DNA of 56,616 nucleotides, the filler included, from Chthonomonadaceae bacterium (lineage in GTDB: Bacteria; Armatimonadota; Chthonomonadetes; Chthonomonadales; Chthonomonadaceae): the NCBI GenBank assembly GCA_035650735.1. It is 2 parts of 2 records of this genome, joined end to end, with 100 filler letters (N's around TTAATTAATTAA, not from the genome) between each part and the next. Parts side by side here need not be neighbours in the genome. Positions count along the whole stretch, not along the records: positions 25,600 to 56,616 come from DASRGZ010000220.1; 1 more part is not named here. One strand, written 5' to 3'. Of this stretch, positions 1 through 56,616 are shown one piece after another. Numbering within the stretch: position 1 is the stretch's first letter; every line of letters starts with the position of its first letter. The position numbers and the translations under genes are program-made. Under the pieces are notes generated by a model. It had not been told where the DNA came from, made no database searches, and saw nothing but the letters and a program-made list of their open reading frames with translations.

Positions 1-455
1 AGAAAATCGGGCAGCGTCATCTGCCCGCTTTGCAATGCCTGCCGATAGGAATATGCGCAACAACTCAGCCGCATCCTGCCTCCTCCTTATGTCCTGCCTG
101 ATTACACTCCTGAGCGCGTTTCGCTTCTCCGCAGAGCGCCGGAGTCACGCCTCAGGAACGCACGCCAACTACCGTGCCGCGAAACCGGGAAAGTGGCCGT
201 CGGGCACGAAGCTGCCAACACCCATTTAGGGCTGCCGGCTCGAATTTCCTTCCGGCAATCGCGCTTCCGGCGGCGCATTTTCCGACAGCAGACGATCTCG
301 CTGCGCCTTTCTGCCAATGTTTTCCCGCTTGCGCGGCATTTTATGGAAAGACCTGGTAAAGCTCAGTAAATGCCTCTTGCGCCTCGACGGTGTGCCGCGC
401 CATCAGGCCGCGTCTGGATAGCGCCAGGAGGACAGGCACAGGCTGCGGGGAAGAG

Positions 456-2732
456 ATGAATACTATCCGAAGGCGTATCATGATGCTGCCCACTATCCTG
501 GTGGCGGCTTCTTTCTGCGGCGTCATCGCCTGGCAGCAGCAGGAAAACCGGCGCGGCGATATGCTGGCGCGCAGCATCCGGCAGGAAAAGCAGGCGGCGG
601 TAAATAAGCTCGTCACCCTCAAGGGCGCCAGCCTGGAGACGCTTGCCTACGATTACACCTACTGGGATGAGATGGCCCGGTTCGTGAAGACCGCAGATAA
701 AAAATGGGCCGTGATTAATCTCAATTCGGCGCTCTCGTCCTACAAGGTTACCGGTATCTGGGTCTATGATAAGCGCTGCGCGCTCGTCTATAGCGTCACC
801 GGCAGCCAGGACGCCCGGCTGAAGGCGCTGCCGCTGCCTCCTGCGATTCTGCGCGCGCTGCTGGGGGGCACTCGTTTCTGTCATCTCTTCCTGAAGACGC
901 CTGCGGGTTTGTTGGAGGTGCGTGGCGCGACCATTCATAAGTCGGCGGACGAGAAGAGGCTCGGCCCCTACTACGGCTATTTCTTTACCGGCAGGCTCTG
1001 GGATAAGGACTATCTGGCCGAGATCGCCGGGCTGACCAATTGCAGCGTGCAGCTTTTGCCCGTGCTGCCTGCTGGCGCCTCCCTGCGCGGCAGCCAAGAC
1101 AGAAATGGCTTTGAATATTCCCTGCTGTTTCCTGGATGGGATAAGAAGCCCCTAGCACGGTTGCGTTTCAGCCAGGGCATTCCCATCCTCTGGCAGCTTA
1201 ACCGGGCGACCCGCCATGTGCTGACGCTGTTCATTGGTTTTGCCGTGCTTCTGCTGGGCCTGCTGTTTGTGTGCCTTTACCGCTGGGTCAATAGGCCGCT
1301 GCGGGTGATCTTCGCCTGTTTGCAGACGCATGACACGACCCTGCTGGCGCACCTGGAGAAGGAGAAGAACGAGTATGCGGACTTAGCCTGGCTGATGCGG
1401 GCGTTCTTTGAGCAGAAGAGCGCGTTGGAACTGGAAGTCTCCGAGCGCCAACGGGCCGAAGCGGCGCTGCGGGAGGCGCGGGATGAACTGGAGGTGCGGG
1501 TTCAGCAGCGAACGGTCGCCCTGGCCGCCGCCAACGCCTCCTTGCAGGCCGAGATCACCGAGCGCAAACGCGGGGAGACGGAGATTCTGCGCCTGAACGC
1601 GCACCTGGAAAGCCGCTTAAGGCGCATCGCCGCCCTGCGCCAGATCGATATCGCCATCACCTCCAGCCTGGACTTGAGATTGACACTGAGCATCGTACTG
1701 GACCAGACCGTCGCCCAGTTGGGCATAGATGCCGCCACCGTGCTGCTGTGCAACCGGCAGACCCAGACCTTGACCTATGCCGCCGATAAAGGGTTCCGAG
1801 GGCCGACGCCGCGCGATGTGCGCCTGCCGATGGATCAGGGGCTTGCCGGGCAGGCGATCCGGCAGGGTCAGATCGTCCATATTGCGAATCTGAGCGCCGT
1901 TGATGGCTCTATCCTGCGCCCTGCCCTGTTGGAAACAGAGGGGTTTGTAGCCTATTTTGCCGTGCCGCTGATCGCCAAAGGCCAGGTGGAGGGCGTTCTG
2001 GAGCTTTTCCATCGCGCGCCTCTGGAGCCGGATGAAGAATGGCTGGCGTTTTTTGAGGCCCTGGCCGGGCAGGCGGCCATCGCCATAGACAACGCCTCTC
2101 TCTTTGAGGGCTTGCAGCGCTCCAACCAGGAGCTTACCGTCGCCTATGACGCCACTATTGAAGGCTGGTCGCGCGCCCTGGAATTGCGGGACAAGGAGAC
2201 GGAGGGACACTCGCAGCGGGTGACGCAGATGACCCTGCGCCTGGCCCGCGCTCTCAACATGAGCGAGGAGGAGATGATCTCTGTGCGCCGGGGCGCGCTG
2301 CTGCATGACATCGGCAAGATGGGCGTTCCCGATAGCATCCTGCTCAAGCCCGGAGCGCTTACTGAGGAAGAGCGCGCGATCATGTGCCTGCATACGGTCT
2401 ATGCATATGAAATGCTGGCGCCCATCACCTTCCTGCGCCAGGCCATTGACATTCCCTACTGCCACCATGAGCGGTGGGACGGCAAGGGGTATCCGCGCGG
2501 ATTGAAGGGGGAAGAGATCCCGCTGGCAGCGCGCCTGTTTGCGGTGGTGGACATCTGGGATGCGCTCTCTTCCAACCGTCCCTATCGCCAGGCATGGCCG
2601 TCGGAGAAGGTGCGCGAACATCTCCGCTCGCTGGCAGGGAATCATCTGGACCCGCAGGCCGTGGAGCTTTTCCTGCGCGTCACAGCCGAGGATAGGGCAC
2701 AGAGCCAGGAGGTTATTTTGAAGGCAGCCTGA
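456..2732 (+). CDS. Membrane-anchored HD-GYP c-di-GMP phosphodiesterase with periplasmic CHASE4-like sensor, coiled coil and GAF domain
   Basis: ATG at 456 after a purine-rich SD. TM segment, CHASE4-like DYTYWDEM, second TM, GAF (AVPLIAKGQVEGVLE), then HD-GYP motifs LHDIGK and HHERWDGKGYP. Confidence 0.9.
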   Translation: MNTIRRRIMMLPTILVAASFCGVIAWQQQENRRGDMLARSIRQEKQAAVNKLVTLKGASLETLAYDYTYWDEMARFVKTADKKWAVINLNSALSSYKVTGIWVYDKRCALVYSVTGSQDARLKALPLPPAILRALLGGTRFCHLFLKTPAGLLEVRGATIHKSADEKRLGPYYGYFFTGRLWDKDYLAEIAGLTNCSVQLLPVLPAGASLRGSQDRNGFEYSLLFPGWDKKPLARLRFSQGIPILWQLNRATRHVLTLFIGFAVLLLGLLFVCLYRWVNRPLRVIFACLQTHDTTLLAHLEKEKNEYADLAWLMRAFFEQKSALELEVSERQRAEAALREARDELEVRVQQRTVALAAANASLQAEITERKRGETEILRLNAHLESRLRRIAALRQIDIAITSSLDLRLTLSIVLDQTVAQLGIDAATVLLCNRQTQTLTYAADKGFRGPTPRDVRLPMDQGLAGQAIRQGQIVHIANLSAVDGSILRPALLETEGFVAYFAVPLIAKGQVEGVLELFHRAPLEPDEEWLAFFEALAGQAAIAIDNASLFEGLQRSNQELTVAYDATIEGWSRALELRDKETEGHSQRVTQMTLRLARALNMSEEEMISVRRGALLHDIGKMGVPDSILLKPGALTEEERAIMCLHTVYAYEMLAPITFLRQAIDIPYCHHERWDGKGYPRGLKGEEIPLAARLFAVVDIWDALSSNRPYRQAWPSEKVREHLRSLAGNHLDPQAVELFLRVTAEDRAQSQEVILKAA

Positions 2733-2759
2733 GAAGCGCGCGACCTAACCAGCGGCAGG

Positions 2760-3908
2760 CTACCCAATATGGAATAGCTTGCCCAGGGCGTAGGTAACGC
2801 CGCCGGTGATGAGTCCGATAATGGTCATCTCCAAGCCGCTAGCCCACCAGGAGCGTGCCGTAATCAGGCTTTTGGCCGCGCCAACCACGAAGTGGGCGGC
2901 CATGCCGACGACAGCCGCCGCGATGATCGCCGCCGCGCCGCCTAGAAAGAAGAAGGGCAGCACCGGAAGGAGGCCGCCGACTGCTGTAGACAGCGCCGCA
3001 GAGGCCGCTCCGATCCAGGGGTTGGGGAAATGGCGCTCGCTCAGGCCCAGCTCCTCCTGCGCCATCGTCTTGAGGAACTGCTCCGGGTTGGAGGCGATCC
3101 GATCCGCCATCATCTGCGCCTCTTCCGCCGAGAAGCCTTTCAGTTGATAGAGCAGTCCCAGCTCCTCTTTCTCGTGGGCGGGCGATTGCTCGATCTCGGC
3201 GCGTTCCCGCGCGATCTCGGCGGAATAGACTTCCCGCTCCGACTTGCCCGCCATATAGGCGCTGGCTCCCATCGAAAGCGCCGAGGCCAGCATCGCCACC
3301 ATGCCGGATACCAGCACGATCCGATCCCCGCCGGCAGCGCCTGCCGCGCCCGCCATGCCGCTGATGACTCCAAACACCGCGCCCAGGCCGTCGTTAATTC
3401 CGTAGATGGCGTCGCCGATCCAGCTTCCGGTGGAAACGTGCCACTTTTCGCCTTTCAGCATGGCTTCCAGCCGGGTGCGCGGCTCCTCGGGCGCCTTGAG
3501 CGAATGGATGAGGGCGGCGTGCTGCTTCTCTTCGTTTTCGATGCGGATAAAGAGCGCGTGGGATTGGGCGTCGGCGGCGAGCGCCTGGGCATGGCGGTCA
3601 AATTGGGCTATGTTGCGCTCTTCTTCCGCCTCCAGGCGCCGAAGCATGGCGTCCGTGCCGAGCGTGTGGGCCATCAGGCGCTGCGCGGCGGTCGGCTCCG
3701 TGCCGTTGTGCGGGACGGTGCCGCCCAGCGCGGCGATGCGGTCGGCAAACTCGCGGGCGTGGCCCTCCTCCGCCTCTGCCAGACGCAGGAATATGTTTCT
3801 CCGCCGCTCATCTTCCTGCTGCTCGCTCAGCAGGCGGTAGAGCCGCGCGGCCTCAATCTCGCGCTCCCAGGCCGCCCGCAGCGCCGCAACAACCTTGTGA
3901 TCCTTCAC
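2760..3908 (-). CDS. VIT1/CCC1 iron/manganese transporter with N-terminal ferritin/rubrerythrin-like domain
   Basis: ExxH motifs (EEGH, EKQH) in the N-terminal half; VIT1 motifs DAIYGINDGL and ALSMGASAY. GTG start at 3908 after AAGGA (the ORF track starts at 3935). Confidence 0.88.
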   Translation of the reverse strand: MKDHKVVAALRAAWEREIEAARLYRLLSEQQEDERRRNIFLRLAEAEEGHAREFADRIAALGGTVPHNGTEPTAAQRLMAHTLGTDAMLRRLEAEEERNIAQFDRHAQALAADAQSHALFIRIENEEKQHAALIHSLKAPEEPRTRLEAMLKGEKWHVSTGSWIGDAIYGINDGLGAVFGVISGMAGAAGAAGGDRIVLVSGMVAMLASALSMGASAYMAGKSEREVYSAEIARERAEIEQSPAHEKEELGLLYQLKGFSAEEAQMMADRIASNPEQFLKTMAQEELGLSERHFPNPWIGAASAALSTAVGGLLPVLPFFFLGGAAAIIAAAVVGMAAHFVVGAAKSLITARSWWASGLEMTIIGLITGGVTYALGKLFHIG

Positions 3909-3999
3909 GCTACATCCTTTCGGCAGCCTAAACACCCATACAGAGTCACTTCGTAGTTCTCTGAGGTTGAAACTCTACGAAGTGACGGCGAGAATAGGT

Positions 4000-4728
4000 T
4001 TAGTCCGCACGTTTCCGACAACGCGCGACCAGCACGGCGGGCACTTCCTGATAGCCGGGGACGCGCCCGGCAACCTCCTCCTGCGCCTGCGGCTCCGCCA
4101 TGCGCTCCAGAGTCAATCCAGTCTCTGCCAGCGCATTGAGATAGGTGCTCAGCATCCGATGGTAGGCTCCTACTTTGCCCCGGACGCCTCCCGCGTTATC
4201 GGAGCGCCAGAACCCCTCCTTGAAATAGCCGCGCACCTCGCGTTTCACCGTTCCGCCCGCCTTGCCGGTCCAGCGGGAGTCCGGCACCTGGAAGCAGGGA
4301 TGCGTGATCGCAAAGACAAACCATCCGCCAGGCCGCAGAATGCGCGCGACCATGCACAGGCACGTCGACAGGTCGGGCATGTCCATCAAGGCCAGAGAGC
4401 AGACCACGCCCTCAAACGTGTTGTCTGCAACCTCGGTCAGCGCCTGCGCGTCGCCCCACCGATAGACGATGCCCAGCGGCTCGGCTTGCTCATAGCGGCG
4501 CGCGATCTCCAGCAACCGGTCGGAAAGGTCTATGCCGATGACCTGCGCGCCGCGCTGCGCCAGGCCGCGCGTGACGATGCCCTGCCCGCACGCCAGATCG
4601 CAGATACGGCTTCCCTGCACGTCGCCGATCAACTCAAAGAGCGCCGGAAGGACCAGCGCATGAACTGGCGAGCCTGTCAGGAAGCCCTGATCATACCACT
4701 CTGCGATTTCGTCATAAGCGGAAAGCAT
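4000..4728 (-). CDS. Class I SAM-dependent methyltransferase
   Basis: DLACGQG, GIDLS, GDAQAL and ILRPGGWF motifs; ATG at 4728. Confidence 0.88.
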   Translation of the reverse strand: MLSAYDEIAEWYDQGFLTGSPVHALVLPALFELIGDVQGSRICDLACGQGIVTRGLAQRGAQVIGIDLSDRLLEIARRYEQAEPLGIVYRWGDAQALTEVADNTFEGVVCSLALMDMPDLSTCLCMVARILRPGGWFVFAITHPCFQVPDSRWTGKAGGTVKREVRGYFKEGFWRSDNAGGVRGKVGAYHRMLSTYLNALAETGLTLERMAEPQAQEEVAGRVPGYQEVPAVLVARCRKRAD

Positions 4729-4741
4729 GGTACGCAGCCCG

Positions 4742-6910
<2,169 letters not shown>

Positions 6911-6996
6911 TGCAGACTCCCAGAGAAGAAGATAGTAGACATTACATGCCTATACCGGAGATTTCCGTCCGTAGTTCCGCCGCGGTCGGGTGGCTG

Positions 6997-7147
6997 CGGG
7001 CGAATCAATTCGCGGCAACAAAGGCACAAAGTCGCCCTGCGGCGACTAAAGACCTCACCCCCGATCCCTCTCCTTGGGAAGGAGAGGGGAGAAACGAACC
7101 CGCGCAGGCGGGTTTAGCGCTTTTGTTGCTGCGGCTTTAGCCGCCCG
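6997..7147. repeat. Composite REP-like palindromic element (similar copy at 56412-56532)
   Basis: Shared blocks CGGGCGAAT.AATT.GCGGCAA, CCTCACCCC..CCCTCTCC..GGAGAGGGG and GCTTTTGTTGCTGCGG.TTTA.CCGCCCG occur in both copies. Confidence 0.7.
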
Positions 7148-7370
7148 AAAAGCTACCTGTCCGCCCTTAAACCTGTGCGGAAGGGGATGCAATAGCGGCA
7201 ATAATAGGTCGTGTAATGCCCTATATTTCCTCAATGGGCGCTATTTATCCTGCGGTTAGTTGGCGCTGCACCCTGAGATTTTATACGGCGCGCAGACATA
7301 ATACAAGATAGGGCGGCACAGGGGGAACTCATGTTTCTGGCGTGCGCCTGGAAAGGAGCCACCTGCACGG

Positions 7371-8369
7371 ATGGGAGCGCTGGTGAAGTCGCAAGAGATA
7401 CGCCTGGCAATGCTGGGCCTGGTAGAGGGCAACGGGCACCCTTACTCATGGAGCGCCATCTTCAACGGTTATGAGTCCGAGGCGATGGCCCACTGTCCCT
7501 ATCCGGCCATTCCGGCCTACCTGAGCCGGCAGCCAAAAGCGGCGTTCGGCATTCCCGGTGCGCGCGTCACCCATATCTGGACGGATGATCCGGAGGAGGC
7601 GCCGCGCGTGGCCAGGGCCGCCTGCATCCCCCATATCCTTCGGCAGGCCGAGGAGGCCATCGGGCAGGTGGACGCCGTGATCGTGGCGACGGATAGGGGG
7701 GAGGAGCATGTGGCGCGCTGCCGCCCGTTTGTGGAGGCCGGACTGCCCGTCTATGTGGATAAGCCGCTGGTGGACAATGAGGCCGACCTGCAAACCTTTT
7801 GCCGGTGGGTAGAGCAGGGTGCGCACATACTCTCCTCAAGCTGTATGCGCTACTGCAAGGAGTTTCTGCCCTATCGCGCCTCCACGCATAACTTAGGTGA
7901 GCTCCGATTTGCCACCATCACCACGCCCAAAAGCTGGGAGCGCTACGGCATCCACGCCCTGGAGGGAATCTATCCTATCTTGGGGCCGGGGTTCCTCTCC
8001 GCCCGCAACGTCGGCACGGCAGAGCGCAACGTGGTGCATCTGGAGCATACCTGCGGGGCCGACATCATTGCGGCGGCCACGTCGGATATGTACGGCGGGT
8101 TTGGCGCATTGCAGTTGTGCGGCACCGCCGGGCACGCGCAGGCTGCCTTTGCCGATACCTTCTATGCCTTTAAGGCCCAGCTTGCCGACTTCATTGGCTA
8201 CCTGCGGACCGGCGTGCGCTCCTATTCCTTCACGGAAACGGTAGAGCTCATGCGGCTGCTCATCGCTGGGATTCGCAGCCGCGAGGAGGGCGGACGCCGG
8301 GTTCCTCTGTGCGAGATCTCCCCCGGCGTGGAATTCGAACAGGCAGGTTCTCATGGCTATTCTAGATAA
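7371..8369 (+). CDS. Gfo/Idh/MocA-family oxidoreductase
   Basis: GNGHPYSWSAIFNG, VDKPL and YGIHALE motifs. Confidence 0.8.
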   Translation: MGALVKSQEIRLAMLGLVEGNGHPYSWSAIFNGYESEAMAHCPYPAIPAYLSRQPKAAFGIPGARVTHIWTDDPEEAPRVARAACIPHILRQAEEAIGQVDAVIVATDRGEEHVARCRPFVEAGLPVYVDKPLVDNEADLQTFCRWVEQGAHILSSSCMRYCKEFLPYRASTHNLGELRFATITTPKSWERYGIHALEGIYPILGPGFLSARNVGTAERNVVHLEHTCGADIIAAATSDMYGGFGALQLCGTAGHAQAAFADTFYAFKAQLADFIGYLRTGVRSYSFTETVELMRLLIAGIRSREEGGRRVPLCEISPGVEFEQAGSHGYSR

Positions 8370-9138
8370 GTTTGCTTTGCAGGGCAAGGTGGCATTGGTG
8401 ACCGGCGGCGCGGGACGCTATGGCCGGCAGATCGTGGCGGCGCTGGCGGAGGCGGGCGCGCAGACCTATATGGCCGCGCGCAGCCTGGAGGCGCTGGAAG
8501 CGGTTGCCGCCGCGCATCGGGCCGCAGGGCGCGATGTGGCCGCTCTCCCGCTCGATCAAACGAACGAGGGCTCGATTCTGGCGCTGCGGGAGGCGATCCT
8601 GGCGCGCAGCGGGCGCGTGGATGTGCTGGTCAATAACGCGGTGGCGCGGCCCATGACCCAGGGCTTTCACGACGACGCGGCCCGCTTTGCCGAAAGTATG
8701 CAGGCCAACGCCACCGGCCTTTTTATGATCACGCGCGCGTTCGGCGACGTGATGGCCGGGCAGGGCGGCGGCGCGATCATCAACATCGGCTCCATTCAGG
8801 GCATGGTTGGCCCGGACCCGACGCTCTACCGGGAGACGGAGATGCACGGCTGGTATCCCGATTATTTCTTTCACAAGGGCGGCCTGATCAACCTGACTCG
8901 CTTCGTCGCCAGCTACTACGGTCCGCAGGGCGTCCGCTGCAACTGTATCAGCGCGGGCGGGCTTTTCTCAGAATCCATGCCGGAGCCGTTCGTGCGCCAG
9001 TATAGCGACCGCACGTTCCTGGGCCGGCTCGCCAACGATACCGACCTGATGGGCATCGTCGTCTTCCTGGCATCGGACGCCTCCCTCTACATTACCGGCG
9101 CTAATATCCCCGTAGACGGCGGCTACACCGCCAAATAA
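8353..9138 (+). CDS. SDR-family oxidoreductase
   Basis: TGGAGRYG, VNNA, YxxxK (YFFHK) and ITGANIPVDGG; overlaps the upstream gene, consistent with an operon. Confidence 0.92.
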   Translation: MAILDKFALQGKVALVTGGAGRYGRQIVAALAEAGAQTYMAARSLEALEAVAAAHRAAGRDVAALPLDQTNEGSILALREAILARSGRVDVLVNNAVARPMTQGFHDDAARFAESMQANATGLFMITRAFGDVMAGQGGGAIINIGSIQGMVGPDPTLYRETEMHGWYPDYFFHKGGLINLTRFVASYYGPQGVRCNCISAGGLFSESMPEPFVRQYSDRTFLGRLANDTDLMGIVVFLASDASLYITGANIPVDGGYTAK

Positions 9139-9224
9139 GCGCGGTATACATAAACACGGATGGGACGGATGACTCGGATAACACGGATTACCAATTTATG
9201 ATCCTGGTTGTACTTATCTAGCCG

Positions 9225-9475
9225 ATGCCAACTGATGCAAAGGAGCTTACCTTGCGCTTGAAGCATGAGGAACTGACGGGCAAGATTATCAGTATCTTTT
9301 ATGCCGTTTATAATGAGTTAGGGCATGGCTTCATCGAGGGAGTATATGAAGCAGCCATGAAGATCGCACTGGAAGAGGCTGGCTTCCAAATACGGCAACA
9401 AGTTCCGATTACCGTCTGGTTTCGAGGCCAGCAAATCGGAGATTTTCGCGCGGACTTACTCGTCAATGATACGGC
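9225..9475 (+). pseudogene. Truncated GxxExxY protein (PD-(D/E)xK-like)
   Basis: LGHGFIEGVYE motif and FRADLLVND, after which similarity stops and the VELK half is missing. Preceded by CGGAT-periodic repeats at about 9153-9189. Confidence 0.75.
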
Positions 9476-9615
9476 GAGGGAAGCACAAGGGCTCCCCTCG
9501 CTTTTTTTGGCGCTACGAAAAGATTTTAGAGAAATTTTAGACCTTGCCGGTAGAATGAGCGCGAACATACCGCAGGCAGACGGAATAGACCTACCCGCGA
9601 AAGGAGACTTCCCGC

Positions 9616-11340
9616 ATGAAACCGCGTTTCGTTCTCATTCTCTTTGCCGTCCTCGCTCTGGCCGCACTCTTCTTCTCCCCGGCCCAAGCCGAGGTGCCGC
9701 CAGGCACACTCCAGCCCAACGACTTGCTGGTCGGGCAGGAGGGCGGTATCGCCCTCTATAGCTGGCCGGATGGAACCTTCAAGGGTTACTTCATCAATCC
9801 CGGCACCTTTCCTGACCAGGATAGTTTCAACACCGACGGTAACACCAGAAACAGCACCGTCTTCGGTCCAGATGGCAACCTGTACGTGACCATTACGGAC
9901 CCCTATTCCCGTATAGCGCGCTTTAACGGAACCACCGGCGCTTATATGGATGATTTCGTTCCGCCTCTGAGTGGCGGGCTTGACGGCGCGAGGGGACTAG
10001 CGTTCGGACTCAATGGTGATCTGTACGTCTCCTGTGGGGGCTGGCGTCCTGGCGCGACGGTCGAAACCTACGACACCACCGCCTCGCTCGGGCCGGTGAT
10101 CCTGCGGTTGAACGGCAGAACCGGCGCGTTTATCAGCGCCATCCAAACTTCACCCTTCAGCGATGAACCAAACTACCTGGTCACTGGCGCGGACGGCAAC
10201 ATCTATTACAACACCACCCTTGGCATTGCAATCCATAAGCTCGACGTGCAAAATCAGACGATCACCCCGTGGTCGTGGTCGGATTTTTTCGATACGCCGG
10301 GCCAGATGGAGTTCGGGCCAGACGGAAGGCTATGGGCAACATCAACATTGAACAGATCGGATGGCGCCACCTCTGGCTCTATTACAGTTTTTGGGCCAGG
10401 CTCTTCTACCGCCTACCCCGGCGTCTATCCCGCCGATCTCGCCTTCGGCCCCGATGGGCGACTCTATTTTAACAACATCCTTAACGATGAGCTCCGATAC
10501 CTCGATCTAACGACCGGAAGAACGATACGGCTCTTTGGGATCGGGTACGCCTACTATACGCCCGGCATCCTGCTCTTCGTGCGTGGGGCCACATCGGTCG
10601 GGACCTCGGTCACCATAAAACCGACCACAACGGCTTCGCTCACCTTCGATCAGGTGACCGCGTCTGGCCAGACGAGCGTGACCCCTCTGGACAGCGCGAG
10701 CGCCAACCTACCTCCGAACTTCGAGATCGCCGGGCAAACGAGCGGCTTCCCCACCTATTTTGATATCACGTCCACGGCTTCTTTCACGGGTGCGGTACAG
10801 ATAGGCATCGCCTACGACCCGGCCCAGTTCCCCTACGACCCGGTCGCTAATCCGACCGGAGACAAACCTGCCCTCCTGCATTTCGTCAATGGAGCGTGGG
10901 TAGATATCACCACAAGCATTGATACGGTCAACCACAAGGTCTACGGGCAGACGTTTAGCTTCTCGCCCTTCGCCATCGCCAAGAGGCATCTGCTCTCCTG
11001 GTCCGGGGTCTTGCAGCCCATCAACGCTGATGGCTCTTCGGTCTTCAAGCGGGGCAGCACCGTTCCGGTCAAATTCCAACTGACGGGGGCGAGTGCGAGC
11101 ATCACCAACCTCAACGCCAAGCTCTACCTCGCCCAGGCGGACTCGGTAGACCCGATCACCGCCAATGAGGCTGTCTCCACCTCGGCCGCCGACACGGGCA
11201 ATACCTTCCGCTACGACCCGACGGCGGGGCAGTATATCTTCAATCTGAGCACCACCAACCTCTCGCAGGGGACCTGGTATCTGCGGATAGACCTGGGCGA
11301 CGGCACCAACAACATCGTCCGCGTCAAGCTCAAGAAGTAA
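9616..11340 (+). CDS. Secreted protein with NHL/Vgb-like beta-propeller repeats, a central beta domain and a C-terminal PxKF domain
   Basis: Signal peptide, repeated FGPDGxLY units, C-terminal GSTVPVKFQL...FRYD...QYIFNL; SD AAGGAG. Confidence 0.8.
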   Translation: MKPRFVLILFAVLALAALFFSPAQAEVPPGTLQPNDLLVGQEGGIALYSWPDGTFKGYFINPGTFPDQDSFNTDGNTRNSTVFGPDGNLYVTITDPYSRIARFNGTTGAYMDDFVPPLSGGLDGARGLAFGLNGDLYVSCGGWRPGATVETYDTTASLGPVILRLNGRTGAFISAIQTSPFSDEPNYLVTGADGNIYYNTTLGIAIHKLDVQNQTITPWSWSDFFDTPGQMEFGPDGRLWATSTLNRSDGATSGSITVFGPGSSTAYPGVYPADLAFGPDGRLYFNNILNDELRYLDLTTGRTIRLFGIGYAYYTPGILLFVRGATSVGTSVTIKPTTTASLTFDQVTASGQTSVTPLDSASANLPPNFEIAGQTSGFPTYFDITSTASFTGAVQIGIAYDPAQFPYDPVANPTGDKPALLHFVNGAWVDITTSIDTVNHKVYGQTFSFSPFAIAKRHLLSWSGVLQPINADGSSVFKRGSTVPVKFQLTGASASITNLNAKLYLAQADSVDPITANEAVSTSAADTGNTFRYDPTAGQYIFNLSTTNLSQGTWYLRIDLGDGTNNIVRVKLKK

Positions 11341-11384
11341 GCGGGCCTGCCAGGCTCCTAGCCTTGAGGGCCACTCCTTCAAGA

Positions 11385-11429
11385 CAGAACGTCTCCCAGG
11401 CAGTTTTGCGGGAGACGTTCTGCTTGTTT
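11385..11429 (+). terminator. Intrinsic terminator-like hairpin
   Basis: 13-bp stem CAGAACGTCTCCC/GGGAGACGTTCTG followed by CTTGTTT, 45 bp after the stop of 9616-11340. Confidence 0.6.
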
Positions 11430-11948
11430 GATCTCGGGCGGTTGCAGTTGGTGTCGCAGAAAAGAGGCATCGCTCCTATGCCGGGCATATCCTCGGCAGG
11501 AGAGATCCTTATTTGCAATTGAAAATGTCCCGGCTTAAAAGGCCAACGATGCTTCCGGACAAAAAATCGGGACCGTCTTTAAGGACGGCCCCAATGGGAG
11601 GGTCTGTATCTCACGTTCTCTGTGTGGAACGCACATCGGTAAATCGAAATGGAGTGCTTGTTCAGCCCTCGCAAGCCAGCCCGGCGACTATGCGGGCGGC
11701 CATTCTCATATGGCGGCAGCGCGGCCCTGCCTCCGCAGCCAGCCTGCGCGCCGGCTCCGCACAAGAGGCAGCGTGGGAAATCTACGCTTTTTCAGCTAAA
11801 AGCGCACGGGATGCGAATGTGACAATCGTGCGATAAGGAACGGAGAGCCGATCCGACACTCGACTACTCCGCAATGGAGGCGGAAAGCGGAAAGGGGGTT
11901 TTTCGGCGTTCACGAGCCCCTCGCGCTCTATGCCTCGCAGCCTAATTT

Positions 11949-11977
11949 CGGTTCACCCCCACGTGCGTGGGGAAAGG
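11949..11977 (-). CRISPR. Solitary type I-E-like CRISPR repeat (no array)
   Basis: Minus strand reads CCTTTCCCCACGCACGTGGGGGTGAACCG: 29 nt, CCCCACG/CGTGGGG hairpin and AACCG 3' end as in type I-E repeats. No second copy about 61 bp away and no cas genes in the window. Confidence 0.6.
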
Positions 11978-12313
11978 TTTGGTGCATATATGCGCGGCGG
12001 CAGGCTGTGTCCCGCCCGCGCATTTCGCTACACTAAATTCTACGCTCTCTCCTCTATGTAACACTATAGACGGGACAGAAGTTCCTGCGTTTCTGTTTTT
12101 TGGCGCCTTAGCCGACTTTTTTTACCCAAGAAGTCAACAAAAGAAGCATCTCTGTAATGATATTGATAACCGCAAACCGGGAAATGTTCACACCCGGCTG
12201 GCAAAGATCGCGAAAAAACTTTCCCTCCGGGCAAGGCTTGCCGAGGCCGGCAACGAGGTGGAGAGGCTGAAATGCGTCACGCCGCAGCCTCCCCCCTTGT
12301 CGGCTGCCGGAAG

Positions 12314-12506
12314 CTAGTAGTCCATCCAGGTAGAACGTTGGCATAGCCTTGAGATAGAGGTAGACACTCCCAGCCGTGTGGATCAATCTCACGCAGCCTG
12401 CTGCTGAGGAGATACGTCCACACCGTTGGGAGGGATTACCGAGATAGACGGAATGCTAGGCTTATCTCATGACCCATACAAACTTTCTACCTTGAAGGAG
12501 TACTAG
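12314..12506. mobile_element. MITE with imperfect terminal inverted repeats, flanked by CTAG and containing a nested second MITE
   Basis: Left end CTAG-TAGTCCATCCAGGTAGAACGTT; reverse complement of right end CTAG-TACTCCTTCAAGGTAGAAAGTT. The right CTAG is the stop codon of gene 12503-13153. Confidence 0.7.
12359..12440. mobile_element. 82-bp IS1-like MITE with 8-bp target duplication (copy 1)
   Basis: GAGATAGA at 12351-12358 and 12441-12448; imperfect IRs GGTAGACACTCCCA/GGTAATCCCTCCCA; 81/82 identical to the inverted copy at 23930-24011. Confidence 0.85.
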
Positions 12507-13153
12507 CGCTCCGCTGGTCCCGCCTCCGTTTCCGCCAGGCGCCGCTGGAGATCCGCGATCTGGCGCTCCAGCTCCTCCCGGTTCGGCGGCGCAGGCGGTG
12601 TTGGCGGCACGGGCGGTTCCGGCCTGGCCGCGCGCTGTCCGACGACCTCCGGCAGCATTTCGCTGATGGAGGCCCGCAGATCCCGGAGTTCCTGCAGCTC
12701 GGCCAAAACTTCCTCTTTGGCTCCTGCGCCCCGTTCCAACAGCCCCGGCAGCGATTCCTCCACCGCCTCTTTGAGCTCCTTCAGTTCCCGTACCTCCTCC
12801 AGGACCTCCTCGATGTCCCTGGGGTCGGCAAAGGCGTTTCGGTTGGCGCGCTGCTCCCCGCGCTGCTCTCGCTGCAGCCGCTTGACGTCGTCCTCGATGT
12901 AGCTGGCAAGCAACCGGCTCTCGATATTGAGTTCGTCAAAGCTGGCATCCGGCGAAAGGGGCCGGAAGAGGCCGCCGGGAACCAGACCGCTCTGCTCCAG
13001 GTGGGATAAGATCGCGTTGTAACGATTCATCGCCGTCTGCCGGCCCTGTTTGAGGAAGCCGGTGACGCTGGCATGTTGCGCCATGTCCGAGATCTCACGG
13101 AGCATACGAAAGATCCGCCTCATTTCCACATTGCTGAGATTGTAATCGCTCAT
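12503..13153 (-). CDS. Soluble coiled-coil hypothetical protein coupled to the ECF sigma gene (candidate anti-sigma/partner)
   Basis: SD AGGGAG, 59-bp overlap with the sigma gene, helical repeats (EVLEEVRELKEL / EVLAELQELRDL) and a Pro-rich linker. Confidence 0.7.
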   Translation of the reverse strand: MSDYNLSNVEMRRIFRMLREISDMAQHASVTGFLKQGRQTAMNRYNAILSHLEQSGLVPGGLFRPLSPDASFDELNIESRLLASYIEDDVKRLQREQRGEQRANRNAFADPRDIEEVLEEVRELKELKEAVEESLPGLLERGAGAKEEVLAELQELRDLRASISEMLPEVVGQRAARPEPPVPPTPPAPPNREELERQIADLQRRLAETEAGPAER

Positions 13154-13739
13154 CTGGATGGCTCTCCCTTGACTGGGTCAACTGGCGGCGCAGCAATTCG
13201 CGGCCGTAATGCAGCCGCCACTTGACGGTGGTAGTAGAGAGCATAAGGAACTCGGCGATACGAGCGACGGGCCACTCCTCGTAGTAGCGCAGGCGCAGCG
13301 CGATCTGGTAATCCGACGGCAATTGCTCCAGCGCTTTTGCCAGGAAAGCGCGCTCGCTGTTCTGTTCGCACTCTTCCGCCGGGTGAGCAACGAGCGCCGG
13401 GCTGTGCGCCAGGATAAGACAGTCCAGTTGCGAGGCTTCCACCGGCTCGCTGCGCTGCTCGCGCGCCCGAACTCGTTGCGCGCGGTTGCGGGTGATCGCG
13501 TAGAGCCAGCCAGCAAACTTACTCGGGTCCTGCAACTGCGGCAGCGCCTTGTAGGCCAGCAGGAACGCCTCCTGCGCTATATCCTCCGCCATCTCGCGGG
13601 AACCCAGCGCCTGCTGGGCGACAAACACAACTGCGCCGCGAAACCGGCGCACGAGCGCGTCGAAGGCCTTCAGGTTGCCAAGCAGCGCCCCGAGGACCAG
13701 TTCCTCATCGCTGGTTTGTGGGAAGAGGCTATTCTCCAT
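13095..13739 (-). CDS. ECF-family RNA polymerase sigma factor
   Basis: Region 2 (AEDIAQEAFL...FAGWLYAITRN) and region 4 (IAEFLMLSTTTVKWRLHYGR); ATG at 13739. Confidence 0.92.
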   Translation of the reverse strand: MENSLFPQTSDEELVLGALLGNLKAFDALVRRFRGAVVFVAQQALGSREMAEDIAQEAFLLAYKALPQLQDPSKFAGWLYAITRNRAQRVRAREQRSEPVEASQLDCLILAHSPALVAHPAEECEQNSERAFLAKALEQLPSDYQIALRLRYYEEWPVARIAEFLMLSTTTVKWRLHYGRELLRRQLTQSRESHPDERLQSQQCGNEADLSYAP

Positions 13740-13947
13740 CGCCGATCCGTATGCTCCTGTCTTTATGAGTCGCCCAGGAGCCAGGCGGATAGGTCTTCCC
13801 ATAAAAAAATAACGCCGCAAAATGGACCGACGTTCAAACGCAGGGCTAGGAAGGGGACCGCCGTTCGATCTCTTTCTTTCCTCTTCAAAGCAAAGCGCCC
13901 CCTCCACTATTAAAGACGGCGGACGGGGCGCTTCTGTTGGCCTCTCC

Positions 13948-14100
13948 GCAGCCCACCCGTAAACGAGTGGACTGCTGATGGCAAGCCCGCTTGAGCGGGT
14001 TAAGAGAGGTGGGTTCGTCTCCTTCTAGAGCTACAAGAAGGGAGAGTAGCCCCCTTCAGGGGGCTTGCCGCCCACAGCCCGGTCCTTTAGGGCCGGGCAG
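13948..14100. repeat. Cluster of REP-like hairpins
   Basis: Adjacent short palindromes CCCGCTTGAGCGGG, GCCCCTTCAGGGGGC and GCCCGGTCCTTTAGGGCCGGGC in the intergenic region. Confidence 0.5.
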
Positions 14101-14103
14101 GGT

Positions 14104-15363
14104 TCAGGCGCTGGCGATAAGCTGGCGGATGCGGTCGTCGAACGCCTTCTGATCGGTGGCGAAGGAGAGTAGCGCGGCCTCGGTCATCAGCGTATCCAGC
14201 GAGACACGGTCCCTCCAGCGCGCCGTCTCCGGGATCTTACCTTTGGCCCGGATCGCCTCCCGATCCTCCGGAGTGAGGTCGGCAAACAACCGCGTGCCGA
14301 AATCCTTATCCGCCTGGCGCAGATCGTTGCCGGTCAGATTCAAGGCGCCGCGCCGCGCTAGCTCCTGAGCCAGCTTCTTAAACTGATCGTCAATCGTCCA
14401 CAGCACTTCAACCCAGCCCTTATCGGTCTCGTTGCCCAGCGTGACCTCATACTGCTCCTGCAGGCGCGAGGTGATCTCCTCCGGCCTGTGATGCTGAGCA
14501 TAGAACTCCTCCACGGCCTTGGGCGGAATAGTAAACACGTCCACGCCCGCCAACGCCATCATCTGGTCGGCGTTTCGCATGGAGGCGGCGATCTGCTGGG
14601 TTGGGATGTCAGGATGGGCTTGGCGCAGTTCGGTCACCACCGCCTGCGAGGCCAGCGTCGCCTTTTCGCCGACGAACTTGCCGTCGCCCAGCTTGTTCTC
14701 CGAAACCACCTGGTTCAGGCGACCCAGGAAGACGTTGACGTAGTTCGGGCGGGAGAACAGCGTCGCCAGGTAGTTCTGGCGGGCCGAGAAGCCGAGCGTG
14801 TAGTTGATCGGGATGCCGTCGGCGCGGGCCTGCGCCACGGCGCAGTAGCCCTCCGGCGTCAGTGGGATTTTGACGATGAAGCGGTCGGGATTGACGGCGT
14901 AATAACGCTGGGCATAGCGCAACGTCTTTTCCATATCATAGGCAATGCCGGGATGCAGTTCCACGCTCACCAGCGCATCGAAGGCTGTAACCAGGCGCAG
15001 GGCGATGTGGCTATTGACAACGAACACGATGTCCATCACCAGATCGTCCTCGGAGAGGCCCGGCTCGACCTCCCGGATGCGCCTGGCCGCGTTTTGGATC
15101 ACGTCGTCCATCATGCCCGTCTGCACCACCTGGTTAGCCAGCGTGTTGTTGGTGGTCAGGGCCGACATCTCGCGCCGCCAGATTTTTTTCGCCTCGTCCA
15201 GGTTGCCGGTATCCAGCCAGAGCTGGGTTCCCAACTGCCTGAGTTTTGCCAGGGCGGGATCGCTTTCGGGGGATGCGATGCGCTCCGGGGCGTGGGAGAC
15301 GTCGCGGGCCAGCTCCGTCAGCAGCTCCTCTCTGCGCGTCCATTTCTGCGTTGCTATCGCCAT
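14104..15363 (-). CDS. Transaldolase-family protein
   Basis: WLDTG, LTTNNTL, VSVEL, Schiff-base FIVKIPLTPEG, INYTLGFS and AASMR; SD AAGGAG. Confidence 0.88.
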   Translation of the reverse strand: MAIATQKWTRREELLTELARDVSHAPERIASPESDPALAKLRQLGTQLWLDTGNLDEAKKIWRREMSALTTNNTLANQVVQTGMMDDVIQNAARRIREVEPGLSEDDLVMDIVFVVNSHIALRLVTAFDALVSVELHPGIAYDMEKTLRYAQRYYAVNPDRFIVKIPLTPEGYCAVAQARADGIPINYTLGFSARQNYLATLFSRPNYVNVFLGRLNQVVSENKLGDGKFVGEKATLASQAVVTELRQAHPDIPTQQIAASMRNADQMMALAGVDVFTIPPKAVEEFYAQHHRPEEITSRLQEQYEVTLGNETDKGWVEVLWTIDDQFKKLAQELARRGALNLTGNDLRQADKDFGTRLFADLTPEDREAIRAKGKIPETARWRDRVSLDTLMTEAALLSFATDQKAFDDRIRQLIASA

Positions 15364-15744
15364 GATCGAAACTCCTTTCGTTCTGGGTTCGTGCCGTGCG
15401 TTAGAACGCGCGCGGCCTGTTCCTCGGTCCTCACCAGGATCCTCCTTGACCTAACCCCCCCTGCCAGGGTCGGACCTGCAATAATTCGGCCCTCCGCCTT
15501 GCGACCCTGCGAGGGAAGGGGAGGGACCCGGCTTCTCCTCTCTCCCCTCTCCTTCTCAAGGAGAGGGGCCGGGGTGAGGTCTCTCCCCTCTGCCGCAGCG
15601 TGGATCGCAAGGCAGAGCCATGTCGCCAGGCGGAGGCAAGGGCCGTACCCTTGCCGACCCTGGCAGTGGCCCGAACCATTGTAGGCGCGACCCTTGCAGT
15701 CCGTTGTAGGCCCGACCCTGGCAGTAGGGAATGGGGGGTGAGGG

Positions 15745-15780
15745 CGCCCCTACACCCTATACCCTACTCCCTACACCCTG
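15745..15780. repeat. Short tandem heptamer repeats (CCCTAYH) within a repeat-rich intergenic region (about 15448-15800)
   Basis: CCCTACA CCCTATA CCCTACT CCCTACA CCCTG. Nearby are three GACCCT(T/G)GCAGT units and CCCTCTCC/GGAGAGGG palindromes. Confidence 0.6.
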
Positions 15781-15813
15781 CATGAGGGGCCGGGGGTGGA
15801 GGCTAGTTTCCCC

Positions 15814-16383
15814 TCAATTCAGGCCGAACCACGCCTTCGTCTCCGGCTGGAACCAGTAGTAGGTCAACCCGCAGGCCAGGCCGATCCAGATAATGGCCAT
15901 TATCGGCGCGGCAGCCAATTTGAAGAGGGCGAGCAAGGCGAATATACCCAGCACGACCACGTTGGCCGTCCAGGCCCAGGGGCGCTGTGTCCAGGTAGCC
16001 CAGGCCAGCGCGCCCAGTGCCAGCGCCGCAGGAATCAGCACCACTGCATACAGTGTTGGGCCGACCATCCCAAACGCCGACGCCAGGTAGTTGGTGCCTT
16101 CTGCGTTGACCGACTGCCGCGCGGCAAACGCGCCGATCACAAACGCCAGCGGCCAGAAGAGGGCAAACAGCGCGTCAAAGAGCGCCAGCGCCGCCACAGC
16201 CAGCGGTCGCCTGTTCAGACGGGCCACGTGCTGCACCAGCCTGCCCTGGCTGGAGGTAAACTCTTCGAGTTGCCCGGCATAGGCGGTCAGCGGGGTCTGG
16301 CAGTCGGCGCAACGGGCCCGGCCAGCATCGTTAACCAATCCGCAATTCGGGCACTGCTTCGTATCGGGCACGGCCTGACTCAT
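15814..16383 (-). CDS. Membrane protein with N-terminal zinc ribbon
   Basis: CPNC...CADC followed by about four hydrophobic helices; ATG at 16383. Confidence 0.75.
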   Translation of the reverse strand: MSQAVPDTKQCPNCGLVNDAGRARCADCQTPLTAYAGQLEEFTSSQGRLVQHVARLNRRPLAVAALALFDALFALFWPLAFVIGAFAARQSVNAEGTNYLASAFGMVGPTLYAVVLIPAALALGALAWATWTQRPWAWTANVVVLGIFALLALFKLAAAPIMAIIWIGLACGLTYYWFQPETKAWFGLN

Positions 16384-16612
16384 TAGCGAATCACCCCCAA
16401 AACCTACTGCTTCACAAGACGCCCTGCCCAAAAGTCACGGAGAAGTTCCAGGCCTGGGCGAAACCTACTCCCAAAGTGTCCTACTTCATAAGACGGATAA
16501 GACGGGCTATGTCGTTCCGCAGTTCGCCCATTCCTTTCTCACCTGGCCCGGTACGCCATGAACGCCCCAACTATCCGGTCTGGCCAAAGGGAAAGATCAT
16601 CAGCGCCCTACA

Positions 16613-17371
16613 TTACGGCTCGGCAGGCTCGTCCTCGCCCGCTCGCTCCTCCTGCGGGAGCGCGTGCGCGGCGGGAGCAGATCCCGTTTCCTCCGTGCCT
16701 TCCGGCAGCGCCGGAGGCGGTGTGGTGGCGGCGAGCGCATCGCGGCCAGCCTCGCCAATCGGAAACGCCTCATAGGCCGAGAAAGGCGCAGGAGTCGTGA
16801 CGGGAACGGGCGGCCAGAAAATGTGCGCTTTGCCTAGCGCCGTCAGGCGTCCCGGCTCGCAGCGTAGCTCGTCCAGCCAGACCGGAATGGGCGCTTTCGA
16901 TAGGTCGAGCGTCCTGTTCAGGGACTGCTCCACCACCTCCCGGATCGGCGCCGGGAGCGTAAACCCCACTTTCGCCGCCTCCCAATCCAGGTAGACGCGC
17001 ACGCCGTTCTCGATGCGCGGCACGCCCTCAATAGTGACCGGAATGCTGAACACCTTCACATACTGCCCGGTGAGCCGCACCCTGCCCGAAAGCAGCGCGG
17101 CGCGCAGATTGCGTATCGGCGCCTCCGGCGGCAGCAGTGAGGCCAGCGCACGGTTCAGATTCATCTCGGAGAGGACGGCCCGGAAGCGCGTCTCCCCGGC
17201 GGTCACGCGCGGCGGGGTGTCCTCGGCGGCGGGAGGCTCCAGGCGGATGTCACCGCCCTCCAGATGAACCTCATCCACGACCACATTCTCCCGTAGCTGC
17301 ACGTTCTGAAGGTCTATCTGTGCCGTGCCGATCTGGAGCGCCAGTGAGGCCGGTAAAGTCGGAGATGCCAT
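16613..17371 (-). CDS. Hypothetical protein, possibly LmeA/DUF2993-like lipid-binding fold
   Basis: Beta-rich pattern (AVLSEMNLNRAL...GRVRLTG...PGRLTALG) with an acidic Pro/Ala tail. The family assignment is by resemblance only. Confidence 0.6.
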   Translation of the reverse strand: MASPTLPASLALQIGTAQIDLQNVQLRENVVVDEVHLEGGDIRLEPPAAEDTPPRVTAGETRFRAVLSEMNLNRALASLLPPEAPIRNLRAALLSGRVRLTGQYVKVFSIPVTIEGVPRIENGVRVYLDWEAAKVGFTLPAPIREVVEQSLNRTLDLSKAPIPVWLDELRCEPGRLTALGKAHIFWPPVPVTTPAPFSAYEAFPIGEAGRDALAATTPPPALPEGTEETGSAPAAHALPQEERAGEDEPAEP

Positions 17372-17457
17372 GAGAGTCTAGAACTCCTTACAGCCCGGCC
17401 CTGCCTCTCTCGGCAGGCTCAACCCTGCCGCTTTAGGTCCGGGCGCACTATGGTGCA

Positions 17458-18366
17458 CTATGGTGCACTATCTTTGTGCCAGGCCAGCACCACGCAGGCG
17501 GTGCCCTTGCGGTTAATGGGCTGATCAAGAAAGGGAACCAGCCCCAGCGCGCGGCCGGCCTCCCGCAGCCCCGGCGCCTGATGCGCCGCGCAATAGATCG
17601 CCAGGCGCCCACCCGGCGCCAGTATCCGCGTCATCTCCCCTAGCGCGGCGCGCACCGTCGCTTCCGCCGCGCCCTCAAAGGGCGGCTCGGTGGCGATGGC
17701 GTCCACGCTCGCCGTCTGGAAGGGTAGAGAGCGCGCGTCCGCAACGCAATGCCGCGCCCCCAGCCCTGCCAATCCGTAGCGCAGCGCCGGATCGAGATCG
17801 CAACTGAGCACGCGGCAGCCGTTCGCCTCCGCCACCACGCCGCCCGCCCCCGCGAACGGGTCCAGCAGCGTCCCGCCCGGCCTTGCCACCAGATTGACCA
17901 GCAGCCGCGCGTCCTCCACCGGCAGCCCACGTCGGCTTAAGGGGCCGCTGTCGCCGCGATATCCGCGCACCGCGCGCACTCCCTCTGCTGCCGCCAGCCA
18001 GAAGACGCGCCTATCGGGCGCCCGCTCCCGGAACGCAGCCTCTTCCTCACGGTAAAGGGGGATCAGGCGATAGGGCCGGCGGCGCCAGCGCACCATACGC
18101 CCCGTGGCAGCGTCGCGGCCCCCCTCCTCCGCTTCCAGCACGTCCACCGCATGGGTATAGCCTAGACGCGGCAATCGGGCCTGCGCCTCCTCTCGATGGG
18201 CGGCTGGCAGCGCGATCCAGAACAGACCGCCCTCCTCGGCCAGCGGCCCGCCCGCCGGAGCGGTCGGCCCCAGATCGCCCAGCAGGCACAGCGCTTCCTG
18301 AACCGCTGCCTCCCGCGCCTTGCGTCGCGCCGACCGCAAATAGAAGATCAGCAGCGCCTCCTCCAT
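17458..18366 (-). CDS. TRM11/UPF0020-like SAM-dependent (RNA) methyltransferase
   Basis: LLDPFAGAGG, ADARSLPF and VDAIATEPPF motifs. Confidence 0.8.
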   Translation of the reverse strand: MEEALLIFYLRSARRKAREAAVQEALCLLGDLGPTAPAGGPLAEEGGLFWIALPAAHREEAQARLPRLGYTHAVDVLEAEEGGRDAATGRMVRWRRRPYRLIPLYREEEAAFRERAPDRRVFWLAAAEGVRAVRGYRGDSGPLSRRGLPVEDARLLVNLVARPGGTLLDPFAGAGGVVAEANGCRVLSCDLDPALRYGLAGLGARHCVADARSLPFQTASVDAIATEPPFEGAAEATVRAALGEMTRILAPGGRLAIYCAAHQAPGLREAGRALGLVPFLDQPINRKGTACVVLAWHKDSAP

Positions 18367-18472
18367 GCACTCTCTCACTCTCACGCCTGCATTGCAACCG
18401 GCCTGCATCGCTCTCCTTCAGTAGAGCATAGGCAAACAGGCAACAGAATGCAGCAGGGTTTCGATGGCCCGA

Positions 18473-19331
18473 TCAGGTATCAGGACGCCCTACCTCCGCC
18501 CTGGGGAGCAGCAGCGCCTCCCGCAGCGCCCGCACCTCCGCGCGCAACTGAGCGATCTCGGCCTGCAATGACTCGGATTGGGCTTTCTCCCGCTGCCCAC
18601 TACTTTCCTGCGTCTGTTTTTGATCCTGATGCACGAAGAAGCTGGCCAGCGTAGCCGTGACGTAGCCAAACACGCTGAAGGCAAACAGCGCCAGCAGCCA
18701 GGTCAGCAGCCGTCCCTCAAATGTGACCGGCTCGTAGCTCGATCCCAGCGTGGTCAGCAGCATCGCCGTCCACCAGAGCGCGTCGCCCAAGCTCTTCAGG
18801 CCGCCCTGCGGAGGCTGCTCAAAGCTATATATCCCTCCGGCCCCGACCAACAGCACCAGCACGTTGATGGCGAGCACATAGCCCACGCCGCGCCGGGCCA
18901 ACACGCGCCGGGCCGTTCTCAGGCCGCGATTGGCCGTGGACACCACCCGCAGCAGCCGTAACCCGCGCGCCGCCCGTGCCGCACGCACCAGGTACACGAT
19001 CCGCAGCAGCCGCAGCGCCGGCGCGACCAGCGCCAGCGCCGTCAGCCAATTATGCCGCAGGTACGCCAGCTTATGGGGGGGCAATGATAAATTCCAGCAG
19101 GAAATGGACCAGAAATATCCCCCAGAGTATCCAGGTCAGCGTGTCCAGCACGCGCGGATTGTATCCCATGAGGTCCAGGACAATAATGACCAGCCAGGCA
19201 AACGAGAGAAGCATCATAGGCTTCTCTAAAAGGCGGCTTATCTGTTCCAGCAACTGCTGGCGCTCTTGATGGGTCTTCTGCTGAATGGCTTGCAGGCGCC
19301 GTTCGTGGCGGGCAGGCGTGATGGCAGCCAT
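18473..19331 (-). pseudogene. Ion transport (6-TM potassium-channel-like) gene split by a one-base frameshift in a G7/C7 run
   Basis: ORFs 19071-19331 and 18473-19084 join (FIIAP-HKLAY) if the run at 19075-19081 is 6 bases. S4-like LRLLR..VRAARAARGLRLLR and pore region ALWWTAMLLTTLGS. Confidence 0.8.
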
Positions 19332-19995
19332 GATACTTCCCTCCGGGATTCAGGATGAAGGCGCAGGCGTTTGCGCGTGGACAAACCGCCGGGAGATCGG
19401 CCAGCCCATCGCCTTAAGGTCTGCCTGGCCGGGGTATGAACGTCTGACGGCCAGGCCCGACCGCAGGTTCCTCCGTAACCGGCGCGCGTATCGCAAGGCA
19501 GGTGGAGGAGAAGCACAACAGGAGCGCTTCCCGATTTTTATCCAGCCTTTTTGCCTATTTCCGGGAACTAAAACTACACTTTATTCGTTGAAAACCCGAT
19601 AGTAAAGATTAGCGTGCCTTTGCGGTGTTCATACAAACCCGGACACCGCAGAGGCTTTGTTGTTAACGGACTGTTTTACGGTAGCTACATTCTCAATAGG
19701 AGCTAGGTTCATCCTTAAACTATGGAATACAGACGGTGCCGTGTGACTCTCCGGCAGCCCCAAGCGGGCCGGAACTCGCACACTCCCGCCTGTTTTGCAA
19801 GGCGCGTTTCTGCGGAAGCGTCGTCGGCATACAGCGTAGAGCAGACACACAGGCCGCGCCCGGCCTGCCTGTAACTAGCCCGACCGAAGAAGATCCCCTT
19901 AGAAAAGATCCCTTCAGACGGCCTCTTTTGTATCTGCTCGGACGGCAAGGCGCTCCCCTCTGGGGAGATTCCTGCGGCACCTGGAGCCAAACGCG

Positions 19996-21795
19996 ATGCA
20001 AAACCTGCTGCGATTGATCAAGGAACTGCGCGCCTATTGGCGCATCATGGCCCTGATCGTCGTTCTTACCCTCATCACCTCCGCCCTCAGCCTACCCATG
20101 CCGCTCATCCTCCGGTACCTGACGGATCATCTGACCGCCAGAGCGGTAGCGCGCAACATTTACGTTCCTCTGCTGAACGTGTTCCTGATTATCGTGGGGG
20201 TGGCGGTGGCCAGCGCCTTCTTCGGCTACTGCCTGACGCTCTCGATCACCTACCTGGGCCAGCGCTTTAAGTACGATATGCGGCGCAAGCTCTACTCGCA
20301 CATGCAGACGCTCTCGCTCAGCTTCTTTGAAAAGAGCCAGACCGGTAAGCTGATGTCCAACATCACCAACGACGTCTCCGCCCTGGATCAGCTTATCGGC
20401 GGCAGCTTTGTCAACGTGATTCAGGACATGGTCACGCTGGTGGGCGTCATGTTCTTCATCTTCCGCATGAACTGGCGGCTGTCGCTGGTCGCCCTGGCCG
20501 TCTACCCTATCTACATCCTGAACTATCTAGCCTTTATCAAGCGCATCAAGCAGACCAGCCACGACGCGCGCGAGCAGCGTGACGTCGTCTACGGCGACTT
20601 GCAGGAGAAGCTGGCGGGCGTGCTGGTGGTCAAATCCTACGCCAAGGAGCGCTACGAGGTACGCCAGTTCGCCGGCGAGACTCGCAGCCTGCTGGGCCTC
20701 AACGTCCGCCTGAGCGCCCTGAGCACTGCGCTCTGGGCTATCGCTGAGTTCATCGGGGGCACCGGCACGGCGCTGCTGCTCTGGTATGGCGGGCATCTGG
20801 TCATCGTCGGCCAGCTTACCCCCGGCGAACTGATGGCCTTCTACGCCTTCATCGGCGGCTATCTCTACAGCCCCACCCTGCGCCTGATCCAGATTAACGA
20901 CCAGATAGCAAGAACAAATGCGGCTTTGTGGCGGATTTTTAGAACTTTAGATACGCAGCCGAATGTAAGTGACAAGCCGGGCGCTGTCCCGCTGCCTCCG
21001 ATGCGCGGCGACGTGCATTACGAGAACGTCTGGTTTGAGTATGAGCCGGGGCAGCCGGTCATCAAAGGGGTGAATTTGGAGGTCAAGGCGGGGGAGATGG
21101 TCGCCTTCGTCGGACAGTCCGGTTCCGGCAAGACGACGATGATTAACCTACTGCAACGCCACTACGACGTGACCGGCGGGCGGATTACCATAGACGGCTA
21201 CGATCTGAGGGACGTGCAGCTCAAATCGCTGCGCCGGCAGATCGGCGTGGTCATCCAGGAGACGATCCTGTTTAACACGACGATCCGGGAGAATATCCGC
21301 TACGGCAGGCTGGAGGCGACGGACGCAGAGGTCGAGGAGGCGGCGCGGGCCGCCAACATCGCCCACGTCATCGAGGCGCTGCCGCACGGCTACGAGACCC
21401 GCATCGGCGAGGACGGCATCAAGCTCTCTGGCGGCGAGAAGCAGCGTCTCGCCATCGCGCGGGCGATCCTGTCCGACCCGCGCATCCTGATTCTGGACGA
21501 GGCCACTTCCGCCCTCGACTCGGAGACGGAGGCGCTGATCCAGGAGGCGCTCGACCGCCTGATGGCCGGACGCACGAGCTTTGTAGTCGCCCATCGCCTT
21601 TCCACCATCGTCAAGGCCGATAAGATCGTGGTGATGGAGAAGGGCGTCATCCGGGAGATGGGCAGCCATGCTGAGCTGCTGGCCCTGGGCGGTATCTACG
21701 CGGGGCTGTATAATCAACAGTTCAAGGTCGCACTGGAGGGCCGGGACGCGCTGCCCATAGGGAGCGCTCCGCAGATTGCTGCCGTGCGCGGATAA
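19996..21795 (+). CDS. ABC exporter, fused permease/ATPase (heterodimer subunit A)
   Basis: TM domain, GQSGSGKT, LSGGEKQR, LILDEATS and AHRL. Confidence 0.95.
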   Translation: MQNLLRLIKELRAYWRIMALIVVLTLITSALSLPMPLILRYLTDHLTARAVARNIYVPLLNVFLIIVGVAVASAFFGYCLTLSITYLGQRFKYDMRRKLYSHMQTLSLSFFEKSQTGKLMSNITNDVSALDQLIGGSFVNVIQDMVTLVGVMFFIFRMNWRLSLVALAVYPIYILNYLAFIKRIKQTSHDAREQRDVVYGDLQEKLAGVLVVKSYAKERYEVRQFAGETRSLLGLNVRLSALSTALWAIAEFIGGTGTALLLWYGGHLVIVGQLTPGELMAFYAFIGGYLYSPTLRLIQINDQIARTNAALWRIFRTLDTQPNVSDKPGAVPLPPMRGDVHYENVWFEYEPGQPVIKGVNLEVKAGEMVAFVGQSGSGKTTMINLLQRHYDVTGGRITIDGYDLRDVQLKSLRRQIGVVIQETILFNTTIRENIRYGRLEATDAEVEEAARAANIAHVIEALPHGYETRIGEDGIKLSGGEKQRLAIARAILSDPRILILDEATSALDSETEALIQEALDRLMAGRTSFVVAHRLSTIVKADKIVVMEKGVIREMGSHAELLALGGIYAGLYNQQFKVALEGRDALPIGSAPQIAAVRG

Positions 21796-21849
21796 ATCAA
21801 ACCACCCGCTGCGCTAGAGACACAGAGGAAAAACAAGGAGACCAGATTT

Positions 21850-21948
21850 TTAGACAGGATTAACGGGATTTACGGGATTAGAACCTGCGAGAGAAGGAAG
21901 GCTTCTCTGTGTTTTTGAAATCCACTTAATCCCGTTAATCCTGTCTAA
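21850..21948. repeat. 21-bp perfect inverted repeat element
   Basis: TTAGACAGGATTAACGGGATT (21850-21870) and AATCCCGTTAATCCTGTCTAA (21928-21948). Confidence 0.8.
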
Positions 21949-22059
21949 TTAACCCAAGTTGCTACCTAGGAACACGTTTGAGAGAGAATCGCTCTGGAAA
22001 CCGGCTTTTGCATCACCGTTTGCCTTCTCGAAGAGGCAAGGTAGCAACTTGGATTAATT
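21947..22059. mobile_element. MITE-like element with 21-bp IRs and TTAA-containing ends
   Basis: AATTAACCCAAGTTGCTACCT and AGGTAGCAACTTGGATTAATT, one mismatch. Confidence 0.65.
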
Positions 22060-22101
22060 AGAGTTTTTGAGTGGATATGAAGAGGGTGAGGAAATAGGGA
22101 C

Positions 22102-23856
22102 GTGGGTCAATTTGGGCGTCTTTTAGGATATTTGAAGCCATATCGCCAGCGCGTGGCGCTGGCGGTGTTTCTGTTGCTGTGCGTCACCTTTACGCCGATC
22201 GTGATGCCGATGATCGTGCGCTACACGATTGATGTGGTGCTGCCGCAGAAGCGATGGGGCGCGCTGAATTTGGTCTTCTGGATGGTGATCGGGCTTTACG
22301 CGCTGCGCGGCGTGGTCTCCTTTTCGCTCAACTACCTCATCGGCTGGCTGGGCCAGCGCATCGTCTTCGACCTGCGCTTCCAGTCCTACCGGCATCTGAA
22401 CCGCCTGTCGCTTTCCTACTATGACACGCGGCAGACCGGCAAGATCATGGCGCGGCTGACCGGCGACATTGATACGATCCAGTACATGATCTCCGGCGGC
22501 TTCGTCACCTTCATGGCCGACCTCTTCAGCGTGGCGGCCCTGCTCAGCGTGCTCTTTTACATGCAGTGGCGGCTGGCGCTGGCGGCGGTCTGCGTGATCC
22601 CCCTCTACGTGCTCAACTACAAGCTCTTCATTCGTCATATCCGGCCCATCAGCGCCCAACTGCGGGAGAAGTGGGACGCGCTGCTAGGCGTGCTTCAGGA
22701 GAAGCTGGCGGGCATCACCGTCGTCAAGGCCTTCGTACGCGAGGACTACGAGACCGAGCAGTTCATGAAAACGGTGCAGGATAACTTCGATCTGGGCATG
22801 AAGCAGATGAAGCTGAACCGGAAGCTGGGAGCCATCGCCCAGATCATCCGCGCCACCGGCACCGGCCTTGTGCTCTGGTACGGCGGCACGCTGATTCTCC
22901 ACCGTCACATGCAAATTGGGGAATTACTGGCCTTCAACGGCTGGATCGCTTCGCTCTACGAGCCGGCTGTGCGCCTGGTGGATTTCAATGTGACCCTGCA
23001 ATGGGCCGGGGCGGCCATTGAGCGCGTGTTTGAGACGCTGGATACCCGACCGGAGATTACCGATGCCCCCAATGCCGTCGCCATCCCGCAGATGCGCGGC
23101 GCGGTCGAGTTCCGCAACGTTACCTTCGGCTACGATCCGGCCAATCCGGTGCTCCACGACATTAATTTCCGGGTGGAACCGGGCCAGGTCATCGCCATTG
23201 TTGGGCCGTCCGGGGCCGGCAAGACTACCCTGGTCAACCTCATCGCCCGCTTCTACGACGTCCAGTACGGCCAGATACTCCTCGACGGCGTGGATATTAA
23301 GAAGATCAAGCTCGAATCGATCCGCCGCCAGATCGGCATCGTCAGCCAGGAGAGCCTGCTCTTCTCCGTGCCCCTGCGGGAAAACATCAAGTACGGCCAC
23401 CACGACGCCACCGACCTGGAGATTATCCAGGCGGCTAAGAACGCCGACCTGCATGAGTTCATCCTCAACCTGCCGCAGGGCTACGATACCAAGATCGGCG
23501 AGGACGGCATCAAGCTCTCGGTCGGGCAGAAGCAGCGCATGAGCATCGCCCGCGCCACGCTGACCAATCCCAAAATCCTCATTCTCGACGACGCCACCTC
23601 TGCCCTCGACAGCAAGACCGAGGCCAACGTGCAGGCTTCTCTGGAGCGCCTGATGCAGGGCCGCACCAGCTTTGTCATCGCTCATCGGCTCTCGACTATC
23701 ATGAACGCGGATCGCATTATGGTCATGGAGGGCGGGCGGATCGTGGATATTGGCACGCATGCGGAGCTAGTCTCCCGCCCCGGCGTCTACCAGAACCTCT
23801 ACAACGAGCAGTACAAGAGCGCCCACGAGCATGCCCTCGAAGCCCTCCTAGCCTGA
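22102..23856 (+). CDS. ABC exporter, fused permease/ATPase (heterodimer subunit B, degenerate motifs)
   Basis: GPSGAGKT, signature LSVGQKQR, Walker B LILDDATS (catalytic E replaced by D) and AHRL. Confidence 0.95.
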   Translation: MGQFGRLLGYLKPYRQRVALAVFLLLCVTFTPIVMPMIVRYTIDVVLPQKRWGALNLVFWMVIGLYALRGVVSFSLNYLIGWLGQRIVFDLRFQSYRHLNRLSLSYYDTRQTGKIMARLTGDIDTIQYMISGGFVTFMADLFSVAALLSVLFYMQWRLALAAVCVIPLYVLNYKLFIRHIRPISAQLREKWDALLGVLQEKLAGITVVKAFVREDYETEQFMKTVQDNFDLGMKQMKLNRKLGAIAQIIRATGTGLVLWYGGTLILHRHMQIGELLAFNGWIASLYEPAVRLVDFNVTLQWAGAAIERVFETLDTRPEITDAPNAVAIPQMRGAVEFRNVTFGYDPANPVLHDINFRVEPGQVIAIVGPSGAGKTTLVNLIARFYDVQYGQILLDGVDIKKIKLESIRRQIGIVSQESLLFSVPLRENIKYGHHDATDLEIIQAAKNADLHEFILNLPQGYDTKIGEDGIKLSVGQKQRMSIARATLTNPKILILDDATSALDSKTEANVQASLERLMQGRTSFVIAHRLSTIMNADRIMVMEGGRIVDIGTHAELVSRPGVYQNLYNEQYKSAHEHALEALLA

Positions 23857-23929
23857 GTTATGAATGGTGCAGAGGAGGATTCGGGCCTCGCGTTGTCCCC
23901 TGGCCTTTTCCAGGGTATAAGTCGGTTTA

Positions 23930-24011
23930 GGTAATCCCTCCCAACGGTGTTGACGTATCTCCTCAGCAGCAGGCTGCGTGAGATTGATCCACACGGCTGG
24001 GAGTGTCTACC
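23930..24011. mobile_element. 82-bp IS1-like MITE (copy 2, inverted)
   Basis: Reverse complement of 12359-12440 with one mismatch; no flanking duplication visible at this copy. Confidence 0.85.
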
Positions 24012-24049
24012 CGGAAACATGGGTAGCACGACCTAGCATGGGCGCGCGC

Positions 24050-24374
24050 CTGGGCAGGCGCCCATGCTAGGTATGCACTGTACGAGGGCGGACAGGCCGC
24101 TTCTGCTTTACATTGCCCCAGCTGCCCTCCAGGATCTTCGTGGCCTTTGTTGAGGTGGGCGAGGAATTGGCGCAGTGGGAGGGTGGCGCAGGAGAGGTAT
24201 TCTCGGGGCGCAGAAACCAGAGGAGCTTTTGGGTAACGAACCGGCGAGCGTCGCGGGTAGGCTTGGAGTGCTGGCGGATTTGGCCGTCGAGGAGCCAGCT
24301 TGGGCGTAGCGGGCCAGATCGGACACGCTCCCAGAGACGGGCGTTTTTGCCAAGCGAGGCGCTGTAGTTTGCAT
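24050..24374 (-). pseudogene. Decayed N-terminal part of a probable tyrosine recombinase/integrase
   Basis: SD GGAGG and ATG at 24374. Joining across three frameshifts gives MQTTAPRL..DLARYAQ/WLLDGQIRQHS..KLLWFLR/REY..LRQFLAHLNKGHEDPGG/WGN..RPVRPRTVHT*HGRL, which resembles integrase N-terminal/core-binding regions (recalled, not searched). Lies just downstream of the tRNA. Confidence 0.5.
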
Positions 24375-24466
24375 TTGGCCCTCCAATCGGGGAGGTCAGA
24401 GGGCAGCCAAGACACCAACGAGGCGCTTAATTGGAGATTGAAATGCCGCAGAACCTTCTAAAAGGA

Positions 24467-24539
24467 TGGAGCTGAGCGGATTCGAACCGCTGACCTCCTC
24501 GATGCGAACGAGGCGCTCTCCCAGCTGAGCCACAGCCCC
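24467..24539 (-). tRNA. tRNA-Ala(CGC), CCA end not encoded
   Basis: GGGGCTGTGGCTCAGCTGGGAGAGCGCCTCGTTCGCATCGAGGAGGTCAGCGGTTCGAATCCGCTCAGCTCCA: cloverleaf, G3:U70 alanine identity pair, anticodon CGC. Confidence 0.97.
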
Positions 24540-24636
24540 CTAGACGCACGTCACCGGCTTGCCTAATCCCAGAATGCGGCAGAGCAACACCCTGGACAGT
24601 TGATAGGAGATCCACAGTAACGTCTATATCCTCCTA

Positions 24637-24665
24637 ATTATACGCAAGAACCGGAGGCTTGTCAA
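24637..24665 (-). promoter_or_regulatory. Consensus sigma70 promoter for tRNA-Ala
   Basis: TTGACA-N17-TATAAT on the minus strand, about 100 bp upstream of the tRNA. Confidence 0.85.
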
Positions 24666-24680
24666 GGGTAGGGCGCATCC

Positions 24681-25499
24681 GGGAGTGTCGAAAGATTTGC
24701 AGGTATAATTTGGGCATGGATACATCCAGCCTCACCTGTCCTTCCTGCAACTCGTCTGTGCGTCAGACCAAGGCGGGCCGCACCACCTGCGGCAGCCAGC
24801 GTTATCACTGTCACGCCTGCGGCAAACTCTATAGCCCGTTTCCCAAAGAACAAGGCTACCCACCGGAAACCCGGCAGATGGCGCTCAAACTCTACCTGGA
24901 AGGCAACGGCTTGCGCCGTATCGCCCGCCTGTTGGGCTGTCATCCGCAGAGCGTGGCCAACTGGATCAACGCCTACCAGGCGAGCCTGCAAGCGCAGACG
25001 CCCCAACTGCCCGTGCCCATGACGGTCGAGACTGCCGAGTTGGACGAGTTATACACCTTTATCGGAGCCAAAAAAACGGTTGGGTCTACCTAGCCACCAT
25101 CGTAGACCGAGCGACCCGCTGCATCTTAGCCTTCGAGGTGCTTTTTACCCGTACCTTCGATACCATGCAGCCGATCCTCGACCGGGCTAAAGGAGCCACC
25201 CATGACTTCAGCGATGGCCTGGAGACCTACCGGACGCTGCTGTACGCCACCGGTCAACACCAAGTGGCGCCGGGCAAGAGCCAGACCTACAGCGTCGAAG
25301 GCGACAACGCAGACTTAAGGCATTACCTGGCACGTTTGCACAAGAAGAGCCGCTGTTTCAGCCGCTGTCCCAAAGCCCTATGGCGTGCGGTCTGGCTGTT
25401 TGTGTATGCTTACAACACAAGACAGTTAAAGAAGCGGGCGAACCCGCAGTACCAGTATGCATTGGTTGATTGCCTACCTGCAATCAGTTAGACACTCCC
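24681..25499 (+). mobile_element. IS1-family insertion sequence
   Basis: 25-bp imperfect IRs (GGGAGTGTCGAAAGATTTGCAGGTA; reverse complement of right end GGGAGTGTCTAACTGATTGCAGGTA). The element ends exactly at the contig break. Confidence 0.88.
24716..25491 (+). CDS. IS1-family transposase (InsA-InsB, -1 frameshift at A7C)
   Basis: Zinc ribbon CPSC..CHAC, HTH and ELDELYTFIG; slippery AAAAAAAC at 25070-25077; second frame carries FSDG...SVEGDNADLRHYLARL..KSRCFSR. Confidence 0.88.
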
Positions 25500-25599
25500 N
25501 NNNNNNNNNNNNNNNNNNNNNNNNNNNNNNNNNNNNNNNNNNNTTAATTAATTAANNNNNNNNNNNNNNNNNNNNNNNNNNNNNNNNNNNNNNNNNNNN
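25500..25599. other. Artificial contig linker / assembly gap
   Basis: Run of N containing TTAATTAATTAA (stops in all frames) at 25544-25555. Confidence 0.98.
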
Positions 25600-25837
25600 G
25601 CCGAGAGGCTCTCGACCTGAAAGCCTCCGCCGGCGGGAAGCAGAGTAGGAGGTGTCATGCTCTGCTTTACTGGTTCACCTTGCCGACGGTTTCAGCGTCA
25701 CCAAATCGTCGGGAGAGCCACTCCTACAAGGCGTTTGACATGCGTGACATTTTCGCTGGAGCCTGGTATCTCTATATGGTTGCGCGATAATGCTCGTGCG
25801 TCCGTATTTTCCTCGGGAAAGGATTTTGTAGTACTAT

Positions 25838-26302
25838 GTGAACAGGGTAATCAAGTGGGTTGTCTGCGTGTGGCTCCTATGCGGCCTTAGCCTGAGCCTG
25901 CTCTCTGCGCGCGCCCAGGCGAGTGGAGGCAGCGGCATGCGCTGTGTCAACGCCAACCTCACTCCCGTTCTGCCCCTCAACGGCGTGTTCGCCCAGGGAT
26001 CGGCTGTCGTCTGCTTTGACTCGACCTTTGCCAGCCGCAGCATCACCGTCAAAGCTTCCCACGTCAACGCTCCGGATGGCGCCCTCGTCTCCATCACCAT
26101 TATCAGCTCGTTGACACCCGGAGGTATTCAGACCGTAGGCTATGGAACTGTAGCGAACGGCAACAGAGATATGTCCCTGAGCACAGCCAATGGCTTCCCC
26201 GTCCCGATGTTCGGCAGCATCGGCTCGATTGGGATCAACGTAGCTCCGGACGATGTCAATTTCGTCACCATCCTGGCGGGCATCTGGCGCAGCGGCGGTT
26301 AA
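25838..26302 (+). CDS. Secreted hypothetical protein
   Basis: Signal peptide ending ARA-QA and a beta-rich mature part; start codon uncertain. Confidence 0.65.
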   Translation: MNRVIKWVVCVWLLCGLSLSLLSARAQASGGSGMRCVNANLTPVLPLNGVFAQGSAVVCFDSTFASRSITVKASHVNAPDGALVSITIISSLTPGGIQTVGYGTVANGNRDMSLSTANGFPVPMFGSIGSIGINVAPDDVNFVTILAGIWRSGG

Positions 26303-26339
26303 TAACGCCTTCTACTCCCCACAGCAGCGCTGTCCCGGT

Positions 26340-27146
26340 TCATTCCGCGAGGAGGACGCGCAGGCCCGCTTCTTCCAGGGCAGCGCGGTCTTCGGCGAGA
26401 ATGCCGGTATCCGTGATGAGTAGGTTGGCCGCCGTCAGCGGCGCAACCCGCGCAAAGGCTACCTGCCCGATCTTGCTGGAGTCGGCGACGGCAATCGCCT
26501 GCTTCGCCTTCTCCAGCATACGGCGCTTGACCTGCGCCGCGTCGAAGTCAATCACCGTCAGGCCCGCCGCCGGATGCACGCCGCTAAAGGCCACAAACGC
26601 GCGGTCGCACTGAATAGGCTCCAGAAACTCAGTCGCTAAGGCCCCCAGCGTGGCGCGGCGGCGCGACTGTACTACGCCCCCAATCAGAATGGTCTGGATG
26701 CCTTCGTTCTCGGAGAGGGCCTGCGCCGTCGCCAGCGAATTGGTGACGACGGTCAGGCTCTGGAACTCCTTGAGCCGCAGCGCGATCTCGTAGCAGGTCG
26801 TTCCCGCGTCCAGCAGCAGCGTCTCGCCCTCGTGGACCAGCGCGACGGCGGCGCGGGCGATAGCGCGCTTCTCCGCCTGCCGCAGCACGGCGCGCTCGGA
26901 GTAGGGCGGCTCGTAGAGCGTGTTGCCGACAGCGATGGCCCCGCCATGCGTGCGCCGCAACAGCCCCTGCTCCTCCAGGCGCGTTAAATCGGTGCGGATG
27001 GTCGGGGGCGAGACCCGGAACGCCAGAGTCAGCTCCTCCACCGTCACCTTCCCCTTCTGCCGCAACTGCTCCAGAATCGCCCGTTGGCGCTCCTCGGCAA
27101 AGAGCGCGCCGTTGCGCGTTTCCTGCTTCTTATTTTCGCTTTTCAT
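26340..27146 (-). CDS. DeoR/GlpR-family transcriptional regulator
   Basis: EERQRAIL...VSPPTIRTDL...RTHGGA, LLDAGTT, VVTNS and ADSSKIG. Confidence 0.95.
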   Translation of the reverse strand: MKSENKKQETRNGALFAEERQRAILEQLRQKGKVTVEELTLAFRVSPPTIRTDLTRLEEQGLLRRTHGGAIAVGNTLYEPPYSERAVLRQAEKRAIARAAVALVHEGETLLLDAGTTCYEIALRLKEFQSLTVVTNSLATAQALSENEGIQTILIGGVVQSRRRATLGALATEFLEPIQCDRAFVAFSGVHPAAGLTVIDFDAAQVKRRMLEKAKQAIAVADSSKIGQVAFARVAPLTAANLLITDTGILAEDRAALEEAGLRVLLAE

Positions 27147-27190
27147 TCCCTGGCCTATCGGTTTATTTCGGCTCTTAGCGTTATCTGATT

Positions 27191-27289
27191 ATGATAGAGG
27201 CAAAGCGGGCGAAATGTCAATAGCCGCCCAATTCTATTTTCCTTTTCTTGCTTTTCCTATTGATTTCCTTCGCTTTTCTGTTGTATCAT
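27191..27289. promoter_or_regulatory. Divergent sigma70-like promoters with GCTTTTC direct repeats (candidate DeoR operator)
   Basis: Minus strand TTGACA-N18-TATCAT (27191-27220); plus strand TTGATT-N18-TATCAT (27260-27289). GCTTTTC recurs at 27138, 27250 and 27272. Confidence 0.5.
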
Positions 27290-27343
27290 TAAATATCGTT
27301 CCCGACATTCCGCGCCGGTGCGCCTAGCCTGAGGAGCTATACG

Positions 27344-29854
27344 ATGCCCAAATCCCTAATGATCCATCCCAACGAAGTGCGGCAGAGCGGCAAGCTCACC
27401 TTCAAGCCGATCCCCGTCAACACGTATACCAAAACGCTTTGCGATGAATTGGACCGCTTCGCTTGCGAAGATCTGTTGCGTATCCATCGGGATATGGCCC
27501 TGATTCGCGCATTCGAGACGATGCTCAACGACGTGAAGACGAAGGGCAACTACCAGGGCATCGAGTACAACCACCGGGGGCCGGCCCATCTCTCCATCGG
27601 CCAGGAAGCCTCTGCCGTCGGGCAGGCGTTTCTGCTGGACGTGGACGACCATATCTTTGGCAGCCACCGCAGTCATGGCGAAATCCTCGCCAAGGGCCTC
27701 TCCGCCATCGCCAAGCTCGACGACGACGCCCTGCTGCGCATCATGGAGAGCTACCAGGACGGCGCAACGCTGCGCGTGGTCGAGAAGGACGCCAACGGCT
27801 CGGTCAAAGACCTGGCGATAGACTATCTGCTCTACGGGGCGCTCGCAGAGATTTTCGGGCGGGAGGCCGGCTTCAATAAGGGCATGGGCGGCTCCATGCA
27901 CGCCTTCTTCACGCCCTTCGGTGTCTTCCCCAACAACGCCATCGTCGGCGGCTCCGCCGACATCTCCGTGGGCGCGGCGCTGTTTAAGAGGGTCAACCGG
28001 AAGCCGGGCATCGTCATTTGCAACATCGGCGACGCGGCGGCAAGCTGCGGCCCGACCTGGGAGGCGCTCTGCTTCGCCACGATGGATCAGTTCAAGACTC
28101 TCTGGGATAAGACGCACCGGGGTGGCCTGCCGTTGATCATGAACTTCGTCAATAACTTCTACGGCATGGGCGGCCAGCCGGTCGGGGAGACGGGCGGCTT
28201 TAAGATTCTGGCGCGTATCGGCGCGGGCCTCACGCCCGACCAGATGCATGCCGAGCGCGTGGACGGCTACAACCCGCTCGCCGTCATTGACGCCATCGCC
28301 CGCAAGAAGGAGATTCTCCAGCGCGGCGACGGTCCCGTCCTGCTCGATACCGTCACCTACCGCTTCAGCGGCCATTCTCCCTCGGACGCCTCCTCCTACC
28401 GCGAGAAGGCCGAGATCGAGGAGTGGCAGCAGGTCGATTCCCTGATTACCTACGGCGAGGAGCTGATCAAGGCCAATCTCAGCACGCGCGAGGACCTGGA
28501 GAAGGCCCAGGCCGTAATAGACGCCGCCATCCTGCGGGCCTACAAGAAGGCAATTGACCTCGAAATCTCGCCCCGCGCCGACCTCTATGCCGTCGGCGGT
28601 CTGCTGGAGCGCACGATGTTTTCTAACGAGAAGACGACCATCCCGACTCCGCCTCCCGGCACGGAGATGGGTCCGCCCTGGGACGGGAGCGTCAAGCCGG
28701 AAGCGCTCCTTCCACGCGAGGAGAACCCACGCGTCAAGCAGCTTGCCGGGCGCAGCCGCTCTGGCCTCGGCCCCAACGGCGAGCCGCTGCCCAAGAGCAA
28801 ATGCATCGGCCTGCGCGATGCGCTGTTCGAGGCCATCCTTGACCGCTTCTACGCCGATCCGACCTTGATCGCTTACGGCGAGGAGAACCGCGACTGGGGC
28901 GGCGCGTTCGCCGTCTATCGCGGCCTGACCGAAGCCCTGCCCTATCACCGCCTGTTCAACAGTCCCATCAGCGAGGGCGCTATCGTCGGCACCGCCGTCG
29001 GCTACGCCCTAGAGGGCGGGCGGGCGCTCGTGGAACTGATGTACTGCGACTTCCTGGGCCGTGCCGGAGACGAGATATTCAACCAGTTGGCCAAGTGGCA
29101 GTCCATGTCCGGCGGCCTGCTGCGGATGCCGGTAGTGCTGCGGGTCTCGGTCGGCAGCAAGTACGGCGCGCAGCACAGTCAGGACTGGACGAGCCTCTGC
29201 GCCCACATTCCCGGCCTCAAGGTCGTCTTCCCGGCCACGCCCTACGATGCCAAGGGCCTGATGAGCGCCGCCCTGACGGGCACCGATCCGGTCGTCTTCT
29301 TCGAGAGCCAGCGCCTCTACGACCAGCCGGAACTGTTCCATGGTGCGGAGGGCGTGCCGGAGGGCTACTACGAGGTGCCGCTAGGTGAGCCGGAGGTCAA
29401 GCGCGAGGGCAGCGATCTGACGATCCTGACCATCGGCGCGACTCTCTATCGCGCGCTGGAGGCGGCGCAGGCGCTGGAGACGGAGCACGGCCTGAGCGTG
29501 GAAGTGATAGATGCGCGCTCTATCGTGCCCTTTAACTACGAGAAGGTGATCGCGAGCGTGCAGAAGACAGGGCGTATCCTGCTGGCCTCCGACGCCTGCG
29601 AGCGCGGCAGCATCCTCCAGACGATGGCGGCCAAGATCGGCCAGTTCGCCTTCAACTACCTGGACGCGCCGCCGATTGTCGTGGGCGCGCGCAACTGGAT
29701 CACCCCGCCCGACGAGATCGAGGACAGCTTCTTCCCCTTCCCCTCCGACATCCTGGATGCCGTGCATCAGCACATCCTGCCGCTGGAGGGCTACACGGTC
29801 AAGCGCCGCTGCGACAACGCCGACCTGCTGCGCCGCAGCAAGGAAGGGGTGTAG
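27344..29854 (+). CDS. TPP-dependent dehydrogenase E1, fused alpha and beta subunits
   Basis: [25 protein letters not shown]...NN (TPP motif), [17 protein letters not shown] and GAQHSQ. Confidence 0.92.
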
Positions 29855-29937
29855 GGAAAGGGACGTGGCACGGAACGTCTTCTCGCCCGTAATCCGGACG
29901 CCCAAATCTGGTTGGTGTGGGTTGGTTATCCGGCAGC

Positions 29938-30255
29938 CTATCGCTTCGGCTCGCGAGGCGTATAGGGGGCAATATGATAAGGGGTAAGTTCTGGCAGATT
30001 GTCGAGGAAGTGGCGTGCGGCGATGTCTATCGCCTCCAAGACGGCCTCACGAGGAACGCGACCGCCGTAGCCCGCGACGATATTCTCGATGCTCTCTCCA
30101 GCAGCCAGGCGATTCAAGGCTCCAGCTACTTCAATACGGGTATATTTGAACGTTGGGCGTCCGCCGCAAACGCCGACGACCCGCACGACATACTGCTCTA
30201 ATGGTAGGTATTCATACGGTTCGCCACCCAGCGTTTCCCGCTTGATCTGTGCCAC
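29938..30255 (-). CDS. DUF433-family protein (antitoxin-like)
   Basis: VCGGRPTFKYTRIEV...LAAGESIENIVAGY; SD AAGGAG. Confidence 0.85.
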   Translation of the reverse strand: MAQIKRETLGGEPYEYLPLEQYVVRVVGVCGGRPTFKYTRIEVAGALNRLAAGESIENIVAGYGGRVPREAVLEAIDIAARHFLDNLPELTPYHIAPYTPREPKR

Positions 30256-30366
30256 CGTTATTTCACTTCACTCCTTGTATAGCTGGTAGCTCTCTTAGAA
30301 TAACCGCCCTTTCGCGCTGTGTCAACAGGATCGCTCTCGGTCCCGTTGTTTTTCGTGCTTTACTAA

Positions 30367-30434
30367 GAATGCCTAACAAAACCTCGTATCGCCCTTTCTT
30401 TTGAGAGGAACAAAGGAGGTTTAGCTAGGCATTC
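30367..30434. mobile_element. 68-bp MITE with TAA duplication (copy 1)
   Basis: TAA-GAATGCCTA...TAGGCATTC-TAA; 67/68 identical to the inverted copy at 49820-49887. Confidence 0.85.
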
Positions 30435-30495
30435 TAAGTCTCTTTCCGTTCGACTTCCACTCGCCAGCTACACGGTCAAGCGCCGCTACGATAAC

Positions 30496-30732
30496 GCCGA
30501 CCACGCCGATAATGCCGACTCGCGCTCCCAGAGCCAGCAGGTTGTTAACCATATTGGCCGCGCCGCCGGGAACGTAGCGTTCGCTCTCGACCTCCACGAC
30601 CATCACCGGCGACTCCGGCGAGATGCGCGTGGCCCTCCCCAGGACGCACTCATCCAGCATCAAGTCCCCCAGCACGAGAATCCGGCGATTCGCCAAACTC
30701 CGTACGATCTGACGATAGTGTTCCAGATTCAT
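30496..30732 (-). pseudogene. N-terminal fragment of HldE/RfaE heptose-7-phosphate kinase
   Basis: ILVLGDLMLD...RISPESPV...PGGAAN...ALG...GVVG, then similarity is lost about 60 bp before the MITE. Confidence 0.8.
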
Positions 30733-30869
30733 CGGCAATCCTTCCTCCCTTTCTCTTCTCCTAAACAAGCATGAAGATCGCCCGGAATCTTGCCGATATT
30801 TAGCAATCCCCGTACTTTTGCGAGGCATTTCCACTCCTGGGGTTTTACTAAGGTATCGAAAGGGCTCCA

Positions 30870-31649
30870 ATGAAGCAGAAAGGCTTTACTCTGGTAGAAT
30901 TGCTCATTGTATGCGTGGTGATAGCGGTTTTAGCCGCTCTCCTGTTTCCCGTATTGGTGCAGGCCCGTGAGGCCACCCGCTCCGCCGCTTGTCTGTCTAA
31001 CCTCAAGCAGATCGGTCTGGCCATCCGGATGTACGCTCAAGATTATGACGGTGAGTATCCGAATGGCTGCTATAACGGCATAGATAACAGTCCCGGACGT
31101 GCCGGCGGCATGCCTGCCGGGTCGCGCAACTGGGAGGTCAGCCCGGACTGGCGCGAGGTCGACCGGGGGCCGGACAATGACTTTGGCTGCTATGGAGCGC
31201 GCTTCTATCGGTTCCTGATGCACAAGCAACTGGCATCCTACACCCAGAGCGCGACTATTTGGTACTGTCCCTCCGATAAGTACCGCAGAGCGACTCCAGA
31301 CAACATCGCGGCAGGGTTGCAGTCCTACCATTGGTTTCCGAACTGGCATTTCAACATCTTTTGCCCTGGAAGTTCCTACGGCTACCCGGGGCCCTATCCC
31401 TGCCTTGGCCCCAACCTGGCAAATGACCCGCCGCGCGAAAGCGCGCAGTACTTTACGGAACGTATGCTCTTGACCGAACGGGGCGTCTATGGATTCGATG
31501 GCCCGGACTCGCCTCTGCCGGAGCGGCACGCCGTTTATAACCACGCGTGCGGCTATTCCATCCTCTTTTTCGATGGGCATGTTAAGCAGATGCCCTATGG
31601 GCACAAAGCGCAAACGCTTCCAGCGACCAACTGGCCGTCGTCCGGCTAA
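30870..31649 (+). CDS. Prepilin-type N-terminal / DUF1559 / H-X9-DG protein
   Basis: [29 protein letters not shown] and [13 protein letters not shown]. Confidence 0.9.
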
Positions 31650-31660
31650 GAACCTTTCCC

Positions 31661-33460
31661 TCAGCGATAGTGCTGCGCTTGCATCTCAAACAGGCGGGCA
31701 TAGGTTCCGTTCAAGGCCATCAGGCTCTCATGCGTGCCCCGCTCGATAATCTTGCCCCCTTCCAGGACGTAGATACAGTCGGCCATACGCACGGTCGAGA
31801 AGCGATGGCTGATCAGGACCGCCGCGCGCCCCGCCGCTAAGTGCCGAAACCGGCGGAACAGTTCGTACTCGGCCCTGGCGTCTATCGCGCTCGTGGGCTC
31901 ATCCAAAACGATGATCTGGGAGTCCCGCAGGAAGGCGCGCGCCAGGGCGATCTTCTGCCACTGCCCGACGCTTAGCTCCTCGCCCCCTTCAAACCACTTG
32001 CCCAAAACGGTCTCATAGCCCTGCTTTAATCCGGCGATCACGGCGTCTGCGCCGGACTGATGGGCGGCTTGCGTCAGGCGCTCCTCCTCTGGCGGCGCCT
32101 CTACGTTACCGAAATGGATGTTTTCGCGCGCCGTTAGCTGGTATTTGACGTAGTCCTGGAAGATCACGCTGATCTGCTGGCGCAGCGCGGTCGTCTCAAA
32201 CGCGCGCAGGTCTATGCCGTCGAGCGTGATCCGGCCTTCCGTCGGATCGTAGAGGCGGCACAGCAATTTGATGAGCGTCGTCTTGCCGGAGCCGTTCTCC
32301 CCCACGAGGGCGATCATCTCTCCGGGGCGCAGGGTCAGCGAGATGTCTTGCAATACCGTCTCGTCGCCGGTCGGATACCGAAAGCTTACCTGCTCGAAGG
32401 CGATGCCCTTCTGCATCGGTCGGGGCACGGGAAGCGGATCGGCAGGCTCGGCGACCCGGCGCTTCAGGTGCAGGAACTCTTCTAAATCGGAAAGATAGAG
32501 GTGATGCTCATATAGCCCGACCAGGCTGCTGAACAGGCTTTGCAGCAGCCCCTGTCCGCGCTGGAAGGCCTGGTAGTACATCGTCAGGCTGCCCAGCGAG
32601 ATCGCGCCTTGCAGCGCCCGCGCGACCATAAAAGCATACGACCCATAGACGGCCAACGTGGCGGCGGCGCGCGTGCCGAGGCCGGCCAGAGAGCCGCGCA
32701 GGACCAGGCTCAGCCGTTCGCGTCTCAACTGCTCGCGCAGGTCCAGGAAGCGGCGGATAAACGTGGGGCCGAGGTTAAAAAGGCGAATCTCTTTGGCCGT
32801 CTGGTCGTTGGCGAGCATCCAGTTGAAATAGGAGACCTGCCGCTCGGTCGGCGTCCGCTTCCGCTGCCACCAGTACATCCGTCCGCTGTAGCGCATCTGC
32901 ACCACCGCTCCGGGAAGGGTCACGGCAAACAGGAGCGCCGCCACGCCCCAGTGGAGGGAGATGAGCAGCCCGGCAATCGCCAGCAGATTGATCGCGCTCT
33001 GCCCTACCTGCATCAGACCGCGCACGACCTGCGTGGGACGGTAGGCCGCATCGCGCTGCACCCGGTTGAGCGTATCGTAGTAGCGTGGGTTCTCGTAGGC
33101 TTCCAGGTCTACTTCCACCGCTTTGGAATGGACGATGGCCGAGACATGGTTGGTAACGGCCAGCGATTGAGCCTCCCGAACCAGGTCTGCCGCCTCGGAG
33201 AGCAGGTTCTCTGCCAGCGTGACCCCGGCGGTCAAAGCGATGAGCCAGACGGCATGCTGCAATGCTGCCGCCTTGTCTGCGTGCCGCAGTCCCGCGACGA
33301 CCGCATCGAGGATGAGCTTGTTCAAATACAGGGTCAGCGTGAACGGCACGCTCTGCACCAGCGCGAGCGCAACACTCGTCAAGGTCAATCCCGGTGAGCT
33401 CTGCCAGACAAGCCGTAAAGCCATCTTAAGATTTGCCAGCTTCGGTGCCTTCCGCGCCAT
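31661..33460 (-). CDS. ABC exporter, fused permease/ATPase
   Basis: GENGSGKT, LSVGQWQK, VLDEPTS and SHRF. Confidence 0.93.
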   Translation of the reverse strand: MARKAPKLANLKMALRLVWQSSPGLTLTSVALALVQSVPFTLTLYLNKLILDAVVAGLRHADKAAALQHAVWLIALTAGVTLAENLLSEAADLVREAQSLAVTNHVSAIVHSKAVEVDLEAYENPRYYDTLNRVQRDAAYRPTQVVRGLMQVGQSAINLLAIAGLLISLHWGVAALLFAVTLPGAVVQMRYSGRMYWWQRKRTPTERQVSYFNWMLANDQTAKEIRLFNLGPTFIRRFLDLREQLRRERLSLVLRGSLAGLGTRAAATLAVYGSYAFMVARALQGAISLGSLTMYYQAFQRGQGLLQSLFSSLVGLYEHHLYLSDLEEFLHLKRRVAEPADPLPVPRPMQKGIAFEQVSFRYPTGDETVLQDISLTLRPGEMIALVGENGSGKTTLIKLLCRLYDPTEGRITLDGIDLRAFETTALRQQISVIFQDYVKYQLTARENIHFGNVEAPPEEERLTQAAHQSGADAVIAGLKQGYETVLGKWFEGGEELSVGQWQKIALARAFLRDSQIIVLDEPTSAIDARAEYELFRRFRHLAAGRAAVLISHRFSTVRMADCIYVLEGGKIIERGTHESLMALNGTYARLFEMQAQHYR

Positions 33461-33891
33461 GCTTCCTGCCCTCCCTCCATCGAGTACCTGAGCTCTCTAT
33501 CCTTTATAATAACAGATTGCCAGAGACAACACCCTGTCCCTGTTCTCCCACACCACGGGATCGCTTTTGCACGGGCAGATAAAAAGACCGGAAGACGCAG
33601 GGGAAAATGAGAACAAGAAGCAACGAAAACCGGAAACAGCATACCATCAGGCACAGCAGACGCTGCCGTGTAGAATGTGAAAAGCGCAAGGAAGGCGTAG
33701 AGGTGCGTGCGTTGTGAACTTCTTCACTGCGCGTGAACCATCTGATTCGCTGCGACGTCTATTGATCTTGTAAGCCTGCTGGCCTACTGCATTCGTGACC
33801 GAATACTCCGAAAGTCACAAGCCGGGCCAGTATGCGTGAAGTTAAAGGAAGTCACCATTTTGGGCCTTGATGCCCCGAAGGAGGAGTTTCG

Positions 33892-34287
33892 ATGAAGAAC
33901 AAAGCGATCTGCACAGGTCTGGCGACCTTAGTGATGGCTGGCAGCATCGTATTGCCGCCGGTAGCCGTAAACGCACAGAGAAATCTGGACCAAGCGTCCC
34001 ACCATCGCCAGGAGACGAAGAATCAGTGGCGCAATATCGCCATCGGAGCGGGCGCTCTGGGCGTGCTCGGGCTGCTCAAGCACGACAGCACACTGACCTT
34101 TCTTGGTACAGCGGGCGCTCTCTATTCGCTCAACCGCTATGAGCACGATCGCAAGAGCCAGAGCAGCATTGACAGAGCACGCGCGGCCTACTTCAGCAGG
34201 CCGTACTTTTACCGCAACGGGCATCGCTACACCCGCAAAACCGTCTGGCGAAACGGCCACAAGTACTACCAGTTCGTGCGCGGATAA
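33892..34287 (+). CDS. Small secreted basic hypothetical protein
   Basis: Strong SD AGGAGG, signal peptide (VNA-Q), Gly-zipper-like middle and R/H/Y-rich tail. Confidence 0.8.
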   Translation: MKNKAICTGLATLVMAGSIVLPPVAVNAQRNLDQASHHRQETKNQWRNIAIGAGALGVLGLLKHDSTLTFLGTAGALYSLNRYEHDRKSQSSIDRARAAYFSRPYFYRNGHRYTRKTVWRNGHKYYQFVRG

Positions 34288-34334
34288 GTCCTATCGCCTT
34301 CTTGACTGCCTCTTTGACAGCGCAAGACATTGCT

Positions 34335-34411
34335 GACGGGCCGCGTAATCCACGCAGCAGGGCTTATGCCCTTTCTCTAACAGAGAGCGCCGATGGATTA
34401 CGCGGCCCGTC
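34335..34411. repeat. 18-bp perfect inverted repeat with two internal mini-hairpins
   Basis: GACGGGCCGCGTAATCCA / TGGATTACGCGGCCCGTC between convergent genes. Confidence 0.75.
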
Positions 34412-34485
34412 GCATATTCCTCCTCAGAGGGAAGTTTGAGTCATTCTCCTCAGAGGAGTCTGCGGCGGGCCGCAAAGAGCGGGTA

Positions 34486-34880
34486 TCAGGGAAGCACCTC
34501 AAACGGGGTCCTATCGTGGATACGGTAGGCGAAAAAATGGCCATCGAGGGTAAGAATGCGCGTAAGATTCAAGACCTCGGCGGCCACAACAAGCGAAGCG
34601 TCCGCGAAGTCCATCGGGGTATCGGCGTATTTGCGCATAAGAGCGCAGGCGCGTAAGGCATCCTGACGTGCCGGTTCATAGAGGTTTAACACTCGGCCTC
34701 TATCTGCGCACGCAAAGTCTCCTTGCCTTGTGGGCCGAGCAGGTGCATGGCTTCGGTAATGCAGGGCCAGGTCGTCAGGAAGGGCGTTCGTATGGTCGCC
34801 AGAACTTCCCTACAGCGCTGGTGATTCTGGTCGTCTGCCCGGATGGAGGCGACAATAAAACTGGTATCCGACAGGATCAT
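34486..34880 (-). pseudogene. VapC/PIN toxin, frameshifted near 34695
   Basis: MILSDTSFIV...ITEAMHLL in one frame and MDFADASLV...ILTLD.HF in another; adding one base (EAG-VLNL) restores a full PIN domain. Confidence 0.85.
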
Positions 34881-35164
34881 GATCCGAGTTTCCGGGGATT
34901 CTTGGTTACGCCAAAGTCCTGCATATACGCAGGGTTTGTAGAGAGATCGGCAGGCAAGCCCTGCTCGGTTCCGAACAGATGGGGAAACGCTTCCAGAACG
35001 CTTTTGCCGCCGAAATCGCCGGTCTCTTCCTCGGCCTCCGGCCTCTCCTCAAACACTTTGAGTTCAACGGTGGCGCCAGGAGGGATTTCGTCTCGATGGC
35101 TGAACACCTCGTCCACGGTTCCCCGATATATCTTGCTTGGCTTGCGTGCGTCTAGCTGTGTCAT
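34877..35164 (-). CDS. Putative antitoxin of the VapC gene
   Basis: ATGA overlap with the toxin start; C-terminal GLPADLSTNPAYMQDFG resembles known VapB-type tails. Confidence 0.75.
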   Translation of the reverse strand: MTQLDARKPSKIYRGTVDEVFSHRDEIPPGATVELKVFEERPEAEEETGDFGGKSVLEAFPHLFGTEQGLPADLSTNPAYMQDFGVTKNPRKLGS

Positions 35165-35263
35165 CTTGTTACCTCTCCCTGAAGGTCGAAGCCTCCCTCT
35201 TTCCTGTTTCGATTATACCACGCTTCCGCAGGGACGTCCTGCCCGACTGCCTGGCCGCTCTGC

Positions 35264-35359
35264 TGCCAGAATGGAACAGAGTTAAAGGGCGCTCCTGCGC
35301 GGGCGCGCCTACGCCTTGCAGCGTTCGCGTGCCAGAATGGAACAGAGTTAAAGGGCGCT
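35264..35359. repeat. Two identical 30-bp direct repeats separated by 36 bp
   Basis: TGCCAGAATGGAACAGAGTTAAAGGGCGCT at 35264-35293 and 35330-35359. Confidence 0.9.
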
Positions 35360-36869
35360 ACCTAAGCGCTCCCTCTTCGGCGGCCGCCAGCCCGCCGACA
35401 GGCTCAGTGGCAGGATGTGACCGTGCGAGGACGCTATGACGCCGACCGTAGGCAAAATAGACGCCCAGGCCAAGCAACAGCCAGGCGAACAGTTGCAGCC
35501 AGGCGGAGGAGGGCAGAGACCGTATCAACAGCAGGCAGGTGAGGATGCCTAGCAGGGGAACAAACGGTCCTAAGGGGGCGCGGAACCGGCGCGTGGTATG
35601 GGCGTGGGTTCGCCGCAGGATCAGAACCGCAATGCAGATGACGACATATCCCAGGAGCGTTGCCATCATCACAAGGTCCGCCAGGATGCGAAGCGGCACA
35701 AGCGCCGACAGCAGTCCAGCGGCGACTCCTATCACGATCGTCGCTTTCCAGGGTGTTCGATAGCGGGGATGGATGGCGCTAAAGACGCCTGGCGGCAGCA
35801 GCCCGTCACGGCCCATGACCATCAGGATACGGGGCAGAGTAAGAAGGATCACCAGCAGCACCGAGGTGATGCCCGTCAGAGCGCCCAGCGCGATCAGAAA
35901 CTGCGCCCAGGGCAGTCCAACCTGTCCGAAGGCATCCGAGATCGGGGCGCGGACATTGATCCGGTCATAGGGGACTATGCCTGTCAGCACCACGGCGACC
36001 GCGATATAGAGGAGGGTACAGAGAGCGACCGAAGCCAGGATGCCGAGAGGGACGTCCCGCTGGGGCTTACGACATTCTTCGGTATAGGCAGAGAGCGCCT
36101 CAAAGCCCAGATAGGCGTAAAATACGAGTGCTGCTCCTGCCATCATTCCCAGGGGTTGGCCGCCAGGCCCTGCCTGCGCCAGCAGGCCATACGGGGCGAA
36201 TGGATGCCAGTTCTGCGGCTTGATATAGAAGGCTCCGACGCCGATGACAAAGAAGAGGATGGCTAGCTTCAAGCTCAGCATCGCAAAATTAAACCGGAGG
36301 CTCGCCCGCATCCCGCGCAGGATGCAGAAGGAGATCACTTCGGTAATCAGGAGTGCGGGCAGATCCCCCAGACTGCCGGTCGGGACGAGTTTGCCCATCT
36401 GGGGGGCAAGGTCGTAAGGCGTGCTGGCGAGCGCGCGCGGCAGCGTCAGGCCCAATCCGCCGAGGAAGTCCTGGAAGTAGTGCGACCAGCCCTGCGCTAC
36501 GGACGCGGCACCGATGCCATAGGCGAAGATCAGGTTCCAGCCGATAAGCCATGCGGGCAGCTCGCCCAGAGTCGCATACGCATAGCTATAGGCTGAACCG
36601 GCTTCAGGGACGGACGCGGCGAACTCGGCGTAACAGAGCGCCACGGCGGCGCAGGCTATGGCCGCGACAAGAAATGACAGCGCCAGCGCAGGCCCGGTCT
36701 TATCGTGGGCCGCGATACCGATCATGACGAAAATACCCGTCCCGATGATGCCGCCGAGGCCCAGGCTCGTCAGCGTGAGGGGGCTGAGCGCCCGCTGCAA
36801 TCTCGGTTCTCCGGCTGTCTCCGGATCGGGCCGTTCGCTCGGTTTGCGCAGGAACAACGCAGGAGGCAT
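35358..36869 (-). CDS. APC-family amino acid permease
   Basis: GLGGIIGTGIF, CYAEFA..VPEAGSAY, YLGFE and PRI..MGRDGLLP. Confidence 0.95.
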   Translation of the reverse strand: MPPALFLRKPSERPDPETAGEPRLQRALSPLTLTSLGLGGIIGTGIFVMIGIAAHDKTGPALALSFLVAAIACAAVALCYAEFAASVPEAGSAYSYAYATLGELPAWLIGWNLIFAYGIGAASVAQGWSHYFQDFLGGLGLTLPRALASTPYDLAPQMGKLVPTGSLGDLPALLITEVISFCILRGMRASLRFNFAMLSLKLAILFFVIGVGAFYIKPQNWHPFAPYGLLAQAGPGGQPLGMMAGAALVFYAYLGFEALSAYTEECRKPQRDVPLGILASVALCTLLYIAVAVVLTGIVPYDRINVRAPISDAFGQVGLPWAQFLIALGALTGITSVLLVILLTLPRILMVMGRDGLLPPGVFSAIHPRYRTPWKATIVIGVAAGLLSALVPLRILADLVMMATLLGYVVICIAVLILRRTHAHTTRRFRAPLGPFVPLLGILTCLLLIRSLPSSAWLQLFAWLLLGLGVYFAYGRRHSVLARSHPATEPVGGLAAAEEGALR

Positions 36870-36875
36870 CCGAAC

Positions 36876-37094
36876 CTACCTTCTTTTTCTTTCACCCGAG
36901 CGGGCCTGGGAGGCGCGCATCTTCGCTATCTCCTGGCGCAGATCGTACATGCCGGAATGCACCGCCTTAGGCGGGCCGACAGGTCCCTCCGTACTGATCC
37001 AGATCCTCCAGCCAAGGAACACCAGCGCGAGAAGCCCGACGGCAAGCGCGGCGGGCAGAACCCAGGAGGGCAGTGGCTGCTGCAATCGGTTCAT
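36876..37094 (-). CDS. Small single-TM protein
   Basis: One hydrophobic helix; lies between the DUF1559 gene and the permease on the same strand. Confidence 0.7.
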   Translation of the reverse strand: MNRLQQPLPSWVLPAALAVGLLALVFLGWRIWISTEGPVGPPKAVHSGMYDLRQEIAKMRASQARSGERKRR

Positions 37095-37133
37095 TCGCGT
37101 GAAGACCTCGTTCCTTTTCTATCCAGGTCGCCA

Positions 37134-37934
37134 TTAGTAATGCAAGCCCCAGGAGCCATCCGCCTTCTTGAAGGGCACCCCGCGCAGTTCCGGCTTATCC
37201 AGGTAGGGACCGTTATCCGTGACCTTCCAGTAGAGAATTGCTCTGCCATCCGGAGCGTAACCGCCGATCTGCTTGTTCGTATCATCGAGCCAGGGCTTGG
37301 CATGGACGGGTTTGGCATGGCTATCCGCGAAGGACGCATTCACCGTGCCGTGATGCCGCGCCTGAATTGGCTCATCCATCATGGTGAAATAGGCGTCCGG
37401 CAGCGTTCCGTTGGCATCGCAAAACACGGCGGTGTCCGCCGGGTACTCAACTTCTGCCATCGTCTTGACAGGCCGCCCGTTATCGGGACCGAAGAAGTTG
37501 CTCGGATCGCCCCAATCGATCAAGGAGAAGTTGGGAAAGTAGCTGATGTATTTCAGCGGTGGTGAGGCGGGGCAGGGCGGCGGCATGGAGATGACATCCA
37601 TGGCCTTCGGGAAATCGAGCGCGTTGGGATTGGATGGGCACTGATAGACCTGCACGTTCTTGAGGTAAGGGACAAGCGCGACCCAGGCAACGAACACGCA
37701 AGGGCTCGGCCCGTTGTTACTCATGTACATATTCATCGGAAACGTTTCGTCATAATCCTGGACGTAGAGCGCGGTCGCCGTGCCGATCTGCTTGGTGTTG
37801 GACAGGCAGGAGACGCCGCGCGCCTGCTCGCGCGCTTGGGCGAACACAGGGAAGAGAATGGCCGCTAAAATGGCGATGATAGCGATGACTACAAGCAGTT
37901 CGATGAGCGTAAAACCTGAGCGATGGCGTAACAT
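37134..37934 (-). CDS. Prepilin-type / DUF1559 / H-X9-DG protein
   Basis: [30 protein letters not shown] and [21 protein letters not shown]. Confidence 0.92.
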
Positions 37935-38017
37935 GAATGCAGTCCTCCTTGATTTGATTGAGAAGATGACGAGGGATTCGAGCCTGGGTGGCACGCTGCC
38001 ACAGTATAGACAAGCCA

Positions 38018-38077
38018 GCTTAAATTCGGGTTAAACGGATATTAAAAAAATTTCAGCCGAATTTAAGCCTCAGTTAA
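38018..38077. promoter_or_regulatory. Phased TTAA boxes inside an inverted repeat in the divergent promoter region
   Basis: TTAA at 38020, 38031, 38042, 38063 and 38074; 12-bp IR GCTTAAATTCGG / CCGAATTTAAGC. Confidence 0.6.
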
Positions 38078-38136
38078 TCCTGGTTTGCTATATTGATCCT
38101 CGTCAGCTTACCTGCGTGGAAGGAGTAGAAACCCAA

Positions 38137-38856
38137 GTGAAGCCTCGTCGCGGGTTTACCCTCATTGAACTGCTCGTGGTCATCGCCATTATAGCGGTTT
38201 TAGCGGCTATTCTCTTTCCGGTGTTCGCTCAAGCGCGCGAGAAAGCCCGCGCTATCAGTTGCCTATCCAACTGCCGTCAGCTCGGACTTGCCATTCAGAT
38301 GTACGCTACCGATCATGACGAAGCCTTCCCCTGCTCATGCATGATAGGAATGAGCATGGGGACAGACATGACGGCTCAGAATAGCCAGAGCTGGTTAGAC
38401 ACGACCCTGCCCTACATCAAGTCGCGTGGTCTCTATCACTGTCCCTCAGATAACAGTCCTCTTTGGAGCAGCATGGATACGCCACGTCAGTCCTCCTATG
38501 GCTTTAATGCCTACTTCATCCCTATCCAGGCTCCCTATTATGGAGTGCGCATGGGGCAAATAAACCGACCGGCGGAATGCATCCTGGTGTCGGAGTTGGC
38601 GGACACCTGGCAGCAAGATTTCTTCAGGCCCATGTACTGGGGCGATCCGCCGAAAATCCAGGATGCGGACATGCAGATGATGGAGTGGGACAGGATGCAG
38701 CAAGAACCGATGAGCCTGGCCATTCGGCGACATCAGCAGGGAGCCAACTATGTCTTTGCCGAAGGCCATGCGAAATTCCAGCGATTCTCCCAGACCTTCC
38801 GGCAGACAGCGGGCAGCCCTCCCAGCGTAGACTGGTACGATCCCTTAACACCGTAG
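38137..38856 (+). CDS. Met-rich prepilin-type / DUF1559 / H-X9-DG-like protein
   Basis: [12 protein letters not shown] and [13 protein letters not shown]; Met-rich stretches [13 protein letters not shown] and [10 protein letters not shown]. Confidence 0.9.
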
Positions 38857-38915
38857 CGACGAGGGCGCTCTCCCCTTTTGGCTGTGCCGCAGAACTGCAA
38901 AGGAATATTCACAGC

Positions 38916-39905
38916 ATGAAACCGATTCTCATTAGCCTGGTAGCCTGCGTGCTCAGCTTACCCATGCTCGCCCTAGCTCAGAGCAAGGCTGAAGTCGTCT
39001 CCAAGGGTAGCCGTTTTGAGGTAAAGAAGGTTTTGAAGGCAGAGGGCACAACCGTCGTGCTCTTCCTTCAGGAAACCAGCCTGATGGAACAGCAGTTTCT
39101 GGCCGAGTTGCAGAAGCAGTTGCCCGAGGACGAGAAGGTCGTGTTGCGTGTGGTGACTTTGAAAGACACGGCCGCGCCCGCTGCCCAGCAGTACCAGATT
39201 ATGGCCACTCCGACGGCTCTTGTCTACGACCGGTTTGGACGGGAACTGGCCCGTACCTCGCAACCTGAGGCGATTCGCGCAGCAGTCCGCAAGGGGCAAC
39301 TCATGGCGCGCCTCTACTGGATTGATGAGGATAATCCGAAAGCGCCCGAGGTTTACGGCGCACCGCCGGAAGCGTTGAAACGAGGCTTGCCGGGCATCGT
39401 CAAGACCATGGGGCTGCGTCCAGATGCCTACAGGATGTTCCAGGTTATGTCGGAGATCCACTTCACGGACGGCTTCCTTAAGCGGCGTGAGCATGAGATG
39501 GTCGCCGCCTATGTCTCCGCAATCAACCACTGTAAGTTTTGAGTGGGTTCGCACGCCGCCGCGTTGCAGCGGCAAGGAGTGAGCCAGGAGCTTGTGGATG
39601 CGATTGGTACCGATGATTTTAGCAAAGTGACCTTCGCCCAACAGGATCTCGCCCTGCTCAAATTCGTCAAATTGCTTACGCTCAATCCCGCCCAGACGCG
39701 CGATGCCGATGTGTAAGCGATGCGGGAGGCCGGATGGACGGACGAGCAGATATGGGAGACAGCGCTGGAGGTGAGCATCTTTTCGTTCCTGAACCGCATG
39801 GCGGATGCATATGGGCTGGATTACCCATCAGGTGGATGGTATCCACCGCAACTGCGGGACAAGATCGAGCGAGAGAAGCAGAAAGATAAGGGGGCCTCCA
39901 AATAG
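38916..39905 (+). CDS. Probable exported selenoprotein: Cys-less thioredoxin-like domain fused to an AhpD/carboxymuconolactone-decarboxylase domain (CxxU); also has an internal TAA
   Basis: The frame reads VSAINHCKF-TGA(39540)-VGSHAAAL...DADV-TAA(39714)-AMREAGWTDEQIWE...FLNRMADAYG. AhpD similarity spans both stops and the TGA aligns to the second Cys of CxxC. Confidence 0.8.
39546..39585 (+). promoter_or_regulatory. SECIS-like hairpin
   Basis: Lower stem GGTTCGC/GTGAGCC, upper stem GCCGC/GCGGC, and a small G-starting apical loop about 20 nt after the UGA (folded by eye). Confidence 0.55.
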
Positions 39906-40059
39906 GAAGAAGCGCCGCCCGCCCCGTTGAAGTGAAAATGATCCTCGTCAGCTTGCCTGCGGGGAAGATGCCCTACGGAAATTGCCCTGCTGCCCTGTTT
40001 CGACAGGGCAGCAGGGCAATCGTTTATGCGGCTTACCATCCAGGGCAAACGCCGGGACT

Positions 40060-42168
40060 TTATGCCGGGGCGAGGCTGAGTTCGACCTCCACGGTGCCGA
40101 GGGCCTGGACTGTGACGTTGGGCACGATCTCGGTGTAGGCCATCAGCGGCAGCGTCGGCAGCGACCGCTCGATCAGGCGCTTGAGGGGCAGGCGGATCTG
40201 CCCGGAGCAGAGCAGTATCGGATTGGCGCCCTGTTCCGTCGCTTGGTCAACCTGCTGCGAGAGGGACTTGATCAGCGCCTGGGCCAGACGCGGCTCAATG
40301 GCGAGCATGTTTCCGGTGGGCGTGGCCTGCACTGCCTCCCGCAGCTCCTGCTCCAGCGCCGGAGCCAGCGTGATCACATAGATAATACCGCTGTCGTCCT
40401 GGTGCTGCTTGCAGATCTGGCGGGCCAGCGCCGCGCGAGCGAACTCGGCCAGCGCGTCCAGGTCGTTGGTGCGTGGGGCGAAGTCGGCCAGCGTCTCCAG
40501 GATGGTGGCCAGGTCGCGGATACTGACGCGCTCCTTGAGCAGGGCCTGGAGCACCTTCTGTACTTCGCCCAGCTTGAGCAGGTTGGGTATCAACTCATCC
40601 ACGGCCGCAGCGTCGTTCTGCTTGACGTGCTCCACCAGCTTCTGCGTCTCCTGGCGGGTCAGCAGCTCGGCGGCGTAGGTCTTAATGACTTCGGTCAGGT
40701 GGGTGATGAGCACCGAGGACGGGTCGGCCACGATGTATCCGGCCATCTCGGCGCGCTCCTTGAGGGAGCGGGCGATCCAGAGGGCGGGCGTGCCGAAAGC
40801 GGGCTCGGTGGTCTGGATGCCCTCGAATTGCTGGGTGACCAGGCCCGAGTCCATGGCCAGCACGCAATGCGGATAGAGCTCGTGGGTCGCTACGGTCGCG
40901 CCCTTGATTTTGATCTGATAGGTGTTGGCGCGCAGTTGCAGGTTATCGCGGATGCGCACGGTCGGCAGGATAATGCCCAGTTCCATCGCGATCTGCTTGC
41001 GCACGCCGCCGACCCGTTCGGCCAGATCCCCGCCCTCCTCCGGCAGTGCCAGCGGCACCAGGTTGCTGCCCAGTTCTAGCTCGATGACCTCCACGGAGAG
41101 CAGCGGCATCACGTTCTCCGGGCCTTTGGGCACGCTGGCGGCGGCAGCGGCCTTCTCCTCAGCCTCTTTGGCCTGCCGGGCGCTGCGTTGCTCGTTGCGC
41201 GTCAGCACAAAGGCGAAGCAGCCGAGGCCGGCGGCCAGCATCAGCAGTTGTGGCTTCGGGAAGCCGGGCAGCAGCAGCAGCACGAGGAGCAGGCCGGTGA
41301 CAATTCCCAGCGGGCGCGGGCGCATGAAGAGCTGGGCCACAAAGTCCTGGCCCATCGGGCGCTCCGAGGCGGCGCGAGTGACCATCAGGCCCGTCGCCGT
41401 CGAGATTAGCAGCGCCGGGATCTGACTGACCAGCCCTTCGCCGATGGTCAGCAGCGTATACTGCTGCAACACCGACATAAAGTCGCCGCCGCGCGCCATC
41501 CCCAGCGCGAACCCACCGACAATGTTGATGATCAGGATCAGCACGGCGGCCATGGCGTCGCCGCGCACGAACTTGCTCGCGCCGTCCATCGCGCCGTAAA
41601 AGTCGGCCTCGCGCTCGATGGTCTGGCGCCGCTCCTTGGCCTGGGCCTCGGTGATCAACCCGGCGTTCATGTCGGCGTCAATGGACATCTGCTTGCCAGG
41701 CATGGCGTCGAGGGTGAAGCGCGCCGCGACTTCGGCAACGCGCCCGGCGCCGTTGGTGATGACGACAAACTGGACGACGATGAGGATAAGGAAGGCGATA
41801 ATCCCGACGATATAGGAGCCGCCGACAACGAACTGGCCGAAGGCGTTGATCACCGCGCCCGCATGTCCGCTGCCCAGGATGAGCTTGGTGGCCGCGATGT
41901 TGAGGGCCAGCCGGAACAGGGTCATCACCAGCAGCAGCGAGGGAAAGATGCTGAACTGGAGCGGCTCGGTGTTGTAGAGGGCGACGAGCAGGATAGTGGA
42001 GGCGCCGGTGATGTTAACGACGAGCATTGTATCCAGCAGCCACGCAGGTAGCGGGATGATGAGCATCGCCACAATGAGCATGAGCAGGGCGGCAAGCGCC
42101 ATATCGCTGTGGCGGGCGGCGCGGCTGAGTGGGGACGCAGCGACGGATGAACCGGGAACAACGGCCAT
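40060..42168 (-). CDS. flhA: Flagellar export gate protein FlhA
   Basis: FPSLLLVMTLFRLALN, RVAEVAARFTLDAMPGKQMSIDAD, FYGAMDGASKFVRGD and ERVSIRDL; ATG at 42168 with SD AAGGAG. Confidence 0.96.
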   Translation of the reverse strand: MAVVPGSSVAASPLSRAARHSDMALAALLMLIVAMLIIPLPAWLLDTMLVVNITGASTILLVALYNTEPLQFSIFPSLLLVMTLFRLALNIAATKLILGSGHAGAVINAFGQFVVGGSYIVGIIAFLILIVVQFVVITNGAGRVAEVAARFTLDAMPGKQMSIDADMNAGLITEAQAKERRQTIEREADFYGAMDGASKFVRGDAMAAVLILIINIVGGFALGMARGGDFMSVLQQYTLLTIGEGLVSQIPALLISTATGLMVTRAASERPMGQDFVAQLFMRPRPLGIVTGLLLVLLLLPGFPKPQLLMLAAGLGCFAFVLTRNEQRSARQAKEAEEKAAAAASVPKGPENVMPLLSVEVIELELGSNLVPLALPEEGGDLAERVGGVRKQIAMELGIILPTVRIRDNLQLRANTYQIKIKGATVATHELYPHCVLAMDSGLVTQQFEGIQTTEPAFGTPALWIARSLKERAEMAGYIVADPSSVLITHLTEVIKTYAAELLTRQETQKLVEHVKQNDAAAVDELIPNLLKLGEVQKVLQALLKERVSIRDLATILETLADFAPRTNDLDALAEFARAALARQICKQHQDDSGIIYVITLAPALEQELREAVQATPTGNMLAIEPRLAQALIKSLSQQVDQATEQGANPILLCSGQIRLPLKRLIERSLPTLPLMAYTEIVPNVTVQALGTVEVELSLAPA

Positions 42169-42232
42169 AAACGGACGGACTCCTTGGGAAGGGTCATGCA
42201 GCAAAAGCGGTATAGTATGGGTTCATCCGTTA

Positions 42233-42260
42233 TTATCGGCAGGCAGCTTTACCAGGTTGA
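42233..42260 (-). promoter_or_regulatory. Sigma28 (FliA/SigD)-type promoter upstream of flhA
   Basis: Minus strand TCAA-N16-GCCGATAA; the -10 box is a perfect match. Confidence 0.7.
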
Positions 42261-42268
42261 GGGATAAT

Positions 42269-44005
42269 TCAGTTTTTCTCCTGAGATACCATTTGCGCTC
42301 GTGCTGCCGCCAGCAGCCCATGATCGCTCGCTAACTCTTCCGACTCCGGCGTGCAATTCTGGCGGATCCTAATGGCCTCCTCCAGCGCTTGAGCCTCGAG
42401 GGCAAAGTTGCCACGATCCCGAAAATAGGCCGCTTGGTGCTCGAGCGCATACGCAAGCTCTTTCGGCATCTGTTTCTGATACTGCCGTCTTATCACGACG
42501 GCTTTCTGCCACAACTCTCCCTCTCGGTCCATATAGTTCGCGCCAAGTTCACGGTAGCAAGCAGCGCATTTTTCATAGGCGTTCGCGAGATCCGGCGACA
42601 TTGGGGCAATCGCTTCGCGTACGTCAATCGCCGATTCCAGCGCTCTGGCTTCATCCGATGGCATCCCGCGCCCCCGGTAATATTTAGCCAGATGTTCCAG
42701 CGAGGAGGCCAACTGAGTAGAGCGTCCGCGTTTCCGCTCGACGTGGACGGACTGCTCAAGCGCCTGGAGTTCACTATCTGTATGGCCGGTGGGCTCATTG
42801 GCGACGGGCGGTTCTATCCTGTGGGCCTGTGTGGAGACCGGTCGCCAGATAAAGAAGGCGGCGAATCCCATAAACACAGCGACCAAAGGAATCACATAGT
42901 GTTTCCGTTGAGTCCGAGATGATTTCGAAGATTGGGTTGGTGCTATTATGATGGTTTGCTTATAAGATGCCGACGAGCCATCTTTAATTGCTTCAGGCGC
43001 TGCTACACTGGCTGCGCTTGCTGTATCGGCGGTGGAGGGACTCGCACCTGGATTCTCGCACGACGTATCTATATCGGCATCGGAAGCGTTTATCGGATGG
43101 ATAGGCGATGGGTCTGCGAGGCCCGGCGAGCTTTGTTCGCTAGCCGACAGGTCTTGAGGCAGGATAGGTCGCCTTGTCATCGAGGGCCGTGGCGGCGCCA
43201 GAGATTGTCGTATTTCAGCCGGCAGTTTCTTTGCTTCTTGGAGCAGATCCTTCGCTCTTTCTGAGGGTTTTTTCGCGAAATGCTCATGAAGGAGCCGCTC
43301 CAATGATTGATAGTATCCCTCTACCTTCTCCGCGTTTCGTTGTTTCAGACACACTGACATAAATTCGCAGTAGAGTTCATCAAGAACCTCTGCCTTGTAG
43401 AATTCACATGCCGTTTCGGAAATCCTGTCTTCCTTGATTTCACGTATGCAAGCGCGGATATATTCATCCGCGCGCTTGGACCATTTTATCGCCTCCTCCC
43501 TTTTCCCCAGGCTTACGAGCGCGTCGATGAGGAGGCGCAACCCTTTCATACGAAGGGTAGCAATTTCTCCCCTTGCCTTGTGGATCCATTTCGGCGCATC
43601 TTTTCCATAAGCGGCTAAAAATTCACCATTGTATTCCTCAAGGGCCTTTTTAAGATGATCTACCAGGCCATCGCCATCCATCTGTTTTACGATATTGATA
43701 GCCCTCTTGAACTCACCTACATCCGACGTAATGTTGCCATTTAGCTGGAAGCCATTATCCTTGATTATGCTTTCTTCGCCTAACCTGTCGCGTATCCCTT
43801 TAATCGGCTGGTCTACATTGGTGGAGTTCATCCCCGGGTCATGTTCAAAAGCTATGTCGGCGATGTCTGTCCGCTCCGATTTGCCATGCCAGTCAAGGAA
43901 GGCGATCAACATCGCCGGGCGGGCATAATAAAACCGTTCAACTCTTTTGCCACGCTCGGCAACTACTTGCTTTGCTGTTTTGAGTTTCCACTGCGATTCT
44001 TCCAT
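42269..44005 (-). CDS. Membrane-anchored SARP/BTAD-like regulator with C-terminal TPR repeats
   Basis: SDVGEF...ALEEYNGEFL...WIHKAR...KPSE (BTAD-like), Ser/Pro linker, one TM (YVIPLVAVFMGFAAFFIW) and TPR-like repeats (LASSLEHLA, LANAYEKCA, LAYALEHQA). Visibly lower GC than neighbours. Confidence 0.7.
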   Translation of the reverse strand: MEESQWKLKTAKQVVAERGKRVERFYYARPAMLIAFLDWHGKSERTDIADIAFEHDPGMNSTNVDQPIKGIRDRLGEESIIKDNGFQLNGNITSDVGEFKRAINIVKQMDGDGLVDHLKKALEEYNGEFLAAYGKDAPKWIHKARGEIATLRMKGLRLLIDALVSLGKREEAIKWSKRADEYIRACIREIKEDRISETACEFYKAEVLDELYCEFMSVCLKQRNAEKVEGYYQSLERLLHEHFAKKPSERAKDLLQEAKKLPAEIRQSLAPPRPSMTRRPILPQDLSASEQSSPGLADPSPIHPINASDADIDTSCENPGASPSTADTASAASVAAPEAIKDGSSASYKQTIIIAPTQSSKSSRTQRKHYVIPLVAVFMGFAAFFIWRPVSTQAHRIEPPVANEPTGHTDSELQALEQSVHVERKRGRSTQLASSLEHLAKYYRGRGMPSDEARALESAIDVREAIAPMSPDLANAYEKCAACYRELGANYMDREGELWQKAVVIRRQYQKQMPKELAYALEHQAAYFRDRGNFALEAQALEEAIRIRQNCTPESEELASDHGLLAAARAQMVSQEKN

Positions 44006-44188
44006 CACCTTTCCTCGATCCTGAATGCAACTGAAAAAATCTCAAAGTGACCTTAAATTTGAACCAGTTTCTGCCTGGCAGCATTGTCCCTCTTCGGCTA
44101 AGATACCATTGTTGCGCCCGAATGTTGCGTGCGGTGGTTACGTCACGTAATTTTCGTGCTTCGTAATGCTGATTCCTGCTGTTGAAGA

Positions 44189-45025
44189 ATGGAGAGTGTT
44201 GGTATGGAATACAATCATTGTTTTATAAGGCTTGGGAGACTACGTTTGCTACTGCCGATGATCCTGGTAGCTATACTGATTGGCATCCGTTGGATCTTCG
44301 CTGCTAGCGGCCCTCACTACTCCGTGGTGGATCTAGGCAGATCAGACTCAGCCTATATTCTCCGGCAGCAGCGCGACGGGAATATCGTACACATCTTTAT
44401 TGCAAGCAAGCCCTACGGTGAGGTAGGATGGATACGCGCTCAGGGCAGAAACACCTCGCACGCCTTTCTTCGGCGCGGCGGCCAGTTCGAAGACTTAGGC
44501 ACACTGGGGGGCAAGCGTAGCTATGCCTGGGATCTCAACGCCTATGGCTGGGTGGTCGGCTATTCGCAGTTAGCAGACCAGGGCCATCATGCCTTCCTCT
44601 TCCACGGAAGCTTGATGGACGACCTGGGCACCCTCGGCGGCACAAACAGCCAAGCCCGCGGCATTAACGATCAGGGCCAAATTGTCGGGGATGCGGATAC
44701 CCCTCAGGGAATGCGGCACGCCTTTCTCTGGGAAAAATTTCGAATGAAAGATTTAGGGACTTTGGGGGGAGGATTAGAAAGTGTGGCAACAAGCATGAAC
44801 AACAAGGGAGACATTGTTGGCTATGCCATGCCTCTGTACGCCGACAAGCACGCCGTCCTCTGGCAGCAGGGAACCATGTACGACCTGAACGAGCAGATAC
44901 TGCCAGACTCTGGATGGGAGCTTGTGGAAGCGGTAAAGATTGATGATGCGGGAAGCATTTGGGGAAACGGTAAGCTCCATGGTAGATGGCGGCGATTTAT
45001 GCTGAGGCCCCTGAAGAAATTGTAG
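44189..45025 (+). CDS. HAF-repeat extracellular protein
   Basis: Repeated HAFL...DLGTLGG..S.A..IN..GQIVG units after an N-terminal hydrophobic segment. Confidence 0.88.
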   Translation: MESVGMEYNHCFIRLGRLRLLLPMILVAILIGIRWIFAASGPHYSVVDLGRSDSAYILRQQRDGNIVHIFIASKPYGEVGWIRAQGRNTSHAFLRRGGQFEDLGTLGGKRSYAWDLNAYGWVVGYSQLADQGHHAFLFHGSLMDDLGTLGGTNSQARGINDQGQIVGDADTPQGMRHAFLWEKFRMKDLGTLGGGLESVATSMNNKGDIVGYAMPLYADKHAVLWQQGTMYDLNEQILPDSGWELVEAVKIDDAGSIWGNGKLHGRWRRFMLRPLKKL

Positions 45026-45036
45026 GGCTACTAGGG

Positions 45037-45186
45037 TTAAGGCAGCAAATCAGCGATGGCAATGGTATGGTCAGGAGCCGCAAGAGGGGCGATGGTTTCG
45101 ATCTCCGCGTGGTGTTTGACGCTGCCGTAGTAGTGGCCGAGCGGATAGCCGGTCATGGGGGCGGGATGGCGATGGACCTCCAGGCA
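45037..45186 (-). pseudogene. C-terminal fragment of a Uma2/DUF820-type protein
   Basis: LEVHRHPAPMTGYPLGHYYGSV...TIAPLAAPDHTIAIADLLP* with no N-terminal part. Confidence 0.6.
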
Positions 45187-45325
45187 TACGTCAACCTGCG
45201 CTCCACTCCATTGTCCGGTACGATAGGCTCTTTGATCCAGGCAAGTCAGGCAGGTACGCGGCCTATGGATGCGGAATCAGCAGATACAAATTAAGCCGGA
45301 AAGCAAGAAGGATGCGGATCGAGTT

Positions 45326-46393
45326 ATGAATATCACTGTCAGCCGCTTCACGGTCACGAAGCGGTATGCGCTGACCATCAGCCGGGGCACGAGCGCCGGG
45401 TCAGAGAACGTACTGGTCGCGGTGGAGCATGAGGGCGTGACGGGCCTGGGCGAGATGGCTCCGACATCCGGCGGCGCGGTGGCGGAGACCGCCGAGACCG
45501 CCGAGGCCGACCTGCGCCGCTGGACCGAGAAGCTAACGGAGTGCGCGCCCTGGGAGATGCAGCGGATCGAGGCCATCCTGGACGCCGAGGGGGGAGGGCA
45601 CGCCGCCCGCGCCGCCCTGGACATCGCCCTGCACGACTGGCAGGGCAGGCGGCTGGGCCTGCCGGTCTGGAAGCTGTTCGGCCTGGACCCGGCACGCATC
45701 CCGCCGACCTCCCTCACCCTGGGCATCAATCCCCCGGAGGTCATTCGGGAGCGGGTGCCGGAGATACTGGCCCGCACCGGCGCGCAGGCCCTGAAGGTGA
45801 AACTCGGCAGCCCCGCCGGGCTGGAGGCCGATCAAGCGATGTTTGCGGCGGCGCAGGAGGCGGCAACACGCCCGGTCCTGTGGCGCGTGGACGCCAACGG
45901 CGGCTGGAGCGTGGAGGGCGCGCGGACGATGCTGCGCTGGCTGGCGGCGCGCGGGGTCGAGTTCGTGGAGCAGCCTCTGCCGCGCGGCCAGGAGGCCGAC
46001 CTGCCCGCCGTCCACTGGGACAGCCCGCTGCCCCTCTTCGTGGATGAGAGCGTCTACCTCGCTGCCGACATTCCTCCGCTGGCCGCCAGCATTGACGGCG
46101 TCAATCTAAAGCTGATGAAGTGCGGCGGCCTGCGCGAGGCGCTGCGTATCTTCCACACGGCGCGGGCGCACGGCCTCAAAGTGATGATGGGCTGCATGTC
46201 TGAGTCCTCGCTGGCGATCACGGCGGCGGCGCACCTCTCTCCCCTCGCCGACGCGCTCGACCTGGACAGCCATCTCAACCTCAATCCGGACCCCTTCTGC
46301 GGCGCGGTGCTGTGCGAGGGACGCATTCTCCCCACCGACGCGCCCGGCCTGGGCGTGAGTCGCGTAGAGTGCCTAGAGGGAGCGACGGCCTGA
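45326..46393 (+). CDS. Dipeptide epimerase / enolase-superfamily racemase (DgcA-like)
   Basis: KVKLG, VDANGGW, VEQP, VDES, NLKLMKCGG and DLD. Confidence 0.9.
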   Translation: MNITVSRFTVTKRYALTISRGTSAGSENVLVAVEHEGVTGLGEMAPTSGGAVAETAETAEADLRRWTEKLTECAPWEMQRIEAILDAEGGGHAARAALDIALHDWQGRRLGLPVWKLFGLDPARIPPTSLTLGINPPEVIRERVPEILARTGAQALKVKLGSPAGLEADQAMFAAAQEAATRPVLWRVDANGGWSVEGARTMLRWLAARGVEFVEQPLPRGQEADLPAVHWDSPLPLFVDESVYLAADIPPLAASIDGVNLKLMKCGGLREALRIFHTARAHGLKVMMGCMSESSLAITAAAHLSPLADALDLDSHLNLNPDPFCGAVLCEGRILPTDAPGLGVSRVECLEGATA

Positions 46394-47478
46394 TGCGCTC
46401 CACCGGCACGCCCTCTCCCGATTCCTATCGCATTAGGCCGCAGGACTGTCTTGCCCTGCTGATGCACGGCCACCTCAAAAGCGGCTACGGCAAGATGGGC
46501 CTGGGGCTGCTTCGCTACAGCGAGGCCGAAATCGCCGCCGTGGTGGACAGAGAACACGCCGGGCAGGACGCGCGGGAGCTCACCGGCATTCCGCGCTCGG
46601 CGCCCGTCGTGGCTTCGGTGGCGGAGGCGGCGGCGCGCGGCGCGGATGTGCTGGTGCTGGGCGTGGCGACGCCCGGCGGCGTGCTGCCGCCAGGCTACTG
46701 GGAAGAGATGAAGGCCGGGCTGGCGGCGGGGATGTCGCTGGTGAACGGCCTGCACGCGCCCTTGGCCTCCCATCCCGAGCTGGCGCCGCTGGTGCGGCCC
46801 GGACGGTTCATCTGGGACGTGCGCAAAGAGCCAGAAAACCTGCAAAACGGGACGGGCGCGGCAGCGCAGCTTCCCGCTCGGCGCGTTCTTACCGTCGGCA
46901 CGGACATGGCTATCGGCAAGATGACCGCCGCTATCGAACTGGATCGTGCCGCCAGACGCCGCGGCCTGCGCTCCAGGTTCCTGGCCTCCGGGCAGATCGG
47001 CATCTGCATTTCGGGCGAGGGGGTGGCGCTGGACGCCGTGCGCGTGGATTTCGCCTCCGGCGCGGTGGAGGCGCTCGTCCTGCGCCACGGCTACGAGAAT
47101 GACATTCTCTTTCTGGAAGGGCAGGGCTCCGTGCTGCATCCGGCCTCTACCGCCTGGCTGCCTCTCCTCCGGGGCGGCTGCCCCACCGACCTGATTCTCT
47201 GCCACCGGGCCGGGCAGGAAGCCATCGCCCGCGCGCCCTGGGTGAAGATACCCCCGCTGCGCGAGGTCGCCGCCGTCTATGAGGCCGTCTGCGCGGCAGG
47301 CGGCGCGCTGCCCGCCGCAAAGGTTGTCGGCATTGCGCTGCTCTGTGTAGGTCTGGAGGACGCCGCCGCGCGCCGCGCGCTTGAGGAGACGGGGGCGGAA
47401 ACGGGCCTGCCCGTCACCGACGTCGTTCGGTTCGGCGCCGACCCGCTGCTGGACGCCATCCTCTCTCGCACGCCATAG
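46393..47478 (+). CDS. DUF1611 protein (DgcN-like D-amino-acid N-acetyltransferase family)
   Basis: GKMGLGLLRY, VNGLH, TVGTDMAIGKMT and EGQGS; TGATG coupling to the epimerase. Confidence 0.9.
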   Translation: MRSTGTPSPDSYRIRPQDCLALLMHGHLKSGYGKMGLGLLRYSEAEIAAVVDREHAGQDARELTGIPRSAPVVASVAEAAARGADVLVLGVATPGGVLPPGYWEEMKAGLAAGMSLVNGLHAPLASHPELAPLVRPGRFIWDVRKEPENLQNGTGAAAQLPARRVLTVGTDMAIGKMTAAIELDRAARRRGLRSRFLASGQIGICISGEGVALDAVRVDFASGAVEALVLRHGYENDILFLEGQGSVLHPASTAWLPLLRGGCPTDLILCHRAGQEAIARAPWVKIPPLREVAAVYEAVCAAGGALPAAKVVGIALLCVGLEDAAARRALEETGAETGLPVTDVVRFGADPLLDAILSRTP

Positions 47479-47663
47479 CCTGAGAAACCGAGGGGTAGCA
47501 GGGCGGGAATCACATGCAGGGTGGTTCCGGCTGCCAGACGCAAACCTCCTGCCTGAAAGGAGAGCGCTGACTTCCATTCAGTCAGGAGGTTATTAATAGG
47601 TCAGATCGCGCCGGGGATGGGATAATCAGGACACTCCATCTCCGGCAGATAGGCGGCTGTGGC

Positions 47664-47897
47664 TCAGGCGTGAATCGCCTCCTGTCTGGCCCCGGAGAGC
47701 CGGGCGCAGTTGGCGCAGCAGTAGAAGGCACCGTTGGCCTCCACGCCGTGGCCGATGATCCGACAGTTGCAGTGCGCGCAGACGGGAGCGAGCGCCTGGA
47801 CGGCGCACTCAAAGCTATCGAAGGTGTAGGTTCGACCGTCCTTGAGGACCTGGAACGTCTTGTCGTATTCGTTGCCGCACACTTCACAGCGTGGCAT
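47664..47897 (-). CDS. Small Cys-rich metal-binding (metallothionein-like) protein
   Basis: CEVCGNEYDK...FDSFECA...CAHCNCRIIGHGVE...YCCANCA; SD AGGAGG. Confidence 0.85.
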   Translation of the reverse strand: MPRCEVCGNEYDKTFQVLKDGRTYTFDSFECAVQALAPVCAHCNCRIIGHGVEANGAFYCCANCARLSGARQEAIHA

Positions 47898-47933
47898 TCT
47901 CGCCCTCCTTCCGGGCTGCCTATCCCTGCCCGC

Positions 47934-48377
47934 TTAGACTGCCGAGGGGATGCCGATGGGCCTGGAAAGTTCCTTGAGCAGTTCCGCCGTTTCGTGCTCA
48001 GGCGCTTTCTGGGCAAAATCGGCCTGCGCGACAATGCCGCAGCAGCAGCCATTCGCATCCACCACCGGCACGCGCCGCACCTGCTTCTGTTCCATCAGCT
48101 TGCAGCAGTCTTCGAGGCTCATGTCCGGCGTCGCCGTCACCACCGGCTGCGAGAAACACTGGCTGACCGTCATGGTCATCGGGTTCTGGCCATTGGCGAT
48201 GGTGCGGCAGACAATGTCCCGGTCGGTGATGATGCCGATGAGCTTCTGCGAGCTTGAGTTCTCCACGACCGGAACCGATCCGCAGCAATGTTCCACCATC
48301 AGGCGAGCCACGTCACGCAGGCTCGTTTCCGGCGTACAGCAGGCCGGATTGGGGGTCATAATATCCTGCACGTTCAT
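47934..48377 (-). CDS. CBS-domain-pair protein (Cys-rich)
   Basis: VQDIMT, GIITDRDI, VRRVPVVD and GIVAQAD; ATG at 48377. Confidence 0.9.
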   Translation of the reverse strand: MNVQDIMTPNPACCTPETSLRDVARLMVEHCCGSVPVVENSSSQKLIGIITDRDIVCRTIANGQNPMTMTVSQCFSQPVVTATPDMSLEDCCKLMEQKQVRRVPVVDANGCCCGIVAQADFAQKAPEHETAELLKELSRPIGIPSAV

Positions 48378-48644
48378 GTTGGTCTTCTCCTTCCCTCTTC
48401 CACTGGCCCGACAGCGGCCAACTGGACACTGGAGTCGCACATAAGGGAAGGCACGGAAGCAGGAAATGTTCCGCAAGTTTGCAAGCTTCAATCCGCTTCC
48501 ACAGGATACCTATCCCTGCCCAGGATGCCGCCTTTCCTCCCGCCCAGCGCTGCCACAAGAAAAAAGGAGGCCCATTTGGTTCCGGCGGGAACTCTGGAGG
48601 CATCCAATTTCGCTGGATAGGATAGGCAAACTTGCCTCAAAGCA

Positions 48645-48690
48645 TACAGCCACAGGAGGTATGGGTCGGCTTCCTGTGGCTGTAGCTTTT
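48645..48690 (+). terminator. Hairpin, terminator-like
   Basis: 13-bp stem TACAGCCACAGGA/TCCTGTGGCTGTA followed by GCTTTT. Confidence 0.4.
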
Positions 48691-48743
48691 CGCATCGCGG
48701 GCCATTGGCCTCTCCTCATGCCAAGCCGTCCTTTAGCTTTCTT

Positions 48744-48780
48744 CCCTCTTGACGCCGCCAACACCCCTTGCTATACTGAA
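48744..48780 (+). promoter_or_regulatory. Sigma70 promoter inside a 37-bp direct repeat (copy 1)
   Basis: TTGACG-N17-TATACT; identical 37 bp at 49590-49626. Confidence 0.8.
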
Positions 48781-48858
48781 GCGAAAGCAGAGCCCCCTGC
48801 CGGTCATCAACGAATTAGCACCGCAGATATAACTTAACCGAACGGAAAGAAGAACAAC

Positions 48859-49326
48859 GTGGCGCAAGTGGCGTTCACGCCCCGCAGTTATTTCAACGCG
48901 GCGCAGGAACATATGGGCATGGCGGCCCAACTGCTTCGGCAACGACAATATTTTGCTGCCCACTATTTCGCTGGCATCGCGGTCGAGTCAATATTACGTG
49001 CCCTCAGCGTTAAAGAAGGAGACCCGTTTGACAGCAGCCACAGTATAGCGTATTGAGCGCTCAAGTCCGGTCTGATGCCTCGTGGCTCGGAAGCTAGGCA
49101 GGATGCTTTCCGCGCCACACTCGACGAAATCAACACGCGCTGGCGTGCTAATCAGCGTTACATGACGGCTAAGATGCTGGATACCTATCTGCATTCAACC
49201 GGATTAGATAAAATACGTGGCGACCGCGTAAAATATAGCAGTCAACGACTTTTCGATCTTGCCAATGAGGTTGTCAGCTTAGGAGTATTACGTGGATATC
49301 GAACAACAAATCAAGGAGAGCTTAGA
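48859..49326 (+). pseudogene. HEPN-like protein with an in-frame TGA at 49054
   Basis: AAQEHMGMAAQL...AAHYFAGIAVESILRA...H...W....RY pattern continues in frame past the TGA; the 3' end is uncertain. Confidence 0.6.
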
Positions 49327-49555
49327 GCGAGAATTGCCTGGTGTGCATGTAGAAATCGAACGCAATCCAGACACTGGGAAGGTGGGAGGCCACGTTATAT
49401 GGGAAGGCTTTGCCGGATATAATAGCCTTCGCCGCCAAAACCGCGTGTTTTCGATTCTGCGCCGCAACCTGAACGCGGCTCAAGCGCAGGCAAACATCTC
49501 CTACCTCTTTACGTACACGCCGGACGAATACGAGCAGTTGCAGGCGGCGGCCTGA
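49292..49555 (+). CDS. Small BolA-like protein (partner of the HEPN-like gene)
   Basis: VIWEGFAGYNSLRRQNRVFSIL...TYTPDEY resembles the BolA pattern (vvS..F.g...l.Rq..v...L...TP.E); SD AGGAG. Confidence 0.65.
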   Translation: MDIEQQIKESLERELPGVHVEIERNPDTGKVGGHVIWEGFAGYNSLRRQNRVFSILRRNLNAAQAQANISYLFTYTPDEYEQLQAAA

Positions 49556-49589
49556 AAGGCGCCAGGCCAGACCGTCCTCTGGCGCTCTC

Positions 49590-49626
49590 CCCTCTTGACG
49601 CCGCCAACACCCCTTGCTATACTGAA
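49590..49626 (+). promoter_or_regulatory. Sigma70 promoter inside a 37-bp direct repeat (copy 2)
   Basis: CCCTCTTGACGCCGCCAACACCCCTTGCTATACTGAA, identical to 48744-48780. Confidence 0.8.
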
Positions 49627-49819
49627 AAAAAGCGGAGGGGCCGAAGACCCACTCCGCCAAACCGGAGCACAGAAGCGTGCTTCCCTTAATCGAATTGCTC
49701 ATTTATCTTACCGCTTCTACGACCCCATTAGTTTCCTCGACTAGCAATTTTTCGCCTCTGATCCTCCAGATCAGGCCCGATACTGACTACAATTGTCGGA
49801 CCTGCCCGTATTTTACTTA

Positions 49820-49887
49820 GAATGCCTAGCTAAACCTCCTTTGTTCCCCTCAAAAGAAAGGGCGATACGAGGTTTTGTTAGGCATTC
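49820..49887. mobile_element. 68-bp MITE with TTA duplication (copy 2, inverted)
   Basis: TTA-GAATGCCTA...TAGGCATTC-TTA; reverse complement of 30367-30434 with one mismatch. Confidence 0.85.
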
Positions 49888-49920
49888 TTAGCCTCTTATC
49901 CCTTTTCAGGAGGGAGAGGA

Positions 49921-50600
49921 ATGCGCGATGAACTCAGGCCAAAATCGAGGAACCGAAAGTTATTCGTACTCGCCATCGCTTGTTGCGGCGGGATCGCCCT
50001 CGGTCACTGGACACTCCGAAAACCGGGGACGAACCATCTCCTGCTGCGTGCCAGGCGCTGGAACGTCGGTGCAGAAGACTACCAATGGCTGACGAACCAT
50101 GGCATCCTCTACACGCAAATCCACTTGCCGAATGTCTCGGGAAACCGGATCGTCAAATGCAACGTGGAAACGGGCCGTGTTTCGCTGCTTCGTGCCTTAA
50201 AGAACTGTCAAAGAAACTTCGGATTGGGGAAGCCCAGGGCGTGCTGTCCCCCGATGGCAAAAAGCTAATCTGGATCGGACGCCGTTATCACGTGCTTGCC
50301 CTGGATGGTTCGCACGAGCAGACCTTTCCGCATAGCACCGCCCAGGTGATCAACGGCCTGTTACCCTTTATTCCCAGCGTAGCCTGGCTGTCCGACAGCA
50401 GCGCCTGGGTCGAGATCCAAGGCCCCAGTCGCGCCTCCTCGCTGGTCGTGCATTCGCTGGAGGACACGCCTCCTGTTTCCGTCCCTCTTCCCGCTGCTGT
50501 CGGCACGCAGAAAATCGTGGGCGTCACCCCCAGGACGAGGTGATTATTAGCCGTCAGCGAGGAGCGGTGGGGGATGGATTCATCGCGGTGAACCTGAAGG
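49921..50600 (+). pseudogene. Fragmented exported beta-propeller (TolB/PD40-like) protein
   Basis: SD, ATG and hydrophobic leader in one frame; LSPDGKKLIW...VAWLSDSSAWV in another; further breakdown near 50530. The end coordinate is approximate. Confidence 0.5.
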
Positions 50601-50732
50601 CACAGCCTCCCGCGGTGAGGAACCTTGCGGTTGCACTGACTTCTTAAGCCTGGTTCCCCATTCTTTTCCCGCATAAGCCACAGCAAAGTTGGCCCGTCCC
50701 CCTGGCATAATCTTCTCTGGTAGGTTTCTTCC

Positions 50733-50815
50733 GCCCCCGACAAGGGCAAACCGGTTGAAAAGCCGGGACGCAAAGCCAACGGATCTCGTCGAGATGGCCG
50801 GGCCGCCGAAAGGGC
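50733..50815 (+). ncRNA. c-di-GMP-I (GEMM) riboswitch aptamer 1
   Basis: AAGGGCAAA-CCGGTT-GAAA-AGCCGG-GACGCAAAGCC...GGGCCGCCG matches the class-I core; P1 GCCC/GGGC; short, atypical P3. Confidence 0.8.
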
Positions 50816-50933
50816 AATGAAGCGCCTTCGACAGCGATAGTCCCGTGGGACTGTCGCTGCCGGCTTCCTCCTCGTCGGGCAGGAGAAACCGGGCCGCAGA
50901 AAGGCCGCGCCTTGCTGCGCTCATTCCAATCCT

Positions 50934-51045
50934 TCGCAATCGACAAGGGCAAACCGTTTCGAAAGAACGGGACGCAAAGCTACGGGCCTATCCTTGCCGG
51001 CTCTCTAAAGCCGCAAGCATGGCCGCCGGGCCGCCGAACCTGCGA
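50934..51045 (+). ncRNA. c-di-GMP-I (GEMM) riboswitch aptamer 2
   Basis: AAGGGCAAACCGTTTC-GAAA-GAACGGGACGCAAAGCTACGGGCCTA...ATGGCCGCCGGGCCGCCG with a CCTA/ATGG receptor; P1 TCGCA/TGCGA ends just before the SD GAGGAG. Confidence 0.92.
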
Positions 51046-51060
51046 TTACGAGGAGCTAAC

Positions 51061-52818
51061 ATGTTCGCTTCGATTTCCCGCTGCCGCCGGCAGCACACTC
51101 GCAACTGTCGCAGGGCGTTTCTCTATCCGCAGGCGAAGGCGCTGCTCGCGCTCTCGCTTCCCGGCCTGCTCCTGACCGGCCAGGCCGCGCGCGCCGATAA
51201 ACTCCAGAACAAAGGCGATCTGTTCCTGACCCGCCAGATGGCCTCCAAACAAACCTCCGGCTGGGCGTCGGTCATCCTTAAACTCGATGGCGACTTGACC
51301 CCGGCCTATCAGGCGCAGCTCAAAGCGCTGGAGGCCAGCATCACCCGGCAGCTAGCCATTATCCGCTCGGTGGCGGTGCGCGTTCCCATCCGTAACCTGC
51401 CCCGGCTGGCCGCGCTGCCGTTCGTCACGCACCTTTCCGCCGATGTGTCCGTGCAGAAGAATGACGAGTATACCGTGAGCTCCAGCGGCGCCAACATCGC
51501 CTTCCAGCAGTATAATCTGACGGGGCAGGGCGTCACCGTGGCCGTCGTGGATAGCGGCATCGCCTCCCATTCCGACCTAAACGATCCCAAGACCGGCGCG
51601 TCCCGGGTGATCGCCAACGTCAGCTTTGTCCCGCTCTCCCTCAACGCCTCCGATCAGTGCGGGCACGGCACCCATATCGCCGGGATCATCGCCGGCAACG
51701 GGGCCAACTCCACGGGCAGCCAGTACTTCCATACTTTCTACGGCATCGCCCGCAAGGCCAATCTGGTCAACGTCCGCGTGCTGGATGCTCTCGGCCAGGG
51801 CAACGTCAGCACGGTCATCTCCGGCATTCAGTGGGTAATTAACAACAGGGCCAAGTATAATATCCGGGTCCTGAATCTCTCGATGGGCCATTCCGCGGGC
51901 GAAAGCTATAAGACCGACCCGCTCTGCCAGGCTGTCGAGCAGGCCTGGAAGGCCGGCATCGTCGTCGTCTGCGCTGCCGGCAACGATGGCCGCAAGACGG
52001 CGCTCGCATTGCCCACCAACGGCGCAGATAACGAGGGCTACGGCACGGCCTACGGCTCCATCGCCTCGCCGGGCAACGACCCGTACGTGATCACCGTTGG
52101 GGCCATGAAGTCGGTGGATGGGATTCGCGCCCACGATACCATCGCTACCTACTCCAGCCGCGGCCCAACGCGCCTGGATCTGCGGCTCAAGCCCGACATT
52201 GTCGCTGCCGGCAACCACATTATCTCGCTGCGCTGCTCCCTGGGCACGCTGGATACCACCGATATCGGCAACCAGGTTCCCATGAGCGCCTACTGCTATA
52301 ACCCGCCGCTCCTGGGACAGACGCGCTACTTCCGGCTCTCGGGCACCTCGATGGCCGCTCCGGTCGTCTCCGGCGCCGCCGCCCTGCTGCTGCAGGCCAA
52401 TCCTAACCTTTCGCCGGATACGATCAAAGCCCGCCTGATGTTTAGCGCGGATAAGTGGGGCTTTCCCAACGGCGCCGCCGATCCCTGCACCTTCGGGGCC
52501 GGATACCTGAATATCCCGGCAGCCCTCAACTGCACGGTCACGGCCACACAGCCGGCCATGAGCCCTTCGCTGTCGCAGGACAGCCAGGGCAACGTGGTTG
52601 TCAACATGGATAACGCTATCTGGGGAACCAATGCCATCTGGGGAACCGGCGTTACCGATCTGCGCGCTATCTGGGGAACCAACGCCATCTGGGGAACGAA
52701 TACTCTCTCCTCCAGCAACGCGATCTGGGGAACCAGCATTTGGACCGACAATGCGATCTGGGGAACTAGCCTCTTTGAAGTGGACCTAGGCCCCATCGCC
52801 ATCAACGGAGAGAACTGA
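51061..52818 (+). CDS. Secreted subtilisin-like S8 serine peptidase with C-terminal AIWGT repeats
   Basis: Catalytic VVDSG, HGTHIAG and SGTSMAAP; oxyanion AAGN; signal and pro regions; six AIWGT units. Confidence 0.95.
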   Translation: MFASISRCRRQHTRNCRRAFLYPQAKALLALSLPGLLLTGQAARADKLQNKGDLFLTRQMASKQTSGWASVILKLDGDLTPAYQAQLKALEASITRQLAIIRSVAVRVPIRNLPRLAALPFVTHLSADVSVQKNDEYTVSSSGANIAFQQYNLTGQGVTVAVVDSGIASHSDLNDPKTGASRVIANVSFVPLSLNASDQCGHGTHIAGIIAGNGANSTGSQYFHTFYGIARKANLVNVRVLDALGQGNVSTVISGIQWVINNRAKYNIRVLNLSMGHSAGESYKTDPLCQAVEQAWKAGIVVVCAAGNDGRKTALALPTNGADNEGYGTAYGSIASPGNDPYVITVGAMKSVDGIRAHDTIATYSSRGPTRLDLRLKPDIVAAGNHIISLRCSLGTLDTTDIGNQVPMSAYCYNPPLLGQTRYFRLSGTSMAAPVVSGAAALLLQANPNLSPDTIKARLMFSADKWGFPNGAADPCTFGAGYLNIPAALNCTVTATQPAMSPSLSQDSQGNVVVNMDNAIWGTNAIWGTGVTDLRAIWGTNAIWGTNTLSSSNAIWGTSIWTDNAIWGTSLFEVDLGPIAINGEN

Positions 52819-53021
52819 GCCCGGCCCGGCTGCCCGCAGGCGCCGGTGGCGAATTAGAGCCTCTCCCGGCAGGCAGGCTTGCGAGAAGGCAACCGTGCCC
52901 TACGGGAAGAGGCTCTTCGCGAGTTGCAGTGGGCCTCTCCCCGGCCCTGGTATAAGAACAGTGCCCTGCGCGGATAGGCTCTTATCCCCAAAGCCGCCGT
53001 TTGCGTGCATGCCTCCTAAAC

Positions 53022-53037
53022 TGGCACGGTTTATGCA
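53022..53037 (+). promoter_or_regulatory. Sigma54-type -24/-12 promoter
   Basis: TGGCACG-GTTT-ATGCA (GG-N10-GC), about 125 bp upstream of 53161. Confidence 0.55.
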
Positions 53038-53160
53038 GGGAAGCTTTGTGCTTGAGCATAATGCTTCCCTGGCCCGCGAACAGAAACCTTCGGACAGTTT
53101 CGAACCGGATGCGGGCCTCCTATGCCAGCCCAAAACGCACGGAAAGGAGGATGTACCCCG

Positions 53161-53832
53161 ATGTATGTCACACGGAAGTCGCGGCTCTTGTTTCTGGGCG
53201 GCCTCACAGCCCTGGTCGCCGGCGCGTTGGCCCTCATGATGGCGGCGCCCAAGACGAGGGCGCTGGATGGGGGCAGCTCCGGCCTGACCCCCGCCGACCT
53301 CAACACCATCGTCACTCAGGCGGTTAATGCCGCCAACAACCTCACTAGTCCCTTCCGCAGCATCGCAGGCACAACGCGCACGACCAAGATGCATATCGCG
53401 GTCGTGGCTCGGGACGGGCGATTGCTTACTCTGCGCTCCATGCCGGATGCCTGGGTCGGCTCGATTGATATCGCCATCGCCAAGGCGCGCACCGCCGCCT
53501 TCTTCTCCAGCGATGAAAACGCGCTGACGAGCCGGATTATCGGCCTTGCTTCTCAGGCGCACGTCAACTCTGCGCTCCAGCCGGACCCTAACGGCACCGC
53601 CGGGCCGCTCTGGGGCATCGGCAACTCCAATCAAGTCGGCATCAGTGGCGGACCGCAGTTTCGAAATGGGCTCATCACCTTTCCCGGAGGCGTCGCGCTC
53701 TATAAGAACGGACATCTGGTCGGCGGCATCGGCGTCAGCGGCGACGGGGTTGATCAGGATGAGGCCGTCGCCTTCGCCGGAGCTGCAGGTTTTGAGCCGC
53801 CCGCGAGCGTCGCGAAATTAGGTTATCCCTAA
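53161..53832 (+). CDS. Secreted GlcG/HbpS-family (heme-binding-like) protein
   Basis: IAVVARDG, SIDIAIAKARTA, FPGGVAL and GGIGVSG...DE; signal peptide. Confidence 0.88.
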   Translation: MYVTRKSRLLFLGGLTALVAGALALMMAAPKTRALDGGSSGLTPADLNTIVTQAVNAANNLTSPFRSIAGTTRTTKMHIAVVARDGRLLTLRSMPDAWVGSIDIAIAKARTAAFFSSDENALTSRIIGLASQAHVNSALQPDPNGTAGPLWGIGNSNQVGISGGPQFRNGLITFPGGVALYKNGHLVGGIGVSGDGVDQDEAVAFAGAAGFEPPASVAKLGYP

Positions 53833-54020
53833 TCGGGTCGCAATGGCTCTCATCGGGGCAGCGACACGTTCCCTGCCCCGGTCTTTGTTCCAGGACAAGC
53901 CCATCTTTCTCTCCGGGGAGGAGGCTCGGCATCTGCAATGCGGGCCGCATTCCTTCCCGGGCTGGCTCTGATCCTTGCACCGAGAAGACCTCGCGCGCGA
54001 CGTTCAAGGAGGGGATTCTG

Positions 54021-54815
54021 GTGAGAAGACGACTACTCTCGTGCGCCTTTGGGTGCTTGCTTGCGCTGTGCCTGTGCTGCCCACGGGCGTTGGCGCAGGC
54101 GCAAGCCGACAGCACGCTCAGCTTACTTCACCTGGCCTTCAATCTGGATACGGACACCTCTATCGAGATGAGTCCTCCGATCCTATTTGGCTCGACGATT
54201 GGCAGCGGCGCGCTGGGCACCGCCGATGTCCAGGCGAGCTTTCCTGCCGGAGAGAACCGGGGGCCGCAGGGCAATCCCTATGTCATCGAGATGTTCAACG
54301 GAACCGTCTCGGCGATGGCCCCACCGCCCAACCAATCCTTCTCTCTCCAGCAGGCAACCGGCATCTTCACCTTTCGCAACTACGCCACCACGCCCCTAGA
54401 CATATCGGTGGACTGGCAGGCGACCTATCTTCTTTCGGCCTTTGGAGATACCTCCATTGCCGGGCTGGATGTCCTCGCCTCCCAGCGCGACCTGCGGACG
54501 GGAACCGATCTGGGCACACAGACTCTGATATTCGACCGGCAGTTCAACGATGGTTCGGAGGTGCTGTTCCCGACTGGCTCCCTGCTCGTCTCTCTGGGCG
54601 CCGCCACGACCGACGTGATGACGGGCGCCCTCGTTCCCGCCGAGACAGAGCTGCGCATAGATACGCTGGTCGCCGCGTCAGCGGCGGTTCCTGAGCCCGG
54701 CGGCGCGACGTTTGCCTTCAGTGGAGCTCTTATCCTGGTCGGTAGCTTGTGCAGCCGCCGCAGGAGCTCCCAGCGAATGCTTCAGAGGCGGATCGGGAAA
54801 AGAGGGAACCTTTAA
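54021..54815 (+). CDS. PEP-CTERM sorting-domain protein
   Basis: Signal peptide; VPEPG followed by a TM helix and an RRR cluster. Confidence 0.85.
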   Translation: MRRRLLSCAFGCLLALCLCCPRALAQAQADSTLSLLHLAFNLDTDTSIEMSPPILFGSTIGSGALGTADVQASFPAGENRGPQGNPYVIEMFNGTVSAMAPPPNQSFSLQQATGIFTFRNYATTPLDISVDWQATYLLSAFGDTSIAGLDVLASQRDLRTGTDLGTQTLIFDRQFNDGSEVLFPTGSLLVSLGAATTDVMTGALVPAETELRIDTLVAASAAVPEPGGATFAFSGALILVGSLCSRRRSSQRMLQRRIGKRGNL

Positions 54816-55034
54816 CGGTCAACAGACGTCTGTCAAGTAAATCTCCTTTTTGAGATGACCCGACTCGGTTGGGTTGTACGAGTCGGGAGAATCACGCTCC
54901 CCTCACCGCCCTTGTTGGACTAGGAACAAGGGCGGACTTATTGTGTGCCCCCTCTTTCCCCAAATGGGTCCGTTCCGCAATTGAGCACTGTCCGCCCAGC
55001 AAAAGGCTTTGCCTCGAACTCTGCTTTATGCGCC

Positions 55035-56387
55035 CTATGCGGCGGGCGGCTGCAAGGGCAGCCGGACGGTGAAGGTGCTGCCCTGGCCGGGCGCGCTCTG
55101 GCAGGTGATGTCCCCGCCATGCAGTTCCACCAGATGCTTTACCAGATAGAGACCTAGGCCGGTGCCGGGAATATTCCTGATCTCTTCGCGTTCCATGCGC
55201 TCGTATTGGCGGAACAGGCGGGCGCGCTGCTCCTCGTTCATGCCGACGCCCTCATCGCGGACGCTCAGGAGAATATGGTCGTTCCCATCGCGCTTTGCTG
55301 AGAGCGTGATGGTGCCGCCCTTCGGCGAATATTTGATGGCGTTGCTGAGCAGATTGGCGAGGATCTGGCCGAGCTTGTCCTCATCGGCCAGGAGGGCAGC
55401 GGGCAGGTCCGGCGCGATGTCGGCGACCAGCTGATGGTTGGGGGTGAAGTACTTATAGAAGCGGTGGCGGCGGATCTGCTTTTCCAGCAGGGGCCGCAGC
55501 GCAACTTCCCTGACCGCCAGCGTGAGCGGTCGGCCCGCCTCCAGGCGCGAAATATCCAGCAGTTCGTTGATCAGATCAAGCAGACGATCCGAGTCAGCCT
55601 CGATGGCCTCGTAAAACTCCGTGCGCGTCTCGACGGGGATCGTGTCTTCAGTATCGGCCAGGAGCGTCTGGACGTAGCCGCGAATGGTCGTGAGCGGGTT
55701 GCGCAACTCGTGGGCGACAAAGCTGATAAAATCGGATTTCAGCCGGCTGGCCTCCTCCAGTGCCAGCCGCCGCGTCTCCTGCCGGTGCAACTCGTCCTGC
55801 AGGCGCAGGCGATCCTCTAAGGAGCGGCGCAGGTTCTCGTAGAGGCGGGCGTTCTCCAGGGCGATGGCAGCCTGATTGGCGAAGGCGGCCAGCATGGAGA
55901 GATGTTTTTCGGTGAAGATGCCGGTCTTGACCCGGTTATCCAGATAGATCACGCCCAGCAGACGCCCCTGCGCGATCAGCGGCACGCAGAGCACAGAGCG
56001 CAGGTTGGAAAGCTGGACGCTCTGGCGGCCCGCAAAGCGCGGGTCCTCCATGGCGTTGTGCGAGACGACCGGTTGGCGCGTCTCCATCACGTTTTCCACC
56101 AGCGTGCGGCTGATCTCGGCGCGGTTGGTCTCATCCTGGCCGGAAAGCGTCTCCTCCAGCGCTCTGCGTTCCAGGTTACGCACGGCCTCCCCCCACACCC
56201 GGCCCGTCTCCACATCCACCAGCAAAATAAAACCGCGCTCGGCCCCGACAAAGGCGATGACCTCCTCGATGGCGGTCTCTAAAACCTGCTTAACTTCAAG
56301 CGTGGAGTTTAAAAGCTGTCCCAGTTCGAGTAGTTTTACCAGATCATCACTGGTTTCGGAAGAGAACGGCGTGTTCGGTGAGATCAT
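55035..56387 (-). CDS. GAF-domain sensor histidine kinase
   Basis: GAF (SVLCVPL...GVIYLDN), H-box AHELRNPL, N-box NLLSNAIKY, DEGVG and GTGLGL. Confidence 0.95.
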   Translation of the reverse strand: MISPNTPFSSETSDDLVKLLELGQLLNSTLEVKQVLETAIEEVIAFVGAERGFILLVDVETGRVWGEAVRNLERRALEETLSGQDETNRAEISRTLVENVMETRQPVVSHNAMEDPRFAGRQSVQLSNLRSVLCVPLIAQGRLLGVIYLDNRVKTGIFTEKHLSMLAAFANQAAIALENARLYENLRRSLEDRLRLQDELHRQETRRLALEEASRLKSDFISFVAHELRNPLTTIRGYVQTLLADTEDTIPVETRTEFYEAIEADSDRLLDLINELLDISRLEAGRPLTLAVREVALRPLLEKQIRRHRFYKYFTPNHQLVADIAPDLPAALLADEDKLGQILANLLSNAIKYSPKGGTITLSAKRDGNDHILLSVRDEGVGMNEEQRARLFRQYERMEREEIRNIPGTGLGLYLVKHLVELHGGDITCQSAPGQGSTFTVRLPLQPPAA

Positions 56388-56411
56388 GGAGCGTTCCTTA
56401 GAAGAGTAGTT

Positions 56412-56532
56412 CGGGCGAATGAATTTGCGGCAAGCCCTCACCCCCTACCCCTCTCCCACGCTGCGGGAGAGGGGAGAAAAGAGTCGGCGAAGGCCAGCTT
56501 CGTGCTTTTGTTGCTGCGGTTTTAACCGCCCG
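56412..56532. repeat. Composite REP-like palindromic element (similar to 6997-7147)
   Basis: Same three sequence blocks in the same order as the copy near 7 kb. Confidence 0.7.
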
Positions 56533-56548
56533 TAGAGAGTTCGATTCG

Positions 56549-56616
56549 TTAAGAGTTATGGCGTCGGGCAAACTCAAGCGCATGATAGGTCAGGATGATG
56601 TCGGCTCCGGCGCGCT
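56549..56616 (-). CDS. hemB: Porphobilinogen synthase, C-terminal end (partial)
   Basis: RAGADIILTYHALEFARRHNS* is the characteristic HemB C-terminus. Confidence 0.8.
   Translation of the reverse strand, partial: RAGADIILTYHALEFARRHNS

Follow-up and report, generated by a model that had tools for sequence, protein, structure and literature searches.

A gene family of the phylum Armatimonadota, marked by an in-frame TGA codon with a hairpin behind it, on balance likely encodes a selenocysteine (Sec)-containing, predicted exported thiol/selenol reductase of the AhpD type, and the copy in the genome analysed here has likely been inactivated by a second stop codon. This copy lies at positions 38916..39905 on the plus strand of the window, the whole stretch of 56,616 nucleotides that was analysed, in which runs of N occupy 25500-25543 and 25556-25599 and only positions 25600-56616 map to contig C220 of the source genome (G000). 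Alignment with full-length homologues gives a gene of 329 codons, which starts with the ATG at 38916 and contains the TGA as codon 209 and a premature TAA as codon 267. In a sample of 401 genomes of the phylum, the family was found in 26, which belong to six families, and the database homologues are assigned to Chthonomonadaceae/Chthonomonadales. Among the best 120 of 144 database homologues, 118, one of them being the window's own product, end at C-x-x, and the other two are a full-length protein with CKFC and a protein ending earlier. The truncation of these 118 proteins at the TGA hides the family almost completely from databases. The only match in the ESM Atlas is a 210-aa cluster, mostly of Armatimonadota. 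One family copy, on a single metagenomic contig (L087:1620-1780), has an apparent frameshift in the N-terminal domain, which may be an error.

The TGA codon and the hairpin behind it

The TGA (39540..39542, plus strand) is preceded by NHCKF and followed by VGSH in the same frame, as stated in the preliminary description, and the family alignment upholds the further claim that it takes the place of the second cysteine of the AhpD CxxC...H motif. The alignment consists of 53 distinct copies pooled from genome and metagenome loci after removal of near-duplicates, leaving out L079 and L089, which stop short of the site, and the distant single-domain loci L090-L095, six in number. The survey of codon 209 for Cys or TGA that had been proposed as a check gives TGA in 50 copies and Cys in 3. 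Six further proteins carry Cys (P0003, P0127, P0145, P0147, P0154 and P0156), some of which may be the same as the Cys loci of the 53-copy set. Among the genomes with a Cys copy, G328 has selB, and G267, which is 84% complete, has no selB over the cut-off. Full-length family matches, 14 in number, are found in 12 of 60 relatives, with exactly one TGA in each. The proposed check of the Sec machinery is also positive: selA, selB, selC and selD are all present in the source genome, with profile scores, all over cut-off, of 453 bits for selA, 369 for selB, 375 for selD and 71.7 for tRNA-Sec, and its selD itself contains one TGA. Gene callers end the protein at codon 209, as would be appropriate for a plain stop or a nonsense mutation. 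Against this, the site is either TGA or Cys in all 53 copies, the frame past the TGA is conserved, the hairpin is restricted to TGA copies and the Sec machinery of the genome is complete. The chance of an ordinary stop is therefore negligible, and it is almost certain that the TGA is a Sec codon in the family.

The bacterial SECIS-type hairpin is located at 39555..39573 on the plus strand, with a GUU loop starting 20 nt past the TGA. By a rule that demands a GU loop and at least 4 contiguous pairs, and that was set after the sequences were seen, a hairpin past the TGA is counted in 48 of the 50 TGA copies, in 0/3 Cys copies and in 0/50 upstream controls, the two exceptions among the TGA copies being L109 and the window's own copy. 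All 24 close copies have GCG at codon +7 and TTG at codon +8 from the TGA, and 23 of them have CGG at codon +9; upstream of the TGA, synonymous variation is seen at every position except Met. These three codons make the stem with the GUU loop 20 nt past the TGA. Distant copies have another hairpin, 25 nt from the TGA, with an AGUU or GGUC loop. Paired cells make up 85% of a hairpin alignment of 15 sequences, compared with 33-63% for slid partners. According to PMC13188914, the bSECIS model comprises a loop of 3-9 nt with G in the first two places, a stem of 4-16 bp and a distance of 16-37 nt from the TGA, and the 20-nt and 25-nt types both fit this model in loop and spacing. The hairpin of the G000 selD has a GUU loop, too. 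The two hairpin registers of the family, one at 20 and the other at 25 nt past the TGA, and its natural Sec/Cys pairs provide a ready-made test set for SECIS rules. In another genome, L119 and L125 (G084:C1:1467960-1470349) are tandem paralogues, both leaderless, one with Cys and no hairpin and the other with TGA and a hairpin.

The preliminary description had noted a SECIS-like hairpin from the window's DNA. A hairpin is indeed present and is conserved in homologues, but in the window's copy by itself it does no better than chance (fold of 60 nt, z -0.67, 49/200 shuffles as good), and so the support for it comes from the homologues and not from its own fold energy. The A at 39568, unique among the 24 close copies, produces a C-A mismatch, and the hairpin fails the strict count; the alternatives are 5+2 pairs or a slipped stem of 5 pairs closing a 6-nt loop that starts with GU (about -11 kcal/mol), the slipped register still being within the bSECIS model. 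Since the hairpin can refold in this way, A39568 is not counted as a proven lesion, and its role as a second lesion of the gene is not established.

Predicted signal peptide, thioredoxin-fold domain and AhpD domain

The N-terminus carries a predicted cleavable signal peptide (38916..38978, plus strand), as had been claimed. Sequence pattern and hydropathy reveal a basic start, a hydrophobic core and an A-x-A end, which is ALA in the window's copy, and no twin-arginine motif. By a simple hydropathy count, 45 of the 51 copies that could be assessed begin with a hydrophobic leader, and the six leaderless copies are five from genus g61 and a metagenomic one. The earlier statement that the protein is exported thus finds support in most members but does not extend to the whole family: export is not needed by all members because 6/51 copies lack a leader, and on the strength of the leader sequences it is very probable for most of them.

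The leader is followed by a thioredoxin-fold domain without cysteines (38979..39302, plus strand), as indicated by models, Foldseek, profile mapping and conservation. The AlphaFold model of an intact homologue, L046, with the leader removed has a pLDDT of 94.9 and a pTM of 0.85, and the model of the window's N-terminal domain (pLDDT 89.9) has the same strand-helix order. The full-length L046 model's N-terminal part matches thioredoxins in Foldseek with E about 1e-4, and in a profile search of 1.84 billion proteins with the N-terminal domain the family members rank first and thioredoxins next; the thioredoxin call depends on this full-length model and on the profiles. WCxxC is present in 62 of the 150 matches listed and aligns on T54-S55-L56-M57-E58 of the family, so that the CxxC dithiol of thioredoxins is absent and SxxE (39078..39089, plus strand) stands in its position, the profile mapping WCxxC onto TSLME. 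T98-P99 (39207..39212, plus strand) occupies the cis-Pro position, with P99 in 53/53 copies. The segment TPT..VYD..GRE and the lack of cysteine in the N-terminal domain, both pointed out in the preliminary description, are seen in the window's sequence, and no cysteine occurs between residue 26 and the CxxU motif in 117 of the best 120 of 144 database homologues. Its term "redox-dead" is apt insofar as there are no cysteines and CxxC has become SxxE, but the site is constrained, S55 and E58 each being kept in 51/52 copies; more distant proteins vary there.

The AhpD-type peroxidase-related domain (39390..39815, plus strand) matches TIGR01926 over residues 159-300 and contains E194, C206-K-F-U209 and H213. 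Read through both stops, it scores 90.5 bits against a curated cut-off of 81.8, and four homologues score 84-92 bits; the 266-aa product scores 53.7 bits, under the cut-off. U209 occupies the place of Cys133, the attacking cysteine of AhpD. E194, C206 and H213 are invariant in 53/53 copies, and the spacing of E194-C206-U209-H213 equals that of the AhpD relay Glu118-Cys130-Cys133-His137 as given in PMC3141380. The best fold matches of the L046 model are the AhpD-like structures 6k40, 3c1l and 2prr (E 4e-10 to 1e-8). The source genome has a short leaderless AhpD-type gene with CFYU as well (L042, G000:C142:34446-34829, minus strand), and such genes are found in most genomes of the family.

The fold of the L046 model also matches that of the debrominase Bmp8 (6ohj, E 1.7e-5), and a deiodinase-like gene with an in-frame TGA lies about 0.7-1.8 kb upstream in L047 and L066. 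Both observations would suit a family of reductive dehalogenases or similar small-molecule reductases resembling Bmp8, in place of peroxide or disulfide reductases. This is very unlikely, because the peroxidase-related AhpD structures score far higher (E 4e-10) and the deiodinase-like neighbour is present in only 3/36 loci.

The second stop in the window's copy

The TAA at codon 267 (39714..39716, plus strand) lies 62 codons short of the family's end. Of the 52 copies covering the site, 51 have a sense codon there (CAG in 20, GAG in 19, GAA in 5 and others in 7), and only the window's copy has TAA. An open frame from the TGA to the family C-terminus, present in the 51 others, is thus absent here. 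This stop was missed in the preliminary description, whose claim that the frame completes an AhpD fold fails, and the predicted mis-annotation as two short genes turns out to be three pieces of 208, 57 and 61 aa in the output of public gene callers. The TAA falls in helix 242-250 of the L046 model, and the lost part holds a 24-residue helix, 255-278. By conservation and model, this long helix and N293-R294 belong to the orphaned 61-aa C-terminal piece (39720..39905, plus strand), and N293 and R294 are invariant in all 50 copies covering them. Since the TAA removes the last long helix, the window's copy is probably a recent pseudogene. No 329-aa protein is expected in this genome unless the TAA is read through, of which there is no sign, and we regard it as highly likely that the copy is inactive.

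Recoding of the TAA was rejected, because in G000 792 of 2517 long open frames terminate in TAA and none of the 50 tRNAs is a suppressor of TAA or TAG, and because no homologue has TAA. General decay of the gene was rejected as well, since the copy deviates at 3 of 85 conserved positions, where the median is 2. Conserved positions are changed at 2/89 sites before the TGA, 3/27 between the stops and 1/30 after the TAA. The rest of the copy being nearly normal, the loss is probably recent.

The same limited decay, the hairpin that can still form, the position of all active-site residues ahead of the TAA and an in-frame ATG 3 nt past it would also be compatible with a copy that still works, either as a 266-aa selenoprotein or with a re-initiated 61-aa piece (from 39720) completing the fold. 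According to PMC3141380, the structure of the catalytic two-helix motif of AhpD does not depend on the oligomer state, so that some residual activity is conceivable. Nevertheless, the lost part contains the 24-residue helix together with residues invariant in 50/50 copies, the 61-aa piece is leaderless and would not follow the exported part, and a search among proteins of 31-100 aa yields a single candidate (1/1), the window's own fragment, and no other split form. A working copy is therefore improbable. An assembly error that hides an intact gene is still harder to sustain. The TAA is confined to a single lineage, 6 of the 7 runs compared are marked as possible sources of the window's DNA, and the comparison was made on contigs, not reads, all of which would allow an error. 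On the other side, the contigs of runs X1, X3 and X6 have the TAA and match the window without any difference, X1 and X3 spanning the stretch and X6 covering the gene; the contigs of X2, X4, X5 and X7 have T at 39714, only the first base of the TAA being compared; the runs bear four study codes, and the same stop is found in L070. These observations render an error highly improbable. Inactivation by the TAA thus remains the preferred reading, and the window's copy is poor material for bench work, for which intact homologues are preferable.

Neighbourhood, possible function and known systems

Upstream of the selenoprotein gene lies a DUF1559 gene with a prepilin motif (38116..38856, plus strand; Pfam PF07596 and PF07963, and alignment), which is of another type than the DUF1559 subfamily linked to the family elsewhere. 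The two genes are bracketed by a 29-nt direct repeat (left copy 38094..38122, right copy 39939..39967, both plus strand), 27/29 identical and with only two copies in G000, and the bracketed 1.85-kb block has 56.5% GC compared with 63% for the genome. These features suggest that the block was recently inserted, in line with the differing neighbourhoods of the close copies; a tree resolved no donor for the block, and a promoter and terminator scan gave nothing above shuffles. A second, divergent DUF1559 gene is located at 37134-37994 (minus strand), with an 18-nt inverted repeat at 38018-38068 between the two DUF1559 genes. A perfect 18-nt inverted repeat at 39981-40020 lies just past the gene 40060-42204 (minus strand), which we take to be FlhA-like. 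Elsewhere in the family, short cytoplasmic AhpD genes with CFYU, CHYU or CYYU flank four copies (L056, L066, L084 and L086), and L066 has three TGA genes in a row.

Of the 40 copies whose upstream sequence is 900 nt or longer, 15, from both main clades, have the linked DUF1559 subfamily as their immediate upstream neighbour on the same strand, and 16 have it within 1.5 kb upstream. This subfamily has an extra cysteine pair, with four invariant cysteines in 16/16 sequences, and it is present in 16 of the 26 genomes with the selenoprotein gene compared with 31 of 401 overall. The association invites the idea that intact members are periplasmic disulfide catalysts (reductases or isomerases) dedicated to this one pseudopilin-like subfamily, the client being bound by the SxxE thioredoxin domain. 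Conversely, 10 of the 26 gene-bearing genomes have no subfamily match and 15 of the 31 subfamily-bearing genomes have no selenoprotein match (drafts, with 8 candidates scored per genome in both cases), and other genes adjoin the majority of close (clade A) copies. The two do not always occur together, and related genomes are not independent of one another. A dedicated client is accordingly doubtful, and it is similarly a rather long shot that Armatimonadota possess a periplasmic module of two genes, one for a specific DUF1559 pseudopilin-like protein and the other for an AhpD selenoenzyme that looks after the disulfides of this protein and whose thioredoxin domain has been turned into an SxxE docking site. 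If true, the AhpD fold would serve a specific client as a Dsb-like catalyst beyond the cytoplasm, and the large DUF1559 family would gain its first functional handle; the link to one subfamily is in any case a testable lead for this large family of unknown function. The subfamily was not found in G000, and loss of the partner as the cause of the TAA is unsupported, because genomes with intact copies (G001, G020, G032, G033, G053 and G056) also have no partner match.

For the preferred reading, a thiol/selenol reductase, the following steps are proposed. In intact copies, SelB would read the hairpin and insert Sec, and the chain would then be exported. U209, activated by the H213-E194 relay, would attack a peroxide or a client disulfide, C206 would resolve the product to a selenenylsulfide, and DsbD-fed periplasmic redoxins would re-reduce it, with the cysteine-free thioredoxin domain taking no part in catalysis and serving to dock the donor or the client. 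In this genome, the TAA would drop the last long helix and leave a truncated 266-aa chain. DsbD-fed redoxins are proposed because cytoplasmic AhpD draws on lipoamide donors, to which an exported protein has no access. Lipoamide proteins are the electron source of known AhpD, whose substrates are AhpC or peroxides (PMC8945050). As these donors are absent outside the cytoplasm, AhpD chemistry there must rely on another electron route. The electrons could come from a full DsbD, VKOR homologues and a leader-bearing UxxC redoxin, all of which G000 has; DsbB was not found in G000. On contig C83 of G000 (minus strand, TGA near contig position 11778), a leader-bearing protein with a C-terminal UxxC redoxin is another candidate exported selenoprotein; to our eye, its N-terminal part looks LolA-like.

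The family is almost certainly a real selenoprotein family, with a new architecture within the known class of AhpD CxxU selenoproteins. With it, selenoprotein lists gain an architecture, and AhpD chemistry may extend beyond the cytoplasm. No NCBIfam 20.0 model covers the whole protein, and no description was found in the literature searched, although subscription journals, supplements and BSepDB entries (PMC13326102) could hold members under a generic name. AhpD-like CxxU selenoproteins have long been predicted (TIGR01926/COG2128; PMC2398784 and Table 1 of PMC13188914). Among the 119 families in the table of PMC13188914, AhpD/CMD is represented by four stand-alone entries and by a methyltransferase fusion, and none of the 119 has an architecture with a leader and a cysteine-free thioredoxin domain, in keeping with the initial impression that the exported thioredoxin-like fusion is unusual. 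The family shares with these proteins the CxxU motif and a C-terminal domain that passes the TIGR01926 cut-off when read through, and differs from them by the leader and the N-terminal domain. The AhpD-related CFYUT selenoprotein of NF041238 also has an AhpD-type CxxU, but family members score 44-56 bits, the window's protein 51.3, all under its cut-off of 175. The arsenite methyltransferase/AhpD fusion of NF041537, again with an AhpD-type CxxU, demonstrates that AhpD selenodomains can be fused, but it has no match to the family and its partner domain differs. DR1765 (6k40), Mlr4105 (3c1l), 2prr, Mycobacterium tuberculosis AhpD, whose donor is lipoamide/NADH (PMC8945050), and PA0269 are alike in fold and in Glu...CxxC...His spacing, but unlike the window's family they have Cys and a single domain; at the position of AhpD His132, the family has Phe in 33/53 copies and Tyr in 20/53. 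The nearest relatives of the N-terminal domain are exported WCxxC thioredoxins (e.g. P0164-P0166), which match Pfam Thioredoxin and, unlike the window's family, keep the dithiol and carry no AhpD domain.
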